Below are positions 1 through 64,000 of a DNA stretch of 64,000 nt, piece by piece. A program made the position numbers and the translations under genes. Within the stretch, counting starts at the first letter, position 1; the number at the start of each line of letters is the position of its first letter. Source of the DNA: Gemmatimonadales bacterium (GTDB lineage Bacteria; Gemmatimonadota; Gemmatimonadetes; Gemmatimonadales; JACORV01); the NCBI GenBank assembly GCA_035623395.1, contig DASPTN010000086.1, forward strand, positions 97,606-161,605, written 5' to 3'. The notes beneath the pieces are model-generated. The model did no database searches. It saw only the letters and a list, made by a program, of their open reading frames with translations, and was not told where the DNA came from.

Positions 1-329
1 CCCCGCTGCTCGAGGCCAAGCTCCGCGAGCGCGACACGGACGACTGGGTCCGCGTGCTCAACGAGCGAGGCGTGCCCTCGGGCGCGATCCTGGGGCTCGA
101 GCAGGCGTTGAGCCAGCCGCAGGTCGCCCACCGGGCCACGATCCAGACCGTGTGCGCGGAAGGCATCGGGGAGCTGAAGCTGTTCGGCCTCACCGCCAAG
201 CTGGACAAGACGCCGGGGGCCGTCGAAACGCCGCCGCCGCGCCTCTCCGAGCACACAGCAGCCATTCTGGGCAAGCTCGGCTACTCCCCGGAGGACATCG
301 CGCGGCTCAGGGAAAGGGGCATCGTGTGA
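1..329 (+). CDS. Class III (CaiB/BaiF-type) CoA-transferase, C-terminal fragment; 5' end lies outside the window
   Basis: Frame 3 is open from base 3 with no stop (PLLEAKLRERDTDDWVRVLNERGVPSGAILG...IARLRERGIV*). The peptide resembles the C-terminal region of family III CoA-transferases. High third-position GC. Confidence 0.6.
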   Translation, partial: PLLEAKLRERDTDDWVRVLNERGVPSGAILGLEQALSQPQVAHRATIQTVCAEGIGELKLFGLTAKLDKTPGAVETPPPRLSEHTAAILGKLGYSPEDIARLRERGIV

Positions 330-352
330 CGCAGCACGCACCGCGGACGGCG

Positions 353-1642
353 ATGACGGTGGTCCAGAAGATCCTCGCGCGCGCGGCGGGCCGGGAAGCG
401 GTGGCGGTCGGCGACGTCGTGGAGCCGGCCGTGGATCTGGCGATGAGCCACGAGAACGCGGCCCTCGTCATCAACCAGTTCCTCGAGGTGTTCCGCGGCA
501 CCGGACACGCGCCCGCGGTGTGGGATCCGTCGCGGATCGCCATCATCTTCGATCACCGCGTGCCGGCCGAGTCCTCCAAGACCGCGACCAACCAGAAGAA
601 GGTGCGCGAATTCGTCGCGGCCAACGGGATCGCGAAGTTCCACGACATCCGCGGTGACCGGGGCGGCATCTGCCACCAGATTCTGCCCGAGAACGGCTAC
701 GTGCGGCCCGGCGCGGTGGTCGTCGGCACGGACTCCCACACCACGAGCCACGGCGCGCTCGGCGCGTTCGCGTTCGGGATCGGCGCCACCGAGATGGCCA
801 GCGTCTGGACGCTCGGCTGCGCCGTGAACGTCGAGGTGCCGGCCACCATCAAGGTGAGCGTCCGCGGCGTGATGCCGGAAATGGTCGGCCCGAAGGATCT
901 GATCCTCCACCTGGTCGGGAAGCTGGGCGCTGCCGGCGCCACCTTCCGCGTCCTGGAATTCCACGGCGCCGCCGTCGCGGCGATGCCCACGTCCGGCCGC
1001 CTGACCCTGTGCAACATGGCGGTGGAGGCCGGGGCGACCTCGGGCATCGTCCCGGCGGACGACGAGACGCTGCGCTATCTCCGCGACGAGGCGGGCGTGA
1101 GCGAGGCCGTGCCGCTGGTCGAGCCGGATCCCGACGCCCGGTACGAGCGGTCGGTGGACATCGACGTGGCGACGCTGGAGCCCCAGGTCGCCTGCCCGCA
1201 CACGGTGGACAACGTGCGGCCCGTCGGCGACGTCGCGGGTCGGCACGTCGACCAGATCGTGATTGGCTCCTGTACCAACGGGCGGCTCGACGACCTGGCG
1301 GTCGCGGCTCGCATCCTCAAGGGGCGCAAGGTCGCCGCCGGCACGCGGATGCTGGTCTTTCCGGCGTCCGGCCGCATCTACCAGGAAGCGCTCGCCGCCG
1401 GGTACGTGGCCGATCTAGTCGGCGCGGGCGCCGTGGTGATGAACGCCGGCTGCGGGCCCTGCCTCGGCGTGCACGAGGGGGCGCTGGGCGACGGCGAGAC
1501 CGCCCTCTCCACGACCAACCGCAACTTCAAGGGCCGGATGGGCAACCCGGCCTCCGAGGTGTTCCTCTGCTCCCCGGCGGTGGCCGCGGCTTCGGCGGTG
1601 ACCGGCCGGATCACGGACCCGCGGCGCGGAGGCACACCGTGA
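353..1642 (+). CDS. Aconitase-family dehydratase large subunit (3-isopropylmalate dehydratase / homoaconitase LeuC/HacA type)
   Basis: ORF 152..1642 trimmed to ATG 353 (MTVVQKILARAAG...). The upstream part overlaps gene 1 and is Arg/Ala-rich junk. Fe-S ligand motifs GSCTNGR and NAGCGPCLG. About 430 aa. Confidence 0.85.
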   Translation: MTVVQKILARAAGREAVAVGDVVEPAVDLAMSHENAALVINQFLEVFRGTGHAPAVWDPSRIAIIFDHRVPAESSKTATNQKKVREFVAANGIAKFHDIRGDRGGICHQILPENGYVRPGAVVVGTDSHTTSHGALGAFAFGIGATEMASVWTLGCAVNVEVPATIKVSVRGVMPEMVGPKDLILHLVGKLGAAGATFRVLEFHGAAVAAMPTSGRLTLCNMAVEAGATSGIVPADDETLRYLRDEAGVSEAVPLVEPDPDARYERSVDIDVATLEPQVACPHTVDNVRPVGDVAGRHVDQIVIGSCTNGRLDDLAVAARILKGRKVAAGTRMLVFPASGRIYQEALAAGYVADLVGAGAVVMNAGCGPCLGVHEGALGDGETALSTTNRNFKGRMGNPASEVFLCSPAVAAASAVTGRITDPRRGGTP

Positions 1643-2145
1643 GCGCGCCGAAGGCCGTCCTGGTGCTGGGCGACGACGTCTCCACCGACGTCATCTATCC
1701 GGGTCGCTACATGGCGACGGTGCTGCCGAGCGAGACGCCGCAGTATGCGTTCGCGGACCTCGGCCCGTTCAACGCGCGCCTGAAGGCGGGCGACGTGCCC
1801 GCCGGCAGCGTCGTCGTCGCCGGCAAGAACTTCGGCTGCGGCAGCTCGCGCGAGCAGGCGGTCTCGACGCTGAAGGGACACGAGCTGGTGATCGTGGCGT
1901 GGAGCTTCGCGCGGATCTTCCTGCAGAACGCGATCAACCTCGGCCTCCGGCTCGTGGAAGCGCCGGGCGTCGCGGCGTCCGCGGGTGACGAGCTGACGGT
2001 GGGAGCGTCCGAGGTCGTCAACGTGACGAGCGGCAAGCGCTATCCCGTTCGGCCGCTGCCAGCGGCTCGTCAGGCGATCATCGAGGCGGGCGGCCTCATA
2101 CCGTACACCCGCCGCCGCCTGCTCGAGCGGGCCGCGCGCCGCTAG
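1639..2145 (+). CDS. Aconitase-family dehydratase small subunit (LeuD/HacB type)
   Basis: GTG 1639 overlaps the large-subunit stop (GTGA). VLVLGDDVSTDVIYPGRY...GKNFGCGSSREQA is the swivel-domain pattern. 168 aa. Confidence 0.85.
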   Translation: MSAPKAVLVLGDDVSTDVIYPGRYMATVLPSETPQYAFADLGPFNARLKAGDVPAGSVVVAGKNFGCGSSREQAVSTLKGHELVIVAWSFARIFLQNAINLGLRLVEAPGVAASAGDELTVGASEVVNVTSGKRYPVRPLPAARQAIIEAGGLIPYTRRRLLERAARR

Positions 2146-2594
2146 GAGGCGGCGGGAGGCTCCGCTTTCGCCACGGCGGCGCCCCGCACGCGGCCCCACA
2201 GCGCCGCGATCCCGACGAGAATGCCGGCGGCCTGGCAGGCGGAGGCGGCGAGTCGGACGTAGCGCCAGGCGGGGGCGGCGAGCTCGATGTCGAAGAATTC
2301 GGTGACCCCGCGGATCGCGGTTCCCGCGGCGAGCAGGGCGTAGGCGAGTCCCACGGCCCTGGGATGCGGCCCGATCGGCTGTCCGCGGCCCGAGCGCGGG
2401 AACAGCCAGAAGGCGGTGCCGAGGATCATCATCAGCAGGAACCCCACCAGCAGCACGTGGACGTGCGCCACGATCATCCCCTGACTGATCACGCCGCCCA
2501 CGGTCTGGCGGTACTCGAGCCACAAGCCGCCCGCCAGCCCGAGGGCCAGGAAGGCGAACGCCGTTCTGAGGTAGAGACGCACCAGCGTATGCAT
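2142..2594 (-). CDS. Hypothetical integral membrane protein (about 4 TM helices)
   Basis: 150-aa ORF with strong GC3 bias and four hydrophobic stretches (e.g. HVHVLLVGFLLMMILGTAFWLFP). No family recognised. Its stop shares CTAG with the convergent LeuD-like stop. Confidence 0.6.
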   Translation of the reverse strand: MHTLVRLYLRTAFAFLALGLAGGLWLEYRQTVGGVISQGMIVAHVHVLLVGFLLMMILGTAFWLFPRSGRGQPIGPHPRAVGLAYALLAAGTAIRGVTEFFDIELAAPAWRYVRLAASACQAAGILVGIAALWGRVRGAAVAKAEPPAAS

Positions 2595-2701
2595 GCCCGC
2601 AGTCTAGCGCGCGCGCCGGTGCAGAGCCAGCAGCGTCCCCGTGCGGCGGCGAAAGCGTCCACGCCGCAGCGGACGGGCACGGGATCGCGCCGAGCGCCGG
2701 G

Positions 2702-2708
2702 CTAGCTT
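2702..2708 (+). promoter_or_regulatory. -10-like box CTAGCTT, 6 nt upstream of ATG 2715 (candidate leaderless promoter)
   Basis: TAGCTT at 2703..2708, then ggcggc, then ATG. No SD in between. The same heptamer occurs at 14174 and 15088 upstream of genes. No good -35. Confidence 0.35.
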
Positions 2709-2714
2709 GGCGGC

Positions 2715-3140
2715 ATGCGTCGCGGGTTCACGCTGGTGGAGCTGCTCTCCGTGGTTGCGATCCTGGGAATCCTCGCGGCGGTCGTGACCCCTCCCCTGGT
2801 CCGCTACCTCGACCAGGCGGCGGTGCGCGAGGGAGTCGAGCGGTACGCGGCGCTTCATGCCACGACCCGCCAGCTCGCCATCTCGCGGAGCGCCCTGGCC
2901 CGGCTGGAGCTGGATCGCGCCCGGCCCTTCGCGACCCTGTCCGTGCAGCGCAGCCTCACGGCGTGGGACACCATCGGGGTGTATCCGCTCGGGTCCGCGA
3001 CCGTCACCTGCTCGAATCCGGTCGTCGTGTTCGGACCGCTGGGGCTCGGCTACGGCACCTCGAACACGCGCGTGATCTTCTCCCGTGGCTCGGCCGCCGA
3101 CACCGTCACCACCTCACGCACCGGGAGACTCCGCCGTTAG
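2715..3140 (+). CDS. Prepilin-type N-terminal cleavage/methylation domain protein (GspH/FimT-like minor pseudopilin)
   Basis: N-terminus MRRGFTLVELLSVVAILGILAA carries the G|FTLVE prepilin motif followed by a hydrophobic helix. 141 aa. No other pilus or T2SS genes nearby. Confidence 0.75.
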   Translation: MRRGFTLVELLSVVAILGILAAVVTPPLVRYLDQAAVREGVERYAALHATTRQLAISRSALARLELDRARPFATLSVQRSLTAWDTIGVYPLGSATVTCSNPVVVFGPLGLGYGTSNTRVIFSRGSAADTVTTSRTGRLRR

Positions 3141-3179
3141 CCGCCTGCAACCATCCACGGCGTCGACGCGTCTAAGCAC

Positions 3180-3200
3180 GTGAGAGGTGAAGGGAGCGAC
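3180..3200 (+). repeat. Short remnant (2-3 units) of the GTGAGAN heptamer element
   Basis: GTGAGAG GTGAAGG GAGCGAC; compare the full arrays at 18105 and 42688. Provides a GAGGTGA/GGGAG SD-like sequence before ATG 3203. Confidence 0.35.
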
Positions 3201-3202
3201 GG

Positions 3203-3409
3203 ATGGGCGCGACGCCCGTGCTCGGCAAGAGCGGCGAGAGCAGGCCGGCGTCCCGGGCACGCCCGAGAGAGACGGCGACGACGAGGTCTCCCGAGTCATG
3301 CGTCTGGGGCTACGTCGTCCACCCGTCCCTGCTGCCGACGATCTTCTCGCCGAGCGGGGACGACCCGGGCGGCCAGAGCGAGGAGCGACCGACCGCGCGC
3401 AAAGTCTGA
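3203..3409 (+). CDS. Candidate small protein (68 aa), no recognisable family
   Basis: ORF-track entry 3203..3409. GGGAG lies 6 nt before the ATG. Third codon positions are almost all G/C by eye. A strong hairpin terminator starts 23 nt after the stop. No homology recognised. Confidence 0.35.
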   Translation: MGATPVLGKSGESRPASRARPRETATTRSPESCVWGYVVHPSLLPTIFSPSGDDPGGQSEERPTARKV

Positions 3410-3431
3410 CGGCGGCTTTGCCCGGTCGCAG

Positions 3432-3465
3432 GGCCCGGGGGTTCGCCCCCGGGCCGCTTGTTTTC
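3432..3465 (+). terminator. Rho-independent-type terminator hairpin
   Basis: GGCCCGGGGG-TTCG-CCCCCGGGCC (10-bp GC stem, 3432..3455) followed by GCTTGTTTTCC on the + strand. It also lies just downstream of the minus-strand YceI gene, so it may act bidirectionally. Confidence 0.55.
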
Positions 3466-3476
3466 CGGCTGCGGCG

Positions 3477-4061
3477 TCAGGTCGGCGGGCTGCCGCCGAA
3501 CGACAGGTGGACGGTCACCACGACGTCCGGCGCCACGTGCAGGACCAGGGCGCGGACCGGCGGCCGGATGCCGAAGTCCCGCATGTCGAGACCGAAAGAG
3601 GCGTCGACGTCCTCGCCGCCCGGGCGTGCGACCGCCGTTGCGGTGGCTCGCAGCGGCCGTGTGACACCGTGCACCGCGAGCCTGCCGACCAAGACGACGC
3701 CGGTCGTGTCGCCCGAGACGGCGCCGGATGCGACGCTGTCGAGATCGAAGCGAATCGTCGGAAAGCTGTCCGCCCGCATCGCCTCCCGCATGTGGCTGTC
3801 CCGCAGCCCGTTGCCTGTGCGCATGTCCGCGACGAGCACCACCGCCGTGCCCCGGACTTCGGTCAACCGGCCTCCGGAGAACTCCGCGCTGGCGATGGGC
3901 GCCCGGCCCACGAAGTGCCCGACGAGCGTGGAGTGCAGGGTGAACGTGGCCTGACCGGCGGAGAACGGTGCGGTCACCACGGGCTGCGCGGTCGCCCCGT
4001 CGACGGGGACGGCGGCCATCAGCATGGCGGCGCCGCCGACGCGACTCAGCGCTCGCCACAT
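3477..4061 (-). CDS. YceI-like secreted/periplasmic protein
   Basis: Signal peptide (MWRALSRVGGAAMLMAAVPVDGATAQ) followed by a beta-rich domain of YceI size and pattern. Family call is from memory of YceI features only. Confidence 0.55.
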   Translation of the reverse strand: MWRALSRVGGAAMLMAAVPVDGATAQPVVTAPFSAGQATFTLHSTLVGHFVGRAPIASAEFSGGRLTEVRGTAVVLVADMRTGNGLRDSHMREAMRADSFPTIRFDLDSVASGAVSGDTTGVVLVGRLAVHGVTRPLRATATAVARPGGEDVDASFGLDMRDFGIRPPVRALVLHVAPDVVVTVHLSFGGSPPT

Positions 4062-4120
4062 GGCCCCTCCGCGGACGAGTGGTCGAAACGGACCCGGACG
4101 GATCCCGGCCTCGCTCTCCG

Positions 4121-5038
4121 CTAGGAAGCTGCGGCCTGGCGAGCTGCGTACGGCGCGCAGATCTCCCGGGCAACCTCGGCGAATGCGCGTGGCGTGATGC
4201 CGAAGCGAGTCGCGATGGCGTTGTCGTCCGTCGTACTACCCTCGAGGAGCATCTGGAGTTGCTCGGACGTGATCGGCGCGGCGCTCGGAAGGGTGGCGCC
4301 GGCGGCGGCGGCGAAGCGGGCCACGCCGACGGGCACGGAGATGCGGCGCCGCCGCACGCCCAGCGCCGCCTCGAGCGCGTCCAGCAGCTGGTGGTACGTC
4401 AACGCCTCCGCCCCGGCCAGGTCGAAGCTGCCTCGGGCGTCCGCGCGCTCCAGGGCGCGCGCGAACGCTTCGGCCACGTCGCCCAGCCAGATCGGCTGCA
4501 GCCGGTAACGGCCGTCGCCGATGACCGGAACGACCGGCGAAAGACGGATCATGTCCACCATCGTCTTGATCGGTGGACTGCCGGGCCCGGCGATGAGGGA
4601 AGGCCTGAAGATCGCGTGGGGGATGCCGCTGGCGCGGACGGTCTCCTCCGCCCGCCACTTCGTCTGGTGATAGCGGGTGGCGCCCGCTGCGTCGCGGGCA
4701 CCGAGCGCGCTCATGTGCAGCAGCAGCGGCGTGCCGGCCTGGCGCGCCGCCTCCAGCACGGCCTCCGTGCCCGCGACGTGCACCGATTCAAACGTATGCC
4801 GGTTCGTCTCGACGATGATGCCCACCAGGTGGACCACCGCGCCGGCACCCTCGAGCAGCCTTCTCAACGCGGCTCGCTCGCCGAGGTCGCCCCCGACGAG
4901 CTCGACTCCCTGATCCCGCCAGGCGCCTGCGCGTTCCGGCCTGCGAACGAGCGCCCGCACCTCGTGGTCCCGTCTGAGCAGTTTCTGGACGATCGCCTGT
5001 CCGACGTAGCCGGTCGCTCCGGTGATCGCGACTCGCAT
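4121..5038 (-). CDS. NAD(P)H-binding atypical SDR (NmrA/NDUFA9-like)
   Basis: MRVAITGATGYVGQAIVQKLL Rossmann GxxGxxG motif. 305 aa. Divergent from the TetR gene. Confidence 0.75.
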   Translation of the reverse strand: MRVAITGATGYVGQAIVQKLLRRDHEVRALVRRPERAGAWRDQGVELVGGDLGERAALRRLLEGAGAVVHLVGIIVETNRHTFESVHVAGTEAVLEAARQAGTPLLLHMSALGARDAAGATRYHQTKWRAEETVRASGIPHAIFRPSLIAGPGSPPIKTMVDMIRLSPVVPVIGDGRYRLQPIWLGDVAEAFARALERADARGSFDLAGAEALTYHQLLDALEAALGVRRRRISVPVGVARFAAAAGATLPSAAPITSEQLQMLLEGSTTDDNAIATRFGITPRAFAEVAREICAPYAARQAAAS

Positions 5039-5108
5039 AGGGTGCGAAAATGCGGCGGGCCAATCCGGATCGAAACAGTCCTAGGAAGTTGACCGTAGTA
5101 CAGATAGA

Positions 5109-5137
5109 TTGACAGGACTCTGGTCTATTACTATACT
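5109..5137 (+). promoter_or_regulatory. Sigma70-type promoter TTGACA-17 nt-TATACT for the TetR/efflux operon, overlapped by an imperfect inverted repeat (candidate TetR operator)
   Basis: TTGACA 5109..5114, 17-nt spacer, TATACT 5132..5137. ATAGA (5104..5108) and TCTAT (5124..5128) flank CAG..CTG. This is the only AT-rich patch in the region. Confidence 0.6.
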
Positions 5138-5147
5138 ATGGTCGAAA

Positions 5148-5825
5148 ATGACCACCCATCACCATTTCGGATCGAGGCGGGTGACTGTGACCGAAGTGAC
5201 GCAGGGACGACGGGAGCGCAAGAAGGAGGAGACGCGGCGGCGCATCACGCTCGCGGCGCTCGAGTTGTTCCACGAGAAGGGTTTCGAAGCGACGACGGTG
5301 GATGAGATCACCGAACGGGCCGACGTCGCGAAGGGCACGTTCTTCAACTACTTCCCGCGCAAGGAGTCGGTGCTCGCTGCGTTGAGCGAGGAGTGGATGG
5401 AGCGGGCCGAGGAGCACGCGCCTCAGCACGGGCGGACGGCCAGCGAGCGGATCCTGGCGCTGTTCGGCGGGGTGGCGGAGTCGTACGGCCAGGATCGCGC
5501 GCTCGCCGGGATGCTGCTCAGGGTGAGCATGGAGCGGATGGTCTGTCCGGAGCCGGACGTGTCGCGCAGCGGGCTGTACCAGCGCGTCGTGCAGGTCGTG
5601 CGGGAGGGGCAGGAGAGCGGCGAGTTCCGGCCCGGGCTGTCGGCGGACTCGGTGTTCGGCGTGGTGGCGTCGGTGTTCCTCGGCACGCTGGTGTGGTGGG
5701 TCGGCGGTGGGCCCCATCAGACGGTCGTCGCGCGCAGCACGGTGAGTCTGCACGATGCCGTCGAGTCTCAGCTGGGCATCGCCCTGGAAGGCATCCGCGT
5801 TCCGGCGGCCGGTGTGAAGGAGTAG
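5148..5825 (+). CDS. TetR family transcriptional regulator
   Basis: RRRITLAALELFHEKGFEATTVDEITERADVAKGTFFNYFPRKE is the classic TetR HTH domain. ATG 5148 lies 10 nt after the -10. GTG 5181/5187 (after GAGG) are alternative starts. Confidence 0.85.
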   Translation: MTTHHHFGSRRVTVTEVTQGRRERKKEETRRRITLAALELFHEKGFEATTVDEITERADVAKGTFFNYFPRKESVLAALSEEWMERAEEHAPQHGRTASERILALFGGVAESYGQDRALAGMLLRVSMERMVCPEPDVSRSGLYQRVVQVVREGQESGEFRPGLSADSVFGVVASVFLGTLVWWVGGGPHQTVVARSTVSLHDAVESQLGIALEGIRVPAAGVKE

Positions 5826-5829
5826 CGCC

Positions 5830-7296
5830 ATGCGCATTGCGATCCTCGTCGTGCTCGCCCTCACGCCGGTGGCAGTGGCGGCGCAGCAGCCCGCGCCCGC
5901 TCCGGTGCGCCTGACGCTGGAAGGCGCCATCGAGCGCGCGCTGCGCTCCGGCAACGAGGTGCGGATCGCGGAGGCAGGCGTTCGCCAGGCCGAGGGGCAG
6001 GTGACCGAGGCCTGGGCGTCGGCGCTCCCGGAGATTCGCGCCAACGTCACCTACCAGCGGACGTTCGCCTCCGTGTTCCAGGACCTGGGCAGCGGGGTCC
6101 CGGTGTTCGCGCCGGACACGACGGCGTCGCTGGCCGCGCGGGTCAGCTACCTGGAGCGCAACGCGGGGATCGCGGCCTTCCAGGGGCTCGGGACGATGTT
6201 CTCGAGCACGGGCTTCGGGAGTCCCGACACCTACGTCGCCACCCTCACCCTCAGCCAGACGCTGTTCCAGGGCGGCAAGGTCGGCGCCGGCATCCGCGGC
6301 GCCCGTGCGTACGAGGAGGCTGCGCGGGCGCAGCTGGACGAGACGCGCCGGGAGGTGACGTACCGGGTCACCGTGGCCTATCTCGACGCGCTGTACGCCG
6401 CGCGGATCGTGGACATCTCCGAGGCGTCGCAGGTGCAGGTCAACGACCAGCTGCGCCACGTCTCCTTGAACCACCAGGTGGGCTCGGCGGCCGATTACGA
6501 CCTGCTGAGGGCGCAGGTCGAGGCCGCGAACCAGGAGCCCATGGTCATCGCGGCGCGCAACAGCCGGGACGTCGCGCTCCTCGAGGTGCGGCGCCTGGTG
6601 AACGTCCCGGCCGATCAGCCGGTGGAGCTGGTGAGCGGCCTGCTCCAGACGCCGGCCGACTCGCTGCCGCGCGTCGACCTCGCCGCGCTCGATCTCGACG
6701 CCGCCGGCCGGGCGGCGATCGAGGCGGCGCAGGCGAACGTCGACTTCCGGCGCGAAGCGGTCCACGTCTATCACGGTGACTACTACCCGTCGGTGAAGCT
6801 GCTCAGCTCGTTCGGCGGCCAGGCGTTTCCGCAGAGCGGCTTCCCGTCGCGGTTGACGGACTTCCACGAGGACTGGACGGCCTCGCTCGTCGTGTCGGTC
6901 CCGCTGTTCGACGGGCTCCGGACGCACGGCGCGGTGCAGCAGGCCGAAGCGGACCTGGCGCGCGCCGAGGCGCAGCTGTCCCAGACGCGGGAGAGCGTCG
7001 CCATCGAGATCGAGCAGGCCAGGGCGGAGATCGTCCGGGCGCAGGCGCTGGTGGTCGCGCGGCACGTGACGGTGGGCCAGGCGGAGCGGGCGCATCATCT
7101 GGCGTCGGTCCGCTACGCCAACGGGATCGCGACGGCGCTCGAGGTGTCGGACGCCCGCCTAGCGCTGCAGGCGGCGAGCGTCAACGAGGCGCAGGCGACG
7201 CGCGACTACCTGCTCGCCATCGCCGCGCTCGAGCGGGCGCTGGGGCATCCCGTACCGCTCCAGAACGCAGGTAATCGGATGGCGGAGGGGCAGTAG
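5830..7296 (+). CDS. TolC-family outer membrane efflux protein
   Basis: Signal peptide MRIAILVVLALTPVAVAAQ. 488 aa with two-repeat OEP architecture. First gene of the TolC-MFP-RND trio. Confidence 0.85.
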   Translation: MRIAILVVLALTPVAVAAQQPAPAPVRLTLEGAIERALRSGNEVRIAEAGVRQAEGQVTEAWASALPEIRANVTYQRTFASVFQDLGSGVPVFAPDTTASLAARVSYLERNAGIAAFQGLGTMFSSTGFGSPDTYVATLTLSQTLFQGGKVGAGIRGARAYEEAARAQLDETRREVTYRVTVAYLDALYAARIVDISEASQVQVNDQLRHVSLNHQVGSAADYDLLRAQVEAANQEPMVIAARNSRDVALLEVRRLVNVPADQPVELVSGLLQTPADSLPRVDLAALDLDAAGRAAIEAAQANVDFRREAVHVYHGDYYPSVKLLSSFGGQAFPQSGFPSRLTDFHEDWTASLVVSVPLFDGLRTHGAVQQAEADLARAEAQLSQTRESVAIEIEQARAEIVRAQALVVARHVTVGQAERAHHLASVRYANGIATALEVSDARLALQAASVNEAQATRDYLLAIAALERALGHPVPLQNAGNRMAEGQ

Positions 7297-7359
7297 GGTT
7301 GCCAGACGGCAAGTCGGCAGTGGTTACCAGACGCGAGCGGTGAGAGGACAGGAAGACAA

Positions 7360-8514
7360 ATGCGCGGGACGAGTTCGGTGCGGTGGAGCGCGGCGCTGGT
7401 TCTCGCCGCGGCGGCCGTGGCGGCGGGCTGTGGCGCGAAGCGGGCGGGCGGCGGCGCGGCCGCCGCCGAGACGAAGGCCCCGGCCTCGCGGGACCTCGCG
7501 ACCCTGAACGCGGCCGACGTCGCGGTCGCGCAGCAGACGACCCTGCGTACCGGCATTCCGTTGAGCGGCGCCCTCGAGCCCAAGGTGCGGGTCACGGTGG
7601 GCGCGCCGATGGCGGAGCAGTTGGTCGAGATGTACGTGAACGAGGGCGACCGCGTCGACTCCGGGCAGCGGCTCGCGAAGTTCAAGGACCAGGTCCTGCA
7701 GGCCGCGGCATCCTACGCCAACAGCGACGTGGCCACGCAGCGGGTGAACGTCCGGGTGGCCGAGGCGGAGTCGGCCCGAGCGGTGACCCTGTTCGCCGAA
7801 GGGGCGATCGCCCAGCGCGACCGCGACAACGCGCTGGCGGCGCTCGAGGCGGCGCACTCGCGCCTCTCGCTCGCGGTCTCGCAGGCAGCCAACGCGGAGG
7901 ACCGGCTCCACAGCGCGGTGCTCACGGCGCCGGTGGCGGGCGTGGTCAGCAGGAGGTACGCGCAGGCCGGCGACCGCATCGACAACGGCAAGCCCGTGGT
8001 CGAGCTGGTGGATACGAGAATCCTCCAGCTGTCGGCGTCGGTGCCGACCGAATGGCTGCCGGAGCTGCGGATCGGCCGGCCGGTGAGCCTCACTCTGGCG
8101 CAGATGGACTCGGCGCGGGTCTCGGGGCGGATCAGCCGGATCAACCCGACGGCGGATCCGGCCACCCGGCAGATCCTGATCTACGTGGACGTCCCGAACC
8201 CGAGCCAGACGCTGGTGGGCGGGCTGTTCGTCTCGGGCCGCGTGGTCACCCGGGAGGCGACGCGGGTGGTGGCGGTGCCGTCCGCCGCGGTGCGTTACGA
8301 GGGCGAGGCCCGCACGCCGTACGTGTACGCGGTGAGCGGGGGCAAGGTCGCGCGCCGCGCGGTGGGCGTCGGCATCACCGACGACGATGCCGGCCTGGTG
8401 GAAGTGACCCGGGCGCTCGCGGCCGGCGACACCGTGATCATCGGTCCGATCGAGGGTCTGGCCGACGGCACTCCGGTGGCGATCGGCGGCGCCGCGGCGC
8501 CCACGAAGCGCTAG
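7360..8514 (+). CDS. RND efflux periplasmic adaptor (MFP/HlyD family)
   Basis: Lipoprotein-like N-terminus (...AAAVAAGCG), a coiled-coil hairpin region and beta-barrel motifs. Sits between the TolC and RND genes. Confidence 0.85.
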   Translation: MRGTSSVRWSAALVLAAAAVAAGCGAKRAGGGAAAAETKAPASRDLATLNAADVAVAQQTTLRTGIPLSGALEPKVRVTVGAPMAEQLVEMYVNEGDRVDSGQRLAKFKDQVLQAAASYANSDVATQRVNVRVAEAESARAVTLFAEGAIAQRDRDNALAALEAAHSRLSLAVSQAANAEDRLHSAVLTAPVAGVVSRRYAQAGDRIDNGKPVVELVDTRILQLSASVPTEWLPELRIGRPVSLTLAQMDSARVSGRISRINPTADPATRQILIYVDVPNPSQTLVGGLFVSGRVVTREATRVVAVPSAAVRYEGEARTPYVYAVSGGKVARRAVGVGITDDDAGLVEVTRALAAGDTVIIGPIEGLADGTPVAIGGAAAPTKR

Positions 8515-8532
8515 CGGCGGGGAGGCGGCGCG

Positions 8533-11500
8533 ATGTTCCTTTCCGAGCTCTCGATCAAGCGGCCGGTGTTCGCCACCATGATGATGCTGGCGCTCATGGT
8601 GCTGGGCCTGTTCTCCCTGCGGCGCCTGAAGCTCGACGACATGCCCGACGTCGAGCTGCCCTTCCTGATGATCCAGGTCTCCTACCCGGGCGCGAGCACG
8701 GAGTCGGTCGAGCGCGACGTCACGAAGAAGATCGAGCAGGCCGTCAACCCGATCGAGGGCGTGGACCGCATCGAGTCGTCGTCGGTGGAGGGCTACTGCA
8801 CGATCTTCATCCAGTTCACGCTCAAGACGAAGATCGTCACCGCCCAGTCGGACGTGCGGTCGGCCGTGGACCGGATCCGCGCGGACCTGCCGACGGACAT
8901 CGACCCTCCGATCATCTCGCGCTTCGACTTCCGGCAGAACCCGATCATGAGCCTGTCCCTGTCCGGGCGGGACTGGGCGTTGCGCGACCTCACGACCCTG
9001 GCGAAGGAGACCATCACCCGCCGGCTCGAGACGGTGGACGGAGTCGGCAGCGTGACCGTCGTGGGCGGGCTGGAGCGGGAGATCCACGCGCTGCTGCTTC
9101 CGCCGCGGATGGACGCCCTCGGGGTGAGTCCGGACATGGTCGTCGCGGCCCTGCGACGCGAGAACATGGACATGCCGGCCGGCCGGGTGGAGCGTGGCAA
9201 CGGGGAGCAGCTGGTGCGGGTGAAGGGCCGCATCACGGATCCGGCGGCGTTCGCGTCGGTGGTCGTGACGTCGCGCAACGGAGTGCCGGTGCGGCTGGGC
9301 GAGGTCGCGAGGATCGAGGACGCGCAGGAGGAGGAGCGGAGCCTCGCCGAGTACTCGGGCCGGCGGGCGATCGGCATCGACATCCGGAAGGTGTCGGGCG
9401 CCAACACGGTGGACGTGGCGACGGGGATCCGGGCGGTGATGGCGCGGCTCAACGTGGAGCTGCCGCAGGGCGTGCAGCTGGAGGTGATCCGCGACAACTC
9501 GAAGTGGATCAAGGACTCCCTCGCCGACGTGCAGCTGGCGCTGGTGCTGGGCGCCCTGCTCACCGTGATGATCGTCTTCCTGTTCCTGAACTCCTGGCGG
9601 TCCACGGTCATCACGGGCCTCACGCTGCCCGTGTCCATCGTCTCCGCCTTCCTGGTCATCTACGCCATGGACTTCACCATCAACACGATGACCTTGATGG
9701 CGCTGTCCCTGGCGGTGGGCATCCTGATCGACGATGCCATCGTGGTCCGCGAGAACATCGTGCGGCACGTGGAGCGTGGCGAGGACCATCACACGGCCGC
9801 GGGTGCCGCCACCAGCGAGATCGGCTTCGCGGTGCTGGCCACCACGATGTCCATCCTGGCGGTGTTCGTGCCGGTGGGCTTCATGGGCGGGATCGTGGGC
9901 CGGTTCTTCTACCAGTTCGGCATCACGGTCGCGTTCGCCGTGGCGGTGTCGCTGTTCGTCTCGTTCACGCTCGACCCGATGCTGTCGTCGCTGTGGTACG
10001 ACCCGCAGGCGGCCGGCCACGCGGAGCGCGGCCCGATCGGCAAGCGGCTGGAGCGGTTCAACGACGCCTTCCGCGGCTACGGGCAGCGTTACCGCGGCGT
10101 GATCGCCTGGGCGCTCGATCACCGCGGATGGGTGATGGGCCTCGCGGGTGCCGCGTTCCTCGCGGCGATCGTGCTCATGGGCGTCGGGCTGGTCGGCGGC
10201 GGGTTCTTCCCGATCGTGGACCGGAGCGAGCTCAACGTCACGATCCAGACGCCGGTGGGCTCGTCGATCACCTACACGCGCGCCAAGGGCGAGGAGATCG
10301 ACCGGTACCTGCGGTCGCGGCCCGAGGTGGCCTACACCTACTTCACGATCGGCGGCGGCTACACGCCCAGCGTCACCGACGGCACGATCTACGTGCGGCT
10401 GAAGCCGAAGAGCGACCGGCACCTGTCGCAGGACAAGTTCCAGATCGCGCTGCGCGCGGTGCTGCCGTCCTTCAAGGGGGTCAAGACCGGGATCATGGAC
10501 GCGTCCGGCATGGGCGGCGGCCAGCTGCCGGTCCAGGTCAACGTCCTCGGGCCCGACATGACCCGCCTCCAGGAGTTGAACGACCGGATGATGGCGGCGA
10601 TCGGCGACGTGCGCGGCCTCGTGGACCTCAAGTCGAGCCTCGAGGGGCGGAAGCCCGAGTACGTGATCCAGGTCAATCGCGACCTCGCCGCCGACGTCGG
10701 TCTGTCCGTCGGGTCGATATCCGGCACGCTGCGGACGGTGCTCGCGGGCCAGACGGCCACGACCTTCGAGGACGCGGCGGGCTACAGCCACGACGTGGTG
10801 GTGCAGGTGGCGCCCGAGTACCGCACCTCGTTCACCGACCTCGGGAGGATCCCGATCGCGACGTCGAGCTTCAACGCGCGCACGCTCTCGCCGGTGATGG
10901 TGCCGCTGGGCCAGGTGGGCCAGATCGCGCCGTCAGGCGCCCCCGCCGAGATCAAGCGACTCTCGCTGGAGCGCTCGGCCCGGATCGAAGGCAACTACCA
11001 GGACCGGCCGCTGACCGGCGTCATGGGCGACATCCGCAAGCGCCTCGCCGCGGTGCCGCTGCCGCCGGGCTACCGGATCGACTACGGCGGCGAGCAGAAG
11101 AACTTCGCCGAGACCACCGGCTACGTGCTGGAATCCCTGACGCTGGCCATCATCTTCGTCTACCTGATCCTGGCCTCGCAGTTCGGGTCGTTCCTGCAGC
11201 CGCTGGCCATCATGCTCTCGCTGCCGCTGTCGATCGTCGGCGTGCTGGTCGCCCTGGCGCTCACGCGCGACACGCTCAACATCCTCAGCATGATCGGCGT
11301 GATCATGCTCATGGGACTGGTGACCAAGAACGCGATCCTGCTGGTGGACTTCGCGAACAAGGCGCGCGAGAGGGGAGCGACCCGCCGCCAGGCGCTGATC
11401 CAGGCGGGCGAGATCCGGTTCCGGCCGATCATGATGACCACGCTGTCGATGATCTTCGGAATGCTGCCCACCGCCCTGGCGCTGGGCGAGGGCGGCGAGT

Positions 11501-11712
11501 TCCGCGCGCCGATGGCCCGCGCGGTGATCGGCGGCCTGATCACGTCGACGCTGCTGACGCTGATCGTGGTGCCGGTGGTCTACACCTATCTCGACGACTT
11601 CGGCGGCGGGGTGGCGGCGTGGGTCACGCGACAGATGCGGCTGAAGGCGAAGGCGGGGGCCGAGCAGGCGGCGGTGCCGGAGCCCGAGCCGGAGGGCGTG
11701 CCGGCGGACTAG
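8533..11712 (+). CDS. RND efflux permease (AcrB/HAE family)
   Basis: 1059 aa. [22 protein letters not shown]-terminus, two large periplasmic loops and 12 TM helices; typical AcrB layout. Confidence 0.9.
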
Positions 11713-11718
11713 CCGCGC

Positions 11719-12456
11719 CTAGCCGCGGCCGCCCGCCGGCTTGGAGAGGTCGGTCATCCGGGTCGCCCCGACGTAGGTGGTCGCCTGCTCGTGATCGAGC
11801 TCCGCCAGGCGCCTGAGCAGCTCGGCGATGCGCGCCAGCTGCTGCCGTGCCTGCGCCAGCGCCGCCAGGCTGGCCGGCGGGAAGCTCCCCTGGTCGAGCC
11901 CGAGCAGGTCGAGCTGACTGCTGAGAGCCATCAAGGGGTTGTTGATCTCGTGCGAGAGCGCGACCACGATCTCGCCGATCGCGGCGCGCCGCTCCGCGCG
12001 GATGAGGTTGTGCTGCGCCACCGCGAGCTGGCGCTCGATCTCCCGGACCCGCACCACCCGCGCCAGCACCTCGGGCAGCAGCTGCGCGAATCCGTCTTCC
12101 TTGATGATGTAGTCGTTGGCTCCGAGGTGCAGCGCCTCCGCCGCCACCCGTTCGCTCCCGTGGCCGGTCATCATGATCACGGAGCCCTGGTAGCCCGCCG
12201 CCCGGATCTCCCGCAGCGCGTCGAGCCCGGAGCGCGCGCCTTCGAGGCGATAGTCCATCAGGACGACGTCGGCGGCGGGGGCGAGGCGTACGGCGTCCTC
12301 GGCGGTGGCGGCCGTCCCGGCGCAGGCGAGCCCGGCGGCGGCCACCAGGAGCTGGACCAGCCGGGCCTGTGCCTCGTCGTCCTCGACGATCAGCACCCGC
12401 GGCACCGCGGGCTCGGCGCCGGCAGGCCGGGCGGTGTCGGCGGGCGCGGCGCTCAC
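11719..12456 (-). CDS. Response-regulator receiver fused to a HisKA/DHp domain, lacking an ATPase domain
   Basis: GTG 12456 overlaps the upstream stop (GTGA). REC motifs (VLIVEDDEAQ, DVVLMDYRLEG, MMTGHG, DYIIK) are followed by the H-box ALSHEINNPL, and the protein ends about 70 aa later with no HATPase_c. Confidence 0.7.
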   Translation of the reverse strand: MSAAPADTARPAGAEPAVPRVLIVEDDEAQARLVQLLVAAAGLACAGTAATAEDAVRLAPAADVVLMDYRLEGARSGLDALREIRAAGYQGSVIMMTGHGSERVAAEALHLGANDYIIKEDGFAQLLPEVLARVVRVREIERQLAVAQHNLIRAERRAAIGEIVVALSHEINNPLMALSSQLDLLGLDQGSFPPASLAALAQARQQLARIAELLRRLAELDHEQATTYVGATRMTDLSKPAGGRG

Positions 12457-13322
12457 GCCGCCACGAACTCGGCCTGGACCGCGGCGGGCAGGACGCCGGC
12501 GCGGTGGCCCTCGTCGAGCAGGCGCTGTACTGCGCGCCGGCCGGTCGGGCCGAGGTCGACCGTGTAGTCGTTCACGTACATCCCCACGAATTGGTCGGTC
12601 CGCTCGGCATCCATCCCGCGCGCGAAGTCCCGGGCGTGCGCCAGCGCCTCGCGGCGGTGCTCGAGCCCCCACACGATCGAGGCCTTGAGGTCCCGCGCCA
12701 CGTCGCGCACCAGTCCGGCGCCGAGGTCCTTGCGCACCACGTTGCAGCCGAGCGGCAGCGGGAGCCGCGTTTCACCGCTCCACCACTCGCCCAGATCCTC
12801 CCACAGGTGCAGGCCGCGGTCGGCATACGTCAGCTGTCCCTCGTGGATCAGCAATCCGACCTCGACCTGGCCGGACAGCACCGCCTCCTCGATCGCGTCG
12901 AAGGGAAGGATGGTCGTACGTGCCCGGGGCTGATACAGCCGGAGGGCGAGCGCGGCTGTCGTGAGGTCGCCGGGAATGCCGACGACGCGCGTCGCGAGCG
13001 CCGATCTCGCGTCGGCGGGCCGCGGCGTCCGGGCCACGAGCCTCGGGCCGTAGCCGTCACCCACCGAGGCGCCGTGGACCAGCAGGGCGTAGCGGTCGGC
13101 GAGGTGCGCGTAGGCGTGGAACGAGACCGCCGTCACGTCGAGCTCACCCGCCACGGCACGGCGGTTGAGCGTCTCGATGTCGGCCAGCTCGTGGACGTAG
13201 CGGCGGTCGCCGGTCTCCACCTTGCCGGCCGCGAGCGCGTAGAACATGAACGCGTCGTCGGAGTCCGGGCTGTGCGCCACCCGGATGTCGCGCGGCACGC
13301 TACGATCCGCTCGGCGCGGCAC
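12453..13322 (-). CDS. MqnA/MqnD/SBP-fold family protein (futalosine-pathway-like)
   Basis: VAHSPDSDDAFMFYALAAGKV...LLIHEGQLTY pattern resembles MqnD/MqnA periplasmic-binding-fold enzymes. The start could instead be GTG 13298, 2 nt after the upstream stop. Confidence 0.6.
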   Translation of the reverse strand: MPRRADRSVPRDIRVAHSPDSDDAFMFYALAAGKVETGDRRYVHELADIETLNRRAVAGELDVTAVSFHAYAHLADRYALLVHGASVGDGYGPRLVARTPRPADARSALATRVVGIPGDLTTAALALRLYQPRARTTILPFDAIEEAVLSGQVEVGLLIHEGQLTYADRGLHLWEDLGEWWSGETRLPLPLGCNVVRKDLGAGLVRDVARDLKASIVWGLEHRREALAHARDFARGMDAERTDQFVGMYVNDYTVDLGPTGRRAVQRLLDEGHRAGVLPAAVQAEFVAA

Positions 13323-14112
13323 CGGCCCGCTGCGCGCGGCTCCTGGTGTCCTGGAGCATCTGGGCGTGCTCTTGGTACTCGGGGCGGTTCTTGGCGAGCT
13401 CGGCGTCGTAGTTCCGGACGAAGGCGTCGTACGCCCGTCGCGCCTGGGCCGCGTTGCCCTGGGCCTCCGCGGCGCGCGCCTTGAGAAGCCAGCCGAACAG
13501 GTGATTGGGCGCGCTCTTGAGGATGGTGTCCCCCTGGGCCGCGGCGGCCGCCGTGGCGCCGACCGCCAGCTGCACCAGCCCCAGGTGCAGCCGCGCGTCG
13601 GGGTCCAGGTTCCCGCCGAGATTGGCGTAGGCCTGCAGCGCCATCGGCGCGAAGAAGCTGACCTGCGAACTGTCGCCGGCCTCGTGGGCCGTCATGATGC
13701 GGTTGTACAGGCGGTCGGCCTGCTCCCGCGGCGTCATCGTGGACAGGTCGGTGGTCGCGCGCGCGCCCTCGGGGGACGCGCCCTGCGCCGCGGTGGCGGC
13801 CGGCGGCTGTGCGCTCTTTTTCGCGACCACGACCACGACGACCACCAGCAGCGCGAGCACGCACACTCCGGCCACGTACCACGCCAGGCGGTCGACCGTG
13901 CCGGCGCGGGTCGCGGGCGCGGCGGCGGAAGCGGCGCCACGGGCCGCGCGACCGACGGGCTCGCCGCATTCGGCGCAGTACTTGGCCCGCGCCGACAGCT
14001 TGGCCCCGCACGAGCGGCACGCGGCGGGGGCGAGCGCGGCGCCGCACTCGGAGCAGAACTTGCCGGACGACGAGGCGCCGCAGTTGGGGCACTTCTGAGT
14101 GTCGGGAGCCAT
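13300..14112 (-). CDS. Zinc-ribbon (double CxxC) membrane-anchored protein with helical-repeat C-terminal domain
   Basis: From MAPDTQKCPNCGASSSGKFCSECGAAL...CRSCGAKLSARAKYCAECG, then a TM helix (WYVAGVCVLALLVVVVVVV), then a TPR-like region. ORF-track start 14148 trimmed to ATG 14112. Confidence 0.6.
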   Translation of the reverse strand: MAPDTQKCPNCGASSSGKFCSECGAALAPAACRSCGAKLSARAKYCAECGEPVGRAARGAASAAAPATRAGTVDRLAWYVAGVCVLALLVVVVVVVAKKSAQPPAATAAQGASPEGARATTDLSTMTPREQADRLYNRIMTAHEAGDSSQVSFFAPMALQAYANLGGNLDPDARLHLGLVQLAVGATAAAAAQGDTILKSAPNHLFGWLLKARAAEAQGNAAQARRAYDAFVRNYDAELAKNRPEYQEHAQMLQDTRSRAQRAGAAPSGS

Positions 14113-14173
14113 CGCTGTAACGTAGAGCGGAACGGAAGGGCGTGCCAACTCTGGAACTCTGCCGGACCGCCGC

Positions 14174-14180
14174 CTAGCTT
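14174..14180 (+). promoter_or_regulatory. -10-like box CTAGCTT, 6 nt upstream of ATG 14187 (candidate leaderless promoter)
   Basis: TAGCTT 14175..14180, then cctgcc, then ATG. Geometry is identical to the 2703 site. TGGAAC lies 17 nt upstream. Confidence 0.35.
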
Positions 14181-14186
14181 CCTGCC

Positions 14187-14681
14187 ATGTCCCTGGTCAG
14201 CCAGGCGTACCGGGATGCGGGCGACGCGATCGCGCGTCACGCGAACGAGATCGCGGCGGCCTGGCGCGACCTGGTGCGGAGCGACGCCGCGATCGCGGGC
14301 GACGAGCGCCTGCCCGATCTCCTCCTCACCAACCAGGTGCCGGCGCTGCTGGCCGACATCGCGCAGGCGCTCCGGGAGGGGGAGGACGGCGCCTCGCCCG
14401 ACCGCTCCATCGCGCGCCGGCGCCGCGGTCTCCGCTTCGGAAAGCTGCGCGGGCTTGCCCGCTACGACGCCGCCGACCTGTACCGCGAATTCCGCCACCT
14501 CCGCCACGCCATCTGGCGCTTCCTGCGCCGCGGCCTCGACTGGGGCCGCGGGGATGCGTTCGAGGTGATGCTGGCGATCGACCAGTATCTCGACGAGGTC
14601 ATCGGCGCCAGCCTGCGCGGCTACGTCGAAGCGTCCGAGCGCGCGGCCGAGCGCGAGCCGACGGACCGTCCCCGGGACTAG
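14187..14681 (+). CDS. Hypothetical cytoplasmic helical protein
   Basis: 164-aa ORF with good GC3 bias. Weak resemblance to RsbRD-type N-terminal sensor-associated domains; no firm family. Confidence 0.5.
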   Translation: MSLVSQAYRDAGDAIARHANEIAAAWRDLVRSDAAIAGDERLPDLLLTNQVPALLADIAQALREGEDGASPDRSIARRRRGLRFGKLRGLARYDAADLYREFRHLRHAIWRFLRRGLDWGRGDAFEVMLAIDQYLDEVIGASLRGYVEASERAAEREPTDRPRD

Positions 14682-14698
14682 GCGCCTGCGGGGCCGCC

Positions 14699-14968
14699 AT
14701 GGAACCTTCCCCGCGCTTCCCCTGGATGCAGGCGGCACTCCACCTCGGGCAGCTCGCCCGCGCGGGAGCGCGCTGGGAAGTGTACCTCCAGTCGGAGCCG
14801 CACCCGGACCTGGGCGCCATCCGCGGCCGCCTGCACTTCGTGTCCCGCGACCGGCATCGGGCCACGGCCTGGATCTTCCTTGAGTGGACGGCGAAGGAAG
14901 TGCTCGACCGCGCCCGCCAATTCTCCGCGGTCGAGCTGTGGAGTTTCCTCGAGGCCCTCGCCCCGTAG
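14699..14968 (+). CDS. Hypothetical small protein (89 aa)
   Basis: ORF starts 18 nt after the previous gene in the same orientation. No family recognised. Confidence 0.4.
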   Translation: MEPSPRFPWMQAALHLGQLARAGARWEVYLQSEPHPDLGAIRGRLHFVSRDRHRATAWIFLEWTAKEVLDRARQFSAVELWSFLEALAP

Positions 14969-14989
14969 CCGCCACACCTGTCGCGCAAC

Positions 14990-15057
14990 TGCATCACAGA
15001 ATGCACACTTAAGGCAAGCGGGACGGCCAAGTTAGGCCATTCCGTGCACTTTGCACG
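14990..15057 (+). promoter_or_regulatory. Two TGCA-containing inverted repeats upstream of glnA (candidate nitrogen-regulator sites)
   Basis: TGCAT-CACAGA-ATGCA at 14990..15005 and CGTGCA-CTT-TGCACG at 15043..15057. Both lie just upstream of the glnA promoter-like site. Confidence 0.35.
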
Positions 15058-15065
15058 CTTCTTGC

Positions 15066-15094
15066 TTGACACCCTGCACGACCGTGGCTAGCTT
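15066..15094 (+). promoter_or_regulatory. Sigma70-type promoter TTGACA-17 nt-TAGCTT for glnA
   Basis: TTGACA 15066..15071, 17-nt spacer, TAGCTT 15089..15094. GAGGA SD at 15112..15116 lies 7 nt before ATG 15124. Confidence 0.5.
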
Positions 15095-15123
15095 CGCCGA
15101 CTTCACCTGCCGAGGATCGCGAT

Positions 15124-16602
15124 ATGACCGTGGCCGCAACCAGGAATTCCTCCAAGCGCACGACCACCTCCAACGACAAGGCCTCCAGCCCGGCGGACGT
15201 GATCCGCCTCGCGAAGGAGACCGGCGTCCAGGTGGTGGACGTCCGCTTCACCGATCTGCCGGGCACCTGGCAGCACTTCTCGATTCCGGTCGGAGAGCTC
15301 AAGGAAGACATGTTCGAGGAAGGGCTCGGCTTCGACGGCTCGAGCATCCGCGGCTTCCAGGCCATCAACGAGAGCGACATGCTGCTGATGCCGGATCCGG
15401 CGTCCGCGTTCGTCGATCCGTGCCTGAAGGTGCCGACCCTGGTCCTGGTGTGCGACATCAAGGACCCCATCACGGGGGAGCGGTACAGCCGCGACCCGCG
15501 CTACGTGGCGCAGAAGGCCGAGCAGTACCTCGTCAAGAGCGGGATCGCGACCACGTCGTACTGGGGGCCGGAAGCCGAGTTCTACATCTTCAACTCGGTG
15601 CGCTTCGACCAGAACGCCCACGAGGGCTACTACCACATCGACTCGGAAGAGGGGATCTGGAACTCCGGCGAGGACAACGGGTCGCCGAACCTCGGGCACC
15701 GGCCACGGCACAAGGAAGGTTACTTCCCGGTGCCGCCGGTCGACCGGCTGCAGGACCTGCGGTCGAAGATCATGCTGGCCCTGATCGGGTCCGGCATCAA
15801 CGTCGAGGTGCAGCACCACGAGGTCGGGACGGCCGGCCAGGCCGAGATCGACATGCGGTTCGGAACGCTGGTCCGGATGGCGGACCAGGTCATGATGTAC
15901 AAGTACATCGTCAAGGGTGTGTGCCACGACAACGGCTACACGGCGACCTTCATGCCGAAGCCGATGTTCGGCGACAACGGCTCCGGGATGCATGTTCACC
16001 AGAGCCTGTGGAAGAACGGCACGAACCTGTTCTGGTCGGAACGGGGCTACGCCGGGCTGTCGGACATGGCGCGGTTCTACATCGGCGGCCTGATCAAGCA
16101 CGCCCCGGCGGTGCTCGCGTTCGCGGCGCCGACGACCAACTCGTACCGGCGGCTGGTGCCCGGATACGAGGCGCCGATCAATCTGATCTACTCGCAGCGC
16201 AACCGCAGCGCCGTGTGCCGGATTCCGATGTACTCGAAGTCGCCCAAGGCGAAGCGCATCGAGTTCCGCGCACCCGACCCGTCGTCGAACCCGTACCTGA
16301 CCTTCGCCGCGCTGCTGATGGCCGGTCTCGACGGCGTGAAGAACCGGATCGAGCCGCCGGCGCCGATCGACAAGGACCTCTACGATCTCGAGATGCACGA
16401 GCGCAAGCGGGTCAAGAACACGCCCGGCTCGCTGACCGAGGTGCTCGCGGCGCTGGAGAAGGACAGCGAATTCCTACTGCGTGGCGCAGTATTCACGCAG
16501 GACCTGCTCGACACGTGGATCGAGTACAAGACGAAGAAGGAGGTCGAGCCAGTAGCGCTCCGGCCGCATCCGTACGAGTTTTTCCTGTACTACGACGGAT
16601 GA
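15124..16602 (+). CDS. glnA: Glutamine synthetase type I-beta (adenylylation-type)
   Basis: Full-length GS signature (FTDLPGTWQHF, GFDGSSIRGF, MPKPMFGDNGSGMHVHQSLW, NSYRRLVPGYEAP). The IDKDLYDLE motif matches the Tyr adenylylation loop of E. coli-type GlnA. Confidence 0.95.
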   Translation: MTVAATRNSSKRTTTSNDKASSPADVIRLAKETGVQVVDVRFTDLPGTWQHFSIPVGELKEDMFEEGLGFDGSSIRGFQAINESDMLLMPDPASAFVDPCLKVPTLVLVCDIKDPITGERYSRDPRYVAQKAEQYLVKSGIATTSYWGPEAEFYIFNSVRFDQNAHEGYYHIDSEEGIWNSGEDNGSPNLGHRPRHKEGYFPVPPVDRLQDLRSKIMLALIGSGINVEVQHHEVGTAGQAEIDMRFGTLVRMADQVMMYKYIVKGVCHDNGYTATFMPKPMFGDNGSGMHVHQSLWKNGTNLFWSERGYAGLSDMARFYIGGLIKHAPAVLAFAAPTTNSYRRLVPGYEAPINLIYSQRNRSAVCRIPMYSKSPKAKRIEFRAPDPSSNPYLTFAALLMAGLDGVKNRIEPPAPIDKDLYDLEMHERKRVKNTPGSLTEVLAALEKDSEFLLRGAVFTQDLLDTWIEYKTKKEVEPVALRPHPYEFFLYYDG

Positions 16603-16624
16603 GCCGGTTCCCGCTCAACATGGA

Positions 16625-18100
16625 GTGCCAATGACCCCACGGGCGCGCAGGGTGCGCGCGGCGGTGTCAGGCGAGGCGGGCGCGACGGTCGTCGCGCCCG
16701 TTTCGTCTCATGCCGTGATGCGACCGTTGCCCATGGCCCTGGATGCCGACTACCGCGCGATGGTGCGGTCGAAGGACATCACCAAGGCCGACATCCTGGA
16801 GGTGTGCGACCGCCTCGGCGTGCGCTTCCTCCGGCTCCAGTTCACCGACATCCTCGGCGTGGTGAAGAACGTCGAGGTGCCGCGCAGTCAGTTCGAGAAG
16901 GCGCTCGACGCGCAGATCATGTTCGACGGCTCGTCGATCGAAGGCTTCGTCCGGATCGAGGAGTCGGACATGCTGCTCGCCCCGGACCTCGGCACCTTCC
17001 GGATCTTCCCCTGGGGCGCCGAGAGCGGGCTGGTGGCGCGGCTGATCTGCGACATCCGCAACACCGACGAGTCGGACTTCGCCGGCTGCCCGCGGCTGGC
17101 GCTCAAGCGGCAGGTGGCGCGGGCCCAGAAGCTCGGCTACACGATGATGGCCGGCGTGGAGGCCGAGTTCTTCCTGTTCTACAAGGACGCGCACGGCGAC
17201 CCGACCACCGAGGTGCACGACGTCGCCGGCTACTTCGACGTGGGCCCGGTGGACCGCGGCGAGCAGGCGCGACAGCTGATCGTGGCCGATCTCGAAGAGA
17301 TGGGCTTCGAGGTCGAGGCGGCGCACCACGAGGTGGCGCCCGGACAGCACGAGGTGGATTTCCGCTACGCCGACGCGCTCGAAACCGCCGACGACCTCTC
17401 GACGTTCCGGGTGGTCGTGCGGAGCGCCGCGGAGCGCTACGACCTCGTCGCGTCCTTCATGCCCAAGCCGATCTTCGGGCAGAACGGCTCGGGCATGCAC
17501 ACCCACCAGAGCCTGTTCAGAAACAGCAGTAACGCGTTCTACGACGCCAAGGCCGACTGGCAGCTGTCGAAGGTGGCGCTGCAGTACATCGCGGGGCTGC
17601 TTGAGCACGCGCGCGGCTTCTGCGCGGTCACGAACCCGCTGGTGAACAGCTTCAAGCGCCTGGTGCCGGGTTACGAGGCGCCGGTCAACATCGCCTGGAG
17701 CATGAAGAACCGCTCGCCGATGATCCGGATCCCGGATCGCCGCGAATCGGGAACGCGCTGCGAACTGCGGATGCCCGATCCGTCGGCCAACCCGTACCTG
17801 GCGCTCGCGGTGCAGCTCGCGGCGGGCCTGGACGGAATCGAGCGCAAGCTGACGCCGCCCGACCCGGTGAACAAGAACATCTTCACGATGACGTACCGGG
17901 AGCGCCGGCACCACCGGATCGACGACCTGCCCCGGGACCTGCACGAGGCGCTGGATTGCCTCGAGAGGGACCCGGTGATTTTGGGTGCGCTCGGCGAGCA
18001 CATCGCCGGCCGCTACGTCGAGGCCAAGCGCGCGGAGTGGGCGGAGTACATCTCGCAGGTCAGCGAGTGGGAGATCAGGAAGTATCTGGGACAGTACTGA
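16625..18100 (+). CDS. Glutamine synthetase type I-alpha (Bacillus-type paralogue)
   Basis: RLQFTDILGVVKNVEVP, MFDGSSIEGFVRIEESDM, HHEVAPGQHEVDF and NSFKRLVPGYEAP closely follow the B. subtilis GlnA pattern, and there is no adenylylation Tyr motif. The start is ambiguous: ATG 16625 has GGAG, while ATG 16733 and 16760 fit homologue length better. Confidence 0.9.
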   Translation: MPMTPRARRVRAAVSGEAGATVVAPVSSHAVMRPLPMALDADYRAMVRSKDITKADILEVCDRLGVRFLRLQFTDILGVVKNVEVPRSQFEKALDAQIMFDGSSIEGFVRIEESDMLLAPDLGTFRIFPWGAESGLVARLICDIRNTDESDFAGCPRLALKRQVARAQKLGYTMMAGVEAEFFLFYKDAHGDPTTEVHDVAGYFDVGPVDRGEQARQLIVADLEEMGFEVEAAHHEVAPGQHEVDFRYADALETADDLSTFRVVVRSAAERYDLVASFMPKPIFGQNGSGMHTHQSLFRNSSNAFYDAKADWQLSKVALQYIAGLLEHARGFCAVTNPLVNSFKRLVPGYEAPVNIAWSMKNRSPMIRIPDRRESGTRCELRMPDPSANPYLALAVQLAAGLDGIERKLTPPDPVNKNIFTMTYRERRHHRIDDLPRDLHEALDCLERDPVILGALGEHIAGRYVEAKRAEWAEYISQVSEWEIRKYLGQY

Positions 18101-18104
18101 AGGC

Positions 18105-18179
18105 GTGAGAGGTGAGGGGTGAGAAGCGAGAGGATCAAGAGAGAGGTGAGAAGGCGCAGTGAGAGGTGAGAAGGTGATT
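18105..18179 (+). repeat. Tandem heptamer array (GTGAGAN)x10, tandem SD-like GAGGTGA motifs
   Basis: GTGAGAG GTGAGGG GTGAGAA GCGAGAG GATCAA GAGAGAG GTGAGAA GGCGCA GTGAGAG GTGAGAA GGTGATT. Shares a 20-mer and its unit architecture with 42688..42755. Confidence 0.85.
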
Positions 18180-18968
18180 CCCGGCGCCGGGGCCGCGAGC
18201 CCCGGCGCCGTGCTGCTGGACCTGGACGGGACGCTGTACACCGACGCGGGGGCGGTTCCCGGCGCGGTGGAGGCGCTGGCCGAGCTGCGGCGCCGCGGCG
18301 TCCCGTTCCGCTACGTGACCAATACCACGCGCCGTTCGCGCCGCCGCCTGGCCGCCCGCCTGGAAGGCTACGGGTTCCGCGCGCCGGCCGCCGAGATCAT
18401 CTCCGCTCCGCTGGCCGGCGTCGCGCTGCTCGAGGGCCGCGGCGTGCGCCGGGTCGCCGCCTACGTCGCCGACGAGACCCTGGAGGACTTCGAGGCCTTC
18501 GACCTCACGTCCGCCCGGCCGGAGGCCGTGGTGGTCGGGGACCTGGGCGACGCGTGGGATTTCGCGAAGCTGAACCGCGCGTTCCTCCAGCTGATGGACG
18601 GCGCCGAACTGATCGCGCTCCAGCGCGACCGCTACTGGCTGCGGGAGGACGGCCTCGCGCTCGACGCCGGACCGTTCGTGGCCGCGCTCGAGTACGCGAC
18701 CGGCACGACGGCCGTGCTGTGCGGAAAGCCTTCGGGTTCGTTCTACCGCGCGGCGCTGGCGTCGCTGCCGGAGGCGGTCGCGGCGGAGCCCGGCCGGGTG
18801 GTCATGGTCGGCGATGACCTGTGGGGCGACGTCCAGGGCGCGCAGCGCGCGGGGCTCACCGCGTGGATGGTGCGGACCGGCAAGTTCCGCCCCGACGTGG
18901 TGGCCTCGAGCGGCATCACCCCCGATCGGATCATCGACTCCGTCGCGGACCTGCCCGACCTCGTCTAG
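18159..18968 (+). CDS. HAD-IIA family hydrolase
   Basis: VLLDLDGTLY (motif I), YVTNTTRRS and MVGDDLWGDVQGA (motif IV) fit NagD/HAD-IIA. The start is GTG 18159 or GTG 18174, both inside the heptamer array. Confidence 0.8.
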   Translation: MRGEKVIPGAGAASPGAVLLDLDGTLYTDAGAVPGAVEALAELRRRGVPFRYVTNTTRRSRRRLAARLEGYGFRAPAAEIISAPLAGVALLEGRGVRRVAAYVADETLEDFEAFDLTSARPEAVVVGDLGDAWDFAKLNRAFLQLMDGAELIALQRDRYWLREDGLALDAGPFVAALEYATGTTAVLCGKPSGSFYRAALASLPEAVAAEPGRVVMVGDDLWGDVQGAQRAGLTAWMVRTGKFRPDVVASSGITPDRIIDSVADLPDLV

Positions 18969-18998
18969 GAAGGACGGAGGAGGGCGGAGCCACCTCTC

Positions 18999-21143
18999 CT
19001 ACTGGGCGGCCAGCGTCATGCCCAGATTCCTGACCAGGAACGCCCACCGGTCGCTCACCAGCTCGATCTGCTTCGACACGGGCATGCCGCCGCCGTGGCC
19101 CGCGCGGGTCTCGATCCGGATCAGGACCGGCGCCGGTCCCGCCTGCGCCGCCTGAAGCGTCGCCGCGTACTTGAACGAGTGGCCGGGCACGACCCGGTCG
19201 TCGTGGTCGGCGGTCGTGACCAGCGTGGCCGGATAGGTGGTGCCGGCGCGGATGTTCTGGAGCGGCGAATAGGCGTACAGGTACGGGAACTGGCTGGCGC
19301 TGTCGGACGAGCCGTACTCGGTCACCCACGCCCAGCCGATGGTGAACTTCTGGAAGCGCAGCATGTCCATCACGCCCACCGCCGGAAGCGCGGCGCCGAA
19401 CAGGTCGGGGCGCTCGTTCTCGACCGCGCCGATCAGCAGGCCGCCGTTCGACGCGCCCTCAATCGCCAGCCTGGCCGACCGCGTCCAGCCCTGGTTCACC
19501 AGGTACTCCGCCGCCGCGATGAAGTCGTCGAAGACGTTCTGCTTGTGCTCGTGCATCCCGGCGCGGTGCCAGTCCTCGCCGTACTCGCCGCCGCCGCGGA
19601 TGTTGGCCAGGGCCAGGACGCCCCCCATCTCGAGCCACACGGCGTCGGCCACGGAGAAGTAGGGCAGGTTGCTGATGTCGAAGCCGCCGTACGCGGTGAG
19701 CAGCACGGGGTTGGCGCTGTCTCTCGTGGCGCCGCGGCGGTGGGTGAGGAACATCGGCACCCGAGTGCCGTCCTTGCTGCGGTAGAACGCCTGCTCCGTC
19801 TCGTAGCCGCTCGGGTCGAAGTCGAGGTGCGGCGCCTTCCAGGCGGCCCCCGCCCCGCTCGCGACGTCGTAGCGGAAGATGGTCGTCGGGAAGAGGAACG
19901 AGGTGAACGCGTAGAACATCTCCGGGCCGTCGGCCCGGCCGCTCACGGCCCCGACGGTACCGATCCCCGGCAGGGCCACGTCTCCGACGAGCCGGCCGCC
20001 CGTGTCGAAGATCGCCAGGCGGCTGTGGGCGTCCTGCAGGTACTGGGCGACGAAGCGGCCGCCGACCAGCGTTACGCCGTCCAGAACCTGTTCGGTCTGC
20101 GGGACGATCTCCTTCCAGGCGCCGCGGGCGGGATGGCGCGTGTTGATCGCGACGAGCCGTCCGCGCGGGGCGTCCAGGTTGGTGGTGAAGTAGAAGACGG
20201 GGCCGACGCTCCCCACGAACCCGTAGCTCGCGTCGAAGCCGTCCAGCAACCGCACCATCCGGCCCGTGATCCTCGGATGCCGCGCGCTGCCCAGATCCTG
20301 GTAGTAGACCCGGTTCCGCGAGTCGGTGCCCAGCGAGACGTAGACGATCAGGTACCGGCCGTCCTCGGTGACGCTGCCGCCGAAACCCCAGTCGGGCTGG
20401 TCCGGGCGGGCGTACACCAGGCGGTCCAGGGACTGGCGCGTGCCGAGGCGGTGGTAGTAGAGCCTCTGATTCTTCACGACAGCCCGCAGGACGTTGCCCG
20501 CGGGCGTCGGGTACCGGCTGTAGTAGAACCCGGCGTCGTCGTGGGTCCAGGAGAGGCCCGAGAACTTGACCCACCGCAGCCGGTCCGGCAGATCGCGCCC
20601 GGTGGCGATGCGGCGCACGTGCAACTCGTTCCAGTCGGACCCGGCGGCTGCCGTCCCGTACCCGAAGTAGCGTCCGTCGTGTGACACGTCCCAGCTGGTC
20701 AGCGCGACGGTGCCGTCCGGCGAGAGCGTATTGGGGTCGATCAGCAGCTGCGGCGGGGCGTCGAGGGACCGCTGCCAGTAGTAGACCGGCTGATTCTGGA
20801 GGCCGTCGTTCCGCGTGTAGACGTAGGTGCCGCCTTCGCGGCCCGGCACCCCGTAGCGCTCATAGTTCCACAGCCTGGTGAGGCGATCGCGGATGCGCGC
20901 CCGCTCCGGGATCCCGGCCAGGTAGGCGAACGTCACGCAGTTCTCCGCTTCCACCCAGGCCTTGGTCTCCGGCGCGTCCGTGTTCTCGAGCCAGCGGTAC
21001 GGGTCGCGGACCTGGGTGCCGAAGAAGCTGTCCACCTGGCTGTCGGCGCGCGCCACCGGCCTGGCGCAGCCGGGCGTCTGAGCGCGCGCGGCAGGGGCGA
21101 CGAGCGCGGAAAGCGCCGCGAGGCGAAGGAGAGTCGTGCGCAT
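18999..21143 (-). CDS. Prolyl oligopeptidase (S9A) family serine peptidase, secreted
   Basis: ORF trimmed to ATG 21143 (MRTTLLRLAALSALVAPAARAQ signal peptide). DPYRWLEN N-terminal motif, beta-propeller region and catalytic GASNGGLL. Confidence 0.9.
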   Translation of the reverse strand: MRTTLLRLAALSALVAPAARAQTPGCARPVARADSQVDSFFGTQVRDPYRWLENTDAPETKAWVEAENCVTFAYLAGIPERARIRDRLTRLWNYERYGVPGREGGTYVYTRNDGLQNQPVYYWQRSLDAPPQLLIDPNTLSPDGTVALTSWDVSHDGRYFGYGTAAAGSDWNELHVRRIATGRDLPDRLRWVKFSGLSWTHDDAGFYYSRYPTPAGNVLRAVVKNQRLYYHRLGTRQSLDRLVYARPDQPDWGFGGSVTEDGRYLIVYVSLGTDSRNRVYYQDLGSARHPRITGRMVRLLDGFDASYGFVGSVGPVFYFTTNLDAPRGRLVAINTRHPARGAWKEIVPQTEQVLDGVTLVGGRFVAQYLQDAHSRLAIFDTGGRLVGDVALPGIGTVGAVSGRADGPEMFYAFTSFLFPTTIFRYDVASGAGAAWKAPHLDFDPSGYETEQAFYRSKDGTRVPMFLTHRRGATRDSANPVLLTAYGGFDISNLPYFSVADAVWLEMGGVLALANIRGGGEYGEDWHRAGMHEHKQNVFDDFIAAAEYLVNQGWTRSARLAIEGASNGGLLIGAVENERPDLFGAALPAVGVMDMLRFQKFTIGWAWVTEYGSSDSASQFPYLYAYSPLQNIRAGTTYPATLVTTADHDDRVVPGHSFKYAATLQAAQAGPAPVLIRIETRAGHGGGMPVSKQIELVSDRWAFLVRNLGMTLAAQ

Positions 21144-21168
21144 CCGTGTCCTCCGGGATGCCCGCAAT

Positions 21169-21768
21169 CTACAACGACGCGGGGCGCACGCCTTCGTGAG
21201 CCAGCAACCACTCCTTGATCCGGACGCCGCCGCCGTAGCCGCCCAGGGACCCGTCGGCGCGCAGCACCCGGTGGCAGGGGACCACGATCGCGACCGGATT
21301 GACGTGCAACGCGTTGCCCGCGGCCCTGGAGGCGCGCGGTGATCCCGCCCGCGCGGCGACCTCGCTGTAGGTCGCGACGCGGCCGGCGGGGATCCGGGCC
21401 GTGGCGTCGAGCACGCGCTGCTGAAAGGCGGGCAGGTCCGAGAGGTCCACCGGGATGTCGAAGTCGAGACGCTTGCCGGCGAAGTACCGCTCGAGCGCGC
21501 GGCGCACGTCGTCCAGGGACGCCGTCCGGAGCAGCGGCACGTCACCGTGCTCCTCGAGGAGCCGCTGCAGGAACGCGTCCTCGTCCCGCACGTAGCTGAG
21601 ATGCCGCAGCCCGCGGCCTCCGCTGGCGAGCCCCAGCACGCCCACCGGCGTGTCGTCCATCATGGCGTACCGCAGCGGCTCGCTCCGGCGCCCGGTCAGC
21701 TCGCCGAAGGCGCCGAGCACGATCCGCTCGACGGCGCGCCGCTCGACCTCGGCCTGCTCGGTGATCAT
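21169..21768 (-). CDS. ogt: Methylated-DNA--protein-cysteine methyltransferase (MGMT/Ogt)
   Basis: ATG 21768 overlaps the sigma-factor stop (ATGA). C-terminal IVVPCHRVL active site, TYSEVAARAG helix-turn-wing and an Ogt-type N-terminal domain. Confidence 0.85.
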   Translation of the reverse strand: MITEQAEVERRAVERIVLGAFGELTGRRSEPLRYAMMDDTPVGVLGLASGGRGLRHLSYVRDEDAFLQRLLEEHGDVPLLRTASLDDVRRALERYFAGKRLDFDIPVDLSDLPAFQQRVLDATARIPAGRVATYSEVAARAGSPRASRAAGNALHVNPVAIVVPCHRVLRADGSLGGYGGGVRIKEWLLAHEGVRPASL

Positions 21769-22292
21769 CGTGGGTCCACTCCCAGGCGCAGCTTCTTCGT
21801 CGCCTGATAGACGTTGGCGCGCGCTCCGGCGGCCGTGCCGCCGAGCCGCGATGCGATCTCCTCGTAATCCAGCTCGTCGACGATCCGGAGCGTGAGCGCG
21901 AGCCGCTGGCGCTCGGGCAGGCGCGCGACGCTCAGCCACAGCGTCTCCCGCTCGCCGTCATCGGACGGCAGCTGGCCGTCGACCTGCGGATCGGCAGCGG
22001 CGTCGCGCTCGGCGGCGTGCCGCCGCAGCGCCGCCCGTTCCCTGGAGCGCGAGCGCAGGTGGTTGAGCGACACGTTGGTCGCGATCCGGTACAGCCATGC
22101 CCGCGTGTTCGCCCCGGCGGGGAGCCGGGCGAGCGCGCCGTGCGCCCGGATCATGGTGTCCTGGAGGATGTCCTGCGCCGCGTCGTCGTCGCGGACCATC
22201 CGACGGACGTGACGGGCCAGCTCCTCGCCGTGCTTGGCCAGCAGCACGGCGATGCGATGGGCGGCGCGATCCGGCATCGGCGATGGCGTCAT
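21765..22292 (-). CDS. ECF-type RNA polymerase sigma-70 family factor
   Basis: Region 2 (DILQDTMIRAH, RAWLYRIATNVSLNHLR) and region 4 (LPERQRLALTLRIVDELDYEEIASRLG). 175 aa. Confidence 0.85.
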   Translation of the reverse strand: MTPSPMPDRAAHRIAVLLAKHGEELARHVRRMVRDDDAAQDILQDTMIRAHGALARLPAGANTRAWLYRIATNVSLNHLRSRSRERAALRRHAAERDAAADPQVDGQLPSDDGERETLWLSVARLPERQRLALTLRIVDELDYEEIASRLGGTAAGARANVYQATKKLRLGVDPR

Positions 22293-22464
22293 GGCTCGTC
22301 AGCTATGACACCGAAGTCGAGGCCGTGTGAAAATGGCGCCGAGCCGGACGGCGGCGTCGGTGTCGGCCGCCTCCGCGACATCTCCGAGCGTTGTTGTCGG
22401 CGAACTGAGCGTCACGGGCTCGCGATGCTCTTGCCCTCCGCGGCGTCGTTTCGTAGTGTGCGGT

Positions 22465-22645
22465 ACGCGCGCTAGCCGACGCGCGTGCGTCCGACCCGGT
22501 AGGTCGGGCGGGGCTGGCGCGGCGAGCCAAGGCTTCCCACCGCAAATCGTTCTTGGCTGCGCGCCTCTCATCGCGATGCCTGTCGCGCAGGCAGAATCGT
22601 GATGAACGAGCCCCCGGGGAGCGATCCCCGGGGGCTTCGTCTTGT
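22465..22645 (+). ncRNA. Candidate structured small RNA (about 180 nt), unknown family
   Basis: Promoter-like TTGCCC (22431..22436)-17 nt-TAGTGT (22454..22459). Hairpins at 22463..22488, 22489..22509, 22522..22562 and 22568..22605, plus a terminator at 22609..22636 followed by TTCGTCTTGT. Three stems contain G-U pairs that form only in the + sense. Confidence 0.3.
22609..22636. terminator. Strong GC hairpin; likely terminator for the minus-strand M28 gene and/or a plus-strand RNA
   Basis: AGCCCCCGGGGA-GCGA-TCCCCGGGGGCT (12-bp stem). It lies 47 nt downstream of the M28 peptidase stop on the minus strand. The + strand continuation is TTCGTCTTGT. Confidence 0.6.
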
Positions 22646-22682
22646 GGCAGGGCCGGCGGCGACGCGCGCGTCACGGCCCGGG

Positions 22683-24344
22683 CTACTGGCGACAGGGCGC
22701 GTTCGGATCCTGGCGCGGGCCGTCCACGACCGGCCGGTGATCCAGGTTGGCGATCGCGAGCACGACGTCGCGCACCAGTGTCGTCACACGTGCGAGCTGT
22801 GCGTAGTCGATGTACTGCGCCTCGTCGGTGACCTGGTGGTAGTCGAGGTGCTCGCCGGTCGAGAGCGAGGCCGACGGGATGCCGTAGCGCGCGTAGCTGA
22901 AATGGTCGGCCCGGCAGTAGTACTGGAGCGGCTGGCCCGGAGCGTCGTACTCGTAGTTGAAGTGGAACCGCTCGCTCTCGGCTGCGGCGACCGTCTCGAT
23001 CAGGCTGCCGAGCTCGGTCGACAGGCGCCGGCTGCCCACCAGCTCCAGGTATCCCGGGCCGCCGTGCGGCAGATCCGTCGCGTCGCCCCGTCCCACCATG
23101 TCCATGTCCAGCTCAGCCACGATGGAGTCGCGCGGCACCGTGGGATGATCGGTGAACCAGCGCGAGCCGAGGAGGCCGCGCTCCTCGGCCGCGTGCGAGA
23201 CGAACAGGATCGAGCGCCGGGGACGCGGCCCCGAGGCGAGGACCCTCGCCAGCTCGACCAGGGCCACGGTGCCGGAGCCGTCGTCGTCGGCGCCGTTGTA
23301 AATGGAGTCGAGCCTGGCGGGGTGCGCGGCGCGCAGGCTGTCGCGCAGGGCCGCGATTCGCGCCGCCTCCTCGGGACTGGCCTCGCGCGGGGGGGAATCC
23401 GCACCCATCGGGCGCACCACCCGGTTGAAAGCGCGGGTGGAATCGTGGTCGACGGCCGGCGGGGCGAAGCCGATGTGGTCGTGGTGCGCCGACACCGAGA
23501 CGTACGTATCGCGCAGCACGGGGTCGCTGCCGGGCAGGACGGCGATCACGTTGCGGGCTGGGTGCTCGAGCGGCACCCGCTTGAAGGAGAGGCTCCCGCG
23601 CACCGGCGGACCGGTCGCGCCGGGAGCCGCGGCCGGCAGCGGGGTGCCGAGCAGGGCGGACGCAGCCCCGCTCGTGACCAGCATCGAGCCGCGGAGCAAG
23701 GTGAACAGCATCGTGTCGGTGGTGATGCGGCTCTCGTTGATCTGCTCGACGACGCCGGGCGGCAGCGACTCAAGGCCGGGAAGGACGAAGGCGGCGGCCT
23801 TGGCGAACCGCGGGTTGCGCCGCAGCGCGACCATCCCCCGGAACGTGGCGCGCAGATCGCCGCCGCGCGGCGGAAGGAACACGAGCAGCTTGCCGCCGCT
23901 CTGGTCGGCGGTCGGCCAGGTGGTGCTGTCGTCGACGGCGCCGGCATACAGCGCCGCGGCGCCGGCGACGCTCCAGCTCATCAGGATGCCGAACGGCACC
24001 ACGTCGCGACCGGCGGCGAGGCGGGTTCCGTTCACGACGAGGCCCGAGGCGGTGTCGAGCACCACCCGCCAGAAGGGGACGGCCTGGAAGAACGCCCCGC
24101 TCTCGCCCGCCGGCGTCAGCCCGTAGCGCGCGAAGGCGGCGGCGACCCAGTCGGCGGCTTCGGCGTCGCCAGGACTTCCGGTGTCGCGGCCGCCCATCGA
24201 ATCGTCGGCGATCGCGAACAGGTGGGCCCGGAGCGTGTCGGGGTTCACGGGCACGGGGGCGCGCTGCGCCGCGGCGCCGCGAGGAGCGGCGAGCGCCACC
24301 GCGAGGCCCAGCGCCCATGGAGCGGATCGGATTCCAGGATGCAT
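22683..24344 (-). CDS. M28 family metallo-aminopeptidase with PA domain, secreted
   Basis: Signal peptide (ALGLAVALAAPRGAAAQ). HYDHIG-like SAHHDHIG, DDDGSG and HAAEERGLLGSRWF zinc-ligand motifs. Confidence 0.85.
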   Translation of the reverse strand: MHPGIRSAPWALGLAVALAAPRGAAAQRAPVPVNPDTLRAHLFAIADDSMGGRDTGSPGDAEAADWVAAAFARYGLTPAGESGAFFQAVPFWRVVLDTASGLVVNGTRLAAGRDVVPFGILMSWSVAGAAALYAGAVDDSTTWPTADQSGGKLLVFLPPRGGDLRATFRGMVALRRNPRFAKAAAFVLPGLESLPPGVVEQINESRITTDTMLFTLLRGSMLVTSGAASALLGTPLPAAAPGATGPPVRGSLSFKRVPLEHPARNVIAVLPGSDPVLRDTYVSVSAHHDHIGFAPPAVDHDSTRAFNRVVRPMGADSPPREASPEEAARIAALRDSLRAAHPARLDSIYNGADDDGSGTVALVELARVLASGPRPRRSILFVSHAAEERGLLGSRWFTDHPTVPRDSIVAELDMDMVGRGDATDLPHGGPGYLELVGSRRLSTELGSLIETVAAAESERFHFNYEYDAPGQPLQYYCRADHFSYARYGIPSASLSTGEHLDYHQVTDEAQYIDYAQLARVTTLVRDVVLAIANLDHRPVVDGPRQDPNAPCRQ

Positions 24345-24357
24345 CGGTCGGTGCCGG

Positions 24358-25020
24358 CTAGGTCTCGTCGCTCACCAGCCCGGAGCGCAGCGCGAGCCGC
24401 GTCAGGCCGGCGATGGTCTTGATGCCCACCTTGCGCATCAGGCTGTCGCGGTGGGTCTCCACGGTGCGCACGCTGATGCCCAGCGCCCGCGCCGTCTCCT
24501 TGTTGGTCGCCCCCTCGGCGATGTACCGGAGCACCTCGCGCTCCCTGGGCGACAGGCGCTCGAGCGCGTTCTGCACCTCCTCGCCCTCGAGCTTGCGGCG
24601 CAACAGCTCCGACAGCTGCTGCGAGACGGCCGGGCTGTAGTAGGAGCTGCCGGCGCACACCTGACGCACCGCCTGCACCAGCTCGCCGGCGGCGGCGTCC
24701 TTCACCAGGTAGCCGTGGGCGCCGGCGCGAACGCTCTCCATCAGGTACTCGGGCTGCAGGTGCATCGAGAGGATCAGGATCCGGACCTCCGGCGCCCGGG
24801 TCCGGATCTGTCGCGCCGCCTCGAGGCCGCCGCCCTTGGGCATCGTGATGTCGAGCACGGCGACGTCGGGGCGCCGCGCCACGGTCTCCTGAACGGCCGA
24901 GTCGCCGTCGCCCACCTCGGCGACGACCAGGATGTCACCCGCCGCGCTCAGGATGCGGCGCACCCCGTCGCGGACCAGCGTGTGATCGTCGGCGAGCAGG
25001 ACCGTGATCTTCTCAGGCAT
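24358..25020 (-). CDS. NarL/FixJ (LuxR-type) response regulator
   Basis: REC (VLLADDHTLVRDG, DVAVLDITMP, ILSMH) plus LuxR HTH (LSPREREVLRYIAEGATNKETARALGISVRTVETHR). Its start overlaps the kinase stop by 8 nt. Confidence 0.9.
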   Translation of the reverse strand: MPEKITVLLADDHTLVRDGVRRILSAAGDILVVAEVGDGDSAVQETVARRPDVAVLDITMPKGGGLEAARQIRTRAPEVRILILSMHLQPEYLMESVRAGAHGYLVKDAAAGELVQAVRQVCAGSSYYSPAVSQQLSELLRRKLEGEEVQNALERLSPREREVLRYIAEGATNKETARALGISVRTVETHRDSLMRKVGIKTIAGLTRLALRSGLVSDET

Positions 25021-26806
25021 CGTTCGCCCCCGAGGGCAGCCGCGCTTCCAGACGCACGCCGCGTCCGGGAGCGCTGGTCACCACCAGTCGGCCGCCCGCG
25101 CCCACGACGCGCTCCCGCATGCCGGCGAGGCCGGCGTGACCGGTGTCGGGGTCGGCGCCGCCCCGTGCCGGCAGGCCGCGCCCGTCGTCCTGCACCACGA
25201 GCAGCAGCTCACCCCGGTCGGGCGCGAGGCGCGCGTCCACCCGCGTGGCGGCGGCGTGCCGCGCGACGTTGGTCAGCGCCTCCTGAAAGACCCGGTACAG
25301 TGCCACTTCGACCTCCGGCGCCGGCCGCATGGACGGCACCGGCGCGTCGAGGTTCACGGCGATGCCGGTGCGCCCGGCGAAGTCCTCGGCGAGGGCCCGC
25401 ATCGCGGGCACCAGACCGAGGTCGTCGAGGACTGCGGGCCGGAGGCCGCGGGCGGTGGCGCGGATCGACTCGAGGGCGCGGCCCGCCAGGTCGCGCGCGC
25501 GATCGACGGCCTCGCTGCCGATGCCGGCGCCGGCGAGGGTCCGCTCCACCTCCGCCAGCTCGAGCTTGATGGCGGTGAGGACCTGACCGGCCTCGTCGTG
25601 CAGCTCGCGCGCGATGCGCCCGCGCTCGACCTCGGCCGCCCTCAGCAGGGACGCGGAGGCCTTCGCCAGCTCGGCGCTTCTGGCCTCGAGCGCGGCATAG
25701 AGGTCCGCGTGCTGGAGGGCCGCGCCGATCTGCTGGCCGAGCGCCCGCAGGAACTCGCGGTCCATCGAGGCGAACGGATCGCGGGCCCGCGCCACGATAA
25801 CAAAGGTGCCGGCGCCGCGCTCGCCGGTGAAGACCGGCAGGAAGGCGGCGTAGGGATGGGGCGCGAGACGGGAATCGCCGCCGGCCGCGGCCCGGGGCCA
25901 GTAGTGCTCCACCCGCGGCGCGGCGTCGCGCGGCGCGGCCAGCAGCGGCTCGGCGTCGGCGTTGCCCGGGCCCGCGGTCGCGAGCGCGGTCTCGGCCCAG
26001 TGCGCGCAGGCACCGGAGCCGCCGCGGAACTCCAGCGTCCCCGACTCGTCCTGACGGTAGAGGGCGCACCCGACGACCGGCGGCAGGGCCAGCGGCCGCT
26101 CCAGCACGGCGGCCACCACCTCCGCCGGCCGGAGGCTGCGCTGCAGGTCGCCCGACAGCGTCGACAGCGCGGCCATGCCCCGGTGCTGGTCCTCCAGCAC
26201 CAGCAGCAGCATCCCGCCGCCCACCGCGAGCTCGAACAGCAGGTCGAGGTAGTAGCCGTAAGGCACCCAGGCACCGCGCGCCCGCAGGAAGGTGTAGTCG
26301 AGATGGTGCACGCCCCACAGCAGGAACGCGAAGGCCAGCACGGCGGCGCCCTTCGACGCGGCGCGCCGCCAGTACTGGAGGAACACGACGCCGGTGCCCA
26401 CGGTCGCGAGGCTCAGGAACACCACCGCCGGAAGTGCCGCCCAGAGGAAGTTCTGGATGCGGTAGATGGCGACGTACGACCAGAGCACCGGGACCGCGAA
26501 CAGCAGGTAGTAGCGGCGGTCCCAGCGCAGCTGGCGGGCGAACACCAGCGCCGCCCACAGCAGCAGCAGCGTGGTCCAGCCGGTGGCCACCTGGTGCCAG
26601 AACAGCCAGATCGGACTGAGCGTGGTGAGGTAGAGCGCGATGATCGCCAGCCGCAGCGCGTACACGCTCCAGGCGCCGCCCCAGATCCCGAAGTAGCGCT
26701 TCCGATAGGTCAGGAACAGCGCCAGGAACAGGCCGGCGATCCCGAGCGTGACGCTGGCCTGGAAGATCACCAGCGACCGCTCCAGCACGAGCGACGTCGG
26801 GTTCAC
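25013..26806 (-). CDS. Sensor histidine kinase (multi-TM N-domain, GAF-like, HisKA_3, HATPase_c)
   Basis: GTG 26806 overlaps the GMC oxidoreductase stop (GTGA). Six to seven hydrophobic helices, H-box ELHDEAGQVLTAIKLEL, and ATPase motifs (QEALTNVARHA, DDGRGL, GLAGMRER). Confidence 0.85.
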   Translation of the reverse strand: MNPTSLVLERSLVIFQASVTLGIAGLFLALFLTYRKRYFGIWGGAWSVYALRLAIIALYLTTLSPIWLFWHQVATGWTTLLLLWAALVFARQLRWDRRYYLLFAVPVLWSYVAIYRIQNFLWAALPAVVFLSLATVGTGVVFLQYWRRAASKGAAVLAFAFLLWGVHHLDYTFLRARGAWVPYGYYLDLLFELAVGGGMLLLVLEDQHRGMAALSTLSGDLQRSLRPAEVVAAVLERPLALPPVVGCALYRQDESGTLEFRGGSGACAHWAETALATAGPGNADAEPLLAAPRDAAPRVEHYWPRAAAGGDSRLAPHPYAAFLPVFTGERGAGTFVIVARARDPFASMDREFLRALGQQIGAALQHADLYAALEARSAELAKASASLLRAAEVERGRIARELHDEAGQVLTAIKLELAEVERTLAGAGIGSEAVDRARDLAGRALESIRATARGLRPAVLDDLGLVPAMRALAEDFAGRTGIAVNLDAPVPSMRPAPEVEVALYRVFQEALTNVARHAAATRVDARLAPDRGELLLVVQDDGRGLPARGGADPDTGHAGLAGMRERVVGAGGRLVVTSAPGRGVRLEARLPSGANDA

Positions 26807-28818
26807 GACGCTCCGAGAACGGCGTGGGCGACGTGATCCGCGATGGCCATGATGGTGATCATGGGATTGACGCCGCTGGAGGTCGGGAACGCGCCGCCGT
26901 CCGCGACGTACAGCCCGCGGACCCCGTGCACTTCGCCACTGTCCGCCGCGACCGAGCGGCTGCGATCGCTGCCCAGGGCTGCGCCACCCATCTGGTGGAA
27001 GCTGATATACGACATCCGGCAGCGGCGGTACCCGCGAGCGTCGCAGTCGGCGACGAACCGCTCCAGCCAGCCGCGCTCGCCGGGGCGGACGCGGACCGGC
27101 GGCGTGTGCAGGGTGAAGAGCTCCGTGGCGCCGGCGGCCGCGAGCACGCGGGCGGCGCCTTTCAGGCCCGCCCGCACGTGCCGCTCGTCGAAGCCGGACA
27201 GCTCGTAGTGGACGCGGGCGAGGCCCTGCCGGCTCACCGCGACGCGGCCCGCGTCGCGGTCCCGGAGCAGCACGCCCACGATGCTCAGGTTGCCGAGCCG
27301 CGCCACGTCCTCCTTGAACTGGCGCGGGCTCTCCCAGCCGAAACCGCTCGCCGGAAGGGCGAAGTGGACGGGCGCCGTCTCCAGCATCACGCCGTAGCCG
27401 TCCGTCTGGTCGGCGAGCTGGTTGGAGTAGCGGGTCTGGAGGCCGCCGGTCCAGGGCTCCACCCGGTCGGGGAAGATGCCGGCGACCGCCGTCGCCGGAT
27501 GCAGCCGCAAGCCGCGGCCGAGGGCGGGACCGGCGACGCCGGAGCGCGCTAGCAGGGCCGGCGTGTTCACGGCCCCGCACGCGGCGACCACGACGTTCGC
27601 CCGGACGGTGACGGTGTGCCGCGCGCCGCCGGCCCCCTCCACGCTGGCGACCACGCCCGCCGCGCGGCCCCGCTCGATTAGGATCCTCTCGACGTCACAC
27701 CGCGGCACGAGCCGGCCGCCGCTCCGCGCCGCGTCGGCGAGGTAGGTCTTGGCGGTGGAGTTCTTGGCCCCGTGCCGGCACCCGTACGTGCAGTAGCCGC
27801 ACTCCGCGCCCTCCTTGCAGTCGGTCACGTTGCGGGGGATGACGTCCACGTGCCAGCCGAGCTCCCGGCAGCCGCGCTCCAGGATGGCGTCACGCGTCCC
27901 GGGCGTGGACCACCGTGTGCCGACGCCCAGACGCGCGCTCACCCTCGCGAACGAGGACTCGAAATCCGCGCCGGCGAACAGCGACAGGCCGCTGAGCCCG
28001 TCCCACTCCGCGCGGACCGGCGCGGGCAGCGGGAAGCTGGTGGTGTAGTTGATCACCGTGCCGCCGCCCACACAGCTGCCGGCGAGGATGGGCAGGGAGC
28101 CGCTCTGGGTCATCAGCAGCGCGCCGTCGAGGTACAGCGCGCCGAGCATCTCGCCTTCCACCTGCGTCATGTCGCGCGAGCCAGGGTTGGGTCCCTTCTC
28201 GAGCACCACGACGCTCCGGCCGGCCGTCGCCAGGATGCCCGCGACGACACCGCCGCCGGCGCCGGAGCCCACCACGACGACGTCGCAGTCGAGCGTCGAG
28301 TCGCGGTCGATCTCGAGCGCCGGGAGGGGCTCGACCGGCGTGCCGGGCGGCGGGAGCGGACCGCGATACCCCGCGGCGCGCCAGGCCGGATGGCCCGCGT
28401 CGTCCACCGGCCAGCAGTAGTAGGCGACGTGGGCGAGGCGCTTGAGGGCCTGGAAGCCCGCCCGACGCATGGGAATGCCGGACATGGCCCAGCTGCGGAG
28501 CGTCGCTTCCCGGGCGTGACCGTCCATGTCCTGCAGCGCGGCGAAGCGGCCCGAGAGGACGAGATTGGCGAGCGGCGAGCCCAGGGCGGTGAGCAGAATC
28601 CGGAGCCGCGTGCGGTCCAGCGGATCGCGCAGTTGAGCGATCAGCCGCTCCACGCGCTCGGCCGTGCGGGCGGTGCGGGCGCCCGTCGCGAAGAACCCGG
28701 CGGGATCATCGTCCCGGCGGATCTCGGGCAGCAGCGTCTCGCAGACGGCGGCAAGCACGGCGCGCTGGGTGACGGACAGCTCTTCGGGCACGGCTCCATC
28801 CCGATGGGGATTTTTCAA
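26803..28818 (-). CDS. GMC family FAD-dependent oxidoreductase (long-chain alcohol oxidase-like)
   Basis: DVVVVGSGAGGGVVAGILA dinucleotide-binding motif after a roughly 180-aa N-terminal extension. The C-terminal GMC signature region includes the catalytic His (SFHQMGG). Confidence 0.8.
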   Translation of the reverse strand: MKNPHRDGAVPEELSVTQRAVLAAVCETLLPEIRRDDDPAGFFATGARTARTAERVERLIAQLRDPLDRTRLRILLTALGSPLANLVLSGRFAALQDMDGHAREATLRSWAMSGIPMRRAGFQALKRLAHVAYYCWPVDDAGHPAWRAAGYRGPLPPPGTPVEPLPALEIDRDSTLDCDVVVVGSGAGGGVVAGILATAGRSVVVLEKGPNPGSRDMTQVEGEMLGALYLDGALLMTQSGSLPILAGSCVGGGTVINYTTSFPLPAPVRAEWDGLSGLSLFAGADFESSFARVSARLGVGTRWSTPGTRDAILERGCRELGWHVDVIPRNVTDCKEGAECGYCTYGCRHGAKNSTAKTYLADAARSGGRLVPRCDVERILIERGRAAGVVASVEGAGGARHTVTVRANVVVAACGAVNTPALLARSGVAGPALGRGLRLHPATAVAGIFPDRVEPWTGGLQTRYSNQLADQTDGYGVMLETAPVHFALPASGFGWESPRQFKEDVARLGNLSIVGVLLRDRDAGRVAVSRQGLARVHYELSGFDERHVRAGLKGAARVLAAAGATELFTLHTPPVRVRPGERGWLERFVADCDARGYRRCRMSYISFHQMGGAALGSDRSRSVAADSGEVHGVRGLYVADGGAFPTSSGVNPMITIMAIADHVAHAVLGAS

Positions 28819-28855
28819 CTTACGTTACGGGCAACTCCACAGCGAGGTGTTCCAG

Positions 28856-29344
28856 ATGAAGCGCGGCGATCCCCGGATCCGGCTGCTGCTCGCGGTGCTC
28901 GACGAGGCGTTCACGGCGAAGGGATGGCAGGGGGCGACCCTCAGCGGCTCGCTGCGCGGGCTGACGCTCGCCCAGGCCTCGTGGCGCCCGGGACCCCGGC
29001 GACACAACATCTGGGAGCTGGTCCTGCACACGGCGTACTGGAAGCACGTGGTGCGCCGGCGCGTGGCAGGGCGCCGCGGGGAGCCGTTTCCCCGGAGCCC
29101 GCGGAACTACCCGCGCCTGCCGGAGCGCCGCGACGCCGCGGCGTGGCGGACCGACATAGCGCTGCTCAAGCGGCAGCACCGCGAGCTGATGCAGACGGTC
29201 GAGAAACTGCCGCCCTCGCGTCTCACCGCGCGGGCCGGAAGCTCGCGCTGGCTGGTCGTGGAGCAGATCTTCGGGATCGCGGCCCACGATCTGTACCACA
29301 CCGGCCAGATCCAGTTGCTGAAGGCGTTGCAGCGCGGCCGCTAG
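28856..29344 (+). CDS. DinB-family (four-helix bundle, metal-binding) protein
   Basis: ORF trimmed to ATG 28856, with GAGGTG 8 nt upstream. HTAYWKHVV and AAHDLYHTGQIQLL His-containing helices. Confidence 0.7.
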   Translation: MKRGDPRIRLLLAVLDEAFTAKGWQGATLSGSLRGLTLAQASWRPGPRRHNIWELVLHTAYWKHVVRRRVAGRRGEPFPRSPRNYPRLPERRDAAAWRTDIALLKRQHRELMQTVEKLPPSRLTARAGSSRWLVVEQIFGIAAHDLYHTGQIQLLKALQRGR

Positions 29345-29356
29345 CCGCTCCCCGCC

Positions 29357-29839
29357 TCAGCGGGCCTGGCTGATCGTGATCTTGAAGCCGTCCGGGTCGG
29401 CCACGGCGAAATCCCGCTCACCCCAGGGCTCGGTCTGGGGCTCGTGCAGCAGCGTGCCCCCGCGCGCCTTGATCTGCGCCGCCAGCGCCTCGACGTTCTG
29501 GGCGGTCACGCAGTACAGCCGGAAGCCCTCGCCCTTCCGGCGGTCGCGGCCCTTCCGCCAGTCGTCCTGGCCGAGGTAGAAATCCACCCTGCCGGCGCGC
29601 AGCGTCGCACCCATCAGCTTGCCGTCGCGCTCCCAGCGCTCCACCACCACGCAGCCGAGGACGTCCTGGTACCAGGCCAGGCTCTTCGCGATGTCGTTGA
29701 CCGTGTACCCGGCGCTCGCCGAACGCAGCCGCAGGGTCTCGGGCTGACGGCGCGCCGTGGTCGCGCGCTTCCGCGCGCCGGCCCGGACGCGCTTGGCACG
29801 CTTGGCCGGCTTGCGTGCGCTCTTCTTCTTGGTCGGCAT
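29357..29839 (-). CDS. VOC/glyoxalase-family protein with Lys/Arg-rich N-terminal tail
   Basis: From MPTKKKSARKPAKRAKRVRAGARKRATTARR, followed by a single VOC beta-alpha-beta-beta-beta module (SLAWYQDVLG...DPDGFKITI). Confidence 0.65.
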   Translation of the reverse strand: MPTKKKSARKPAKRAKRVRAGARKRATTARRQPETLRLRSASAGYTVNDIAKSLAWYQDVLGCVVVERWERDGKLMGATLRAGRVDFYLGQDDWRKGRDRRKGEGFRLYCVTAQNVEALAAQIKARGGTLLHEPQTEPWGERDFAVADPDGFKITISQAR

Positions 29840-29968
29840 GGTCGCCCCTGTCGTGTGCGGTCCGAGTTTCAAGCCTACCGGTTCACCCCCGCTGCCGCCA
29901 GGAGGGCCAGCGGTGTATCACTTCTGTCCGCTCGTCACCTCACGCCCTCAACACCGTCATTGGAGGAG

Positions 29969-30403
29969 ATGCCAGTGCCCGTACGCAAGGCCTCGGCCGT
30001 CTGGGAAGGCGGCCTCAGATCCGGCAAGGGGACTTACAAGACCGCCAGCGGCCTCGTCGCCGGCAATTACGGCTTCGGCTCGCGGTTCGAGGAGAGCCCC
30101 GGCTCGAACCCGGAGGAGCTGATCGCCGCCGCGCACGCGGCGTGTCTCAGCATGGCGCTCTCGGGGGGCCTGGAGCGAGCAGGCAAGACCGCCACGCGGG
30201 TGTCGACGGAAGCATCCTGCACCGTCGAGAAGGTGGGCGACGCGTTCAGGATCACGAAGATGAGACTGGTGGTCCGGGGCAAGGTGCCGGGCCTGGACCA
30301 GGCCGGGTTCGCGGCGGCGGCGGAGGCCGCCAAGGAGGGCTGTCCGGTCTCCAACGCCCTCAAGGGCAACGTGGTCCTGGAGCTGGACGCGAAGCTGGAG
30401 TAG
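29969..30403 (+). CDS. osmC: OsmC family peroxiredoxin
   Basis: AVWEGGLRSGKGTYKT...NPEELIAAAHAACLSMAL...GCPVSNAL parallels E. coli OsmC throughout, including both Cys. GTG 29975 is an alternative start with better SD spacing. Confidence 0.85.
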   Translation: MPVPVRKASAVWEGGLRSGKGTYKTASGLVAGNYGFGSRFEESPGSNPEELIAAAHAACLSMALSGGLERAGKTATRVSTEASCTVEKVGDAFRITKMRLVVRGKVPGLDQAGFAAAAEAAKEGCPVSNALKGNVVLELDAKLE

Positions 30404-30555
30404 GCGCCCCGCAACTGGCAGGGTCTGTCGACCGCCCGTATACTCGGCGGCGGACATTCGTCCACCGGAGCGCGGCATCCCCGGGCCGTCACGGCCCGGC
30501 GGGTGCGCGCGGACCGGGCGGCCAGCCGACGACGTCCCCTGGGGAGACAGCTGAG

Positions 30556-31329
30556 ATGGCCTCCGGCAACTTCCACATCGGCATCATGGGCAACCTCTTC
30601 TCCGGCAAGACCACGCTCATGAACGCCCTGGCGGCGGAGCCGTATCGTGCGGAGCTGGAGGGCCTGCTGGGCACGGCGGAGACCCACGCGTTCTCCGAGC
30701 GGGTGGAGAAGGGCTCGCTCACCGACCAGTGCCTGGCGCTGTTCTACCAGGATCGCATCGCGAACATCTTCCCGACCGAAACCGCGTTCCTGCACATGCG
30801 GGTGCTGCAGCAGCGGGAGATCCGGCACCTCATGACCCGGGAGTCCAAGAGCGGTGTGCTGATCCTGGAGGACCGGCCGTTCCTGGACGGGCCCGAGGTG
30901 TTCGTGAAGCGGATGATCGAGTCGGGCGAGATGCCGGCCGCGCACGCGAAGCTGTACTTCACGCTGCTGTATCAGACGCTGCAGAACGAGCGGATCCGGC
31001 TGCCCGACCTGACGGTGTACCTGCGGACGGAGCCGGGCCTGCTCGAGAAGCGGCGCCTGGCCCGGGCCGAGGCGGGCGACGCCTACGCGCGGACCATCAC
31101 CGCGGAGTACCTGCGCCAGATCCACGAGTCGTACGAGCGGCTGGTGGTGCGGTGGCGCGACACGCTGCGCAAGTACCAGGAGTTCGCGATCGTGCCGCCG
31201 GACTCGGACATCCTGATCCTGCCGGCGGAAATCGACATGCACGAGCACCAGGGCTACGTCCACGTGGCGGCGGGGACGATCCGGGAGAAGGTCCGGCGGA
31301 TGATCGACGCGCGGACGCAGAGCGCGTGA
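30556..31329 (+). CDS. Deoxynucleoside kinase-like P-loop kinase (paralogue 1)
   Basis: ORF trimmed to ATG 30556. P-loop GIMGNLFSGKTTLMNAL, LEDRPF (ERS-like) motif and an Arg-rich lid (KRRLARAEAG). 257 aa. Confidence 0.6.
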   Translation: MASGNFHIGIMGNLFSGKTTLMNALAAEPYRAELEGLLGTAETHAFSERVEKGSLTDQCLALFYQDRIANIFPTETAFLHMRVLQQREIRHLMTRESKSGVLILEDRPFLDGPEVFVKRMIESGEMPAAHAKLYFTLLYQTLQNERIRLPDLTVYLRTEPGLLEKRRLARAEAGDAYARTITAEYLRQIHESYERLVVRWRDTLRKYQEFAIVPPDSDILILPAEIDMHEHQGYVHVAAGTIREKVRRMIDARTQSA

Positions 31330-32255
31330 GCGGCACCGCGGCGGTGCTCGAGGTGCGGGAGCCGCAGGCGATCCCGCGGCACCAGATCGCGAACCGGCTC
31401 ACCAACGTCGAGCGGCGCCTGCTCACCTACCTGGCCCGGCACCAGACCCTGGTGGCCTGCGTCGGCAACATCGGCGCGGGCAAGAGCTCCCTGGTCAAGC
31501 TGCTGGCGTACAGCACCGGGATGAACGCGCTGTTCGAGCTGCCCGACGAGGGGTACGAGGATCACGTCGCGCAGAACCCGTCATTGTTTCCGCTGCTGGC
31601 GACGGCGAAGAACTCGGCCAAGCGGACGCTGGGGCGGTACTACGGCGCCATCAACGAGTTCATCGAGTGCCAGGCGCGGGAGACGGTGGCGAGCCCCGGC
31701 TGGCAGGCCGCGAAGCGCAACCTCGAGAACGCCGCGCTCGACATTCAGCACGCGTACTTGGACCTCAGGAAGATGCAGCTCGAGGCCGTACCGCACCTCT
31801 CGGCCTCGACCTGCATCGACGGGTCGCCGCTGGCGGACCGCTACGCGTTCTGCGAGGTCCTGCACCGCGACATGGACGTGCCGTACCTGACGGCCGAGTC
31901 GCTGGCCGTGATCGACGCCCGGCTCCAGGGCGAGTTCCGGCCGCTGGTCCGTCCGGGGCTCCTGATCCTGCTGCAGAGCCCGGTCGAGTACCTGCTGCGC
32001 AACATCCGGGAGCGGCGGCGCGACGAGGAGAAGATGCACGCCGACGAGATCCCGGAGGGATTGATGCGTCTGGTGCGGGCGCTGAATCCGCGCTACGAGG
32101 CGCTGGTCGGCAACCTGGGGGCGAGCGGCTGGTACTCGGGGCCGGTGCTGGTGATCGACGTGTCGAAGATCGACTTCGTGTCCAACGTCCGGCACCTCAT
32201 CGCGGTGTACGAGGGTATCGAGACGCTCCTGGTGCCGAAGGATTTCCGGGTCTAG
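31326..32255 (+). CDS. Deoxynucleoside kinase-like P-loop kinase (paralogue 2, with insertion)
   Basis: GTG 31326 overlaps the upstream stop (GTGA). P-loop CVGNIGAGKSSLVKLL, DGSPLADRYAF and lid NIRERRRDEEK. 309 aa with a roughly 70-aa insertion after the P-loop. Confidence 0.55.
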   Translation: MSGTAAVLEVREPQAIPRHQIANRLTNVERRLLTYLARHQTLVACVGNIGAGKSSLVKLLAYSTGMNALFELPDEGYEDHVAQNPSLFPLLATAKNSAKRTLGRYYGAINEFIECQARETVASPGWQAAKRNLENAALDIQHAYLDLRKMQLEAVPHLSASTCIDGSPLADRYAFCEVLHRDMDVPYLTAESLAVIDARLQGEFRPLVRPGLLILLQSPVEYLLRNIRERRRDEEKMHADEIPEGLMRLVRALNPRYEALVGNLGASGWYSGPVLVIDVSKIDFVSNVRHLIAVYEGIETLLVPKDFRV

Positions 32256-32326
32256 GCCAGCGTTCGTCCGGCGCGCGGTCGATCGAGTTGAGAAACGCCG
32301 CTCGGGCGGCGAACTTCCACCCCCAC

Positions 32327-32398
<72 letters not shown>

Positions 32399-32514
32399 CT
32401 GGTCAGGACCTGTCACCCGGCTGTCATGGCGGCGTCATGCGCTTGGAACGCCGTCGCAATCTCGCCACTCCACCTTGCGGCCACACCCATCGACCATCGG
32501 AGTGCGCCGTGACG

Positions 32515-33204
32515 ATGAACTCCGTTCTCCGTCCGCCCGCCCTGGGACTTGCGGCCGCCGCACTGCTCGCGGGCTCCGTCTCGGCCCAGGAGACGCGTCT
32601 GCTCGTGGGAGCGGGACCCGGCTACGCCCGCGCCACCGGGTCCCTCGCCCAGTACATGCGCGGAGCCTGGGGACTCGGCGGGTACGTCGCGTTCGGGCCC
32701 GCCGCGCGGACGGCGAGCCTGCGGATCGATGCCGATTTCCTGCGGTTCACCCCCACCACCGCCGGCCGGCCGTACCGCGGCCTGCAGCCGGTGTTCATCA
32801 CCAGCGGCAGCCAGATCTTCACGGCGGTCGCCGGCCCCGAGCTGCGTCTTCCGCTGGGGCGGGTGCGTCTGTCGGCGACCGCGGGCGCGGGGTTCGCCAC
32901 GTCGACCAATACCGGTGCCGTGACGGGCATCGCGACGCCCGAGCGGTTCAGCGGTGCGACCACCTTCGGGGACCTCACGCTGGCGTATGCGGGTGGAGGC
33001 GGCCTGGGAATGGCGCTGGGCGGCGAGCGGATGCCCGTGTGGCTCGATCTCTCCGCTCGCTACCTGGGTACCGGGCCGACCCGCTGGGTGCGCGAGGGGA
33101 ACATCCCGGTCGGCTACATCTCCGGCGTGTACCTGAAGCCCACCAGGAGTCCCACCACCCTGGTCGCCTATCGCCTCGCCGTGTCGGTGGGCGTACCGCG
33201 CTGA
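32515..33204 (+). CDS. Putative outer-membrane beta-barrel protein
   Basis: ORF 32341.. trimmed to ATG 32515, because the upstream part is the tRNA. Signal peptide LGLAAAALLAGSVSAQ. Alternating Gly/aromatic beta-strand pattern. Confidence 0.55.
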   Translation: MNSVLRPPALGLAAAALLAGSVSAQETRLLVGAGPGYARATGSLAQYMRGAWGLGGYVAFGPAARTASLRIDADFLRFTPTTAGRPYRGLQPVFITSGSQIFTAVAGPELRLPLGRVRLSATAGAGFATSTNTGAVTGIATPERFSGATTFGDLTLAYAGGGGLGMALGGERMPVWLDLSARYLGTGPTRWVREGNIPVGYISGVYLKPTRSPTTLVAYRLAVSVGVPR

Positions 33205-33223
33205 CCGCTCGACGGGAGGTAGC

Positions 33224-34087
33224 GTGACGGGCGCGGCCGTGACCGGGAACCCGCTGCGGACCAAGGCCGAGACGCTGCGCGCACTGCACCACGCGGACCG
33301 GCCGCTGGTGTTCGCGAATGCCTGGGACGCCGCGAGCGCCCGGCTGTTCGAAGCGGCCGGCTTCCCGGCGATCGCGACGACCAGTGCGGGCGTGGCGTTT
33401 GCCTGGGGCTACCCCGATGGCGAGCGCATCGCCCGCAGCCAGATGCTGGAGTCGGTGCGGCGCATCGCCGCCGCCGTCTCCGTGCCGGTCAGCGCGGACC
33501 TCGAGGCGGGTTACGGGCCGGGTGCGGAGGCGATCGCGCAGACGGTGCGGGATCTCCTGGCGACCGGCGCGGTCGGCCTCAACCTGGAAGACGCCCGCGG
33601 CGATGGGCACAGGGCGCTGCTCGCCGTGCCCGCGCAGGCCGGGCGGGTGCGGGCGGGGCGTGCGGCGGCGGGCGAGCTCGGGGTGCCGGTCGTGATCAAC
33701 GCGCGGACCGACGTGTTCCGCGGCGCGGAGCCCTCACCGCAGCTCGTGGCCGAGGCGGTCGAGCGCGGCAACGCCTACCTGGAGGCGGGCGCGGACTCGG
33801 TGTTCGTCCCGTTCGTCCGCGACGCCGAGACCATCGCGGCGCTGGTGCGCGGGCTCCGTGGCCCGGTCAACATCCTGCTGGTCCCCGGCGGTCCCTCGGT
33901 CTCCGAGCTGTGGGCACTGGGCGTGCGGCGCGTGAGCGTCGGCTCCGGGATCGCCCGGGCGGCCTTGGGTCTGGCGCGGCGGGCGGCCGTGGAGCTGCGC
34001 GAGCGCGGAACGACGAGCCTGGTTCGGGACTGGGCGGTGTCGTTCGACGAGATGCAGGAGCTGCTGGGGACGCCGCCGGAAGGCTGA
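33224..34087 (+). CDS. Isocitrate lyase/PEP mutase superfamily protein (methylisocitrate lyase-like)
   Basis: GGGAGG SD before the GTG. ANAWDAASARLFEAAGFPAIATTSAGVA, DLEAGYG and NLEDA motifs. Confidence 0.8.
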   Translation: MTGAAVTGNPLRTKAETLRALHHADRPLVFANAWDAASARLFEAAGFPAIATTSAGVAFAWGYPDGERIARSQMLESVRRIAAAVSVPVSADLEAGYGPGAEAIAQTVRDLLATGAVGLNLEDARGDGHRALLAVPAQAGRVRAGRAAAGELGVPVVINARTDVFRGAEPSPQLVAEAVERGNAYLEAGADSVFVPFVRDAETIAALVRGLRGPVNILLVPGGPSVSELWALGVRRVSVGSGIARAALGLARRAAVELRERGTTSLVRDWAVSFDEMQELLGTPPEG

Positions 34088-34098
34088 GCCCGCGCGCC

Positions 34099-34812
34099 TC
34101 AGGGGTTCGTGGGTCGGATGTCGACCTCCGAGACCGTGGCGCGCTCGTTCAGCTCGAGCGTCTCGAGCACCACGGCGGCGACGTCGGCGGCCGTGAGGAT
34201 GCGGTCCCGGTTCGGCCGGCTCGGGGACAGGCCGTCGCCGAAGCTGGTGTCCACCGAACCGGGGCAGACCGCGATCACGCGCACGTCGCGCTTGCGCACC
34301 TCCATCAGCAGCGACTTCGAGAAGCCCAGCACGCCGTGCTTGGAGGCGGAGTACGCGGCTCCGTTGGCGAGCGCGTTGCGGCCGGCCAGCGAGGCGATGT
34401 TCACCACGGCCCCGTGCCCGTGGGCCAGCATCGAAGGCAGGAACGCCCGCGTCACCAGGAACATGCCCCGCAGGTTGGTCGCCATCACTTCGTCCCACTG
34501 CTCGACCGTCATCTCGGTCACGGGAGCGAAGCGCGCGATGCCGGCGTTGTTGACGACGATGGTGGGAGCGCCCATCTCGCGCTGCACGCGGGCCGCGAAC
34601 TCGGCGACGTCGGACTCCTCGCGCACGTCGCACGGCGCCCCGAACGCCTTGCCCCCGGCCGCGCGCAGGTCCGATGCGAAGCGCTCGACCGCGATCGCGT
34701 CGCGGGCGCACACCGCCACGGCCGCGCCGCGATCGACCAGGCCCTGGGCCAGCGCCTTGCCGATGCCGCGCGTGGCGCCGGTCACGACCGCCAGCTCGAA
34801 AGGCCAGTTCAC
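34099..34812 (-). CDS. Classical short-chain dehydrogenase/reductase
   Basis: TGATRGIG cofactor motif, NNAG, and the catalytic YSASKHG (YxxxK). Confidence 0.85.
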   Translation of the reverse strand: MNWPFELAVVTGATRGIGKALAQGLVDRGAAVAVCARDAIAVERFASDLRAAGGKAFGAPCDVREESDVAEFAARVQREMGAPTIVVNNAGIARFAPVTEMTVEQWDEVMATNLRGMFLVTRAFLPSMLAHGHGAVVNIASLAGRNALANGAAYSASKHGVLGFSKSLLMEVRKRDVRVIAVCPGSVDTSFGDGLSPSRPNRDRILTAADVAAVVLETLELNERATVSEVDIRPTNP

Positions 34813-34845
34813 CCTGCAGAGTATGCGGCCCGGACGGCCGCCTCG

Positions 34846-36117
34846 CTATGCCAGCACCCCGGGGAAGCGGTCGGCCGACAGGTCATAGCCGGGGAAGAGC
34901 ACCTCCAGCTGCGCGACGCCCAGGTGGCGCGCCGCCACCTCGCCGAACAGGTCGCGGAAGTCGGTGGTCACGGCCAGATCGCGGCCCTCGAAGCGCTGCT
35001 CGGGGGCCAGCCCCGGCCACCGGCCCAGGACCCGCCCTCCGCGCACCGGCCCTCCCAGCACGAACATCGCCGTGGCGTGGCCGTGGTCCGTGCCGGCGTC
35101 CCCGTTCTCGCGGATGGTGCGCCCGAACTCCGACATGGTGAGCACCACGACGTCCGCCATCCGCTCGCCGAGATCCCGGGCGAAGGCGGCGAGCGCCTGC
35201 CCGAAGTCGTCGAGCCTCGTGGCGAGCTGTCCGTTGGCCCCGTTGCCCTGGTTCACGTGCGTGTCCCAGCCGCCCACGTCCACGAACAGGATCTCGGCGC
35301 CGAGGTCCGCCTTGACGAGCTGCGCGACCTGCAGCAGCGCGTGACCGAGGGGGCCGGCCGGATAGGCCACGCCGTCGGCCGGACGGTACTGTGCCGGATT
35401 GGCCGCGCGGAGCTGGCGGATCGCCTCGAAGCTCTCGGCTGCGGTGCTGGCGACGATGCCCGTCTCGGCGCCGGACCACAGTGCCTCGAACGCCGCGGTC
35501 AGGCGGTCGCGTGCGGGCTCCGGGGCGCGGATGCCGAAGGCCTGCAGGTCGCCGATCGCGAGGGCGGGCGCCGAGCCCTGGAGCGCGCGCGGGAGCTGGG
35601 GCCCCATGGCCACGCCGCGGAACGGCGTGTCGCGGTGCTCCCGGTCGTGCGCGAGACAGCGGTTGAGCCAGCCGTCGCGGGTCGCCCGGTCGCCGGGCGT
35701 GCCGGTCTCCATGAAGTCCTGCGCGTCGAAGTGCGAGCGGCTGGGGTCGGGCGAGCCCACCGCCTCCACGATGGCGAGCTGGCCCGCGTCGAACAGCGGC
35801 TTGAGCGCCCCGAGCCTCGGGTGCAGGCCGAAGCGGCGGTCGAGGTCGAGCGCCGCGTCGGGTGCGCTGCCGGGGCGCGGCACCACGATGCGGCGCCGCT
35901 CGCGGTAGTACCACTCGTCGGCGTAGGGCACGATCATCGACAGCCCGTCCACCGCGCCGCGCTGGAAGATGCACACCAGAGTCTTCGATCCCGGGCCGCG
36001 CGCGGGGACGCGCTGCGCGTACGCGGTCCGGCCGAGGAACAGGGGGTCGAACCCCAGGCTCACCAATGAAAGCGCCCCGGCCTTCACGAACACCCGGCGG
36101 GAGACGTCGTGGCTCAC
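34846..36117 (-). CDS. DUF1501 domain protein (sulfatase-fold, Tat signal)
   Basis: Twin-arginine signal SRRVFVKAGALSL. LVCIFQRGAVDGLSMIVPY, SRSHFDAQDFMETG and GTDHGH motifs are typical of DUF1501. Confidence 0.8.
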   Translation of the reverse strand: MSHDVSRRVFVKAGALSLVSLGFDPLFLGRTAYAQRVPARGPGSKTLVCIFQRGAVDGLSMIVPYADEWYYRERRRIVVPRPGSAPDAALDLDRRFGLHPRLGALKPLFDAGQLAIVEAVGSPDPSRSHFDAQDFMETGTPGDRATRDGWLNRCLAHDREHRDTPFRGVAMGPQLPRALQGSAPALAIGDLQAFGIRAPEPARDRLTAAFEALWSGAETGIVASTAAESFEAIRQLRAANPAQYRPADGVAYPAGPLGHALLQVAQLVKADLGAEILFVDVGGWDTHVNQGNGANGQLATRLDDFGQALAAFARDLGERMADVVVLTMSEFGRTIRENGDAGTDHGHATAMFVLGGPVRGGRVLGRWPGLAPEQRFEGRDLAVTTDFRDLFGEVAARHLGVAQLEVLFPGYDLSADRFPGVLA

Positions 36118-36124
36118 GCGTCAC

Positions 36125-37756
36125 CTACTCGCGCTGAAAGTCCGGGCTGCCGAGCGCCAGTCCCACGGCCATGGCCCGCGCGTTGACCGCGTTGGGCAGG
36201 TCGCCGATCTGCTGGCGGATCACCTGCAGCGTGTGCTCGCTGCCCTGCCCGCCGAGCACGGCCGCGTTCACGTTGCGCACCAGCGCGTCGTAGTCGCTGG
36301 TCACCGGGGCGAGCCGGTCGAGGTCCACCGTCACGCCGGGCATCCGGCCCGACGCGAGCGCGAGGGCGAGGTTCATCCGGGTCAGGATCGCGCCCGAGTT
36401 GAGCCAGTCCGCGGCCGCGTCCTGGTACCCGTCCGGCGTCAGGTGCATGAACAACGGCTCGCCCAGCTGCTGGAGCGCGCCGACCAGCCGCGCGGTGGTG
36501 TCGGGTGCGCCGTCGAGGGCGCGCACGGCGCTGGCCACGAACGCCAGCGGGGCCTTGAACTTGGCCGCGCGGTTCTCCGGCGCCCAGAAATCCGGGCTCG
36601 CGGCGATGGCCACCAGCACCGCGCGGATGTCGCCTCCGGTGCGTCGCCAGGCGGCCACCGCGGCGTCCACGCAGCCGTCGGGCGGGGCATCCGCGACGAA
36701 GCGCGCGCAGAGCTGGTGCGAGAGATGGCGTGCGGTGGCAGGATGCTCCGCGAGGAGGTGGAGCAGCTTCCGCCCTTCGTCCATCCCGTGGCCCGACGGG
36801 AACTCGACGCCCAGGACCGTCTTGGAGCCGGCGTCGTGCGCCCAGGCGTGGAACTCGAATGCGTACCGTCCGACGCCCATCCGCCGCGGCTGGGCCACGC
36901 CCCAGCCGGTGAGGATGCGCGCGACCCCGATCACGTCCTCCTGGGTGTAGCCGCCGTCCACGCCGAGCGTGTGCAGCTCCATGAGCTCGCGGGCGTAGTT
37001 CTCGTTGAGACCCGCCTCGGCTCGCGGGGGCGCAGGCAGCGGCGGGAACATCGGGGCGAAGCCGCGCCGCGGCATCACCGCCAGCGCGGGCCGTCCCGGG
37101 GGATGCGAGCCCGGCGCCACGCTCTGCGCGTTGTCGAGGTAGACGAGCATCGCGGGATGCGTGGCCGTCGCGACCAGCAGGTCCTCGAACCGCCCGAGCG
37201 CGTGGGGCCGGATGGCGTGCTCGACGAAGTCCGCGGTGAGCCACCGGTCCGCGCCCTTCGCCATGAAGACGTTGAAGTGGTTGGTCCAGAAGTCGGTCAT
37301 CACCTCGAGCAGCTGGCGCCGGCTCGCGATGTGGCGCGCCAGGGCGCTCATCATCACCGCTCCGGCGAGCCGTCGCTCGCCCTCCATCTGGTGGCGGCGC
37401 GCCGCGGAGTCGGCGCGCGCGGCGGGAGGCCCGGGCGCGTAGTCCGCGTACAGGTCGGCCGGGTCCCGGAGGGCCAGCCGGTACTGGCGCAGCGCCGAGT
37501 CGCCGGCCGCGTCGTCGAGGCGTGAGGGATTGAGCTGCTCCTCGAGCCATCCGCGGATCCCCACCGCCTCGACGTGCGCGATGTCGCCCGGGCGCGCTCC
37601 GAAGGCGAACCGCTCGAGCAGGTGCACCGCGGCGGCGCTGTCGGCCACCGGGAGCACGACCGAGTCCGGCGGCAGCGACAGCGGCGCCAGGTCGGCCGGC
37701 CCGTGGTGGGCACAGGCCGCCAGCGCGACCAGCAGCGGTGACAGGAGCTTGCGCAT
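36125..37756 (-). CDS. DUF1800 domain protein
   Basis: Signal/lipoprotein-like N-terminus (LLVALAACA). HLLERFAFGARPGD...WLEEQLNP and FWTNHFNVF motifs. This is the usual partner located upstream of DUF1501. Confidence 0.8.
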   Translation of the reverse strand: MRKLLSPLLVALAACAHHGPADLAPLSLPPDSVVLPVADSAAAVHLLERFAFGARPGDIAHVEAVGIRGWLEEQLNPSRLDDAAGDSALRQYRLALRDPADLYADYAPGPPAARADSAARRHQMEGERRLAGAVMMSALARHIASRRQLLEVMTDFWTNHFNVFMAKGADRWLTADFVEHAIRPHALGRFEDLLVATATHPAMLVYLDNAQSVAPGSHPPGRPALAVMPRRGFAPMFPPLPAPPRAEAGLNENYARELMELHTLGVDGGYTQEDVIGVARILTGWGVAQPRRMGVGRYAFEFHAWAHDAGSKTVLGVEFPSGHGMDEGRKLLHLLAEHPATARHLSHQLCARFVADAPPDGCVDAAVAAWRRTGGDIRAVLVAIAASPDFWAPENRAAKFKAPLAFVASAVRALDGAPDTTARLVGALQQLGEPLFMHLTPDGYQDAAADWLNSGAILTRMNLALALASGRMPGVTVDLDRLAPVTSDYDALVRNVNAAVLGGQGSEHTLQVIRQQIGDLPNAVNARAMAVGLALGSPDFQRE

Positions 37757-37790
37757 GGATTCGCCCGTTCTCTGGATACCCTGTCGGGAG

Positions 37791-37819
37791 TTGACGGTTC
37801 ACGCGCGGACCGGTTAACC
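37791..37819 (+). promoter_or_regulatory. Promoter-like TTGACG-17 nt-TTAACC close to ATG 37831 (short or no leader)
   Basis: TTGACG 37791..37796 and TTAACC 37814..37819. ATG lies 11 nt downstream with no SD in between. Confidence 0.4.
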
Positions 37820-37830
37820 CTCCGCACCCG

Positions 37831-39726
37831 ATGACCGGCCAGCCCCCCGTTCTCCAGATCCCCCGCCGCCGGCGCGACGCGCGCGCGCCGCTGGAGCGGC
37901 CCACCTGGCGCCAACGGCTCGAGGCGCTGCGCAACGTGCGACCCCTGCTCCGGATGGTGTGGGAAACACACCGGGGCTACACCGTCGCCATCGTGGGACT
38001 GCGGGTGCTGCGGGCGTTCGTCCCGCTCGCGGTGCTGTGGATCGGCAAGCTGATCATCGACGGCGTCGTGGCGGCGATGCGCGCCCACGCGGCGGGCGAT
38101 GCCGTACGCTGGGAGGCGCTGACCCAGCTGCTGGTGACGGGACTGCTGATCGCGATCGTCGGTGACGCGCTCGCGCGCGCGGGCGCGCTGGTCGAGAGCC
38201 TGCTCGGGGACCTGTTCAGCAACCGCATCAGCGTGCGCCTGATGGAGCACGCGGCGACGCTCGACCTGCGCCACTTCGAGGATCCGGAGTTCTACGACCA
38301 TCTGGAGCGGGCGCGCCGCCAGACGGTCGGCCGCATCGGCCTGATCTCGCTGCTGCTGTCGTCCGCCCAGGACCTGATCACCCTGGCGAGCCTCGCGGCC
38401 ACGCTGGTCTTCTACGTCCCGTGGCTCCTGCTGCTGCTCGCGGTGGCCGTGGTGCCGTCGTTCCTCGGCGAGACCCACTTCGCCGCGCTCGGCTACTCGC
38501 TCCTGTTCCGCTGGACGCCGGAGCGGCGCCAGCTCGACTACCTGCGCTACACCGCGGCGAGCGACGAGACGGCGAAGGAGATCAAGCTGTTCGGCCTGTC
38601 GGGGTGGCTGACGGAGCGGTACGCCCGGCTGGCGGACGCCTTCTACGAGGCCAACCGCACGCTCTCGATCCGCCACAGCGCGGTGAGCACGCTGCTCACC
38701 GCCGTCGGGACCCTCGGCTACTACGGCGCGTACGGCGTCATCGTCTACCTCACGGTGATCGGCTACCGGTCGGCGGCCGGCGCGTTCACGATCGGCGTGC
38801 TGACGTTCCTCGCCGGCTCGTTCCAGCAGAGCCGGGACCTGATCCAGCGGATCCTGCTGTCGACCTCGCAGATCTACGAGCAGAGCCTCTACCTCGCGGA
38901 CCTGTTCACCTTCTTCGAGATGAAGCCGTCGGTGGTGTCGCGCGACGGCGCGCGGAGCGTGCCCCGCCCGATCCGCGAGGGGTTCGAGTTCCGCGACGTG
39001 GGTTTCCGCTATCCGGGGAGCGACGCATGGGCCGTGCGCCACCTGACCTTCCGGCTGCCGGCCGGCGAGCGGCTGGCGCTGGTGGGCGAGAACGGGGCCG
39101 GCAAGACGACGCTCACCAAGCTGCTGGCCCGGCTGTACGACCCGGACGAAGGCGTGATCCTGCTCGACGGCGCGGACCTCCGCGAGTACGACGTGGCCGA
39201 CGTGCACCGGAACATCGGCGTCATCTTTCAGGACTTCGTCCGCTACGCGTTCGTGCTGCGGGAGAACATCGGGGTCGGCGAGATCGCCGCGGTGGCCGAC
39301 GCGGCGCGGATCGAGGCGGCGGCCGAGCGCAGCCAGGCCTCCAGGGTCGCGCAGCGGTTCGAGAAGCGGTACGAGCAGATGCTGGGCCGGCGGTTCGAGG
39401 AGGGGATCGAGCTGTCGGGCGGCGAGTGGCAGAAGGTGGCGCTGGCGCGCGCCTACCTGCGCGAAGCCCAGGTGCTGATCCTTGACGAGCCCACGGCCGC
39501 GCTCGATGCGCGGGCCGAGTACGAGGTGTTCCTGCGGTTCGCCGAGCTGACCAGGGGGAAGGCGGCGGTCCTGATCTCGCACCGCTTCTCGACGGTGCGG
39601 ATGGCGGACCGGATCCTGGTGCTCGGGCGCGGCGAGCTGCTCGAGCAAGGGACGCACGAGGAGCTGGTCTCGCGCGGCGGGACCTACGCCGAACTCTTCA
39701 GACTGCAAGCGGCAGGATACCGATAG
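37831..39726 (+). CDS. ABC exporter, fused permease/ATPase (MsbA-like half transporter)
   Basis: Six-TM N-domain. Walker A GENGAGKTTLTKLL, signature LSGGEWQKVALARA and Walker B LILDEPTAALD. Confidence 0.9.
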   Translation: MTGQPPVLQIPRRRRDARAPLERPTWRQRLEALRNVRPLLRMVWETHRGYTVAIVGLRVLRAFVPLAVLWIGKLIIDGVVAAMRAHAAGDAVRWEALTQLLVTGLLIAIVGDALARAGALVESLLGDLFSNRISVRLMEHAATLDLRHFEDPEFYDHLERARRQTVGRIGLISLLLSSAQDLITLASLAATLVFYVPWLLLLLAVAVVPSFLGETHFAALGYSLLFRWTPERRQLDYLRYTAASDETAKEIKLFGLSGWLTERYARLADAFYEANRTLSIRHSAVSTLLTAVGTLGYYGAYGVIVYLTVIGYRSAAGAFTIGVLTFLAGSFQQSRDLIQRILLSTSQIYEQSLYLADLFTFFEMKPSVVSRDGARSVPRPIREGFEFRDVGFRYPGSDAWAVRHLTFRLPAGERLALVGENGAGKTTLTKLLARLYDPDEGVILLDGADLREYDVADVHRNIGVIFQDFVRYAFVLRENIGVGEIAAVADAARIEAAAERSQASRVAQRFEKRYEQMLGRRFEEGIELSGGEWQKVALARAYLREAQVLILDEPTAALDARAEYEVFLRFAELTRGKAAVLISHRFSTVRMADRILVLGRGELLEQGTHEELVSRGGTYAELFRLQAAGYR

Positions 39727-39806
39727 TGGTATGCGAAGTCCGCCGCCTTGCAACTGCCCTCTGCGCGGAGATAGGTTACCCGCCCCGTTAGCGCGAAGGG
39801 CTGGCC

Positions 39807-41909
39807 ATGAAGGAATACCCGAGCACACATATCCGGAACGTGGCCGTAGTCGGCCACGGAGGCAGCGGCAAGACCAGCCTGGTCGATGCCCTCGCCTTCG
39901 TGGCCGGAAGCAGCAAGCGGCACGGTCGCATCAAGGAAGGCTCCGCCCTCACCGACTACTCCCCCGACGAGATCGAACGCGGATACAGCATCAGCCTCGC
40001 CCTGGCCCACGCGGAGTGGGAGGGCGTGAAGATCAACCTCGTCGACACGCCCGGGTACCTGGATTTCGCCGGTGACGCGCTGGCGGGAGTCTACGCGGCC
40101 GACGCGTCGCTGATCGTGCTGGGGGCGTCGTCGGGCGTCGAGACCGGCACCGAGAAGGTGTGGGAGTATTCCCGGGCCTGCGAGCACGAGGCGATCTTCT
40201 TCGTCTCGATGATGGACAAGGAGCACGCGGATTTCGCGAAGGTCTACGGGCAGATCCGCGAGCGCCTGACGCCGAAGGCGATTCCCGTCGAGATCCCGAT
40301 CGGCGCCGGCCCGCAGTTCCGCGGCATCGTCAACCTGATCAGCCGCAAGGCGCACATGTACAAGCCCGGCACCAAGACGGGCGAGTACGACGAGCAGGAC
40401 ATCCCCAAGGAGCTGCAGGCCGAGTACGAGCGGTACGAGAACGACCTAATCGAGACGGTGGCCTCGACCGACGACGCGCTGGTGGAGCAGTACCTCGAGG
40501 GCAAGGAGATCTCGCACGACGACCTGGTGACGGCGATGCGCGCGGCGATGAAGCGGCGCGAGCTGTTCCCGGTGCTGTGCGGCGCCGCCGAGCTGACGTA
40601 CGGGGCGCGGGCGCTGCTGTCGGAGATCGTCGAGCTGGTGCCGCCGCCCTCCGACAACCCGCCCGCGCACGCGGAGAAGTGGGGCAGCGCCGACAAGGTG
40701 GAGATTGCCGAGCGCGACGACGCGCCGTTCAGCGCGCTGGTGTTCAAGACCGTCTCCGAGCCGCACGTCGGCGACGTGTCGCTGTTCCGCATTTACTCCG
40801 GGACGGTGAAGAACGGCCAGGAGGTGTACAACGCCGCGCGCAGCGCGCCGGAGAAGCTCAACCACCTCTCGGTGGCGCAGGGCAAGGACAAGCTCGAGGT
40901 GGACGGGCTGCACGCGGGCGACATCGGGGTGATCGCCAAGCTGCGGGACACCCACACCAACGACACCCTGTGCACCCAGGCGCATCAGGTCGTCCTGCCG
41001 CGGATCCCGTTCCCCGAGCCGATCATCCACGTCGCGATCGAGGCCAAGGAGCGCGGCGACGAGGAGAAGATCAACCTCGGCCTGGCGCGGCTCACCGAGG
41101 AGGACCCGACCTTCCACTGGGAGTACAACCCGGACGTCCGGCAGACCTGGATCTACGGCCTGGGCGAGCGGCACCTCGAGGTGGTGCTGGGCCGCCTGGC
41201 GCGGAAGTTCGGCGTGCACGCGACGCAGGCCAAGCCGAAGATCCCCTACCGGGAGACGATCAAGGGCAAGGCCGAGGGCCAGGGCCGGCACAAGAAGCAG
41301 ACCGGCGGGCGCGGCCAGTTCGGCGACTGCTGGATCCGGATGGCGCCGCTGCCGCGCGGCGGGGGGTACGTGTTCGAGGATCAGATCGTCGGCGGCTCGA
41401 TCCCCAGCAAGTTCATCCCGGCGGTGGACCGTGGCATCCAGGAGGCCGCGGTCCGCGGCATCCTCGCGGGCTGCCCGGTGGTGGACTTCAAGGTGGAGCT
41501 GTTCGACGGCTCCTACCACACGGTGGACTCGAACGAGATGTCGTTCAAGCTCGCGGGCATCCTCGCGTTCCGGAACGTGTCCCCCAACTGCAAGCCGGTG
41601 CTGCTCGAGCCGCTGTCGGACCTCGAGGTCCAGGTGCCCGAGGAGTACCTCGGCGCGGTGATGGGAGACCTGAACAGCCGGCGCGGCCAGATCCTGGGGT
41701 CGGAGCCCGACGAGAAGATGCTGAGGCTGAAGGCGGTGGTGCCGGAGGCGGAGCTCTACAAGTACGCCACGCAGCTCCACTCCCTGACGCAGGGGCGCGG
41801 CACCTTCCGGAGGAAGTTCAAGGGATACGCCGAGGTGCCGCCCGACGCCGCGGCCAAGGTCATCGACGAGTACCAGAAGTCCAAGAAGGAAAAGGAAGAG
41901 GAAGCCTGA
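39807..41909 (+). CDS. Elongation factor G paralogue (EF-G2-like translational GTPase)
   Basis: G1 VVGHGGSGKTSL, DTPGYLDF, five-domain length (700 aa), and domain IV/V motifs (HTVDSNEMSFKLAG). The G1 motif deviates from canonical AHIDAGKTT in the way EF-G2 does. Confidence 0.85.
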   Translation: MKEYPSTHIRNVAVVGHGGSGKTSLVDALAFVAGSSKRHGRIKEGSALTDYSPDEIERGYSISLALAHAEWEGVKINLVDTPGYLDFAGDALAGVYAADASLIVLGASSGVETGTEKVWEYSRACEHEAIFFVSMMDKEHADFAKVYGQIRERLTPKAIPVEIPIGAGPQFRGIVNLISRKAHMYKPGTKTGEYDEQDIPKELQAEYERYENDLIETVASTDDALVEQYLEGKEISHDDLVTAMRAAMKRRELFPVLCGAAELTYGARALLSEIVELVPPPSDNPPAHAEKWGSADKVEIAERDDAPFSALVFKTVSEPHVGDVSLFRIYSGTVKNGQEVYNAARSAPEKLNHLSVAQGKDKLEVDGLHAGDIGVIAKLRDTHTNDTLCTQAHQVVLPRIPFPEPIIHVAIEAKERGDEEKINLGLARLTEEDPTFHWEYNPDVRQTWIYGLGERHLEVVLGRLARKFGVHATQAKPKIPYRETIKGKAEGQGRHKKQTGGRGQFGDCWIRMAPLPRGGGYVFEDQIVGGSIPSKFIPAVDRGIQEAAVRGILAGCPVVDFKVELFDGSYHTVDSNEMSFKLAGILAFRNVSPNCKPVLLEPLSDLEVQVPEEYLGAVMGDLNSRRGQILGSEPDEKMLRLKAVVPEAELYKYATQLHSLTQGRGTFRRKFKGYAEVPPDAAAKVIDEYQKSKKEKEEEA

Positions 41910-41930
41910 TCGCCGCGCCGGCCGCGCGGG

Positions 41931-42683
41931 TCACACCTTGTGGTAGGTGACCCGCGCGGCCTCGGCGCCGTCCTCCGCCCGGTAGGTCTCGAAATCGCCG
42001 AACAGGCGCGGCGCCTCCGCCGTGAGCAGGCGCAGCACCGCCACCGCCATCCGCCGGATCTCCTGCTCCGCCCCCTCGCCGCACCGCAGCTCGAGCATCG
42101 TGCGCCAGGCGCGCACGTTGGCGCTCACCACGAGCTTGGTCTCGGTCGCGTTCGGCAGCAGCGAGCGCGCGGCCTCGCGCGCCATCTTCCGGCGGTGGAC
42201 CTTGTCCGCCACCCAGTCGTACCGCCGCATCAGGTCCTCGACGGCCTGAACGTACGCGGCCTGGGCCGCCGTCACCTGCGCCAGCCACTCGGCCTCCAGC
42301 TTCGCATCCCCCAGCATGGCCGGTGGCACCACGAACGCCGCGTGCGACTCGTCCACGTAGCGCTGGCTGAGCTGGCTGTAGCCGAAGCCGGCGCGGTGGC
42401 GCACCAGCTCGTGCGAGCAGGAGCGCGAGATGCCCTCGATCAGCAGCACGTAGACGCTGTGCTCGAGCACCGAGCCGTGCCCCTGCTTCTTGATGTTCTC
42501 GAGGTACTCGGCCGTGGAGCGCTGCGCCGGGTTGGCTTGGCTCATGTAGCACAGCCGGCCGGCGAACTCGGCCAGCTTCTCGGCGTCCGTGGCCTCGCCG
42601 CGCCAGCTGACGCGAAGGTGGGTGGGTTCCACGAATTGCGGACGGGCTAGGAGGGTGACCCGGGGTGCGCGGAGAATGTCCAC
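41931..42683 (-). CDS. thyX: FAD-dependent thymidylate synthase
   Basis: ThyX signature ...SHELVRHRAGFGYSQLSQRY (RHR...SxR). 250 aa. GTG start 42683 has no SD upstream. Confidence 0.9.
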   Translation of the reverse strand: MDILRAPRVTLLARPQFVEPTHLRVSWRGEATDAEKLAEFAGRLCYMSQANPAQRSTAEYLENIKKQGHGSVLEHSVYVLLIEGISRSCSHELVRHRAGFGYSQLSQRYVDESHAAFVVPPAMLGDAKLEAEWLAQVTAAQAAYVQAVEDLMRRYDWVADKVHRRKMAREAARSLLPNATETKLVVSANVRAWRTMLELRCGEGAEQEIRRMAVAVLRLLTAEAPRLFGDFETYRAEDGAEAARVTYHKV

Positions 42684-42687
42684 TAGT

Positions 42688-42755
42688 GTGAGAGGTGAGA
42701 GGTGAGGGGTGAGACGTTCACGTGAGACGTGAGAAGTGGAAGTGAGAGGTAAGCG
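42688..42755 (+). repeat. Tandem heptamer array (GTGAGAN)x10, homologous to 18105..18172
   Basis: GTGAGAG GTGAGAG GTGAGGG GTGAGAC GTTCAC GTGAGAC GTGAGAA GTGGAA GTGAGAG GTAAGCG. Identical 20-mer GTGAGAGGTGAGGGGTGAGA at 42695..42714 and 18105..18124. Confidence 0.85.
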
Positions 42756-42764
42756 TCCATCGTC

Positions 42765-44372
42765 TCACGCCGCCGCGGGCGCCAGCGACAACCGGAACAC
42801 GCCCCAGGCCGCGGAGCGCTCGACCTCGCGCAGCCGCGCGGCGATCTCGGCCGGGATCGGCGGAGCGGCCGCGCCGACCTTGAGCATCGAGGCGTCGAGC
42901 TTCGCGCCCGGCGCCGGCACCTTCACGCCCGGGTTGAGGATCCCCGCCGGGTCCCACGCCTCCTTGGTGCGCCGGCACAGGTCGGCGTAGCCCTCGCCGA
43001 ACGTCGACGCCAGGAAGGGCGCGCGCAGCCGTCCGTCGCCGTGCTCGCCCGACGGCGTTCCCCCGAGCGACAGCTGGGCTCCGGTCACCGCCTCGAGGCA
43101 TCCGAACAGGCGAGTGGCGAAATCGGGCGCCGCGACGTTGGCCAGCACGTTGGCGTGGAGATGCCCGTCCCCGGCGTGCCCGAAGATCACGATCTCGAAG
43201 CCGAACGCGGCCGCCGCCTCGCGGAGCGCACGGATGTAGCGGCCGAGGACCGCGACCGGCACGCAGCCGTCCTCGACCAGCTGCAGCGAGCGGAGGTTGT
43301 TCGGCAGCGACGCCAGGATGGGGCTCGCGAGGTGACGGAGCTCCCACAGCCGGCTCACCGACGCGACGTCGTCGGCCAGCTCGGTCGTCTCGGCGAGGCC
43401 CCGCACCGCGCCGACGGCCTGGTGTCCGTCGCTCTCGAACTCGACCAGCAGGACCGCCTCGGTGCCGTCGGGCACCCGGCGCTGGATGGCGCCGCGCACG
43501 AAATCGAGATAGGTGCGGTCCAGCAGCTCGATCGCCGAGGGCCCGTGCGGGCGCAGCGCGAGCACCGCGGGCCCGACGTCGTCGAGCGAGCGCAACGTCA
43601 CGAGCAGCGTGGAGCGATCGTCCGGCAGCGGCGCGAGGGCGACCTCGACGGCGGTCACGACGGCCAGCGTGCCCTCGCTGCCGGTCAGCAGCTCGGCCGT
43701 GCGCCCGCTGGCGGCGTACGCGTCGAGCGCGTAGCCGGCGGAGTTCTTGGTCGTGCGGGGCACCGCGCCGGCCAGGTCCGCGGCGCGCTCGCGGAGACCC
43801 GGAGCCACTTCGCGCAGGAACCGTTGCTCGGCCGCCGTCGGCGGCGGCAGGCTCGCGGCGCCGTCGACCGCGCCGGCTTCGCCGTCGGCCGTCACGAACT
43901 CCAGGCCACGCACCCAGCGCCGCATCGCGCCGTACTTCACGCTGTGCGCGCCGGCGGCGTTGGTGGCGACCATGCCGCCCAGCGTGCAGAACGCGCCGCT
44001 CGACGGGTCCGGCGGCAGCCTGAGCCCGTAGCCGGCGGCGGCAGCGTTGAGCGCCTGGTACGTGATGGACGCACCGCACCGCGCCGTCCCCGCCGCCGCG
44101 TCGATCGCCGGCGGCTCACGGAAGCCTGCCGAGAGGTCCACCACGACGCCGGGGCCGATGTTCCCGCCGGGCATCCCGCTGCCGGCGCCCCGGGGCACCA
44201 GGGCGTGCCCGCCGGCCCGGGCCCAGTGCACGAGCGCGACCAGGTCGTCGCGGCCCGCCGGCACGGCGACGGCCTCGGGTACGATGCGGAAAATGCCCGC
44301 GCCCTCGGCGTACAGGGCGCGGGCGACGTCGTCGGTGCGGAACTCTCCGCGGAAGCCGGGGGGGGCGCGCAC
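42765..44372 (-). CDS. FAD-linked oxidase (GlcD/D-lactate dehydrogenase-like)
   Basis: FAD_binding_4 pattern (VPRGAGSGMPGGNIG) and a C-terminal FAD-oxidase_C region (GTPSGEHGDGRLR). Confidence 0.8.
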   Translation of the reverse strand: MRAPPGFRGEFRTDDVARALYAEGAGIFRIVPEAVAVPAGRDDLVALVHWARAGGHALVPRGAGSGMPGGNIGPGVVVDLSAGFREPPAIDAAAGTARCGASITYQALNAAAAGYGLRLPPDPSSGAFCTLGGMVATNAAGAHSVKYGAMRRWVRGLEFVTADGEAGAVDGAASLPPPTAAEQRFLREVAPGLRERAADLAGAVPRTTKNSAGYALDAYAASGRTAELLTGSEGTLAVVTAVEVALAPLPDDRSTLLVTLRSLDDVGPAVLALRPHGPSAIELLDRTYLDFVRGAIQRRVPDGTEAVLLVEFESDGHQAVGAVRGLAETTELADDVASVSRLWELRHLASPILASLPNNLRSLQLVEDGCVPVAVLGRYIRALREAAAAFGFEIVIFGHAGDGHLHANVLANVAAPDFATRLFGCLEAVTGAQLSLGGTPSGEHGDGRLRAPFLASTFGEGYADLCRRTKEAWDPAGILNPGVKVPAPGAKLDASMLKVGAAAPPIPAEIAARLREVERSAAWGVFRLSLAPAAA

Positions 44373-44401
44373 GGGCGCAAGCTAACGGCCGCGCCTCGAG
44401 C

Positions 44402-44430
44402 TTGACAAGCACTTTCGCGTCGGTGATACT
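44402..44430 (+). promoter_or_regulatory. Sigma70-type promoter TTGACA-17 nt-GATACT, 9 nt before ATG 44440 (near-leaderless)
   Basis: TTGACA 44402..44407, 17-nt spacer, GATACT 44425..44430, then cgcgccttc, then ATG. No SD. Confidence 0.55.
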
Positions 44431-44439
44431 CGCGCCTTC

Positions 44440-45243
44440 ATGCCGACAAACGGGTCTCGAGCCAACCTCATCCGCATCGAGGTCGACCGCCGCCTCGGTC
44501 ACGAGTGGGACGAGTGGGATGGGCGGCCGCTCCCCGGCGGCGGCAACTTCACCAGTCCGCCCCGACGGTTCTTCTCGTACGCGGCGCTGACGCTCGCGCT
44601 CGTGGCCGCCGCGGCCTACGCGGCGGCCTATCTCCTCGGCCCGCGCCTCGCCACGCTGTGGGGGCCGCTGCCCCGCGTCGTGACGCTGGCGGTGTCCGCC
44701 GTCACCGCGCTCTCGTGGCTGTGGTTCGTCCTGCTGCTGGCGTCGTTCTACGGACCGCTGCTCCTGCTGCCCGAGCGGCTGGCGGAGCGGGGGCCGTTCC
44801 TGCCGCTGATGCGGTGGACCTCGCAGGTCGCGCGCCGCTTCGGGATGCGCGACTGGGTGGAGCACGCGGCGGTCGAGACCTTCAACGGGCTGGCGGCCCG
44901 CCGCGGCCGCAAGGTCGGCAAGGGCGAGCTGCTGGTGCTGGTCCCGCGGTGCCTCGCCAAGGACGCCCTGGATGGGATCCTGGAGGTGGCGGGGCGCTAC
45001 GAGGTGCCGGTGTTCGTCGCGACCCGGGGCCAGCTGGCGCGGCGTGCGATCCGCGAGCGGCGGCCGCGTGCGGTCGTCGCGGTGGCGTGCGAGCGGGACA
45101 TGGTGAGCGGCATCCACGACGTCGCCGCGAAGATCCCGGTGCTCGGCCTCACCATGCGGCTGCCGTCGGGGCCGTGCAAGGACGCCGCGGTGGACGTCGG
45201 GAAGTTCGAGACCTGGGTGAAGAGCTTCGTCGACGGCGGGTAG
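44440..45243 (+). CDS. DUF116 family membrane-associated protein
   Basis: Two to three N-terminal TM helices, then LLVLVPRCL...VAVACERDMVSG...GPCKD cysteine pattern typical of DUF116. Confidence 0.65.
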   Translation: MPTNGSRANLIRIEVDRRLGHEWDEWDGRPLPGGGNFTSPPRRFFSYAALTLALVAAAAYAAAYLLGPRLATLWGPLPRVVTLAVSAVTALSWLWFVLLLASFYGPLLLLPERLAERGPFLPLMRWTSQVARRFGMRDWVEHAAVETFNGLAARRGRKVGKGELLVLVPRCLAKDALDGILEVAGRYEVPVFVATRGQLARRAIRERRPRAVVAVACERDMVSGIHDVAAKIPVLGLTMRLPSGPCKDAAVDVGKFETWVKSFVDGG

Positions 45244-45261
45244 ACTCCGCCCGCCGCGGCG

Positions 45262-45786
45262 TCACGGCGCCTGGCCGGCGGCCGGCCGCACGGCGGCCGA
45301 CGGATAGGCCGCCTTGAGCCGGGCGACGATGCTGTCGAGCAACACGCGTCCGGGGGTGCTGTCCCCCACCATCCGTTCCATGTCGTGCTCCGGCTCGCTC
45401 GGGTCGACCGCGATGCGGCGCACGCACTCCGCCGCCAGGCGGGTCTTGCCGCCCGTGGGATCCGCGAAGAACCTGAGCCGTACCTCGTGGTCGATGTCGC
45501 GGCCGTCGCCGCTCACGGCCGTCCTGCGCAGGAAGTCGTACCAGCCCGACACCAGATACCCTTCGGCCGTATCGAGGAGCGCGACGGTGAGGCCCGCGGA
45601 GCGCACCTCCTGGGCGGCGGACGTGATCACCGCCACGGGCTGACCCTCCAGCTCGACGGATACGCTGCCCGCGATGGGTCCGTAGAGCGGCCGCAGGCCA
45701 CCCAGCCTCGCGCACGCGAACGCCAGCGCCGTGGCGGGGACGAGCGCGACGACGCCGAGGCCTGCGAGGGCGCGGCGGGGCCGCAG
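45262..45786 (-). CDS. Putative lipoprotein; N-terminus requires a non-canonical start (CTG 45786?)
   Basis: The ORF-track start (GTG 45636) is preceded in frame, with no stop, by RRLRPRRALAGLGVVALVPATALAFAC|ARLGG. That is an n-region, an h-region and a lipobox (LAFAC). There is no ATG/GTG/TTG in that stretch. Confidence 0.5.
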   Translation of the reverse strand: MRPRRALAGLGVVALVPATALAFACARLGGLRPLYGPIAGSVSVELEGQPVAVITSAAQEVRSAGLTVALLDTAEGYLVSGWYDFLRRTAVSGDGRDIDHEVRLRFFADPTGGKTRLAAECVRRIAVDPSEPEHDMERMVGDSTPGRVLLDSIVARLKAAYPSAAVRPAAGQAP

Positions 45787-45793
45787 CCGGCGG

Positions 45794-46381
45794 TCAGCGC
45801 TTCGTGGCGTCGGCAGGGGGCCGGGCCGCTCCCGCCCTGGAAGTATCCGCCGGTGCTGGCATCGGCATGTGGGCGGCGGGTGACGCCTGGTCCTCGTCGT
45901 GCTCGTGACCGGTCCGCTCGGCGGGAATCTGCTCCAGCCGCTCGGTGCTGATGCCCAGGCCGTGCTCGAACACGAGCCTGCCGCCGAAGGACGCCGTGAA
46001 GATCAGGATCGCGACGCCGATCACGCCGGCCGTCAGGGCGATCGGCAGTTCCCGGTCGCTCCACACGCCGCGCCGCAGGATCCGCCAGACGGCGAGCAGC
46101 CCGAAGATCGCCAGCACGACGAAGGCGAGCGTCTCGTGGGTCTCCATGATCTCGTGCGCCTGCTCGCTGTGCTGGACCACGTTCTCGGCCAGCAGGCCCG
46201 AGACGATGGCCGCGCCGGTGCCCAGCACGCCGAACACCAGCGTCCAGAAGCCGGCGGCCTTGAGCGACTCGCGCTTGAAGACGAGGCCCAGCAGGTCGAA
46301 CAGCACCGAGATCGGCAGCAGCGCCGGCGGAAGGTCGTTGATCGCGGCGTGCAGGCGCGGCAGGTCGTAGCCCAGAAACAT
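45794..46381 (-). CDS. DUF2231-like integral membrane protein with His/Pro-rich C-terminal tail
   Basis: ORF trimmed to ATG 46381, 2 nt after the upstream stop. Four TM helices. N-terminal DLPPALLPISVLFDLLG resembles DUF2231. Confidence 0.6.
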   Translation of the reverse strand: MFLGYDLPRLHAAINDLPPALLPISVLFDLLGLVFKRESLKAAGFWTLVFGVLGTGAAIVSGLLAENVVQHSEQAHEIMETHETLAFVVLAIFGLLAVWRILRRGVWSDRELPIALTAGVIGVAILIFTASFGGRLVFEHGLGISTERLEQIPAERTGHEHDEDQASPAAHMPMPAPADTSRAGAARPPADATKR

Positions 46382-46383
46382 CG

Positions 46384-47271
46384 TCACAGCCCCAGGGTGG
46401 ATGGCGTCGGCGGCGTGGTGCCGTAGTCGTAGAACCCGCGTCCGGACTTCTTGCCGTAGTACCCCGCGAGCACCATCCGCTTGAGGAGCGGCGGCGGCGC
46501 GTAACGCGCCTCGCGGTACTCGGCGAACATGATCTCCGCGATCTTGTAGGTCGTGTCCAGGCCGACGAAGTCGAGCAGGACGAACGGCCCCATCGGGTGC
46601 CCGCAGCCGAGCTGCATCGCCTTGTCGATGTCCGGCGCGCTCGCCACGCCGTGCTCCAGGGCGCGGATGGCGTCGAGCAGATAAGGCACCAGCAGCAGGT
46701 TCACCACGAAGCCCGAGTTGTCCTTGGCCGCGATCGGCTCCTTGCCGAGCTTCGCGGCGAAGGCGAACGCGCGCTCGAAGGTCTCGGCCGACGTGGTGAC
46801 GGTGCGCACCACCTCGACCAGCTTCATCACCGGCACCGGGTTGAAGAAGTGCAGGCCGACGAAGCGGTCGGGCCGGCGCGTGGCCGCGGCCATCGCGGCG
46901 ATCGTGAGGCTCGAGGTGTTGGAGGCGAACACGGTCGCCGGCCGGCACAGGCCGTCCAGCTCCTTCCACAGCGCGTTCTTGGCTTCGAGGTCCTCGGTGA
47001 CGGCCTCGATCACGATGTCGGCGTCCTTGAGGTCGCCCACCCTGGTCGTGAAGCGGAGCCGGCCGAGCGTGGCGTCGCGCGACGCGGCCTCGAGCTTGCC
47101 CTTCTCGACCAGCTTGTTGAGGGAGCCGGCGATGGCGCCCTTGCCCTTGTCGATCAGCGCGTCGCTGATCTCGCGGACGACGGTGGGAAAGCCGGCCGCG
47201 GCGGCGGTCTGGGCGATGCCGCTGCCCATCAGGCCGCAGCCGAGCACGCCGACGGTGGCGATCTCGCTCAT
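46384..47271 (-). CDS. 3-hydroxyacyl-CoA / 3-hydroxybutyryl-CoA dehydrogenase
   Basis: ATG 47271 overlaps the upstream stop (ATGA). VGVLGCGLMGSGIAQ NAD motif, SNTSSL, HFFNPVPVMKLVE and GFVVNLLL. Confidence 0.9.
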   Translation of the reverse strand: MSEIATVGVLGCGLMGSGIAQTAAAAGFPTVVREISDALIDKGKGAIAGSLNKLVEKGKLEAASRDATLGRLRFTTRVGDLKDADIVIEAVTEDLEAKNALWKELDGLCRPATVFASNTSSLTIAAMAAATRRPDRFVGLHFFNPVPVMKLVEVVRTVTTSAETFERAFAFAAKLGKEPIAAKDNSGFVVNLLLVPYLLDAIRALEHGVASAPDIDKAMQLGCGHPMGPFVLLDFVGLDTTYKIAEIMFAEYREARYAPPPLLKRMVLAGYYGKKSGRGFYDYGTTPPTPSTLGL

Positions 47272-48098
47272 GAGTGCCCCTCGAGGGACTTCTTGATCTC
47301 GTTGGCGATGCGGCCGAACGCGCTCAGCCGCGGGCCCGCGATGCGCGGTCGCGACCGGATCTCCCCACGCTCCAGCCGGTCCAGCACCTGCTCCAGCGCG
47401 GTCTGCATCCGCTCGGCCCGCTGGCGGTAGTCGCGCACGACCAGCGACGCCAGGCCGAGCCCGCCGAGCAGCGGCACGACGGCCAGCACCTGGAGGCCGG
47501 GGACCAGCGCGATGGCGATGGTCCCGAGGGCGCCCAGCACCGCCAGGACGCCGGTGCCCACCACCGCGTTGCCGCGCTGCGGGCCGATGTCGGCCGCCAG
47601 TTCCGCGTGGCAGTAGCCGTCCTCGAGCGGCGCGATCTGCACCGAGACGTCGTTGGCGCGCGCCAGGTGATAGGCCCTGCCCTCGAACGAGAGGCCGCGC
47701 CTCATCTCGGCGAACAGGCCCTTCTGGCGCTCCCACACGGTGCGATCCGGAAGGCGGCGCTTGGGCGTCATCGCCTCCTCCTCCGTCATGTATCCGGCGA
47801 GCGCCTGCTCGAGCGCCGCGCGGTCGCCCGGCACGACCCGGTGGGCGAGCACCATGCGCGGCCCGATCCAGCGCGTGGCGAGGTCCCGCTCCAGCGCCGC
47901 CCCGCCCGCGGCTTCCTCGTACAGCGCCTGCCGCAGGAACCGCCCCGGGATGCCCACGTCGGAGCCGAGCTTCAGCAGCTCCTGCTCGGTCAGCCCCTCG
48001 CCAGTGTCCATCTCGCCGGCCTGCAGCTCGGCGGCGCGCTGGATGATCCGCTCGAGCTGCTCGCGGGTGATCTTGCGCGGGGCCAGCTCGCCAGCCAT
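47268..48098 (-). CDS. Hypothetical membrane protein (soluble N-domain, 2 TM, C-terminal coiled helix)
   Basis: 276-aa ORF tightly packed between the SPFH and dehydrogenase genes. The hydrophobic pair is VVGTGVLAVLGALGTIAIALVPGLQVLAVVPLLGGLGLASLVV. Confidence 0.6.
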   Translation of the reverse strand: MAGELAPRKITREQLERIIQRAAELQAGEMDTGEGLTEQELLKLGSDVGIPGRFLRQALYEEAAGGAALERDLATRWIGPRMVLAHRVVPGDRAALEQALAGYMTEEEAMTPKRRLPDRTVWERQKGLFAEMRRGLSFEGRAYHLARANDVSVQIAPLEDGYCHAELAADIGPQRGNAVVGTGVLAVLGALGTIAIALVPGLQVLAVVPLLGGLGLASLVVRDYRQRAERMQTALEQVLDRLERGEIRSRPRIAGPRLSAFGRIANEIKKSLEGHS

Positions 48099-48104
48099 CG
48101 CAAC

Positions 48105-48974
48105 CTACCCCCGTCGCTCGGCGGCCTGACGATCCGGAGGCGGCGGGAGCGCGGCGCCCGGTGCGGCGGCGCCGAGCGCCGCCTTCGCCGCCGCGGCCCC
48201 AAGGGCGACCGGTCCCGTGGGCGCGCCGGCCGTCGCTCCGGCTGCGAGGAACGGCTTCAGCAGATCGATCGGCAGCGGGAAGAACGTGGTGGAGTTCTTC
48301 TCCGATGCGATCTCGGAGACCGTCTGAAGGAAGCGCAGCGTGATCGCCGCCGGCTCTTGGCCGATGACGTGCGCCGCCTGCGCCAGCTTCTCGGAGGCCT
48401 GCAGCTCGCCCTCGGCGTTGATGACCTTGGCGCGCCGCTCGCGCTCCGCTTCGGCCTGCCGCGCCATCGCGCGCTTCATCTCGACCGGCAGGTCCACGTC
48501 CTTGACCTCGACGGCGGATACCTCGATGCCCCACTCGACCGTGCGGGCGTCGATGATCGCCTTCAGCGTCTCGTTGATCTTCTCGCGCTCGCTCAACAGC
48601 TCGTCGAGCTGGTGCTGGCCGCACACGCTCCGCAGCGTGGTCTGGGCGAGCTGGCTGGTGGCGTAGAGGTAGTTCTCGATCCCGATGATCGCGGCGGCGG
48701 GGTCCTTCACCTTCATGTACAGCACCGCGTTGACCTTGAGCGAGATGTTGTCGCGGGTGATCACGTCCTGCGGCGGGATGTCGAGCGCCACGATCCGGAG
48801 CGACACCCGGTGCATGTGGGCGATCATGGAGGGCAGGAAGACGAGGCCCGGGCCCTTGGTGTTCCAGTAGCGGCCGAGAAAGAAAGCGACCGCGCGCTCG
48901 TACTGCTTGATGATGCGGAGGCTGGAGAGCGCGTACAGCGCTGCCACCACCGCGGCGATAGCGAGAGCGTCCAC
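48105..48974 (-). CDS. SPFH/band-7 (stomatin-like) protein
   Basis: N-terminal TM followed by [16 protein letters not shown]...[20 protein letters not shown]...[18 protein letters not shown]...[10 protein letters not shown]. Classic SPFH core. Confidence 0.9.
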
Positions 48975-48987
48975 CGGTCGGTCCCCC

Positions 48988-50199
48988 CTACTTGGTGAAG
49001 GCTTCGACCATCACGGCGGCCCCCTGGCCGCCGCCGATGCACGCGCTGCCGACGCCGAAGCGTCCGCCGTTCTGCCGCAGCGCGTGGAGGAGGTGAATGG
49101 TGATCCGCGTGCCGGAAGCGGCGAGCGGGTGCCCGATGGCGATCGCGCCGCCGTGCACGTTGACCTTCTCCCGCGGCAGGCCCAGCTCCTTCTCCACCGC
49201 CACGTACTGCGGCGAGAACGCCTCGTTGACCTCGATCAGGTCGACCCGATCGAGCGTCACACCGGTCTTGGCCAGCAGCTTCCGGATCGCGGGCGCGGGC
49301 CCCAGCCCCATGAACTTGGGCTCGACGCCGGCGACCGCCCAGGCCACCAGGCGGCCCAGCGGCTTCAGCCCCTTCGCCCTGGCGACGTCCTCCGACGCCA
49401 CGACGCACGCCGCCGCGCCGTCGCAGATCCCGCTCGCGTTGCCGGCGGTCACCAGGCCGTCCTTCTTGAAGTACGGCGCGAGCTTGGCGAGGCCCTCCAG
49501 CGTGGTGGCGGGCCGCATGTGCTCGTCGGCGCGGAAGTCGACCGTCTGGCGGGTCCTGGGGTCCTTCACCTGGACGGCGACGACCTCGGGCTCGAACACC
49601 CCCTGGTCCCAGGCGCGCTTGGCCAGTTGCTGGGAGCGCAGCGCGAACTCGTCCACCTCGCCGCGCGACAGCCGGTACTTCTCCGCCAGGTTCTCCGCCG
49701 TCTGCGCCATCGAGAAGCCGCACATGGGGTCGGTGAGCGACTCCCACAGCAGGTCTTCCAGCGGCGCGGGCGGGCCGAGCCTGAGTCCCCAGCGCGCGCC
49801 GCGGATCACGTGCGGCGCCTGGCTCATGGACTCGCCGCCGCCGGCGAGCACGACCTTCGACTCGTCCAGCAGGACCTGCTGGGCCGCCTGCACGATCGCC
49901 TCGAAGCCGGAGCCGCACAGCCGGTTCACGGTGAGCGCGGGGACCTCGACGGGGAGGCCGGCCTTGAGGCCGACGTGGCGGGCGAAGTAGATGGCGTCGG
50001 CCGAGGTCTGCAGGGCGTTGCCGAAGACCACGTGGTCGAATTCGGCGGGTGCGACGCCCGAGCGCTCCACGGCACAGCGCGCCGCCGCGGCCGCGAGGTC
50101 GATGGCCGATTGGTCCTTGAGGGTTCCGCCGAACGTCCCGAACGGCGTCCGCACGCCGCTCAGGAACACCACGTCCTTGTCCTTGCCCTGCGTCTTCAT
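48988..50199 (-). CDS. Acetyl-CoA C-acetyltransferase (thiolase II)
   Basis: [12 protein letters not shown] (active Cys), [15 protein letters not shown] and CIGGGQGAA motifs. 403 aa. Confidence 0.92.
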
Positions 50200-50354
50200 G
50201 GGTCAGGCTCCGCCGGCTCGCTGAAGGAAGCCGGGCAGTCCCGGCAGCGGCGGAATATCGCCCGCCCCATGCGGGCCCAGCAAGACAAGCGTGCCGGGCT
50301 CGCCGAGCGGCGGACTCGCGCGGCGGCGGCGCCGTGGCGATCGTCGTCTTCCGG

Positions 50355-51356
50355 TCAGAACCGCAGCTGCAGTCCGGTGGCGAGTCGGGGAACGAGGCTC
50401 GCCGTTCCGGTCGGCTCCAGTCCGCCACCGAGATCCTGCATGCGGGCCAGGTCGGCCTCGGCCTCCCCATACAGCCGCCGCCCGAGCAGACGCGTCGCGA
50501 CGTGGTAGCCCAGCGCGAGTGCGAGGTAGTCGGTTCTCCGGCTGCTGCCCGCCGTGCCGAACGTGGTCGCGATCCCCACCGTGAGCACGAGCGATTGCTC
50601 GATTGCAGCTCCAGGCGCGGTCAGCTCGTAGCGCGGCTCGGTGCCGATGAACCAGAGCCCGCCGGCGGAGTCCGGCCTGGTGAACCCGCCCAGCGCCAGG
50701 ACGCAGCCCCCGAAGCGTCCGGAGATCCATGCCCCACGTGGTACGACGCCGAAACAGACCTCGGTGCCCATGGCGCTCGCCGTGGCCCGGGAGACACCTG
50801 GGACCGGTGACTTGAGGTCCGGCCTCACGAAAGCTCCCATGTACACCGCGCGCACGCTGACTCCGGCCGTCGGGATGCCCCGGGTCGCCTCGCGCATCCG
50901 CGCGTAGCGGGACATCTCCTTCGGGTCGGTCCAGATGCGGACGCGGATCGGCTCGGTGCCCTCGGCGACTACGTCCATGCGGTACTCCTCCGTGGACCGC
51001 GGCACCAAGAGGAACGCGGCGATCTGGCTCCCGCCGACGGGCCCCCCGCCTTCGAGCGGAACCATGAACAGGGGCGGGAGCGACGGATGGCGGACTGAGC
51101 GCACGGACATCTCACCCTGGGCCGGCTGGACCTCGACGCGGTACACCACTCCCCCCTGGAGCACGATGCGAGGGGCGAGCGCTGAGGGGCCCACGGCGAA
51201 CATCTCGTCGAGCACCAACTCGCGGGCCAAAGGGTCGCGTCGCGCTGTGTCGGGCCGGGCCGGTGGTGTGGTGGGTGGGTTCTGCGCCGCGGCCGTGGCG
51301 GCGGTCGAGACCAGGATGCCGGCGATCAGCGCGAGGAGAGGCGCTCCACGATCCAT
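50355..51356 (-). CDS. Putative secreted/outer-membrane protein (C-terminal beta-barrel-like, terminal Phe)
   Basis: ORF 50355..52670 trimmed to ATG 51356 (MDRGAPLLALIAGILVSTAATAAAQ signal). Ends ...ATGLQLRF, as OMPs do. No family recognised. Confidence 0.55.
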   Translation of the reverse strand: MDRGAPLLALIAGILVSTAATAAAQNPPTTPPARPDTARRDPLARELVLDEMFAVGPSALAPRIVLQGGVVYRVEVQPAQGEMSVRSVRHPSLPPLFMVPLEGGGPVGGSQIAAFLLVPRSTEEYRMDVVAEGTEPIRVRIWTDPKEMSRYARMREATRGIPTAGVSVRAVYMGAFVRPDLKSPVPGVSRATASAMGTEVCFGVVPRGAWISGRFGGCVLALGGFTRPDSAGGLWFIGTEPRYELTAPGAAIEQSLVLTVGIATTFGTAGSSRRTDYLALALGYHVATRLLGRRLYGEAEADLARMQDLGGGLEPTGTASLVPRLATGLQLRF

Positions 51357-52390
51357 TGAGTCACCTCCCGCGTCCCCAGCCGGCCCCCGAGATCGGGCGT
51401 GGTCGCGCCCGCGGCGACGGCGGCGCGCACCGCGTCCTCGAGGGCGGCGGCCGCCTCCAGATGCCGCAATTCGCGCACCATCATCGCTGCGGTCAGGATG
51501 GCCGCGAACGGATTCGCGACGTTCCTGCCGGCCATCGGCGGCGCCGAGCCGTGGACAGGCTCGAACAACCCGGCGCGGCCGGGGTGGAGGTTGGCCGAGG
51601 GCGAGATACCCAGCCCGCCGACGAGCTGGGCCCCGAGATCGGAGAGAATGTCGCCGAACAGGTTCTGGGTCACGATGACCTGGAAGCGCTCCGGCTCCCG
51701 CACCAGCTCCATCGCCAGTGCGTCCACGTAGCGGTGCTCGCGCTCGATGCCGGGGTACTCGCTCCCGACCTCGGCGAGCACCCGCCCCCACAGCCGGTGC
51801 GCCGGCACCGCATTGGACTTGTCCGACATCGTCACCCGCGTCCGGCCGTGCGCCTTCGCCCACTCGAAGGCGTAGCGGATGATCCGCTCGACGCCCCTGC
51901 GGGTGTGCACCTCCTCGGCGAGCTGGATCTCGTCCGGCGTGTCGATCCGGAGGCCGCCGCCCGCGCCGACGTAGATCCCCTCGGTGTTCTCGCGGAAGAT
52001 GGCGAAGTCGATGGTCCGCGGCCCCGACGGGCCGTCGCGCAGCGGGCACAGCGCCGGGTGAAGCAGCGTGACCGGGCGCAGGTTGACGTACAGGTCGAGC
52101 CGGAAGCGGAGTCCGAGCAGGATGTCCTTCGCATGCTCGTTGCCGGGCACGCGCGGATCGCCGAGCGCTCCGACGAAGATCGCGTCGACGTCGTTCCGGA
52201 GGTGGTCGACCGCGGCATCGGGGATCGTCTCGCCGGTCGCGAGGTAGTGGTCGGCCGAGTACGGGAGGCGCTCGACGTCGAGCTCGAACCCGAAGCGCCG
52301 GGAGGCCGCGGACGTCGCCGCGAGAGCGGCGGCGACGACCTCGGGGCCGATCCCGTCGCCCGCGATGACGGCGACCGGGTGGCGCTTCAC
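51326..52390 (-). CDS. Isopropylmalate/tartrate/homoisocitrate dehydrogenase family enzyme
   Basis: GTG 52390 overlaps the upstream stop (GTGA). VIAGDGIGPEV, LRPV, RENTEGIY, VTQNLFGDILSDL and EPVHGSAP motifs. Confidence 0.88.
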   Translation of the reverse strand: MKRHPVAVIAGDGIGPEVVAAALAATSAASRRFGFELDVERLPYSADHYLATGETIPDAAVDHLRNDVDAIFVGALGDPRVPGNEHAKDILLGLRFRLDLYVNLRPVTLLHPALCPLRDGPSGPRTIDFAIFRENTEGIYVGAGGGLRIDTPDEIQLAEEVHTRRGVERIIRYAFEWAKAHGRTRVTMSDKSNAVPAHRLWGRVLAEVGSEYPGIEREHRYVDALAMELVREPERFQVIVTQNLFGDILSDLGAQLVGGLGISPSANLHPGRAGLFEPVHGSAPPMAGRNVANPFAAILTAAMMVRELRHLEAAAALEDAVRAAVAAGATTPDLGGRLGTREVTQWIVERLSSR

Positions 52391-53184
52391 GCCAGCCCGG
52401 ACATCTGCCGTCCGCAGGTGATGCAGAAGCGCCAGCCGACGTCCAGCTCCGCGCCGCAGGACGGGCAGTGCACCACACCGACGTTCTGGCCGCAGTGCGG
52501 GCAGAAGATGACGGCACGACCCACCGGGAGGTCCCCGCCGCAGTAGGCGCACGGCGCGCTTCCCGGCCGGGGCGAGACGCCGCGCGAGGCCGCGGCGTCG
52601 TCGAGGGCGAACGGCAGGTCCGGCCGGCCGGCCGGCTCCGCGTCCGCCGGGCCCGGCGTCGGCTCGGCATCGCCCGTCCCGTCCGGCGGCTCGGGGAACC
52701 AGGGGGCCACCGTGTCGTCGCGTGGCTCGGCCCGGAGCGGCGGCGGGGCCACCGGCGCCGGCCCGGCCTCGACGGCCGCGAGCACCTCCCGGGTGCGATC
52801 GGGATCGAACGTCACCTTCGCGCTCCCGTGCCGCCGGTACGATCCGGTGTCGGGATTGACCCCTGCCGCCTCGCTCGCCAGCGCCACGCGCACCTCCTCC
52901 GGCTCGACGAATGCGTAGCCGCGCTCCCCGGCCAGGAGCCGGAGCAGCGTCATCTCGTAGTCCTCGTGCGAATCGATGCCGAGCACCACGCGGTGCGTAC
53001 GGTAGGGGATCAGGCTCTGGTACAGCTCGTCGACATCCACCGGCCCGTTGATACGCGTGGGATCGAGGTCGGCGAGGTTCAAGATGAGCCGGCGGAACAG
53101 CCGGTCCAGCTCGTCGGGAGAAGATGCTGAATGCGCGGGCAACGCTCCCTGGTCTCGTTGGCGGATGCGCCACGTTAGATTCAC
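52387..53184 (-). CDS. Hypothetical protein with C-terminal double zinc ribbon
   Basis: C-terminus CAYCGG...FCPHCGQNVGVVHCPSCGAELDVGWRFCITCG (four CxxC pairs). The N-domain is unknown and the linker is Pro-rich. Confidence 0.6.
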   Translation of the reverse strand: MNLTWRIRQRDQGALPAHSASSPDELDRLFRRLILNLADLDPTRINGPVDVDELYQSLIPYRTHRVVLGIDSHEDYEMTLLRLLAGERGYAFVEPEEVRVALASEAAGVNPDTGSYRRHGSAKVTFDPDRTREVLAAVEAGPAPVAPPPLRAEPRDDTVAPWFPEPPDGTGDAEPTPGPADAEPAGRPDLPFALDDAAASRGVSPRPGSAPCAYCGGDLPVGRAVIFCPHCGQNVGVVHCPSCGAELDVGWRFCITCGRQMSGLA

Positions 53185-53258
53185 GCTATTCCAATGTCAA
53201 CCAACCGGGTGCGCCGCGCCGGACCGCGCGCCGCACCTCGGCCCCCCGGAGACGTCAC

Positions 53259-54317
53259 ATGCGCGCCTCGACGCTGCTGGCCGCCGTCTGCACGCTCGTC
53301 CCGGTCTCGTCACTGCGGGCGCAGTCGCTGCTCTACCGCTCGCCCAACCTGAGCGGCGACTGGGTGGTGGACCCCGGCGTCGTCCAGTTCAACTTCCTGC
53401 ACCGCTTCAACGTGAGCCCCGGGCCGCAGCGCTTCTTCACCAACTTCCCCACCTTCACCTTCGCGACCGGACTGGGACACGACCTCGGCATCGCCTACCG
53501 GTTCGCCACCAGGGCCCAGGAGGTGCCGGGCGGATCCTCGAACAACGAGTCGGAGGTGCTGGTACGCTGGCGCCTCATCGGCGGACCCGAGGGGGGCGAG
53601 GGATTCGCCGCCGCCGTGACTCCGGCCTACAACTTCAAGGCGGGGAGCCTGGACGGCGAAGCGGCCGCGGACTACACGCGGGGAGCAGTCACGGTGCAGG
53701 GCGCCGTTCGGGAGCTCGGCAGCGCGTTCGGCGCGAAGCGCGCGCAGGCCGCGCTCGCCGGCGGCCTGGTGCTGCGCCTGAACCGGTACTTCGCGCTCTC
53801 GGGCGACTATGCCAAGCTCCTCGGCGGCGACACCCTGGCCGCGTGGAGCGCTGGCGTCCAGGTGCAGATCCCGGGCTCGCCGCACACCTTCGCACTCGAA
53901 GTCAGCAACGTGGCGAGCAACACCCTGCAGGGCAGCTCGAGGGGCCTCAACCAGTTCGGGTCCGTGAAGCGGCTGTACGGCTTCGAGTTCACCATCCCGC
54001 TGCACCTGAGCCGCTTCAAGCCGTGGTTCCACCCGGGCGGCGGGCTGGCGACCGGCGTGAGCGGACCGGCCGCCGCCGACGTGGAAGTCGCCTCGCTTCA
54101 TTTCGGGAGCGACACCGTGCGGATCTCGGCGGGACAGGTAGTGCGCTGGACCAATCGCGATCCCCTGGACCACAGCGTGACGTTCGAGGTGGACGGTCCC
54201 GCTTCGGGGCCGATTCCCGCGAAGGGGAGCTACGCGGTGAGATTCGACCGGCCCGGCACGTTCCCGTACCACTGCACGCCCCACCCGTTCATGAAGGGCG
54301 TCGTCATCGTGCAGTGA
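53259..54317 (+). CDS. Secreted protein: DUF5777-like beta-rich N-domain fused to a type-1 copper (cupredoxin/plastocyanin-like) domain
   Basis: ATG 53259 preceded by GGAG. Signal peptide LLAAVCTLVPVSSLRAQ. FNFLHRFN motif. C-terminal ...WTNRDPLDHSV...FPYHCTPHPFMKG supplies the His-Cys-His-Met ligand set. Confidence 0.7.
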   Translation: MRASTLLAAVCTLVPVSSLRAQSLLYRSPNLSGDWVVDPGVVQFNFLHRFNVSPGPQRFFTNFPTFTFATGLGHDLGIAYRFATRAQEVPGGSSNNESEVLVRWRLIGGPEGGEGFAAAVTPAYNFKAGSLDGEAAADYTRGAVTVQGAVRELGSAFGAKRAQAALAGGLVLRLNRYFALSGDYAKLLGGDTLAAWSAGVQVQIPGSPHTFALEVSNVASNTLQGSSRGLNQFGSVKRLYGFEFTIPLHLSRFKPWFHPGGGLATGVSGPAAADVEVASLHFGSDTVRISAGQVVRWTNRDPLDHSVTFEVDGPASGPIPAKGSYAVRFDRPGTFPYHCTPHPFMKGVVIVQ

Positions 54318-54335
54318 GACGGAGGCGCGGGCGCC

Positions 54336-54911
54336 CTAGGGTACGTCGGCGTCGGGGTCGTAGTCGAGGTACTTCCCTTTCGCTCGCTCGGCGGCGAGCC
54401 ACGCGCCGAACTCCGACGGCACTAGGCCTCCGGCCCCTCGCTGGCCGGCGGCGGCGCGCGTCGCCAGGTGGTTGGCGTACTCGTTCTTGACGTGGCCGGC
54501 GTGCCCGCGCACCCACTGCCACGTCACCGCATGACGCTCGGCCGCGGCAACCAGCTCCTGCCACAGCTCGAGGTTCTCGATCGGCCCGCCCTTGCGGCGC
54601 CAGCCTCGCGCCCGCCACGCGGGCACCCACGCGCGCATCCCTTCCACCAGATAGTTCGAGTCCGAAACGAACCGGATCGCCTGCCGGCGTCCCTTGGCGC
54701 TCAGCAGCTCGAGCGCCGCGATCGCGGAGCGCAGGGCCATCCGGTTGTTGGTGGTATCGGGCTCGGCGACGAAGTAGTCGCGCCGCTCGACGCGGCCCGA
54801 GGCGTCGCGCACTTCGATCAGGCCGCCCGCGCCGCCGGGCGTCGGTGGCTCCTGGCCGTTGCCAAAACACGCCTCGTCGGCGTGCACGAGGATCCGCACG
54901 GGATCGTTCAC
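54336..54911 (-). CDS. rnhA: Ribonuclease HI with about 40-aa C-terminal extension
   Basis: HADEACFGN (D,E), TNNRMALRSAI, SDSNYLV (D) and GHAGHVKNEYANHLA (H,D) match the RNase HI catalytic pattern. GTG start. Confidence 0.88.
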   Translation of the reverse strand: MNDPVRILVHADEACFGNGQEPPTPGGAGGLIEVRDASGRVERRDYFVAEPDTTNNRMALRSAIAALELLSAKGRRQAIRFVSDSNYLVEGMRAWVPAWRARGWRRKGGPIENLELWQELVAAAERHAVTWQWVRGHAGHVKNEYANHLATRAAAGQRGAGGLVPSEFGAWLAAERAKGKYLDYDPDADVP

Positions 54912-55009
54912 GGAATGGGGCCGGCCGCCTTGGTCGTCGGGCCGGCGGTGTGAGGAAGCGTGCCTAACAAGGTGTGGGGACGCCGGTCAGGCGGCGGCGC
55001 CGTCCGGCA

Positions 55010-55201
55010 TCAACCGTCCCAGGGTGGTTCGGCCTCTCCCCGATCGTCGATCTGCTGGCCATGCCGCACGTGCCGGTCGAGGCACTTGGGGCAGTAATAC
55101 AGCCCCTCGAGGTGGTCGTCGCGGACCAGGTCCTCGGTCGCACCACAATAGACGCAAGCAGCGGCGTCAGCCGTCACTTTGATTTCGCGCTCACGGGCCA
55201 T
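55010..55201 (-). CDS. Small zinc-ribbon protein (63 aa)
   Basis: ORF trimmed to ATG 55201. CVYCG...CPKC forms a four-Cys knuckle pair. Lies between selD and rnhA in the same orientation. Confidence 0.5.
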   Translation of the reverse strand: MAREREIKVTADAAACVYCGATEDLVRDDHLEGLYYCPKCLDRHVRHGQQIDDRGEAEPPWDG

Positions 55202-55278
55202 TCGACACCCCCCCGTCGAAGATAGCGCCGGCAGGCGGGGTGAGCACAGTCGGTCAGCTGACGACATTGCCGATCAAA

Positions 55279-56379
55279 TCACTTGGCATTCGGGGGCCCG
55301 CTGCCCGCGTGGACCGAAATCGAGCCGGGGCGCCCCTTTACGACCGTGCCGATCTCGGCGGCCGCCAGCGTGCCGTGCTCGGCGAGGAGCTCGAGCAGCC
55401 GGGGGAGAGCAGCTCGGGGAACGGCGAGCAGCAGCCCGCCCGAGGTTTGCGCATCGGCCAGCAGCAGCCGCTCGACCTCGTCCAGGGCCGGGTCCCAGGC
55501 GGTCGCCTCGTTGGCGGCCGCGAGATTGCGCCGCGTGCCGCCCGGCACGTGTCCCTGCTCGGCGAGCCGACGAGCTCCGGGGAGCCGCGGCACCGCGCCG
55601 GCCCACAGCTCCGCGGCGGCACCGCCCGCGCTCAACATCGAGGAAAGGTGCCCCAGGAGCCCGAAGCCCGTGACGTCCGTCGCCGCTCGCACGCCCGCAG
55701 CAGAGGCGGCGGCTGCGGCGCCGTCGTTGAGCGTCGTCATCGACTGGATGGAAGCGTGAACGGCGTCGTCCGGTGCGACGCCTTTCTTGATCGCGGTGGT
55801 CACGATGCCGGTGCCGATCGGCTTCGTGAGGACCAGCCGGTCGCCGGGCTGCGCGCCGGCATTGGTGGTCAGGCGGTCGGGATGAACCTCGCCGACGACC
55901 ATGAGTCCGTACTTCGGCTCCGGATCGTCGATCGAGTGGCCGCCCAGGATCCGCGCGCCGGCCCGAGCCACCATGTCCGCACCGCCCCGCAGCACCTCGC
56001 CGAGCGCGTCGAGCGGCAACCGGTCGCGCGGCCAGCCGACCACGTTGAGGCACCACAGCGGCCGCCCACCCATGGCGTAGACGTCCGACAGCGCGTTGGC
56101 CGCGGCGATCTGTCCGAAGGTGTACGGGTCATCCACGATCGGCGTGAAGAAGTCGGTCGTGAGGATGAGCGCGCGGTCGGCCGCGATCCGCACGACGGCC
56201 GCGTCGTCCCGGCTGCTGGCATCCACCAGCACGGCCGGGTCGGTCCCGGGCGGGACGGACGGCACGAAGCGCAGGACCTGCGCCAGCTCAGCGGGGCCGA
56301 GTTTGCAGGCTCAACCCGCGCCGTGGGAGTACGAGGTGAGCCGGATGCGGTCGCGCGGATTGGGTGTCTGGTCCGTCAT
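55279..56379 (-). CDS. selD: Selenide, water dikinase (selenophosphate synthetase), Sec-containing: in-frame TGA at 56313..56311
   Basis: ORFs 56311..56586 and 55279..56265 are in one frame separated only by a TGA. Read-through gives MTDQTPNPRDRIRLTSYSHGAG-U-ACKLGPAELAQVL..., then the AIR-synthase-like PurM fold (DDAAVV, DFFTPIVDDPYTFGQIAAANALSDVYAMGG). Confidence 0.88.
56269..56301 (-). promoter_or_regulatory. Candidate SECIS region downstream of the selD UGA
   Basis: On the mRNA: UGA, then 9 nt, then CUCGGC-CCC-GCUGAG (56301..56287), then CUG, then GCGCAG-GUC-CUGCGC (56283..56269). The second loop contains G-U about 30 nt from the UGA. Confidence 0.45.
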
Positions 56380-56458
56380 GGTGGCACCTCGACGGCGGGT
56401 GTCCTGCGGCCTACGCTTTGTCCTCGCAACTCGGCGTCTCGCGACTCGCAGCGGTCGT

Positions 56459-57355
56459 TCACGCGTACTCGCGGGCGATGAGCCAGGCGCGGAGCGAGGA
56501 GAGCGTGCGCTCCTCGGCATACGGCCCGCTGCCGACGGTGCCCTTCTGCGTCTGCATCTTGGCGAGCCGCGGCGCGGCCAGCGCAACCGCTTCCTTGGCC
56601 TGGGGCAACGGCACCGCCACCAGCGCGTCCACGGCGTGGACGATGTCGAGATTGCGCCAGGATCCGTCCGGCTTCTGGTTCAGGGCCAGATGCTCGGCCA
56701 GGATCGGCAGCTGGCCGCGGAACGGGGGCGGCGCCCAGGCGATCGCGGAGAGGGCGCCCACGGTGAGCGTCGGCGCCCACAGTCCGCCCCAGGAATCCCA
56801 CATCTTGGGGAGCGCGAGCAGCGAGCCCACGTGGCGCCGCACCAGCGTTCGGTCCTCCTCCCCGGCCCTGAGGACCGTCCGGAGCGCGAGGCACGATGCG
56901 AGGAACCGCGCCCCCTGGTCCGAGTTCACGGTGGCCCCGGTGGGAAGGGTGAGCCGCCGCACCGTCCTTCCGGACGAGCGGTACGAGAAGAAGCCACCGA
57001 TGGCGTGCTCGCACAGCTTGAGCTCGTGCCGGCGCGGCGTGCAGCCCTCGGCATAAGCGCCGTCCTTCTCCTGGCGACCGAGGATCCAGGTCACCAGCCG
57101 CCTGACCGCGTGCGCCGAAGGCGGGGCGCCGAGATCCATCAGCTCCCACGCCACCCAGGCGGTGGAGACCAGGTCGCCCGCCACGCTTCCGTCGGAGCGG
57201 ATGCGCGATCGGCGCTCCTTCATCAGCGCCTCGGCTAGGCGTTCATCGTCGCCGCGCGGGCTGCCGAGCAGCCGGCGCGCCACGAAGCCCTGCCGGGTGT
57301 CGCGTGCGGCGAAGTAGGCGCCCACCCGTTCGATCGCGACATGTACGGGATTCAT
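56459..57355 (-). CDS. Prenyltransferase/squalene-oxidase-repeat-like (alpha/alpha toroid) protein
   Basis: 298 aa with QW-like repeats (GRQEKDGAYAEG, NQKPDGSWRN) and helical-repeat composition. Family call is tentative. Confidence 0.5.
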   Translation of the reverse strand: MNPVHVAIERVGAYFAARDTRQGFVARRLLGSPRGDDERLAEALMKERRSRIRSDGSVAGDLVSTAWVAWELMDLGAPPSAHAVRRLVTWILGRQEKDGAYAEGCTPRRHELKLCEHAIGGFFSYRSSGRTVRRLTLPTGATVNSDQGARFLASCLALRTVLRAGEEDRTLVRRHVGSLLALPKMWDSWGGLWAPTLTVGALSAIAWAPPPFRGQLPILAEHLALNQKPDGSWRNLDIVHAVDALVAVPLPQAKEAVALAAPRLAKMQTQKGTVGSGPYAEERTLSSLRAWLIAREYA

Positions 57356-57377
57356 CGGCAGGAAAGCTACGAGTGTG

Positions 57378-57797
57378 TCAAGTGAGGCACCAAGCGCAGA
57401 CCCCGCCGGCGACGAGATACCTCAGCAGCGACGCCAAGAACTGCCTCAGGTCGTCGCGGGCCGGCGTGCCTAGCAGGCGGCGCCTGGTCCAGCGGTCCGC
57501 GCCGCCCGCCAAGGCACCCACGAGCAGGAACAACGTCACCCAGCCGCCGCTGCCGAGCGACCCGAACCACAGGGCCGCGAACAGCACAACGACGAGCGCC
57601 TCGACCGCTGCGGGCAGCCATACGACGCGAATGGCGGCCGTCCACCCGGCGGGGGGAGGCGGCGCCGGCTTCCCCCCGATACTCGACCCCCAGGCCTCGC
57701 TCTCCCAGCGCACGGACGCCGCGGCGAACGCGATGAAGACCGCCGCGACGAGGCCGAAGGCGATCGCGATCGGTGTCAGGCTCACGGCGCCTGCCAT
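57378..57797 (-). CDS. Small integral membrane protein (4 TM) ending in CAWC
   Basis: ORF trimmed to ATG 57797, which overlaps the end of the upstream gene by 16 nt. Hydrophobic helices throughout. C-terminus ...VAGGVCAWCLT. Confidence 0.55.
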   Translation of the reverse strand: MAGAVSLTPIAIAFGLVAAVFIAFAAASVRWESEAWGSSIGGKPAPPPPAGWTAAIRVVWLPAAVEALVVVLFAALWFGSLGSGGWVTLFLLVGALAGGADRWTRRRLLGTPARDDLRQFLASLLRYLVAGGVCAWCLT

Positions 57798-59464
57798 CCG
57801 GGACCGCGCAGGGCGCGGCCGGGGCGCTCCCCCGTCAGCCGTCCGTCGTCCATCGTGAAGCCCCCGTTGACCATGACGTAGCGGATGCCGACCGAGGGCT
57901 CGTGCGGGTCCTCGAACGTCGCGCGGTCGGCGACGGTGGCGGGGTCGAAGACGGTGATGTCGGCGAAATACCCTTCCTGCAGGAGGCCCCGCTGCTTCAG
58001 GCCCATCCGCGAGGCCGCCACGGCGGTCATCTTGCGGATCGCGGTCTCGAGCGTGAGTGCGTGCTCCTCGCGCACGTAGTGGCCGAGGATGCGCGGGAAC
58101 GTCCCGTAGGCGCGCGGGTGCACGTGGCGCATCTGGAGCGGGCCGTCGGGGGCCACCGCGCCGAAGTCGGAGCCGACCCCGACCCAGGGGGCCGCCACGG
58201 CGTCGGCCACGTCGGACTCGCTCATGGAGAAGAACGCCGCGCCGGTCCGCGCGCGATCGGCGACGATCAGGTCGAACAGCGCATCGTACGGATCCTTCCC
58301 TTCGTCGTGCGCGATGTCGGTGATCCGGCGTCCCTCGTAGCGCCGCAGCGTGGAGTCCAGCACGCCGAGCACCAGCACGTTCGCCAGGCCGCCCGCACCC
58401 GAGGCGAAGGACTCGTCTCCGCCGCGGACGGACTCCCGAGCCTCCATCTCCCGCTTGAGGCGGTCGCGGATGGCCGGGACCCGGAGCCGCGCGATCAGCG
58501 AGTCGTCGCCGCCGGCGTGGGCCCAGGCGGGCACGGCGGCGTCGAGACTCGCGGCCGACGCCGTGTAGGGATAGCTGTTGGCGCCGATGTGCCGGCCGGC
58601 CTTCCGCAACGCCTGGAACCGGTGCAGCAGCGCGGGCATCCGGCCCCAGTTGGCCCGCCCGGCGAGCTTGAGATGCCAGACCTCGACGGTGACGCCGGCC
58701 TCGCGGCCGATGCGGAACGCTTCGCCAAGGGAGCGGATGTGGGTGGCGTACACGCCGTGGTAGCGGGCGGCCACTCGCGCCAGCGCCACGAGCTCGGCGG
58801 TGCTCGCATAGACGGCAGGAGCGTAGCCGAGGGACGAGGACACGCCGAGCGCGCCCTGGCGCATCGCGGTGTCGACGAGCGCCTCCATCCACGCCAGCTC
58901 GGCGCGGGTGGGGGCGCGACGCGCGTACCCTACGACGTACTCCCGCACCTGCGTCGCGCCGACGAAGGTGGCGAGGTTGATGGGGGTGCCCGAGCGCTCG
59001 AGCCGCCGGAAGTAGCCGTCGAGGTCGTGCCAGTCCACGACCAGGCCCCACGCCGCGTAGGTGGCGCTGTCCCGCCGCACGGTGACGGCGCTCGCGGGCG
59101 CGGCGGACACGCCTTCGCCCGTGACCTCGGTCGTGATGCCCTGTGTCACCTTGCTCACGCCGCGGGGGTCGACGAGGATCGTCATCTCCGACTGGCCCAG
59201 CATGTCGATGAATCCGGGGGCCACCACCAGGCCGGAGACGTCGATGACGCGTGCCGCGCTGCGGCCCGCCAGGTCGCCGATGGCCGCGATCCGGTCCCCG
59301 CTCACGCCGACGTCGGCCACGCGCCCCGGCGAGCCGGTGCCGTCGACGACCGTGCCGCCGCGAAGCAGCACGTCGAAGTCCGCCTTCCGGTGCAGCCGCG
59401 GGGGCGTCGCGGCCAGGGCCAGGGCGGCGGCGAGCCCGGCGAGGAGCGGCCGCGCACGCCTCAT
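57782..59464 (-). CDS. N-acyl-D-amino-acid deacylase-like amidohydrolase, secreted
   Basis: ATG 59464 overlaps the upstream stop (ATGA). Signal peptide. FDVLLRGGTVVDGTG...VVAPGFIDMLGQSE...THIRS...VWHLK...GSDFG follows the D-aminoacylase layout, but the HxH position reads LGQ. Confidence 0.75.
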   Translation of the reverse strand: MRRARPLLAGLAAALALAATPPRLHRKADFDVLLRGGTVVDGTGSPGRVADVGVSGDRIAAIGDLAGRSAARVIDVSGLVVAPGFIDMLGQSEMTILVDPRGVSKVTQGITTEVTGEGVSAAPASAVTVRRDSATYAAWGLVVDWHDLDGYFRRLERSGTPINLATFVGATQVREYVVGYARRAPTRAELAWMEALVDTAMRQGALGVSSSLGYAPAVYASTAELVALARVAARYHGVYATHIRSLGEAFRIGREAGVTVEVWHLKLAGRANWGRMPALLHRFQALRKAGRHIGANSYPYTASAASLDAAVPAWAHAGGDDSLIARLRVPAIRDRLKREMEARESVRGGDESFASGAGGLANVLVLGVLDSTLRRYEGRRITDIAHDEGKDPYDALFDLIVADRARTGAAFFSMSESDVADAVAAPWVGVGSDFGAVAPDGPLQMRHVHPRAYGTFPRILGHYVREEHALTLETAIRKMTAVAASRMGLKQRGLLQEGYFADITVFDPATVADRATFEDPHEPSVGIRYVMVNGGFTMDDGRLTGERPGRALRGPGWQAP

Positions 59465-60774
59465 CCCGACCGGTCGAGTGCGGCGCGCGCCGCCTTGACC
59501 CACACCCGCGCCTGGGCCGGCGTGGGAGAGCGCGGCGGCGGATCGGCGGGCCGGGCCCTGAGCCGGGCCACGAGCGTGTCGGGATCCTGGCGGGCCAGCG
59601 TCGGCACGTCCATCACGCCGATCTCGGTCAGTCGGCGGGCATTGTCGGTTCCGATGCCGCGCAGCGTCACCAGGCGCGCCGCCTGGATCCAGCGCAGCGC
59701 ATCGTCGACGCTGGCGTCGGTCTCCCGGGCGACCTGGCTGGCCGGCTCGCTCGCGAGCTCGAACGGCGACTTCCCCGAGGCGCCGAGACGGAAGGCCGCC
59801 GACGCCGGCAGTCCCGGCACGTCGAGCAGGCGCGGGGTGGTGCTGGTGATCGTGAAGTGCTCCATGCCGGCGAGGACGAAGACGGCGAACGCCACGCCGG
59901 CGACCGCCGTGCCGACCTTGAGCTGCAGCCGGACCCGGCGCGCCGACTCCTCGGGCGTGGAGATGCCGAAGCAGGCCAGCAAGTGGAACACGGACCAGCA
60001 TTCGAGGGCGAAAACGGGGAACCCGAGGAAGCCCAGGAGCGGCATCTCGAACAGCTTGAGGTTCTCCAGCCCCGGCACGGTGTAGATCCAGCGGCTGCGG
60101 GCGATGGAGTTGTACAGCTCCCACATGAGGCCGATGGAGGCTCCGGCCGCCAGCAGCCGGAGGATGCGCCCCAGCTCGCCGCGCTCGAGGTCGGCGATCA
60201 GCGACCAGCGCGGCTCCCGGCGGTACAGCGCCGGCTCCGCCAGCAGCGTCGTCGCCCCCCAGACCAGCGGGAAGAAGTAGCGGGGCCACACCAGCGGCAG
60301 CACGAGGAAGACGATCCCCGCCAGCGACGTGAGACGGAGCCCGGGCGCGGTGACGCGCATCGCCGCCACGCGCACGCTGCGAATCACTCCCCACGACTCG
60401 AGGGCGCGCGCCGCGAGGAAGATGGCAGGCAGCACCGTCGCGAAGGCGAGCGAGATGCCGACCCACCGCGCCCACCGCGCGTCCGGGACGTTGACGTAGT
60501 ACCAATCCTCGAGACGCCAGTTCAGGAGCTCGAAGAAGAACCAGAACACCGCCGACCACGCGAACAGCGAGAGGGCATGCAGCGGGTTGGCGGTAAGCGG
60601 GTCGCGTCCCTCGCGGCGGGCGATCACCGCGGCCATCGCCACGATCGTCGGGTACCAGGCGGCGTGGTACAGCCAGGTCGCGGCCGGCTCGACGCCGCGC
60701 AGGGCGAGCCCGATGGCGAGACCGACCAACGCCGCCGCGGCTGCGACGACGAACGGCGCCTGGCGGGCGTTCAT
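59461..60774 (-). CDS. Polytopic membrane protein with C-terminal DUF4332-like helix-hairpin-helix domain
   Basis: About 9 hydrophobic helices, then LVTLRGIGTDNARRLTEIGVMDVPTLARQDPDTLVARL (DUF4332-type). Confidence 0.6.
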   Translation of the reverse strand: MNARQAPFVVAAAAALVGLAIGLALRGVEPAATWLYHAAWYPTIVAMAAVIARREGRDPLTANPLHALSLFAWSAVFWFFFELLNWRLEDWYYVNVPDARWARWVGISLAFATVLPAIFLAARALESWGVIRSVRVAAMRVTAPGLRLTSLAGIVFLVLPLVWPRYFFPLVWGATTLLAEPALYRREPRWSLIADLERGELGRILRLLAAGASIGLMWELYNSIARSRWIYTVPGLENLKLFEMPLLGFLGFPVFALECWSVFHLLACFGISTPEESARRVRLQLKVGTAVAGVAFAVFVLAGMEHFTITSTTPRLLDVPGLPASAAFRLGASGKSPFELASEPASQVARETDASVDDALRWIQAARLVTLRGIGTDNARRLTEIGVMDVPTLARQDPDTLVARLRARPADPPPRSPTPAQARVWVKAARAALDRSG

Positions 60775-60860
60775 CCGCGCAGGCGCCGGTGGGAACGAGA
60801 CGTCGCGGGCCGGGGCATGAGGTCAACCTATGAAGCGTGGCGACGCTCGCAAGGCCGGAC

Positions 60861-60866
60861 TACGTT
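60861..60866 (+). promoter_or_regulatory. -10-like TACGTT, 7 nt before ATG 60874 (candidate leaderless promoter)
   Basis: TACGTT, then tcccacg, then ATG. No SD. Weak -35 (TGGCGA) 17 nt upstream. Confidence 0.3.
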
Positions 60867-60873
60867 TCCCACG

Positions 60874-61650
60874 ATGGATCGCCTCGCTTCCCTTCCCCCT
60901 CCCGGCAAGCTCGGCGGCACGTTCCTGTGGGAAGGCATCATCAACGGACCGGTGCGCTCGAGGCGTCTGGGCGTCAGCCTCGGCCTGAACCTGATTCCGC
61001 TGCGCTCCAAGCTCTGCACCTTCGACTGCCCCTACTGCGAATGCGGCCTCAACACCCCGAAGGCGCCGCGTTCGCGGTGGCCGTCGCCGGACCTGGTGGC
61101 CGATGCCCTGCGGAAGACGCTGGAGTACCTGGGCGAGCCGCCGGACCGGGTGACGTTCGCGGGCAACGGGGAGCCGACGATGCATCCGCGCTTCGCGCTG
61201 GTGGTCGAGCGCGTGCTGGAGGTGCGCGACCGTCTGGCGCCGGGCCTCATGGTCGCGGTGATGTCGAACGGCCTGTCGTGCGGCAAGCCGGCCGTGCGGA
61301 GCGCCCTCGATCGCGTCGACGAGCGGCTGATGAAGCTGGACCCCGGTCCGCCGGCGCTGGTGAACGGCGTCGCCTACGACCGCCGCCGGCTCGTCGAGGA
61401 CCTTCGCGGCCTGGTGGACGTGACGGTGCAGGCACTCGTGGTGCAGGGGCCCGGGTATGACGGAGCCTCGGAGGAATCGGTCGGGGAGTGGCTGGCGGCG
61501 CTGGCGCGGCTGCAGCCGAAGGCCGTGCAGGTCTACTCGATCGCACGGCCCCCGGCGGACCCGCGGGTACGCCCCGTCGCGCGCGCGCAGCTCGAGGCGA
61601 TCGCGGCGCGCGCGCGGCGGGTCATCTCAGGCAGCGTCGAGGTCTTCTAG
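60874..61650 (+). CDS. Radical SAM domain protein (small, no SPASM extension)
   Basis: ORF 59251..61650 trimmed to ATG 60874. CTFDCPYC is the CX3CX2C cluster motif, followed by FAGNGEPT (SAM-binding GGE-like). 258 aa. Confidence 0.75.
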   Translation: MDRLASLPPPGKLGGTFLWEGIINGPVRSRRLGVSLGLNLIPLRSKLCTFDCPYCECGLNTPKAPRSRWPSPDLVADALRKTLEYLGEPPDRVTFAGNGEPTMHPRFALVVERVLEVRDRLAPGLMVAVMSNGLSCGKPAVRSALDRVDERLMKLDPGPPALVNGVAYDRRRLVEDLRGLVDVTVQALVVQGPGYDGASEESVGEWLAALARLQPKAVQVYSIARPPADPRVRPVARAQLEAIAARARRVISGSVEVF

Positions 61651-61952
61651 CGCTTCTTGGCGCGGCTCTTCTTGCGCTTCGGCGCGGCCTTGCGCTTGGC
61701 CGCCTTGCGGGGCGCCTTCCGCTTGGCCGCCCGGCGGGCCGGCTTCTTCGCCGCCTTCTTCTTCGCGGCCTTCTTGCGCTTCGGGGCCGCCTTCTTCACG
61801 GCGGGCGCCGGCTTGGGCGCCGGCTTCGGCGCGGGTGGCGTGTAGGCCGGCGCGGGCGGCGGCGGACTCCAGGCCGGCGGAGCCGGGGGCTGCGGCGGCA
61901 TGGACGACGGTGGCTCCCAACCTCCGATTCCCGTCATGTCATCGGACAGCAT
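61647..61952 (-). CDS. Histone H1-like Lys/Ala-rich basic protein with Pro-rich N-terminal half
   Basis: From ATG 61952: MLSDDMTGIGGWEPPSSMPPQPPAPPAWSPPPPAPAYTPPAPKPAPKPAPAVKKAAPKRKKAAKKKAAKKPARRAAKRKAPRKAAKRKAAPKRKKSRAKKR. Confidence 0.55.
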   Translation of the reverse strand: MLSDDMTGIGGWEPPSSMPPQPPAPPAWSPPPPAPAYTPPAPKPAPKPAPAVKKAAPKRKKAAKKKAAKKPARRAAKRKAPRKAAKRKAAPKRKKSRAKKR

Positions 61953-62066
61953 GAGCGTTCCTCCCAACGGAATTGGCGCTTCTGTCGCTCGGTTGAGCGG
62001 CTCTATACATTGCCTCCGAGATTCCACTTCGCAAGCGGCCCGGCGCCGGTCGCGAGGTTCCCGCCC

Positions 62067-64000
62067 ATGCATTCACGCGTGACAGCCTCCCTGGTCCGCT
62101 GCCTGCTGCTCCTGTCGCCGCTCGCCGTGTCCGGCGGCCCCCGGCTCGCCGCGCAGGGCCCTCCGGCCGCGCCGACGCCCCTGCGGTGGGTCCTGGGACC
62201 CCTCGCGTGGCGGGGGCCGGCGCGTCCCGCCGGGTACCTCGGGATCGAGGGCCGGCGCGCTGCCGCGATCGGCACGGAGCGGGGCGACTTCGAGGTCTGG
62301 GCCTGGCCGCTCAAGCTGGTTCACGACCTCAGGCTCTCGTTCCAGACACCGCTGTACGCCGATCCGGTGCGCGCCGCCGACGTGGCCCGCAGCGTGGAGG
62401 TCACGCCGGCAGGGGCCACCATCACGTACAGCCACGCCGCGTTCACGGTCCGCGAGCGCGTCTTCGCGCCGGTGGACGAGCCGGCGGTCGCCATCGTGCT
62501 CGAGGTCGAGGCCGTGCGCCCGATGGAGATCGTCGCGTCGTTCCGGAGCGACCTCCAGCTGGCGTGGCCCGGCGCACTCGGCGGCCAGTACGTCCTGTGG
62601 AACGACACGCTCAAGGCGTTCGAGCTGACCGAGAGCCGGCGGCAGTTCAACGCCGTCATCGGCTCGCCGTTCGCGACCCGGGCGACCACCAATCCGACGT
62701 GGTCGGTGCCGGACGCGCCGTCCGAGATGCGCATCGCCGTCGGCGACCAGCAGCCGGCCGCGATGCCGCGCTGGCAGGAGCCGGCCGGCCGCCTGGTGAA
62801 CGTGGTCGCGCTCGGCATCCCCATCGTGCTGGTCGGTCAGATCGCGCCGCGCGACACGGTGCTGGCCACGTATCGGCGGGTGCTGGCGCGGCTCGGCGAG
62901 CTGTACGCGCAGCGCGTCGCGCACGCCGACTCCGTCGTCGCGGGCACCGTCGGCTTCGCGGACACGGCCGAGGACCGGCTGGCGCGGTGGGCCGAGCTGA
63001 ACCTCGACGAGGCCGTGGTGTGCAACCCCGACCTCGGCTGCGGCCCGGTGGCGGGCTACGGCCCCTCCGGGCCGGGAGGCGCGCGGCCGGGCTTCAGCTG
63101 GTTCTTCGGCGGCGACGCGGCGATCAACTCCTTGGCGCTCGCGTCGGCCGGGGCCTTCGATCTGGCGCGGCAGTACCTGGCCTTCTTCGCGCGCTACCAG
63201 CGGGCGGACGGCAAGATCGCCCACGAGATCTCCCAGAGCGCCGCCCGGATCCCCTGGTTCAGCGACTACCCCTTCCCGTACTGGCACGGCGACACCTCGC
63301 CGTTCTGGATCCTCGCGATCGGCGAGCTGTTCCGGGCGTCGGCGGACACCGCGTTCGTCCGCTCGCTGTGGCCCCAGCTCCGGCGCGCCTACGAATGGTG
63401 TGTCGGGACGGTGGGCGACGACGGCCTGATGCAGAACGCGCTGGCGGGCGTCGGGGCCATCGAGGTCGGAGGCCTCGGCGCGAGCGTGAAGTCGGACATC
63501 TACCTCGCCGCCGTCTGGGTCGAGGCCCTGCAGCGCATGGGCGAGATGGCGCGGGCGCTGGGCGACAGCGCACTGGCGGGCGAAGCGGTACGGCGGTTCC
63601 CCATGGCGCGCCGGAGCCTCGAGGAACGCTTCTGGATGCCGCACGCGGGTCGGTTCGCCTTCGCCGTCCTCGCCGGCGACTCCCTCAACGACAACCTGAC
63701 CGTGTGGCCGGCGATCGCGATGTCGTGGCGCCTGTTCGACGAGGAGCGGGGCCAGGCGATGGCCGCCGCACTGGCGCGGGCCACGATCTCGACCGATTGG
63801 GGTGGCCGGACGCTGGCGTCCGAGAGCGAGCTGTACGATCCGCTGCACTACAACAACGGCACGGTGTGGCCGTTCGTGACCGGGTTCCTCGCGCTGGCCG
63901 AGTACCGCTATCACAGCGTCTACGCGGGGCGCGCCGCGCTCGACGCGCTGGGGCGGACGTTCGACGTGTGGGGACTGGGGCGGAATCCCGAGGTCTTCTC
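62067..64000 (+). CDS. Amylo-alpha-1,6-glucosidase (GDE_C)/six-hairpin glycosidase-like protein, 3' end outside window
   Basis: Not in the ORF track because there is no stop inside the window. My own translation from ATG 62067 stays open to base 64000. Signal peptide (LLLLSPLAVSGGPRLAAQG). GFSWFFGGDA, DGKIAHEIS and YNNGTVWPFVTG motifs match the GDE_C catalytic domain. The 613-aa antisense ORF is a shadow. Confidence 0.7.
   Translation, partial: MHSRVTASLVRCLLLLSPLAVSGGPRLAAQGPPAAPTPLRWVLGPLAWRGPARPAGYLGIEGRRAAAIGTERGDFEVWAWPLKLVHDLRLSFQTPLYADPVRAADVARSVEVTPAGATITYSHAAFTVRERVFAPVDEPAVAIVLEVEAVRPMEIVASFRSDLQLAWPGALGGQYVLWNDTLKAFELTESRRQFNAVIGSPFATRATTNPTWSVPDAPSEMRIAVGDQQPAAMPRWQEPAGRLVNVVALGIPIVLVGQIAPRDTVLATYRRVLARLGELYAQRVAHADSVVAGTVGFADTAEDRLARWAELNLDEAVVCNPDLGCGPVAGYGPSGPGGARPGFSWFFGGDAAINSLALASAGAFDLARQYLAFFARYQRADGKIAHEISQSAARIPWFSDYPFPYWHGDTSPFWILAIGELFRASADTAFVRSLWPQLRRAYEWCVGTVGDDGLMQNALAGVGAIEVGGLGASVKSDIYLAAVWVEALQRMGEMARALGDSALAGEAVRRFPMARRSLEERFWMPHAGRFAFAVLAGDSLNDNLTVWPAIAMSWRLFDEERGQAMAAALARATISTDWGGRTLASESELYDPLHYNNGTVWPFVTGFLALAEYRYHSVYAGRAALDALGRTFDVWGLGRNPEVF

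What the first reader, a model, noticed from the sequence alone, without database searches (positions are those of the whole stretch)
18105..18179. 68-nt array of ten GTGAGAN heptamers forming in-phase Shine-Dalgarno mimics between the GS paralogue and a HAD hydrolase gene
Immediately after the GS stop the + strand reads GTGAGAG GTGAGGG GTGAGAA GCGAGAG GATCAA GAGAGAG GTGAGAA GGCGCA GTGAGAG GTGAGAA GGTGATT. This is a strict 7-nt periodicity with two degenerate 6-nt units. Each GAG|GTGA junction creates GAGGTGA, an exact complement of the conserved 16S rRNA 3' tail (..UCACCUC..). The transcript therefore carries at least three perfect and several partial SD sequences spaced 7 or 14 nt apart. They run into the two candidate GTG starts of the downstream gene (18159, 18174). 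A homologous copy lies at 42688..42755 and a remnant at 3180..3200. It is not palindromic (so not REP-like) and has no spacers (so not CRISPR). I do not recognise it as a described element. Possible roles are a ribosome standby or loading pad, a ribosome or protein sponge, or a DNA-level protein-binding array.
Basis: partly seen in the sequence, partly recalled or inferred. Interest (0 to 1): 0.6.

Follow-up and report, generated by a model that had tools for sequence, protein, structure and literature searches.

The report
Half-copy of a heptamer-armed hairpin repeat
The GTGAGAG array is real, but it is one arm of a high-copy intergenic hairpin repeat of a Gemmatimonadales lineage, not a purpose-built ribosome pad; the same arms enclose genes for the 23S-rRNA-intervening-sequence protein, which may explain why 7-nt repeats are so common in bacteria.

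Summary
The array at 18105-18179 and its copy at 42688-42754 are real and well above chance. They are not free-running microsatellites. Both share a fixed layout: 4 heptamers, GWTCAM, 2 heptamers, a 6-10-nt spacer, then 1-2 heptamers. That layout recurs in at least 300 arms in about 1 Mb of related contigs. Most arms (228 of 302) sit in inverted pairs of about 155 nt, always purine arm first, and a pair folds into an RNA hairpin of about -106 kcal/mol. Elements lie next to gene 3' ends and are almost absent between divergent genes. Single arms show no orientation bias (17 sense, 15 antisense), and window copy 2 is antisense, so an SD-mimic role is not general. Copy 1 probably does supply the start codon and SD of the HAD gene. 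Both copies are kept at orthologous sites in relatives of 86-89% identity. In two family loci the same arms enclose a 23S_rRNA_IVP (four-helix-bundle) gene. About 20 independent IVP genes in other phyla are also bracketed by lineage-specific 7-8-nt arrays. My best reading is that the arrays are decayed halves of an ORF-less form of an intervening-sequence-like cassette. I did not test RNase III processing or IVP binding.

The parts
18105..18179 (+). Arm copy 1 (single purine-rich arm). H1-H4 18105-18132; GATCAA 18133-18138; H5-H6 18139-18152; spacer GGCGCA 18153-18158; H7-H8 18159-18172; GGTGATT 18173-18179.
   Evidence: nhmmer hit 18094-18178, E 6.6e-13. Conserved in the orthologous contig L122, which has 22 nt more at the 5' end and 6 nt fewer near the 3' end.
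18159..18161 (+). GTG inside heptamer H7: probable start codon of the HAD gene. It is the only in-frame start conserved in L122. GTG 18174 is deleted in L122, and GTG 18210 is TTC there.
   Evidence: Alignment of the window with L122. The Pfam HAD domains begin at residue 18 of the ORF that starts at 18159. The start itself is inferred, not shown.
18182..18210 (+). GC-rich 12-bp hairpin (CGGCGCCGGGGC / GCCCCGGCGCCG) just downstream of the arm, inside the 5' end of the HAD ORF.
   Evidence: RNA fold. Conserved in L122 with a changed loop. Role unknown.
16625..18100 (+). Glutamine synthetase gene. Its stop codon is at 18098-18100, 4 nt before the arm.
   Evidence: Gln-synt_C E 2.7e-132.
18159..18968 (+). 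HAD-family hydrolase gene.
   Evidence: Hydrolase_like, Hydrolase_6.
42688..42754 (+). Arm copy 2 (single purine-rich arm on the + strand, antisense to both flanking genes). H1-H4 42688-42715; GTTCAC 42716-42721; H5-H6 42722-42735; spacer GTGGAA 42736-42741; H7 42742-42748; GTAAGC 42749-42754.
   Evidence: nhmmer hit 42678-42772, E 2.8e-22. Conserved in orthologues L193 and L130.
42761..42771 (+). CGTCTCACGCC: probable stub of the lost pyrimidine-rich partner arm. It contains the stop codon (TCA = TGA on the minus strand, 42765-42767) of the FAD-oxidase gene.
   Evidence: by comparison with the family consensus ...CCTCTCACGCC. This is an inference.
41931..42683 (-). thyX (Thy1) gene. Its start at 42683 (GTG here, ATG in L193 and L130) lies 4 nt from the arm, and the 5' leader is the C-rich strand with no SD.
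42765..44372 (-). FAD-linked oxidase gene that ends at the element.

Best explanation
Each window array is a single arm (half-copy) of a lineage-specific, high-copy intergenic palindromic repeat of a Gemmatimonadales bacterium. The full element is about 155 nt. It has a purine-rich arm of about 68 nt built from GTGAGAG heptamers with fixed interruptions (GTTCAM and a 6-10-nt spacer), a short loop, and the complementary CTCTCAC arm. The same arms enclose a 23S_rRNA_IVP (four-helix-bundle, TIGR02436) gene in some copies, so the short elements are most likely the ORF-less form of an intervening-sequence-like cassette. These elements sit in transcribed spacers next to gene 3' ends. When co-transcribed, a full element folds into a stem of about 65 bp. 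By analogy with 23S rRNA IVSs, that stem should be an RNase III substrate or a 3'-end structure. The two window copies have lost the pyrimidine arm (copy 2 keeps a stub), cannot fold, and are probably inert relics that are simply retained. Copy 1 happens to lie in sense orientation and has been co-opted as the leader of the HAD gene, supplying its GTG start and an SD-like GAGGTGA. Copy 2 is antisense and supplies no SD. SHOWN: the fixed architecture, copy number, pairing polarity, fold energy, placement bias, lack of orientation bias, orthologous conservation, and the IVP genes inside the same arms. INFERRED: derivation from IVP cassettes, co-transcription, RNase III processing, relic status of the window copies, and use of GTG 18159.
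For: Both window arrays and two arms in the Gemmatimonadales MAG contig L029 share the fixed composite layout. These hold 232 pattern matches and 302 HMM-detected arms in 997 kb. There are 114 inverted pairs, always purine arm then pyrimidine arm, and 0 of the opposite polarity; 74 arms are single. The pair L139:3675-3825 folds at -106.4 kcal/mol with z -11.3, while the window arms alone give z -0.8 and -1.5. Placement of pairs is ++27, --22, convergent 29, divergent 3. Placement of singles is ++17, --15, convergent 16, divergent 0. The background is 202, 177, 98 and 87, and the median distance from a stop codon to the element is 4-6 nt. Singles are 17 sense and 15 antisense. Orthologous contigs L122, L130 and L193 (86-89% identity) keep both window arms at the same sites. 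Arms of the same composite family enclose IVP genes in L156/L224 and L218/L236. At one orthologous site L176 has an ORF-less pair where L249 has arrays plus an IVP gene. IVP genes elsewhere are bracketed by their own 7-8-nt arrays: 20 of 22 loci, 18 of them on both sides. In the Coxiella 23S IVS, heptamers sit in the RNase III-cut stem upstream of the S23p ORF (PMC4990558). In Xanthomonas a GGGAATC array overlaps the start of XCC0516, which is the PDB 2GSC IVP homologue. In three Nostocales plasmids only the arm-IVP-arm module is homologous and the flanks are unrelated.
Against: The two arms of a pair do not covary. Identity between the left arm and the reverse complement of the right arm is 0.780 within pairs and 0.793 between pairs. 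So there is no signal of selection for base pairing beyond each arm staying near the consensus. The GTGAG positions are conserved at 0.9 or more. Both points fit sequence-specific recognition at least as well as an RNA-stem function. I found no remnants of the IVP ORF in the loops of ORF-less pairs. At the shared site, L176 and L249 carry different heptamer types, so that case may be two independent insertions rather than a deletion derivative. I found no empty sites or recent insertions, so mobility is not shown, and that sample was selected for contigs that contain elements. Transcription and RNase III cleavage were not testable. Only about 1% of arrays have an IVP gene next to them, so the direction of the relationship is open: arrays may derive from cassettes, or cassettes may recruit pre-existing arrays.
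Confidence: 0.65

Rival explanations
1. DNA-level or RNA-level protein-binding array. A factor recognises GTGAG (or TCAC) every 7 nt. It could be the pentameric IVP protein or a nucleoid-associated protein, comparable to the omega repressor, which binds tandem 7-bp WATCACW heptads. Arms would then be kept near the consensus because each heptamer is a binding site, and single arms such as those in the window would still be functional.
For: Heptamer positions 1-5 are conserved at 0.83-0.99, while positions 6-7 vary. The arms do not covary. Orthologous arms have drifted to about the family background (83% against 79%) yet still match the consensus. The heptamer type follows the IVP cassette across hosts. 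Single arms are retained at orthologous sites. The omega-heptad precedent comes from my own knowledge, not from a tool result.
Against: No binding factor has been identified. There is no evidence that IVP binds repeats. Heptamer units differ widely between lineages. The universal polarity (purine arm then pyrimidine arm) and the strong hairpin are not needed for a plain binding array.
Confidence: 0.2
2. One reading: the array is an in-phase series of Shine-Dalgarno mimics that acts as a ribosome standby or loading pad, or as a ribosome sponge, for the downstream gene.
For: There are three exact GAGGTGA in array 1. The conserved candidate start GTG 18159 lies inside the arm, with GAGGTGA at 18143-18149 upstream of it. 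In some other lineages the purine arm provides an SD-like sequence and even the ATG for the IVP ORF, for example L248, L253 and L259-L261.
Against: Copy 2 is antisense to both neighbouring genes, and thyX starts 4 nt from the C-rich strand with no SD. Family singles are 17 sense and 15 antisense. Elements track gene 3' ends and are nearly absent from divergent promoter regions. Most copies are hairpin pairs, in which the SD-like strand would be sequestered. Permuted heptamers are equally common.
Confidence: 0.07
3. An ordinary heptameric microsatellite (a long SSR or STRR-type repeat) generated in place by polymerase slippage, neutral, with no relationship between copies.
For: Heptameric SSRs are known to be over-represented in bacterial intergenic DNA (cited in PMC4692102). 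Unit-sized indels do occur between orthologues: 22 nt and 6 nt at array 1, and element identity falls from 83% to 72% when gaps are counted. Pure (GTGAGRG)n runs occur in many phyla.
Against: The non-heptamer interruptions (GTTCAM and the spacer) and the 4+2+1-2 unit layout are conserved across more than 200 copies at unrelated loci and in different genomes. The arms pair with fixed polarity. The copies are kept at orthologous sites.
Confidence: 0.03
4. A REP/REPIN-type element mobilised by a RAYT (Y1 HUH transposase), or a classical MITE mobilised in trans by a DNA transposase.
For: The element has an inverted-doublet organisation, is intergenic, is high-copy, lies next to 3' ends and has no target duplication, all of which resemble REPINs.
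Against: Individual arms are not palindromic and lack a GTAG-type head. No transposase appeared among the 25 best-ranked Pfam families returned for the window genes or for 42 genes adjacent to elements, though only the top 25 of 62 and 67 families were visible. There is no TSD, observed equalling shuffled control. The only gene ever found inside the arms is IVP.
Confidence: 0.05

Closest known systems
23S rRNA intervening sequences (IVS) carrying an S23p/IVP ORF (Coxiella burnetii, Leptospira; PMC4990558)
   Same: A long stem is formed by inverted repeats with a 23S_rRNA_IVP-family ORF in the loop. The element is embedded in a host transcript. Tandem heptamers (GACAGAT x3-4) lie in the stem just upstream of the ORF, and their copy number varies between strains. 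ORF-less IVSs also exist. In Coxiella, RNase III cuts the stem.
   Different: The elements here lie between protein-coding genes, not in rRNA. They are present in hundreds of copies, most without an ORF. The whole arm (about 68 nt) is heptameric with a fixed composite layout. Processing by RNase III is untested. The window copies are single arms with no stem.
Heptameric long SSRs: cyanobacterial STRR, Xanthomonas GGGAATC (PMC4692102), Beggiatoaceae/cyanobacterial/Bacteroidetes TAACTGA (PMC4679880)
   Same: They are intergenic arrays with 7-nt period and a lineage-specific unit, with many copies per genome. They occur singly or as inverted pairs (noted for Xanthomonas), often close to start or stop codons, and their function is unknown.
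   Different: Those are described as simple or heterogeneous tandem arrays. Here the arm has conserved non-heptamer interruptions and behaves as a dispersed repeat unit. Neither of the two papers examined (PMC4692102, PMC4679880) mentions IVP genes, and none of my six text searches returned a paper making the link, although Rehm's own table places an array on the start of XCC0516.
REP/BIME/REPIN elements and RNase III-processed MITEs (Correia/NEMIS, ERIC); named from my own knowledge
   Same: They are short, high-copy intergenic palindromic elements, co-transcribed with neighbouring genes, mostly at 3' ends. Hairpins of Correia elements are cleaved by RNase III. Decayed singlets are common.
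   Different: These elements have no TSD (unlike MITEs). No RAYT was found and there is no GTAG head (unlike REP). The arms are internally periodic (7 nt). The only cargo gene is IVP, which is not a known transposase.
Omega (RHH) repressor heptad iterons WATCACW of inc18 plasmids; named from my own knowledge
   Same: They are contiguous 7-bp units, in direct or inverted orientation, with a TCAC/GTGA core. This shows that a 7-bp array can be a cooperative protein-binding site.
   Different: Those are plasmid promoter and centromere sites, few per replicon. No RHH partner has been identified here. This is an analogy only.

Membership tests
Simple sequence repeat / microsatellite | Uninterrupted or randomly degenerate tandem copies of one unit, with each locus arising independently | tested here: not met
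   The interruptions GWTCAM and the 6-10-nt spacer sit at fixed positions in more than 200 copies.
Simple sequence repeat / microsatellite | Unit-number variation between close relatives | tested here: met
   Indels of 22 nt and 6 nt between the window and L122. Orthologous identity is 83% without gaps and 72% with gaps.
Dispersed palindromic intergenic repeat (REP/MITE-like in the broad sense) | Many homologous copies at unrelated intergenic loci | tested here: met
Dispersed palindromic intergenic repeat (REP/MITE-like in the broad sense) | Inverted arms able to form a hairpin | tested here: met
   Family: 114 pairs, -106 kcal/mol, z -11.3. The window copies themselves are single arms and do not fold.
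MITE | Target-site duplication flanking the element | tested here: not met
   Direct-repeat lengths at the 77 pair boundaries equal the shuffled control.
REP/REPIN-RAYT | An associated RAYT (Y1 transposase) gene flanked by the repeats | tested here: inconclusive
   None appeared in the Pfam families shown for 38 window genes and 42 element-adjacent genes, but only the top 25 families were visible and no complete genome was available.
REP/REPIN-RAYT | Each REP unit is itself an imperfect palindrome with a conserved GTAG-type head | tested here: not met
   The arms are purine-rich and cannot self-pair.
CRISPR array | Repeats separated by unique spacers of similar length | tested here: not met
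   The units are contiguous.
IVS-type cassette (S23p/23S_rRNA_IVP ORF within a stem of inverted repeats) | An IVP-family ORF between the inverted arms | tested here: not met
   There is no IVP gene in the window. One is present between arms of the same family in L156/L224 and L218/L236. The window arrays therefore qualify only as ORF-less relatives.
IVS-type cassette (S23p/23S_rRNA_IVP ORF within a stem of inverted repeats) | Heptamer repeats in the stem next to the ORF | tested here: met
   20 of 22 IVP loci have period-7/8 arrays within 150 nt. Coxiella is the precedent.
IVS-type cassette (S23p/23S_rRNA_IVP ORF within a stem of inverted repeats) | Excision or cleavage of the stem by RNase III in the host transcript | not testable with these tools
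   This needs RNA end-mapping with and without RNase III.
Shine-Dalgarno / ribosome standby site | Sense orientation in the mRNA upstream of a start codon | tested here: not met
   Met for copy 1 only. Copy 2 is antisense. Family singles are 17 sense and 15 antisense.
Rfam-described RNA family | A match to a curated covariance model | tested here: not met
   Only tRNAs were found in the window and in 7 element-bearing or IVP-bearing loci.

The most novel reading that the evidence does not exclude
The long-noted excess of 7-nt tandem repeats in bacterial intergenic DNA (STRRs, GGGAATC, TAACTGA, GTGAGAG and others) largely consists of the arms and relics of one widespread, unrecognised class of element. 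In this class, an 'intervening-sequence' cassette carries a four-helix-bundle IVP gene (a relative of DGR Avd) in the loop of a hairpin whose stems are lineage-specific heptamer arrays. These cassettes insert into transcribed spacers (operon junctions, 3' UTRs, 23S rRNA) and leave abundant ORF-less hairpins and half-arms. The IVP pentamer would be the factor that recognises or propagates its own heptamer.
Probability: 0.3. Interest if true: 0.85.

Novelty: new variant of a known kind. Interest (0 to 1): 0.62.

Why it matters
Three poorly understood things would be tied together. The first is the unexplained over-representation of heptameric repeats in bacterial genomes. The second is the 23S rRNA intervening sequences. 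The third is the very common but functionless 'four helix bundle / S23' proteins related to the DGR accessory protein Avd. If the link holds, heptamer arrays become markers of a specific cassette biology, and the function of IVP proteins becomes directly testable through repeat binding and RNase III-dependent processing. There is also a practical point for annotation. Such arrays donate stop codons, start codons and SD-like sequences to neighbouring genes, as with the HAD gene here. They also generate spurious repetitive ORFs.

Tried and rejected
1. Target-site duplications at 77 pair boundaries: none beyond the shuffled control.
2. Conserved flanking target motif: only a weak R-S-C preference before H1.
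3. Covariation between arms: none.
4. Orientation of the asymmetric (A/G-type) pair relative to transcription: none, 9 against 7.
5. IVP ORF remnants in the loops of ORF-less pairs by blastn-short: none.
6. Rfam at the gathering threshold on the window and at E<0.01 on seven loci: only tRNAs.
7. Transposase or RAYT among window genes and element-adjacent genes: none seen, but the view was incomplete.
8. PADLOC defence models for IVP: no hit.
9. Composite pattern in viral contigs: 0 hits. IVP tblastn against phages: no match.
10. Exact-string literature search for GTGAGAGGTGAGAG: 0 papers. Searches linking S23p, IVP or four-helix-bundle protein with heptamers returned only the Coxiella IVS paper.
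11. Look-up of P0003: not on record.
12. Empty-site search among orthologous contigs: no clean empty site was found, but the contig set was selected for containing elements.
13. I considered a G-quadruplex role (as proposed for GGGAATC) and a TRAP/HutP-like RNA-binding array. I set both aside without testing them. The G-runs are short, and the lack of strand bias relative to transcription argues against a role tied to one strand of the transcript.

Full report
OBSERVATION. It has eight heptamers of the GTGAGAG type, two hexamers (GATCAA, GGCGCA) and a terminal GGTGATT. TRF finds period 7, 10.6 copies. A 13-mer of two units with up to 2 mismatches occurs 12 times in the window against 1.6 expected, and no shuffle out of 100 reached 12. 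Array 1 has three exact GAGGTGA. The window is about 72% G+C. GC3-based gene calls and Pfam place array 1 between a glutamine synthetase gene (16625-18100) and a HAD hydrolase gene (18159-18968). A second array lies at 42688-42754. The proposed remnant at 3180-3200 is two heptamers only, is within chance expectation, and is not found by the family HMM.

NOT A FREE MICROSATELLITE. The two window arrays share a fixed internal layout: four heptamers, a hexamer GWTCAM, two heptamers, an irregular 6-10-nt spacer, then one or two heptamers. The same layout occurs twice, back to back and inverted, in contig L029 of a Gemmatimonadales MAG of 74% G+C. In those contigs plus the window and L029 (997 kb, 72% G+C) there are 232 pattern matches. 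An HMM built from them finds 302 arms. The arm consensus is GTGAGAgGTGAGngGTGAgagGTGAGAcGTTCAcGTGAGAgGTGAGAgGcnnaaaggCGTGAGAgG. The outer boundary is sharp at the first G of H1. The lineage is inferred to be Gemmatimonadales from the title of L029 and from the source name of a 78%-identical protein from a family locus (P0003).

ANATOMY OF THE FAMILY. Of the 302 arms, 228 form 114 inverted pairs with a median length of 155 nt. All 114 are purine-rich arm, then loop, then pyrimidine-rich arm, and none has the opposite polarity. The other 74 arms are single, as are both window copies. A typical pair folds as RNA into a stem of about 65 bp at -106.4 kcal/mol, z -11.3. The window arms alone are unstructured, with z -0.8 and -1.5. 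There is no target-site duplication. The two arms of a pair are no more alike than arms of different pairs (0.780 against 0.793), so there is no compensatory covariation. At some spacer-proximal columns the pairs are preferentially heterotypic: A/G in 47 of 75 and A/A in 3. This suggests copying from an imperfect-palindrome master as a whole unit. That asymmetry has no orientation bias relative to transcription.

PLACEMENT. With GC3-based gene calls, pairs lie between co-directional genes (27 + 22), convergent genes (29) and divergent genes (3). Singles give 17 + 15, 16 and 0. The background of intergenic spacers is 202 + 177, 98 and 87. Almost every element therefore adjoins at least one gene 3' end, with a median distance of 4-6 nt from stop codon to element. 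Part of that closeness is built in. The purine arm carries TGA in all three frames within three units, and from either side an incoming ORF meets the purine arm first. Neighbouring genes are ordinary housekeeping genes.

TEST OF THE SD-MIMIC IDEA. Array 2 lies between two minus-strand genes: thyX (41931-42683) and a FAD-linked oxidase gene (42765-44372). Their transcript therefore carries CTCTCAC. The thyX start (GTG 42683, ATG in two orthologues) is 4 nt from the element and is preceded by CACCTCTCAC, which is not an SD. Across the family, single arms between co-directional genes are 17 sense and 15 antisense. In viral contigs, three composition-matched permuted heptamers give 51, 63 and 26 loci against 38 for GTGAGRG, so complementarity to the 16S tail is not what makes such arrays common. 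The general SD-pad model is therefore not supported.
Locally there is partial support. In the orthologous contig L122 (86% identity) the GTG at 18174 is removed by an in-frame 6-nt deletion, and the GTG at 18210 is TTC. The only conserved in-frame start is the GTG of heptamer H7 (18159), with GAGGTGA at 18143-18149 upstream. Array 1 thus probably supplies the initiation region of the HAD gene. This is inferred, not shown.

ORTHOLOGUES. Contigs L122, L130 and L193 are syntenic with the window at 86-89% identity. Both arms are present at the same sites. Array 1 has three more units at the 5' end in L122, and array 2 differs from L193 mainly by point substitutions. Over 118 orthologous element comparisons, identity is 83% in aligned columns but 72% when gaps are counted. 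Flanks are 84.5% identical, and any two arms share a family background of about 79%. Positions are stable, unit numbers drift, and sequences stay near the consensus. That pattern fits constraint or homogenisation. Pair and single states alternate at some orthologous sites, for example L139 against L195 and L133 against L142. This supports the reading of single arms as decayed or truncated elements. Array 2 keeps an 11-nt stub (CGTCTCACGCC) of the opposite arm, which contains the stop codon of the oxidase gene.

THE IVP LINK. In L156 (identical to L224) and L218 (identical to L236), full composite arms enclose a 123-153-aa ORF that matches Pfam 23S_rRNA_IVP (E 3e-21) and TIGR02436 'four helix bundle protein'. 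The orthologous locus in more distant relatives (L240-L242) keeps the arrangement GTGAGAG arm, IVP, CTCTCAC arm. Other IVP loci have the same architecture with other units:
- GTGATGR (L243, between ychF and rpsF).
- GTGAATG (L248, between nuoC and nuoD).
- GGTGATA (L249).
Between the same two genes, L176 carries an ORF-less GTGAGAG pair where L249 carries arrays plus IVP.
A tblastn search of plasmids with the IVP homologue XCC0516 found 26 records, of which I examined 12. Each of the 12 shows a tandem array on at least one side of the gene (TRF), and in most I read a purine-rich arm upstream with a complementary pyrimidine-rich arm downstream:
- Gemmatirosa (period 8).
- Nostoc, Stanieria, Calothrix and Anabaena.
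- Picosynechococcus (between cas10 and cmr3).
- Geminocystis (between parA and parB).
- Azospirillum.
- Pseudanabaena, the one exception, where the arrays are direct rather than inverted.
By TRF, 20 of 22 IVP loci have period-7/8 arrays within 150 nt, and 18 have them on both sides. In contigs chosen only by arrays (2.36 Mb), hmmsearch found four IVP genes. The three in viral contigs (two of them the same locus) are bracketed by inverted arrays of the heptamer that selected the contig. The fourth, L024 (Prevotella), has a different array upstream and a GTGAGAG-type hairpin downstream. In three Nostocales plasmids, nucleotide similarity (78-81%) covers exactly the arm-IVP-arm module and stops at the arm ends, so the cassette is a discrete unit.
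Two published data sets agree with this. In the Coxiella 23S rRNA IVS, tandem GACAGAT heptamers lie in the RNase III-cut stem just upstream of the S23p ORF (PMC4990558). In Xanthomonas, a GGGAATC array overlaps the start of XCC0516 (supplement of PMC4692102), and XCC0516 is the IVP homologue of PDB 2GSC. None of my text searches of the library returned a paper that states the general association.

MECHANISM. My best-supported reading is that the window arrays are half-copies of the ORF-less form of an IVS-like cassette. Full elements, co-transcribed with the upstream gene, would form long stems that RNase III should cut, as shown for rRNA IVSs. Single arms cannot do this and are probably retained relics, and one of them has been co-opted as a translation-initiation region. 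The main rival is sequence-specific recognition of the GTGAG cores by a protein, possibly IVP itself. That rival explains the lack of arm covariation and the conservation of five of the seven positions at least as well. I cannot decide between the two with these tools. The direction of the relationship is also open: arrays may derive from cassettes, or cassettes may capture arrays.

LIMITS. All family contigs were selected for containing the pattern, so densities and the lack of empty sites are biased. Gene calls are GC3-based. No transcript or protein data exist. The source organism is inferred, not identified.

Noticed in passing
L156:1500-2065; L240:2965-3531; L243:2874-3431; L248:2476-2916; L249:2340-2979; L250-L261; L380:12550-13190; L395:2050-2700: Genes of the 23S_rRNA_IVP / four-helix-bundle family (TIGR02436, relatives of DGR Avd) are almost always bracketed by a purine-rich 7-8-nt tandem array upstream and its reverse complement downstream. 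The unit differs by lineage: GTGAGAG, GTGATGR, GTGAATG, GGTGACA, GGCAGAR, GGAGATA, GGGAAGA, GGGTGTA, AGTCAGG, GGGAGTA and CTCCTGCC. 20 of 22 loci have arrays within 150 nt.
   Followed up: yes
L253 (cas10|cmr3), L254 and L257 (cas6|cas4), L255 (parA|parB), L248 (nuoC|nuoD), L243 (ychF|rpsF): IVP cassettes sit precisely between cistrons of operons, mostly co-oriented with them. Pseudanabaena and Anabaena 90 both have a cassette between cas6 and cas4, but with different heptamers (AAAAGCT against GGTGACA) and no nucleotide similarity inside the cassette. Either the site was hit twice or cassettes turn over in place.
   Followed up: partly
L259, L260, L261 positions 613-1041: In plasmids of three Nostocales genera, similarity of 78-81% covers only the arm-IVP-arm module and the flanks are unrelated. 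This suggests the cassette moves or is exchanged as a unit.
   Followed up: partly
window 18182-18210: A perfect 12-bp GC hairpin (CGGCGCCGGGGC..GCCCCGGCGCCG) lies just after array 1, inside the 5' end of the HAD ORF. It is conserved in L122 with a different loop. Its role is unknown; it could be a structure affecting HAD initiation or a terminator-like end for the GS transcript.
   Followed up: partly
window 15124-16602 and 16625-18100: Two tandem glutamine synthetase genes (both Gln-synt_C at about 1e-131), 22 nt apart.
   Followed up: no
Genome-contig loci L001-L120: Pure (GTGAGRG)n arrays occur in many phyla. Gemmatimonadales account for 16 of 120 loci and Prevotellaceae for about 25; others include Chitinophagaceae, Hymenobacter, Verrucomicrobia, Betaproteobacteria, cyanobacteria and Streptomyces. 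They are often inverted pairs 100-300 bp apart (L028, L038, L063). In Hymenobacter L038 the arrays flank the GTCATCCTGAGCGAAGCGAAGGATC palindrome.
   Followed up: partly
Viral-contig loci L262-L428: Arrays of composition-matched permuted purine-rich heptamers are as frequent as GTGAGRG arrays (26-63 loci each). All are far above my own rough, uncomputed estimate of about one chance match for a 20-mer. The general feature is the 7-nt period, not the unit.
   Followed up: yes
window 61640-61835: A cluster of tandem repeats of period 12-27 (for example GCCTTCCGCTTGGCCGCCCGGCGGGCC, TRF score 85). It probably encodes a low-complexity Ala/Lys-rich protein segment on the minus strand.
   Followed up: no
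window 32327-32398: A tRNA gene, the only Rfam match in the window.
   Followed up: no
L250 (Gemmatirosa kalamazoonensis plasmid 1, NZ_CP007129.1 1006886-1008606): A cultured Gemmatimonadetes isolate carries an IVP gene flanked by period-8 arrays (GGGCAGGA / CTCCTGCC). The record has no annotation. It is a usable experimental system.
   Followed up: no

Follow-up and report, generated by a model that had tools for sequence, protein, structure and literature searches.

REP, BIME and REPIN elements are present in hundreds of copies in the genomes of Enterobacteria and Pseudomonas, where these extragenic palindromes are found after stop codons, in operons and between convergent genes. Inverted pairs are frequent, the consensus is genome-specific, and REPs located near stop codons are known to influence translation and the stability of the mRNA. 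In many bacteria, heptamer repeats outnumber all other long simple repeats, and their functions are almost unexplored. Heptanucleotide units form the dominant class of long simple sequence repeats (SSRs), exemplified by the cyanobacterial STRRs, the TAACTGA repeats of the Beggiatoaceae and Mrazek's long SSRs; these repeats are intergenic, often sit directly upstream of start codons that lack a Shine-Dalgarno (SD) sequence, and S1, Csp, and CsrA have been proposed as their readers (PMC4679880). Rehm et al. (2015; PMC4692102) described intergenic heptamer repeats with the unit GGGAATC in Xanthomonas and GGGGAYT in Nostoc. In Xanthomonas, about 90% of the copies are found in intergenic DNA, close to where the upstream ORF ends (28 nt on average), copies between divergent genes are rare, 70-75 convergent, inverted array pairs per genome could form a stem-loop, and the arrays are not kept at orthologous genes of sister species (PMC4692102).

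Here we analyze a heptamer array located upstream of thyX in a window of 64 kb, by which we mean the whole stretch of Gemmatimonadales DNA under study. Its likeness to the repeats of Xanthomonas and Nostoc lies in the G-rich heptamer array, both present in about 180 copies per genome (PMC4692102). In contrast to the Xanthomonas repeats, however, arms of the Gemmatimonadales element have an invariable composite structure, in which the non-heptamer spacers are conserved and the unit order is fixed, so that copies share homology over about 70 nt; neighboring genes obtain stop codons from the purine arm; and one copy is orthologously conserved and has an ORF running through it. It also differs in being devoid of G3 tracts and hence of G-quadruplex potential, for which at least four tracts of three or more G would be needed (the array upstream of thyX has one GGGG only). 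A heptamer family can thus be a homologous composite palindrome rather than a product of local slippage.

Two heptamer arrays in the 64-kb window

The features that are relevant for our analysis are the following.

42688..42755, + strand: solo arm of a palindromic heptamer-array element (TRF; arm HMM; identity to the full element L031; orthologous copies L175, L176, and L177)
18105..18172, + strand: sister solo arm, array B (gap-free alignment; arm HMM, E=3.1e-5)
42761..42771, - strand: single GTGAG unit, in the mRNA GGCGTGAGACG, containing the oxidase stop codon
41931..42683, - strand: thyX, FAD-dependent thymidylate synthase, 250 aa (GTG start, no SD)
42765..44372, - strand: FAD-linked oxidase, the upstream cistron (Pfam FAD_binding_4 and FAD-oxidase_C in orthologues)
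42683..42760, - strand: candidate relay ORF, 25 codons plus stop, MDAYLSLPLLTSHVNVSPLTSHLSH (open frame through the entire pyrimidine arm)

On the + strand, the array at 42688-42755 reads GTGAGAG GTGAGAG GTGAGGG GTGAGAC GTTCAC GTGAGAC GTGAGAA GTGGAA GTGAGAG GTAAGCG, that is, four units, GTTCAC, two units, GTGGAA, and two units, in the position and letter for letter as an earlier note on this DNA had given it. The + strand is the purine strand (GTGAG...), and an mRNA from the minus strand carries the pyrimidine arm (CUCUCAC)n. The array is intergenic and close to a stop codon: it is placed between the GTG start codon of thyX (42683), from which it is separated by 4 nt, and the TGA stop codon (42765-42767) of the gene for the FAD-linked oxidase, 9 nt away, both genes being encoded on the minus strand. 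TRF reported periods of 7 and 20 for both window arrays and 9.3 copies of the 7-nt period at 42688, i.e., tandem units as in long heptameric SSRs.

Array B likewise comprises 68 nt in the 4-(6)-2-(6)-2 order, and a gap-free alignment of the two arrays yielded 53 identical positions out of 68 (78%). The 20-mer GTGAGAGGTGAGGGGTGAGA is present in the window only at 18105 and 42695, so that its position, counted from the start of the array, differs by one heptamer between the two. The equal length and unit order, the match of roughly three quarters of the positions, and the shared 20-mer noted previously by eye were all reproduced. When up to two mismatches were allowed, GTGAGAGGTGAGAG gave 12 matches in comparison with 0.47 expected, 10 of which fell inside the two arrays, all on the + strand. 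A hidden Markov model built from 49 arms, all from outside the window, recognized the 42688 array with E=3.6e-14 (model positions 2-73 of 75) and array B with E=3.1e-5, and found no other match in the 64-kb window. Moreover, an 82-nt alignment of the 42688 array with an arm of the full element L031 displays 85% identity. Chance or independent slippage as the origin of the arrays is ruled out by the shuffle counts, the HMM matches, and the shared non-heptamer spacers.

Array B presents its purine strand in the mRNA sense, between the stop codon of a glnA-like gene (18100) and the start of a gene for a HAD hydrolase (GTG at 18174 or 18159); its final units provide a GAGG motif 7 nt before the GTG at 18174. 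The window contains two solo arms only and no full palindrome. No reverse-complement partner arm is present within about 90 nt of the 42688 array, where a single CTCAC/GTGAG unit is found at 42764-42768; the array is therefore a solo (half) copy, like those at L121, L140, and L165. As judged from its sequence, the GTGAG unit at 42761..42771 may be all that is left of a purine arm that was once present.

A family of composite palindromes

A search of metagenomes with an architecture-specific 20-mer as the query retrieved 54 loci, 52 of which were of high GC content and displayed the same arm layout, mostly as inverted pairs. The element was also present in one GTDB Gemmatimonadales genome, and no plasmid copies were found. 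A full copy of about 150 nt consists of a purine arm, a short loop, and the reverse-complement pyrimidine arm. The purine arm is composed of three to four GTGAGRN units, GTTCAM, two GTGAGAS units, G-N-AAAGGC, and one or two GTGAGAG units, with GTTCAM and G-N-AAAGGC (the latter G-rich and 6-10 nt long) as its two fixed non-heptamer spacers; an outer GTGAAGC/GCTTCAC unit is frequent at the flanks of full copies. Since the 42688 array matches this composite unit by unit and is recognized by an HMM that contains no window sequences, we consider it very probable that it represents one arm of a palindromic intergenic repeat family that is specific to a Gemmatimonadales clade with a GC content of about 70-75%. 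The proposal that the two arrays are copies of a dispersed homologous element rather than the outcome of independent slippage events is borne out by the 52 metagenome loci and the GTDB genome. The finding that would have spoken against it, a lack of further copies and of conservation in relatives, was not obtained: copies exist elsewhere, and the thyX copy is kept in three relatives.

Family members reach a density of about 30-50 copies per Mb, and the full copy L031 and the thyX orthologue L176 belong to one assembly. All recovered copies were intergenic, none being found inside genes, and they begin about -17 to +25 nt from a stop codon. They were located between 25 tandem, 11 convergent, and 4 divergent gene pairs, counts that are approximate as they come from a crude gene caller (L031 was called divergent but is tandem). 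Among 62 genes adjoining a purine arm, 26 terminate inside the arm, at offsets of -3, -10, and -17. With respect to arm polarity, we counted 23 purine-first and no pyrimidine-first cases, on either strand, in a sample that is not unbiased; this polarity was seen across at least nine bacterial lineages, at least eight of them outside the Gemmatimonadales, and, if confirmed, would be a rule for any model of such elements.

Full copies are predicted to fold with energies of -46 to -139 kcal/mol, and L031 attains a z-score of -9.3. As hairpins of 60-70 bp beside stop codons, they might conceivably behave like REP elements, a comparison that we offer only tentatively. REPs are imperfect palindromes of 20-40 nt with a 5' GTAG, whereas the Gemmatimonadales arms extend over about 70 nt and consist of tandem heptamers with a GTGAG core every 7 nt. 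Selection for an RNA hairpin in the sense direction was rejected, as 13 of 25 copies were more stable in the sense direction (p=0.53) and the numbers of G-U pairs were 105 and 102; compensatory evolution of the arms was rejected as well, the identity between the arms of one element being 0.62 in comparison with 0.65 between elements. The family resembles MITEs and intrinsic terminators in being a long intergenic inverted repeat with a strong GC-rich hairpin after genes. However, no target-site duplication was found at the flanks of 44 non-identical full copies (which include a few orthologous pairs), ruling out a MITE or transposon signature, and an intrinsic terminator was dismissed since T-rich tails are rare (8 of 86 flanks of full copies) and the window copy lacks a terminator consensus. 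Rfam searches detected only a tRNA at gathering thresholds in the window and, in a relaxed search of L031, sub-threshold matches only, mostly to miRNA hairpin families (the best with 44 bits against a threshold of 100); hence, the element matched no known RNA family at gathering thresholds.

Both orientations are represented among solo arms: the mRNA would contain the pyrimidine strand in about four independent cases and the purine strand in three. The earlier note had seen in the conservation of the array irrespective of transcription direction a sign of a DNA-level role or of an independent + strand transcript. Since the family is normally palindromic, both orientations are expected among half-copies, and neither deduction is supported by them; for a + strand transcript, no promoter or terminator consensus was found near the array. 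E. coli REP elements bind gyrase and IHF. GTGAG cores that are bound by a nucleoid-associated or mobilizing dsDNA protein, or a separate small RNA from the + strand, would fit the location of both window arrays on the + strand whatever the gene direction, the conservation of the cores in either orientation, and hairpins without strand asymmetry. We nevertheless regard this explanation as highly improbable, because two arrays on one strand are a 50% event, a spacing of 7 bp does not hold sites on one helix face, and a + strand RNA would have neither a sigma-70 promoter or terminator consensus nor an Rfam family.

Conservation of the array upstream of thyX

The ThyX protein is of uniform size: 116 of its 120 closest homologues have 250-251 aa and cover the entire query, and those that are named belong to the Gemmatimonadales. 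Orthologous loci were reached through protein look-ups, none being among the first 174 loci fetched. The array is present at the orthologous site in L175, L176, and L177, whose ThyX proteins are 92-94% identical. No indels occur inside the array among the four orthologues, and the sole indel among the four orthologous gaps (3 nt) lies outside it. Heptameric SSRs are direct arrays of variable copy number, whereas the thyX array is frozen across these four orthologues, at an identity of 75-85% in the third codon positions of thyX, and its family is usually palindromic. The CTCAC cores are invariant in 33 of 40 columns, in comparison with 56 of 124 fourfold-degenerate sites of thyX (p=4e-5), and are thus more conserved, whereas the linker and flank columns (11 of 29 invariant) appear neutral. 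The thyX copy therefore displays position-specific conservation exceeding that of synonymous sites.

Across the intergenic region as a whole, by comparison, identity amounts to 74-82%, which equals that of the thyX third codon positions. This would be expected if the array were a neutral relic, the decaying half of a selfish palindromic repeat without a host function, its apparent conservation resulting from common ancestry and from gene conversion, now and then, by the many other copies in the genome. Donors that differ among themselves would leave constant cores and scrambled linkers, as observed, and the presence of solo arms in both orientations is also in keeping with this explanation. 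We return to it below, and consider it fairly unlikely in view of the ORF that runs through the array.

In other lineages, the two junctions, both with GTGAGAG units in the window lineage, change in parallel. In the L178/L185 lineage, GTGATGR-type units are found at both the thyX and the glnA-HAD junctions, in complementary senses, and in the L184/L186 lineage arrays are absent from both. The oxidase-thyX spacer is C-rich and G-poor in every lineage, also where the repeat unit differs. Such parallel change could indicate that the pyrimidine arm, in which UCACCUC copies the 3' end of the 16S rRNA, pairs with SD-like purine arms, either in cis or on a different mRNA, for instance the glnA-HAD transcript with array B, leading to translation control or RNase III cleavage. 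The GAGGUGA/UCACCUC complementarity is real in the sequence, and the predicted duplex of the two window transcripts (-96 kcal/mol) is more stable than those of shuffled sequences (-53 +/- 6 kcal/mol). However, family arms of opposite sense are always complementary, so that the duplex adds no information, and SD sites are little used in this genome. Furthermore, arrays of GTGAGRG were found at 42 viral loci in comparison with 34 for the reversed and 30 for the permuted unit, which served as composition-matched controls. Control heptamers form arrays about as often, which rules out SD complementarity as the cause of the spread of the unit and makes its SD or anti-SD likeness unnecessary to explain it. 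The resemblance of (CUCUCAC)n to the anti-SD that had been pointed out before is consequently correct as to sequence but gains no functional support, and we see scarcely any prospect that pairing of this kind accounts for the array.

A candidate relay ORF between the oxidase gene and thyX

On its 5' side, the oxidase gene displays the arrangement TTGTCA-18 nt-TAGCTT-6 nt-GTG, a spacing that suggests a leaderless mRNA. No promoter or terminator consensus was found near the 42688 array, and no intrinsic terminator in the region 42300-43100; with the 81-nt gap, this makes it most likely, on sequence grounds, that the oxidase gene and thyX are co-transcribed. The absence of an SD before thyX, stressed in the earlier note, is real but not special: SD-like sites precede about 30% of the confident gene starts in the window in comparison with 20% of background positions, so that a missing SD is normal for this genome.

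We observed that the pyrimidine strand of the array, which the earlier note had not considered in this respect, is open in frame and contains a short ORF linking the oxidase stop to the thyX start. Its ATG is positioned 4 nt after the TGA of the oxidase gene, and the final G of its TAG also serves as the initial G of the thyX start codon GTG. In L176 and L177, the corresponding ORF comprises 26 codons and ends in TGA/ATG and TAA/ATG overlaps, respectively; the stop and start codons are hence as close as in termination-reinitiation pairs in the window, L176, and L177, and the stop codon of the relay co-varies with the thyX start codon. The ATG at +4 lies within a conserved CGATG block, while the other four columns of the lead all vary. 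In L175, the ORF is broken at codon 17 by a TGA resulting from a core mutation. Among shuffled spacers, relay ORFs arise with a frequency of 0.002 for the window, and of 0.009 when the array is held fixed. Non-homologous spacers in L180 and L186 form relay ORFs as well (0.014 and 0.018 for the two unrelated spacers), a gap of 2 nt is present in L181, and the C-rich spacers of L178, L179, and L182 contain none.

Translational coupling requires overlap of the genes or a very short distance and is abolished at 20-38 nt; the distances most often found between paired genes are overlaps of -1 and -4 (Huber et al., 2023; PMC10666635). The 81-nt gap between the oxidase gene and thyX would therefore be too long for direct termination-reinitiation, and the 25-codon ORF would bridge it. 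Ribosomes that finish the oxidase would restart at the ATG 4 nt downstream, translate the pyrimidine arm, terminate at the TAG overlapping the thyX GTG, and reinitiate there. Whether the pyrimidine strand of the 42688 arm acts as such a relay to thyX, in a genome in which SDs are rare, appears to us an evenly balanced question. The restart 4 nt after a stop codon and the 1-nt overlaps (UAGUG, UGAUG, UAAUG) resemble those of the coupled pairs studied by Huber et al. (2023; PMC10666635). Here, however, two such junctions would be chained via a 25-codon ORF made of a repeat arm; we found no description of such a relay arrangement in the literature examined. The array would suit a relay because (CTCTCAC)n is stop-free in all frames, and the pyrimidine arm cannot fold on itself since it possesses almost no G. 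Gain or loss of a heptamer would break the relay frame, which would explain the frozen copy number. If confirmed, repeat arms would constitute raw material for intercistronic relay ORFs, and the job of the thyX copy could be ribosome passage across the 81-nt gap by chained restart in an SD-scarce phylum. Taking the family identity and the relay together, we somewhat favor this as the best overall explanation.

For a neutral relic, the ORF would be a by-product of a strand that is stop-free by accident, and the broken frame tolerated in L175 agrees with this. It would not, however, account for three different stop/start overlaps being kept, for the conserved CGATG block amid a variable lead, or for a sole indel of 3 nt; a relay arose in only 0.9% of the trials with the array fixed, and two unrelated spacers arrive at the same arrangement. 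The relay itself needs an open frame only and leaves the conservation of the CTCAC cores unexplained.

The C/G skew of the thyX leader amounts to +0.73 (-0.01 +/- 0.17 in other leaders), and the structure of its sense-strand RNA is not significant (z=-1.1). S1 prefers pyrimidine-rich leaders. An untranslated pyrimidine arm could hence serve as a structure-free landing pad, on which 30S subunits are loaded via S1 or cold-shock-type OB-fold proteins, each covering about 7 nt, so that the C/U-rich leader substitutes for an SD. The rarity of SD sites, the C-rich, G-poor spacer at the thyX junction of every lineage, and the 7-nt phasing with conserved 5-nt cores, which fits sequence recognition, are all compatible with this, and CspB, as reviewed in PMC4679880, occupies heptamer repeats at a ratio of one protein to each heptamer. 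Such a landing pad predicts neither the conserved ATG nor the frame-preserving length nor the stop/start overlap, and G is tolerated at linker positions; we judge it rather improbable.

Rho prefers C-rich, G-poor, unstructured RNA. The oxidase-thyX gap contains 43% C and 11% G over 81 nt, and its roughly 70 nt of exposed RNA might act as a rut-like site at which transcription is terminated before thyX when translation is poor. In full palindromes, the purine arm would be transcribed first, so that the pyrimidine arm pairs immediately; the polarity of 23 to 0 is what avoidance of exposed C-rich RNA predicts. The case is purely compositional, however, ribosomes would cover the site if the relay ORF were translated, and there is no obvious avoidance of solo arms whose pyrimidine strand would be in the mRNA. 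We accordingly deem Rho loading very improbable at this site.

The relay reading does not apply to array B or the other solo arms. Owing to its opposite orientation, array B cannot act as a relay and provides the SD-like GAGG before the HAD hydrolase start instead; the glnA-HAD junction contains many mini-ORFs of 5-16 codons and no clear bridge. At the L121 solo arm, in which the pyrimidine strand is in the mRNA sense, the frame spans 16 codons only and stops in the TTGAAC spacer. The solo arms L122 and L157 are not comparable in this respect.

A wider and, in our estimation, quite unlikely scheme would view the GTGAG-core arrays as a lineage-specific, genome-wide system whose cores are read in a 7-nt register by a trans-acting single-strand factor, with half-copies recruited for initiation and polarity as a general constraint. 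Such a reader would explain the concerted change of unit type at unlinked loci. If true, half-copies would be recruited for translation initiation in an SD-poor phylum that is apparently rich in leaderless mRNAs, the pyrimidine strand providing a relay ORF free of stop codons and the purine strand an array of SDs, and a general constraint, for instance that C-rich RNA be hidden from Rho, would underlie the purine-first polarity. For genome annotation, the stop-free pyrimidine strand poses a hazard, as it invites false N-terminal extensions, and short ORFs of this type are easily missed.

The heptamer array upstream of thyX and its relatives

The 81-nt gap between the oxidase stop codon (TGA, 42765-42767) and the thyX start codon (GTG, 42683), both on the minus strand, is occupied by a heptamer array, here array A; a sister array, array B, lies at the glnA-HAD junction.

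42688-42755, + strand: array A, ten units (four heptamers, GTTCAC, two heptamers, GTGGAA, two heptamers)
18105-18172: array B, sister array

The + strand sequence of array A is exactly the one spelled out in the earlier note, and that note's comparison with array B was borne out as well: length and unit order are identical, 53 of 68 positions agree in a gap-free alignment (roughly three quarters had been estimated), and the 20-mer common to both arrays is present at 18105 and 42695 only. TRF reported periods of 7 and 20. A two-heptamer probe gave 12 matches in place of the 0.47 expected, ten of them inside the two arrays and all of these on the + strand. Array A is a genuine array and shares its ancestry with the copy at 18105. 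An Rfam search of the window returned no family for the arrays; its sole match was a single tRNA gene (32327-32398, + strand). Compared with permuted controls, the SD-like unit was not exceptionally frequent.

Array A is half of a palindrome. Scanning a genome collection for three GTGAGRG units yielded at least 120 matches in many phyla, with 16 Gemmatimonadales genomes among the matches listed, and many listed matches consisted of a purine array, a short spacer and then its complement. We refer to the halves as the purine arm (GTGAG units) and the pyrimidine arm (CTCAC cores), and to a half without a partner as a solo arm. The locus L031 (Gemmatimonadales SMAG_U12260, 74% GC) contains both arms and aligns with array A over 82 nt, GTTCAC spacer included, at 85% identity. 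When metagenomes were scanned with the architecture-specific 20-mer GTGAGASGTTCAMGTGAGAC, 54 loci were returned; 52 carried the same composite arm at a GC content of about 70-75%, and the remaining two (48-49% GC) contained no array. The arm consensus reads GTGAGAG GTGAGGG GTGAGAG GTGAGAC GTTCAA GTGAGAC GTGAGAG GCGAAAGGC GTGAGAG GTGAG, with family-wide conservation of the GTGAG cores of at least 90% and variable unit positions 6-7. An arm profile made without window sequences matched both arrays along almost its entire length, with E=3.6e-14 for array A and E=3.1e-5 for array B, and found nothing further in the window, which ThyX homologues place in the Gemmatimonadales. The dispersed homologous element proposed earlier is upheld by these matches and by the family copies elsewhere, and membership of array A in the palindromic family is well supported. 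Neither Rfam nor plasmid sequences gave a match to the family.

Folding, placement and polarity of the family

Full copies are predicted to form 60-70 bp hairpins (-46 to -139 kcal/mol; -98 kcal/mol, z=-9.3, for L031), while array A lacks the partner arm and its sense RNA structure is not significant (z=-1.1). Hairpin stability did not differ between sense and antisense (p=0.53), nor was arm complementarity within one element above that between different elements. The hairpin is therefore a product of the palindromic family consensus, and an RNA-hairpin function of full copies is not demonstrated. In two cases (L147 3603-4163, equal to L155; L130 1501-2062, equal to L151) the purine and the pyrimidine arm are about 430 nt apart, bracket a short stretch and do not form a compact hairpin. 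At L083 (about 6560-6760) and L041 (5980-6100), heptamer arrays stand on both sides of a GTCATCCTGAGCG(A/C)AGCGAAGGATC hairpin motif, which is thus shared by a Hymenobacter genome and a MAG from the Gemmatimonadales.

No copies within genes were found in the family set. Using a crude GC3-based gene caller, by which at least one divergent call is wrong, we assigned about 25 copies to tandem, 11 to convergent and 4 to divergent gene pairs. Measured from the stop codon next to it, an arm starts between about -17 and +25 nt. Among the metagenome loci, 26 of 62 genes adjoining a purine arm stop inside it (offsets -3, -10 and -17), using the TGA within one of the first three GTGAG units, since (GTGAGAG)3 has TGA in all three frames. 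Family density is about 48 copies/Mb, the seed copy of each locus not counted; the window holds 2 copies in 64 kb. Copy flanks showed no target-site duplication, and T-rich tails were infrequent (8 of 86 flanks).

Among the GTDB loci listed, the purine arm was 5' in 23 cases and 3' in none, at least eight non-Gemmatimonadales lineages included, and the metagenome set contained no pyrimidine-first pair. This order holds on both strands for every nearby GTGAGRG/complement pair of these 23 cases, at L027, L033, L034, L041, L057, L058, L065, L105 and eleven Gemmatimonadales loci; purine-first groups comprise Gammaproteobacteria, Betaproteobacteria, Acidobacteriota, Bacteroidota and Cyanobacteria.

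Conservation and a candidate relay frame at the oxidase-thyX junction

The nine related genomes fetched all show the order DUF116, oxidase, thyX, and seven of them have an EF-G-like gene beyond thyX. Conservation in relatives, which the earlier note expected of a genuine element rather than a chance duplicate, was found: L175, L176 and L177 (ThyX 92-94% identical; L176 and L031 are from one assembly) each have this solo arm, oriented as in the window and free of internal indels. Overall gap identity (74-82%) is at the level of thyX third codon positions (75-85%). Conservation nevertheless depends on position: CTCAC core columns were invariant in 33 of 40 cases, compared with 56 of 124 fourfold-degenerate thyX sites (Fisher p=4e-5), and the columns of linkers and flanks (11 of 29 invariant) look neutral. 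More distant lineages have other spacers, all of them rich in C and poor in G when read in the direction of thyX.

Spacers at the oxidase-thyX junction in more distant lineages
L178: (CCCAATCA)n
L179: (TTCATCAC)n
L180: (CCCTGAC)5
L182, L186: without repeat
L181: 2-nt gap

C/G skew is +0.73 in the thyX leader and -0.71 in the HAD leader, compared with -0.01 +/- 0.17 in other window leaders. The L180 array (2460-2500) looks like local growth from a seed heptamer, as its close relative L181 (2490-2503) has a single CCTGACC across the oxidase stop and thyX start. A 314-aa ThyX homologue (P0004) has about 60 residues duplicated internally (REAARSVLPNATE...RRMA twice).

On the mRNA, an ATG 4 nt past the oxidase TGA opens a 25-codon frame through the whole pyrimidine arm (42683-42760, minus strand), which closes in a TAG that shares its G with the first position of the thyX GTG. 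L176 and L177 retain the ATG and have a 26-codon frame in which TGA and TAA, respectively, overlap an ATG start; the stop codon therefore co-varies with the start codon. The four orthologues differ in length only by 3 nt, all of it outside the array. In L175 both the ATG and the TAG/GTG overlap are intact, yet a core mutation introduces a premature TGA. Two non-homologous spacers provide a comparable bridge: a TTG overlaps the oxidase stop in L180 and a TAA abuts the ATG 14 codons on, and L186 has an ATG at +1 and 18 codons, with a stop that ends at +10 as counted from the start of thyX; in L181, oxidase and thyX are directly coupled. Shuffled spacers produced relays at frequencies of 0.002, 0.014 and 0.018, and randomising the flanks alone with the array fixed gave 0.009.

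For termination-reinitiation coupling, the two genes must overlap or lie very close together; the effect is gone by 20-38 nt (PMC10666635). Most likely, ribosomes finishing the oxidase would restart at the relay frame and then reach thyX. The array would suit such a relay because all three frames of its pyrimidine strand are free of stops and the strand presumably cannot fold, and its copy number would be frozen because 7-nt slippage would disrupt the frame. The mechanism we infer from sequence is specific and statistically supported; it does not account for conservation of the CTCAC cores specifically, which may be kept by gene conversion from other copies or by a sequence-specific reader.

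SD-like pairing with the 16S tail (-6 kcal/mol or stronger) occurs at 30% of 33 confident window starts and at 20% of random positions; SD use in this genome is low. Upstream of the oxidase (44373-44412; GTG 44372, minus strand), TTGTCA-18 nt-TAGCTT-6 nt-GTG forms a leaderless-type promoter arrangement. TAGCTT/TAGACT-like -10 boxes stand 6-8 nt before several starts, including 2715, 14187, 2594 and 22292. Together these suggest that many mRNAs of this genome are leaderless.

The glnA-HAD junction and comparison with known repeats

Array B cannot be a relay, since here the mRNA contains the purine strand, which carries stops in all frames. Its last units place a GAGG 7 nt upstream of the probable HAD start at 18174. 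In one frame, perfect (GTGAGAG)3 reads GTG AGA GGT GAG AGG TGA, a five-codon mini-ORF with an SD-like sequence upstream that recurs every 21 nt (window 18105-18172; L185 3472-3534). Tandem type I glutamine synthetase paralogues (15124-16602 and 16625-18100) precede the junction, and the pair is kept in L183-L185.

At the orthologous junction, L185 (3472-3534) has a (GTGATGR)5-GCGGGA-(GTGATGR)3 array, L183 a G/T-rich spacer and L184 (3471-3501; contig shared with L186) no array. L185 and L178 (2454-2500), presumed to be one lineage, bear GTGATGR-type units at both junctions; in the L184/L186 lineage the repeat is absent from both (L186 9953-10000) and within 20 kb. Array presence and unit type co-vary across two unlinked junctions in three lineages, a small sample in which the L178-L185 link is indirect. 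This points to a genome-wide process, and it seems to be the genome, not the locus, that sets the unit type.

The Gemmatimonadales element is a variant, not described before, of two known kinds of repeat, heptamer arrays and REP elements. It resembles REP/BIME in its extragenic, stop-proximal, palindromic habit but differs in core and size, and is set apart from known systems by its fixed composite arm without quadruplex potential, the stop codons it donates to genes and the putative relay frame at the thyX copy. Among described repeats, the GGGAATC heptamer of Xanthomonas comes closest: each genome has about 180 arrays, most of which are intergenic and some 28 nt away from the upstream ORF; few separate divergent genes, and there are 70-75 convergent pairs per genome (PMC4692102). 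TAACTGA repeats of Beggiatoaceae precede start codons without SD, and S1, Csp and CsrA have been proposed as their readers (PMC4679880).

Follow-up and report, generated by a model that had tools for sequence, protein, structure and literature searches.

Among the selenoprotein families of prokaryotes, selenophosphate synthetase (SelD) ranks second in breadth of distribution; its selenocysteine (Sec) is located in an N-terminal loop (PMC13188914). SelD and FdhA are the two most widespread selenoprotein families of bacteria, and all Sec users among the bacteria analysed had one or both of them (PMC1794560). Recognition of SelD as a selenoprotein goes back to the earliest surveys of bacterial selenoproteomes. 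That Sec-type SelD is frequently misannotated has been stated explicitly (PMC13326102). For the bacterial SECIS (bSECIS), the consensus of Zhang and Gladyshev, as given in PMC13188914, specifies a loop of 3 to 9 nt with a G as its first or second nucleotide, a stem of 4 to 16 bp, a spacing of 16 to 37 nt between the UGA and the loop, and a minimum free energy (MFE) of -7.5 kcal/mol or lower.

In the Sec-type SelD of Anaeromyxobacter, Geobacter, Clostridia, and Aquifex aeolicus, the UGA occupies the catalytic column of a G-U-x-x-K motif, and a SECIS hairpin lies directly 3' of it, inside the coding sequence. The gene described here was found in a stretch of DNA of 64 kb (referred to below as the window; GC content, 71.6%) from an uncultured member of the Gemmatimonadales. 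It belongs to the same family, has its UGA at the same column, and is likewise followed by a predicted SECIS hairpin within the coding sequence, its host being the sole difference from the known cases. A search of the literature and its supplements turned up no mention of Sec use in Gemmatimonadota or Gemmatimonadales, so this selD would place one more lineage among the known selenium users. Documentation already exists for Sec-type SelD, for its SECIS, and for its misannotation (PMC1794560, PMC13188914, PMC13326102), and no concept is changed by the present case; its value is mainly practical and lies in the correction of an annotation. The reading favoured here, to which we assign a probability of about 0.9 on comparative sequence evidence, is that the gene encodes a full-length SelD with selenocysteine at catalytic residue 23, specified by the UGA at 56313..56311 and by a downstream hairpin, termed hairpin 2, acting as the SECIS.

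The selD gene and its active-site codon

The gene is located on the minus strand, and its features are as follows.

55279..56379, minus: complete selD coding sequence, read through the internal UGA; 366 codons including the predicted Sec23, plus stop
56387..56390, minus: GAGG, Shine-Dalgarno-like motif 7 nt 5' of the ATG, read from the sequence
56377..56379, minus: start codon ATG of selD, placed from the sequence and the equivalent start in close relatives
56311..56313, minus: in-frame UGA, predicted to encode Sec23 as catalytic residue in the glycine-rich loop, from alignment to Cys-type SelD
56302..56304, minus: AAA, Lys26, counterpart of the catalytic Lys20 of E. coli SelD, from alignment to 3u0o (GAGCGCK)
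56263..56265, minus: GTG, false start chosen by automatic gene callers, from the ORF list and ENA contigs
55279..55281, minus: terminal TGA, ordinary stop of selD, from the sequence

An earlier note on this DNA had proposed that selD is itself a selenoprotein gene, the two pieces of which share one frame and are split by nothing but the TGA at 56313..56311; the sequence and the ORF list agree with that description to the nucleotide. The read-through product opens MTDQTPNPRDRIRLTSYSHGAG-U-ACKLGPAELAQVLRFVPSVPPG, as the note had given it, and the fuller N-terminus of the 366-residue protein reads MTDQTPNPRDRIRLTSYSHGAG-U-ACKLGPAELAQVLRF. The GAGG motif ahead of the ATG presumably serves in ribosome binding, as its likeness to a Shine-Dalgarno sequence would imply.

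Profile and pairwise comparisons, for which the UGA was replaced by Cys in profile scoring, identify the gene at 55279..56379 (minus strand) as that of a selenophosphate synthetase. The product scored 400.5 bits against TIGR00476 (selD; cut-off, 125) over residues 13 to 323, a match that begins upstream of the UGA, and 382.9 bits against NF002098 (cut-off, 299). E. coli SelD (PDB 3u0o) aligned with residues 10 to 354 at 284 bits, and domains PF00586 (AIRS) and PF02769 (AIRS_C), of the PurM-like fold, are on record for an identical 328-aa product. A further match was obtained to A. aeolicus SelD (2yye/2zod), natively a selenoprotein.

The earlier note had also placed the TGA exactly at the catalytic Cys/Sec of the glycine-rich loop, citing the E. 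coli motif YSHGAGCGCK. This motif is indeed present at the equivalent place in the alignment to 3u0o, where U23 corresponds to Cys17 of the E. coli enzyme and K26, three codons 3' of the TGA, to Lys20. The segment SHGAG-U-ACK aligns with SHGAG-C-GCK in 3u0o and with GAGCACK in Cys-type relatives, and the Cys of the latter stands at the UGA column: full-length Gemmatimonadales homologues with 63 to 68% identity have RLTSYSHGAGCACKLGP at the active site. Cys-type SelD, represented by the E. coli protein and by the Gemmatimonadales sequences P0093 and P0097, aligns over the whole length and has the SHGAG-C-xCK motif and both AIRS domains in common with the window product, but differs in having TGC or TGT in place of the TGA and in its sequence at the hairpin 2 columns.

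Conservation of the UGA and of the codons upstream

Eighty related SelD loci were recovered from a scan in which each GTDB species was represented by one genome. Their active-site codon is TGA in 60 and TGC or TGT in 16, with no call for the remaining 4, and the distribution of TGA at this column, together with the Cys found there in Cys-type relatives, supports the proposal that selD is a selenoprotein gene. TGA-type loci occur in at least six phyla; the taxa comprise Gemmatimonadota, Chloroflexota, Actinomycetota, Methylomirabilota, Anaeromyxobacter, Latescibacterota, Desulfosporosinus, and Dehalobacter. The four closest relatives, all from Gemmatimonadota and with 79 to 83% identity, have TGA without exception.

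For the 5' end of the gene, the earlier note had named a frame-disrupted N-terminus in close relatives as the observation that would speak against a selenoprotein. What the relatives contain instead are conserved codons and in-frame starts. Across the 13 codons 5' of the TGA, comparison with the four closest relatives revealed codon changes of which 12 are synonymous and 5 non-synonymous; the stretch IRLTSYSHGAG is preserved. Each of the four has its own in-frame ATG at an equivalent position (with proteins opening, for example, MADEPLNQ.. or MAADQPVSP..), preceded in three of them (L001, L003, and L004) by a GAGG-like motif. This combination of mostly synonymous change and in-frame ATGs argues that the segment 5' of the TGA is translated in the selD frame, and the substitution pattern indicates that its codons are under purifying selection. 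GC3 and GC2 values are of the coding type on both sides of the UGA.

Within the window, TGA ends 16 of the 34 high-confidence ORFs, selD itself included, and as an ordinary stop in so many strong ORFs it is evidently not generally reassigned in this organism. An unfiltered listing of TGA-split genes with coding sequence on both sides contained none in the window besides selD. One other in-frame TGA, at 42767 between two genes, was considered and dismissed as an ordinary stop followed by non-coding sequence.

A covarying hairpin downstream of the UGA

Two stem-loops can form in the mRNA directly after the UGA.

56285..56303, minus: hairpin 1, predicted as an accessory helix or as a spacer that separates UGA and SECIS; core CUCGGC-CCC-GCUGAG at 56301..56287
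56268..56284, minus: hairpin 2, predicted SECIS, with a 7-bp stem GGCGCAG/CUGCGCU and loop GUC at 56277..56275, from covariation and RNAalifold

Both cores had been located in the earlier note, hairpin 1 at 56301..56287 and hairpin 2 at 56283..56269, and these positions are exact; one extra G-U pair extends hairpin 2 from its core, GCGCAG-GUC-CUGCGC, to 56284..56268. The same note had picked hairpin 2, with its GU-containing loop about 30 nt from the UGA, as the candidate SECIS, a choice backed by covariation and by the bSECIS model. Hairpin 2 is 26 nt away from the UGA in sequence, and its loop G is located 33 nt after it, which is within the published range of 16 to 37 nt and near the upper bound. 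The remaining properties likewise fall within all limits of the model: the loop has 3 nt with G as the first, the stem has 7 bp, and the MFE is -9.6 kcal/mol.

Hairpin 2 resembles the SECIS of E. coli fdhF, the reference bacterial SECIS, in being a stem-loop in the coding sequence just after the UGA. Its apical part, GCA-GGUCC-UGC, can be set beside the GCA-GGUC-UGC of fdhF, the G and U of the loop being conserved. It differs in the distance to the loop G, which occupies position 37 when counted from the U of the UGA, as compared to 23 in fdhF, with a separate hairpin filling the gap, and in that its stem is without the bulged U.

Folding of the single sequence was not better than chance, with z = +1.07 for the 67 nt after the UGA and z = -1.9 for a segment of 121 nt. 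As a single-sequence fold in DNA of 72% GC is not significant, the case for hairpin structure beyond chance is made by comparative data. An ungapped alignment of 42 Sec-type sequences was submitted to RNAalifold, which predicted exactly one helix, identical to hairpin 2 (56284..56268). In this alignment, the G and U of the hairpin 2 loop are invariant, as are the first two bases of the catalytic Lys codon. Pairing statistics were computed from 61 Sec-type sequences, of which 57 are distinct. In the distinct sequences, 92% of the hairpin 2 cells are paired, a value that falls to 29 to 54% when the partner is slid by 1 to 3 columns. Changes on both sides were seen at 5 of the 7 pairs. They amounted to 23 cells as compared to 4.3 +/- 1.8 in shuffled alignments, a number reached by 0 of 500 shuffles, which ignore phylogenetic relatedness. 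Further pair types numbered 16, against 10.3 in the shuffles, and again 0 of 500 reached the observed value.

The most telling pair joins the silent third base of an Ala codon (positions 31-33) to base 1 of a codon four positions further along. The combinations observed were as follows.

Ala GCG at positions 31-33, partner CGC/CGT (Arg): 43 sequences
Ala GCC at positions 31-33, partner GGC (Gly): 3 sequences
Ala GCU at positions 31-33, partner AGU (Ser): 2 sequences
Ala GCA at positions 31-33, partner UGC/UGU (Cys): 2 sequences
Ser UCC instead of Ala, partner GGG (Gly): 1 sequence

The third base of the Ala codon thus covaries with the first base of its partner, such that the amino acid changes while the base pair of hairpin 2 is kept.

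Since hairpin 2 is located within coding sequence, part of its conservation reflects protein constraint. Twelve Cys-type genes, under similar protein constraints, served as a control. In these genes, the hairpin 2 columns were 57% paired, no better than shuffles, and the median energy of the 17-nt hairpin was -3.25 kcal/mol, as compared to -9.4 kcal/mol in the Sec-type genes. By this comparison, Cys-type selD lacks hairpin 2.

A covariance model built from the 42 Sec-type sequences scored 68.9 bits at the selD hairpin site, the next best place in the window reaching 9.9 bits. On 19 held-out Sec-type loci, low-GC Firmicutes included, it gave 31.7 to 61.9 bits, as compared to at most 26.9 bits on Cys-type loci, and the selD genes of Anaeromyxobacter and Desulfosporosinus also scored. 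The earlier note had envisaged such a model being run over the hairpin region; besides our own, Rfam was applied to the whole window at gathering thresholds and gave no match except tRNA-Cys. At E <= 10, the interval 56150..56450 returned only Guanidine-II (E = 1.3) and a snoRNA, both at chance level and both discarded. The lack of an Rfam match means that no curated model covers this hairpin and is not evidence that the element is absent. Judged by its covariation and its restriction to Sec-type genes, hairpin 2 is the SECIS element of selD.

Sec machinery and a second family of UGA-containing genes

Genes for Sec synthesis and insertion were sought around selD. ARAGORN, run on the window and on 87 loci, found no tRNA-Sec in the 64-kb window, the sole tRNA there being a tRNA-Cys(GCA), and tblastn, queried with the SelA and SelB proteins of E. 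coli, detected neither selA nor selB in it. A weak SelB-like match at 39840..40157 proved to be EF-G (878 bits). Thirty-eight further window ORFs were scanned, and none belonged to a selenium-related family. With the same two programs, none of the Gemmatimonadota loci was found to have selA, selB, or tRNA-Sec in the 10 kb around its selD, and three further loci from close relatives contained no sel genes. In Desulfosporosinus and Dehalobacter, selA adjoins the Sec-type selD; in Pseudonocardia, selA, selB, and tRNA-Sec adjoin a Cys-type selD. By analogy with the established bacterial Sec pathway, selA, selB, and selC would be expected elsewhere in the genome of the present organism.

A link to a second protein family emerges from a close relative represented by a JGI contig (L086). 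Identity to the window counterpart is 78% for its SelD and 84% for a 298-aa protein encoded upstream, and the genes upstream are arranged in the same order. Two HdrA-like genes are located 3.6 and 8.9 kb downstream of its selD, each with an in-frame TGA in the context DKT(F/Y)PTMDCSI-U-ILGPKA. The TGA column corresponds to the Cys of DCSICIL in the HdrA structure 5odc (410 bits). Both TGAs have GGAUGCC-GGUC-GGCAUCC 3' of them, the loop being 27 nt past the UGA. HdrA is a recognised selenoprotein family (PMC1794560). With UGA-containing genes for both SelD and HdrA, the latter followed by hairpins with GGUC loops, Sec decoding in this lineage appears to extend to at least two protein families. 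The two HdrA genes lend indirect support to the expectation of the earlier note that the present genome also encodes selA, selB, and tRNA-Sec and further UGA-containing genes.

Misannotation in public data

Three ENA metagenome contigs contain exactly this gene, called in each case as a protein of 328 aa from the GTG at 56265, and almost all closer relatives (>70% identity) are recorded as proteins of 310 to 328 aa without the active-site segment. Such records result from gene callers that treat the TGA as a stop, and the expectation that automatic callers would start selD at 56265 is borne out by them. In every public assembly examined, selD and most of its close relatives are annotated as N-terminally truncated proteins, with the catalytic loop missing. 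As a consequence, pipelines under-report functional SelD and would miss Sec use by soil and fen Gemmatimonadales. The covariance model combined with the alignment could flag Sec-type selD genes automatically.

Decoding of the UGA

In the proposed mechanism, SelB carrying Sec-tRNA(Sec) would bind hairpin 2 and deliver Sec at the UGA in place of termination; both the binding and the insertion are put forward by analogy with the established bacterial Sec pathway. An alternative is that selD is truncated or decaying, with translation stopping at the UGA or starting at GTG 56265 and with the 5' segment being a relic. The annotation of a 328-aa product in public assemblies would agree with this, as would the fact that the Sec machinery was not seen within the 64-kb window. 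Such a product, however, would be without the glycine-rich loop that bears the catalytic Cys or Sec and Lys (Cys17 and Lys20 in E. coli). The upstream codons are moreover conserved with mostly synonymous change and have an in-frame ATG in each relative, the TGA is kept at one column in 60 loci from many phyla, and it is followed by a hairpin that is specific for Sec-type genes and shows compensatory changes, which is not expected of a relic. Decay of the gene is therefore most improbable. An error in sequencing or assembly that turned TGC or TGT, codons just one base away, into the TGA has a negligible probability. An identical coding sequence, with the same false start, is found on three independently assembled ENA contigs, truncated proteins of approximately 100% identity are present in JGI data, and the four closest GTDB relatives all have TGA.

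The UGA may also be read through with insertion of a residue other than Sec, such as Cys delivered by a tRNA(Sec)-like tRNA(Cys) and SelB, Trp or Cys inserted by near-cognate decoding, or a residue specified by a reassigned code. For some bacteria, it has been proposed that a selC-like tRNA(Cys) inserts Cys at UGA in a SelB-dependent manner, and the identity of the inserted residue cannot be read from the sequence alone. A reassigned code is nevertheless excluded by the use of TGA as the terminator of 16 of 34 strong ORFs, among them selD, and the window encodes no tRNA other than an ordinary tRNA-Cys(GCA). The element 3' of the UGA agrees with the model of a SelB-type SECIS (PMC13188914) and is common to Anaeromyxobacter, a lineage known to make Sec-type SelD (PMC1794560, Table 3). 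Nothing favours a non-Sec residue inserted through SelB-like machinery, and this whole group of explanations is very unlikely.

Hairpin 1 and the segment between UGA and SECIS

Hairpin 1 (MFE, -7.1 kcal/mol) is less well supported than hairpin 2. Its columns are 73 to 82% paired in Sec-type sequences, as compared to 59% in Cys-type sequences, and when the partner is slid by 1 to 3 columns, 19 to 39% of cells are paired. Changes on both sides occur at 5 of its 8 pairs, for example in the concerted replacement of CUC..GAG by AUC..GAU, and add up to 26 cells versus 16.8 in shuffled alignments, a number reached by 2 of 500 shuffles. Its 12 further pair types compare with 12.2 in the shuffles, 360 of 500 of which reach the observed value. 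RNAalifold did not predict hairpin 1 from the 42-sequence Sec-type alignment. With a loop (CCC) devoid of G, it does not conform to the bSECIS loop rule. It is probably a folded spacer or lower helix at 56303..56285 and not the element bound by SelB.

The SelB target may nonetheless be other than hairpin 2 alone. It may be hairpin 1, or both hairpins in combination, the first being needed to place the second at the right distance from the UGA. The preferential pairing of hairpin 1 in Sec-type genes and its concerted CUC..GAG to AUC..GAU change would fit this idea, as would the presence of two hairpins after the UGA in both HdrA genes of L086. In addition, the Acetomicrobium SelD SECIS in BSepDB contains, by our own reading of the printed sequence, a hairpin GGUCC-GGC-GGACC approximately 18 nt after the UGA, at the position of hairpin 1; a hairpin with a G in its loop at this site implies that the selD family may use either site. 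Against this stand the G-less loop in the window, the failure of RNAalifold to include hairpin 1, pair-type statistics no higher than those of the shuffles, and the 27% of hairpin 1 cells that are unpaired across the Sec-type sequences. On balance, a target other than hairpin 2 alone is unlikely. The broader proposal, that the segment from the UGA to the SECIS of SelD mRNAs is a composite two-hairpin element in at least six phyla, with hairpin 1 as a functional spacer whose folding would bring the SelB-binding hairpin 2 to its effective distance at the ribosome, is doubtful and has a lower probability still. If it were true, the architecture would be distinct from the single stem-loop of the fdhF type, and the two-hairpin layout after the HdrA UGAs of L086 would represent a lineage-wide design. 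Hairpin 2 as the SECIS remains the preferred reading for the window gene.

Gene neighbourhood

The neighbours of selD in the window encode the hypothetical 298-aa protein, an amidohydrolase, a DUF4332 protein, an RNase H, a cupredoxin, and a zinc-ribbon protein, none of them selenium-related. A selenium-related role was considered for the 298-aa upstream neighbour and set aside; the protein is hypothetical and restricted to Gemmatimonadales. The longest contig listed for its homologue P0224 has the length (27,314 bp) of that listed for a Cys-type SelD (P0095), which suggests that it also occurs near Cys-type selD. Its position is taken as conserved synteny.

Hairpins in Cys-type selD genes

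Some selD genes carry a Cys codon in place of the Sec UGA. In two Bacteroidales loci (L017 and L021, about 10040-10100), selD is Cys-type with the codon TGT. Both appear to retain a hairpin, GCUGCGGCCGCAGGAGC, at the position of hairpin 1, the one nearer the UGA, and no likeness to hairpin 2, the SECIS proper, was seen in them. On the covariance model built from 42 Sec-type selD sequences, they score 25.7-26.9 bits. In four Pseudonocardia loci (L043, L049, L062, and L073), tRNA-Sec, selA, and selB adjoin a Cys-type selD, and one of these holds the following feature:

L043:10067-10113, partial hairpin at the SECIS position of the Cys-type selD, -7.4 kcal/mol

This partial hairpin may be what is left of a switch from Sec to Cys, a process that has been reported for SelD (PMC1794560).

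UGA-split HdrA genes in a close relative

Locus L086, from a close relative whose SelD is 78% identical, carries two HdrA-like genes with an in-frame TGA, located on an insert that is absent from the window:

L086:14603-17668, HdrA-like gene 1, in-frame TGA at 14789
L086:19329-20948, HdrA-like gene 2, in-frame TGA at 19935

In both, the TGA lies within DKT(F/Y)PTMDCSI-U-ILGPKA, in the column of the Cys of DCSICIL in HdrA 5odc, and two hairpins follow it 3', the second being GGAUGCC-GGUC-GGCAUCC. Gene callers break these genes into 62 + 952 aa (first) and 202 + 583 aa (second).

Genes flanking selD

selD is flanked by two genes:

56459-57355, minus strand, gene of a 298-aa hypothetical protein, on the strand of selD and 79 nt upstream of it
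55010-55267, minus strand, zinc-ribbon-like small ORF (CxxC...CxxC) of 85 aa, immediately downstream of selD

The 298-aa protein had no match in Pfam or NCBIfam, and PF13243 (squalene-cyclase-type repeat) was found in a few members of its family. This family has just 184 database matches, the named ones being from Gemmatimonadales/Gemmatimonadetes, and its gene is kept at most 1-2 kb upstream of selD in the diverged Gemmatimonadota L005, L008, and L056 (38-46% identity). There is a hint that the homologue P0224 is also encoded near a Cys-type selD, since its longest contig and that of the Cys-type SelD P0095 are both of 27,314 bp. Public assemblies give the zinc-ribbon-like ORF a length of 63 aa, versus 85 aa here, and its conservation is limited to the close clade (L001-L004, L085, and L087).

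Other features of the window

A weak Guanidine-II (mini-ykkC) match within the selD coding sequence (56199-56252, minus strand; 14.3 bits, E = 1.3; gathering score, 32) consists of two hairpins of the GGGAC-GAC type; the coding DNA is GC-rich here, and the match is almost certainly due to chance. Elsewhere, the window contains a tandem gene pair:

15070-16602, plus strand, type I glutamine synthetase (GlnA) paralogue
16556-18100, plus strand, second type I GlnA paralogue

These score 654 and 528 bits, respectively, both above the TIGR00653 cut-off. The 34 high-confidence ORFs of the window end in TAG (18) or TGA (16) and never in TAA; with 72% GC, the lack of TAA is no surprise, and the frequency of TAG is notable.
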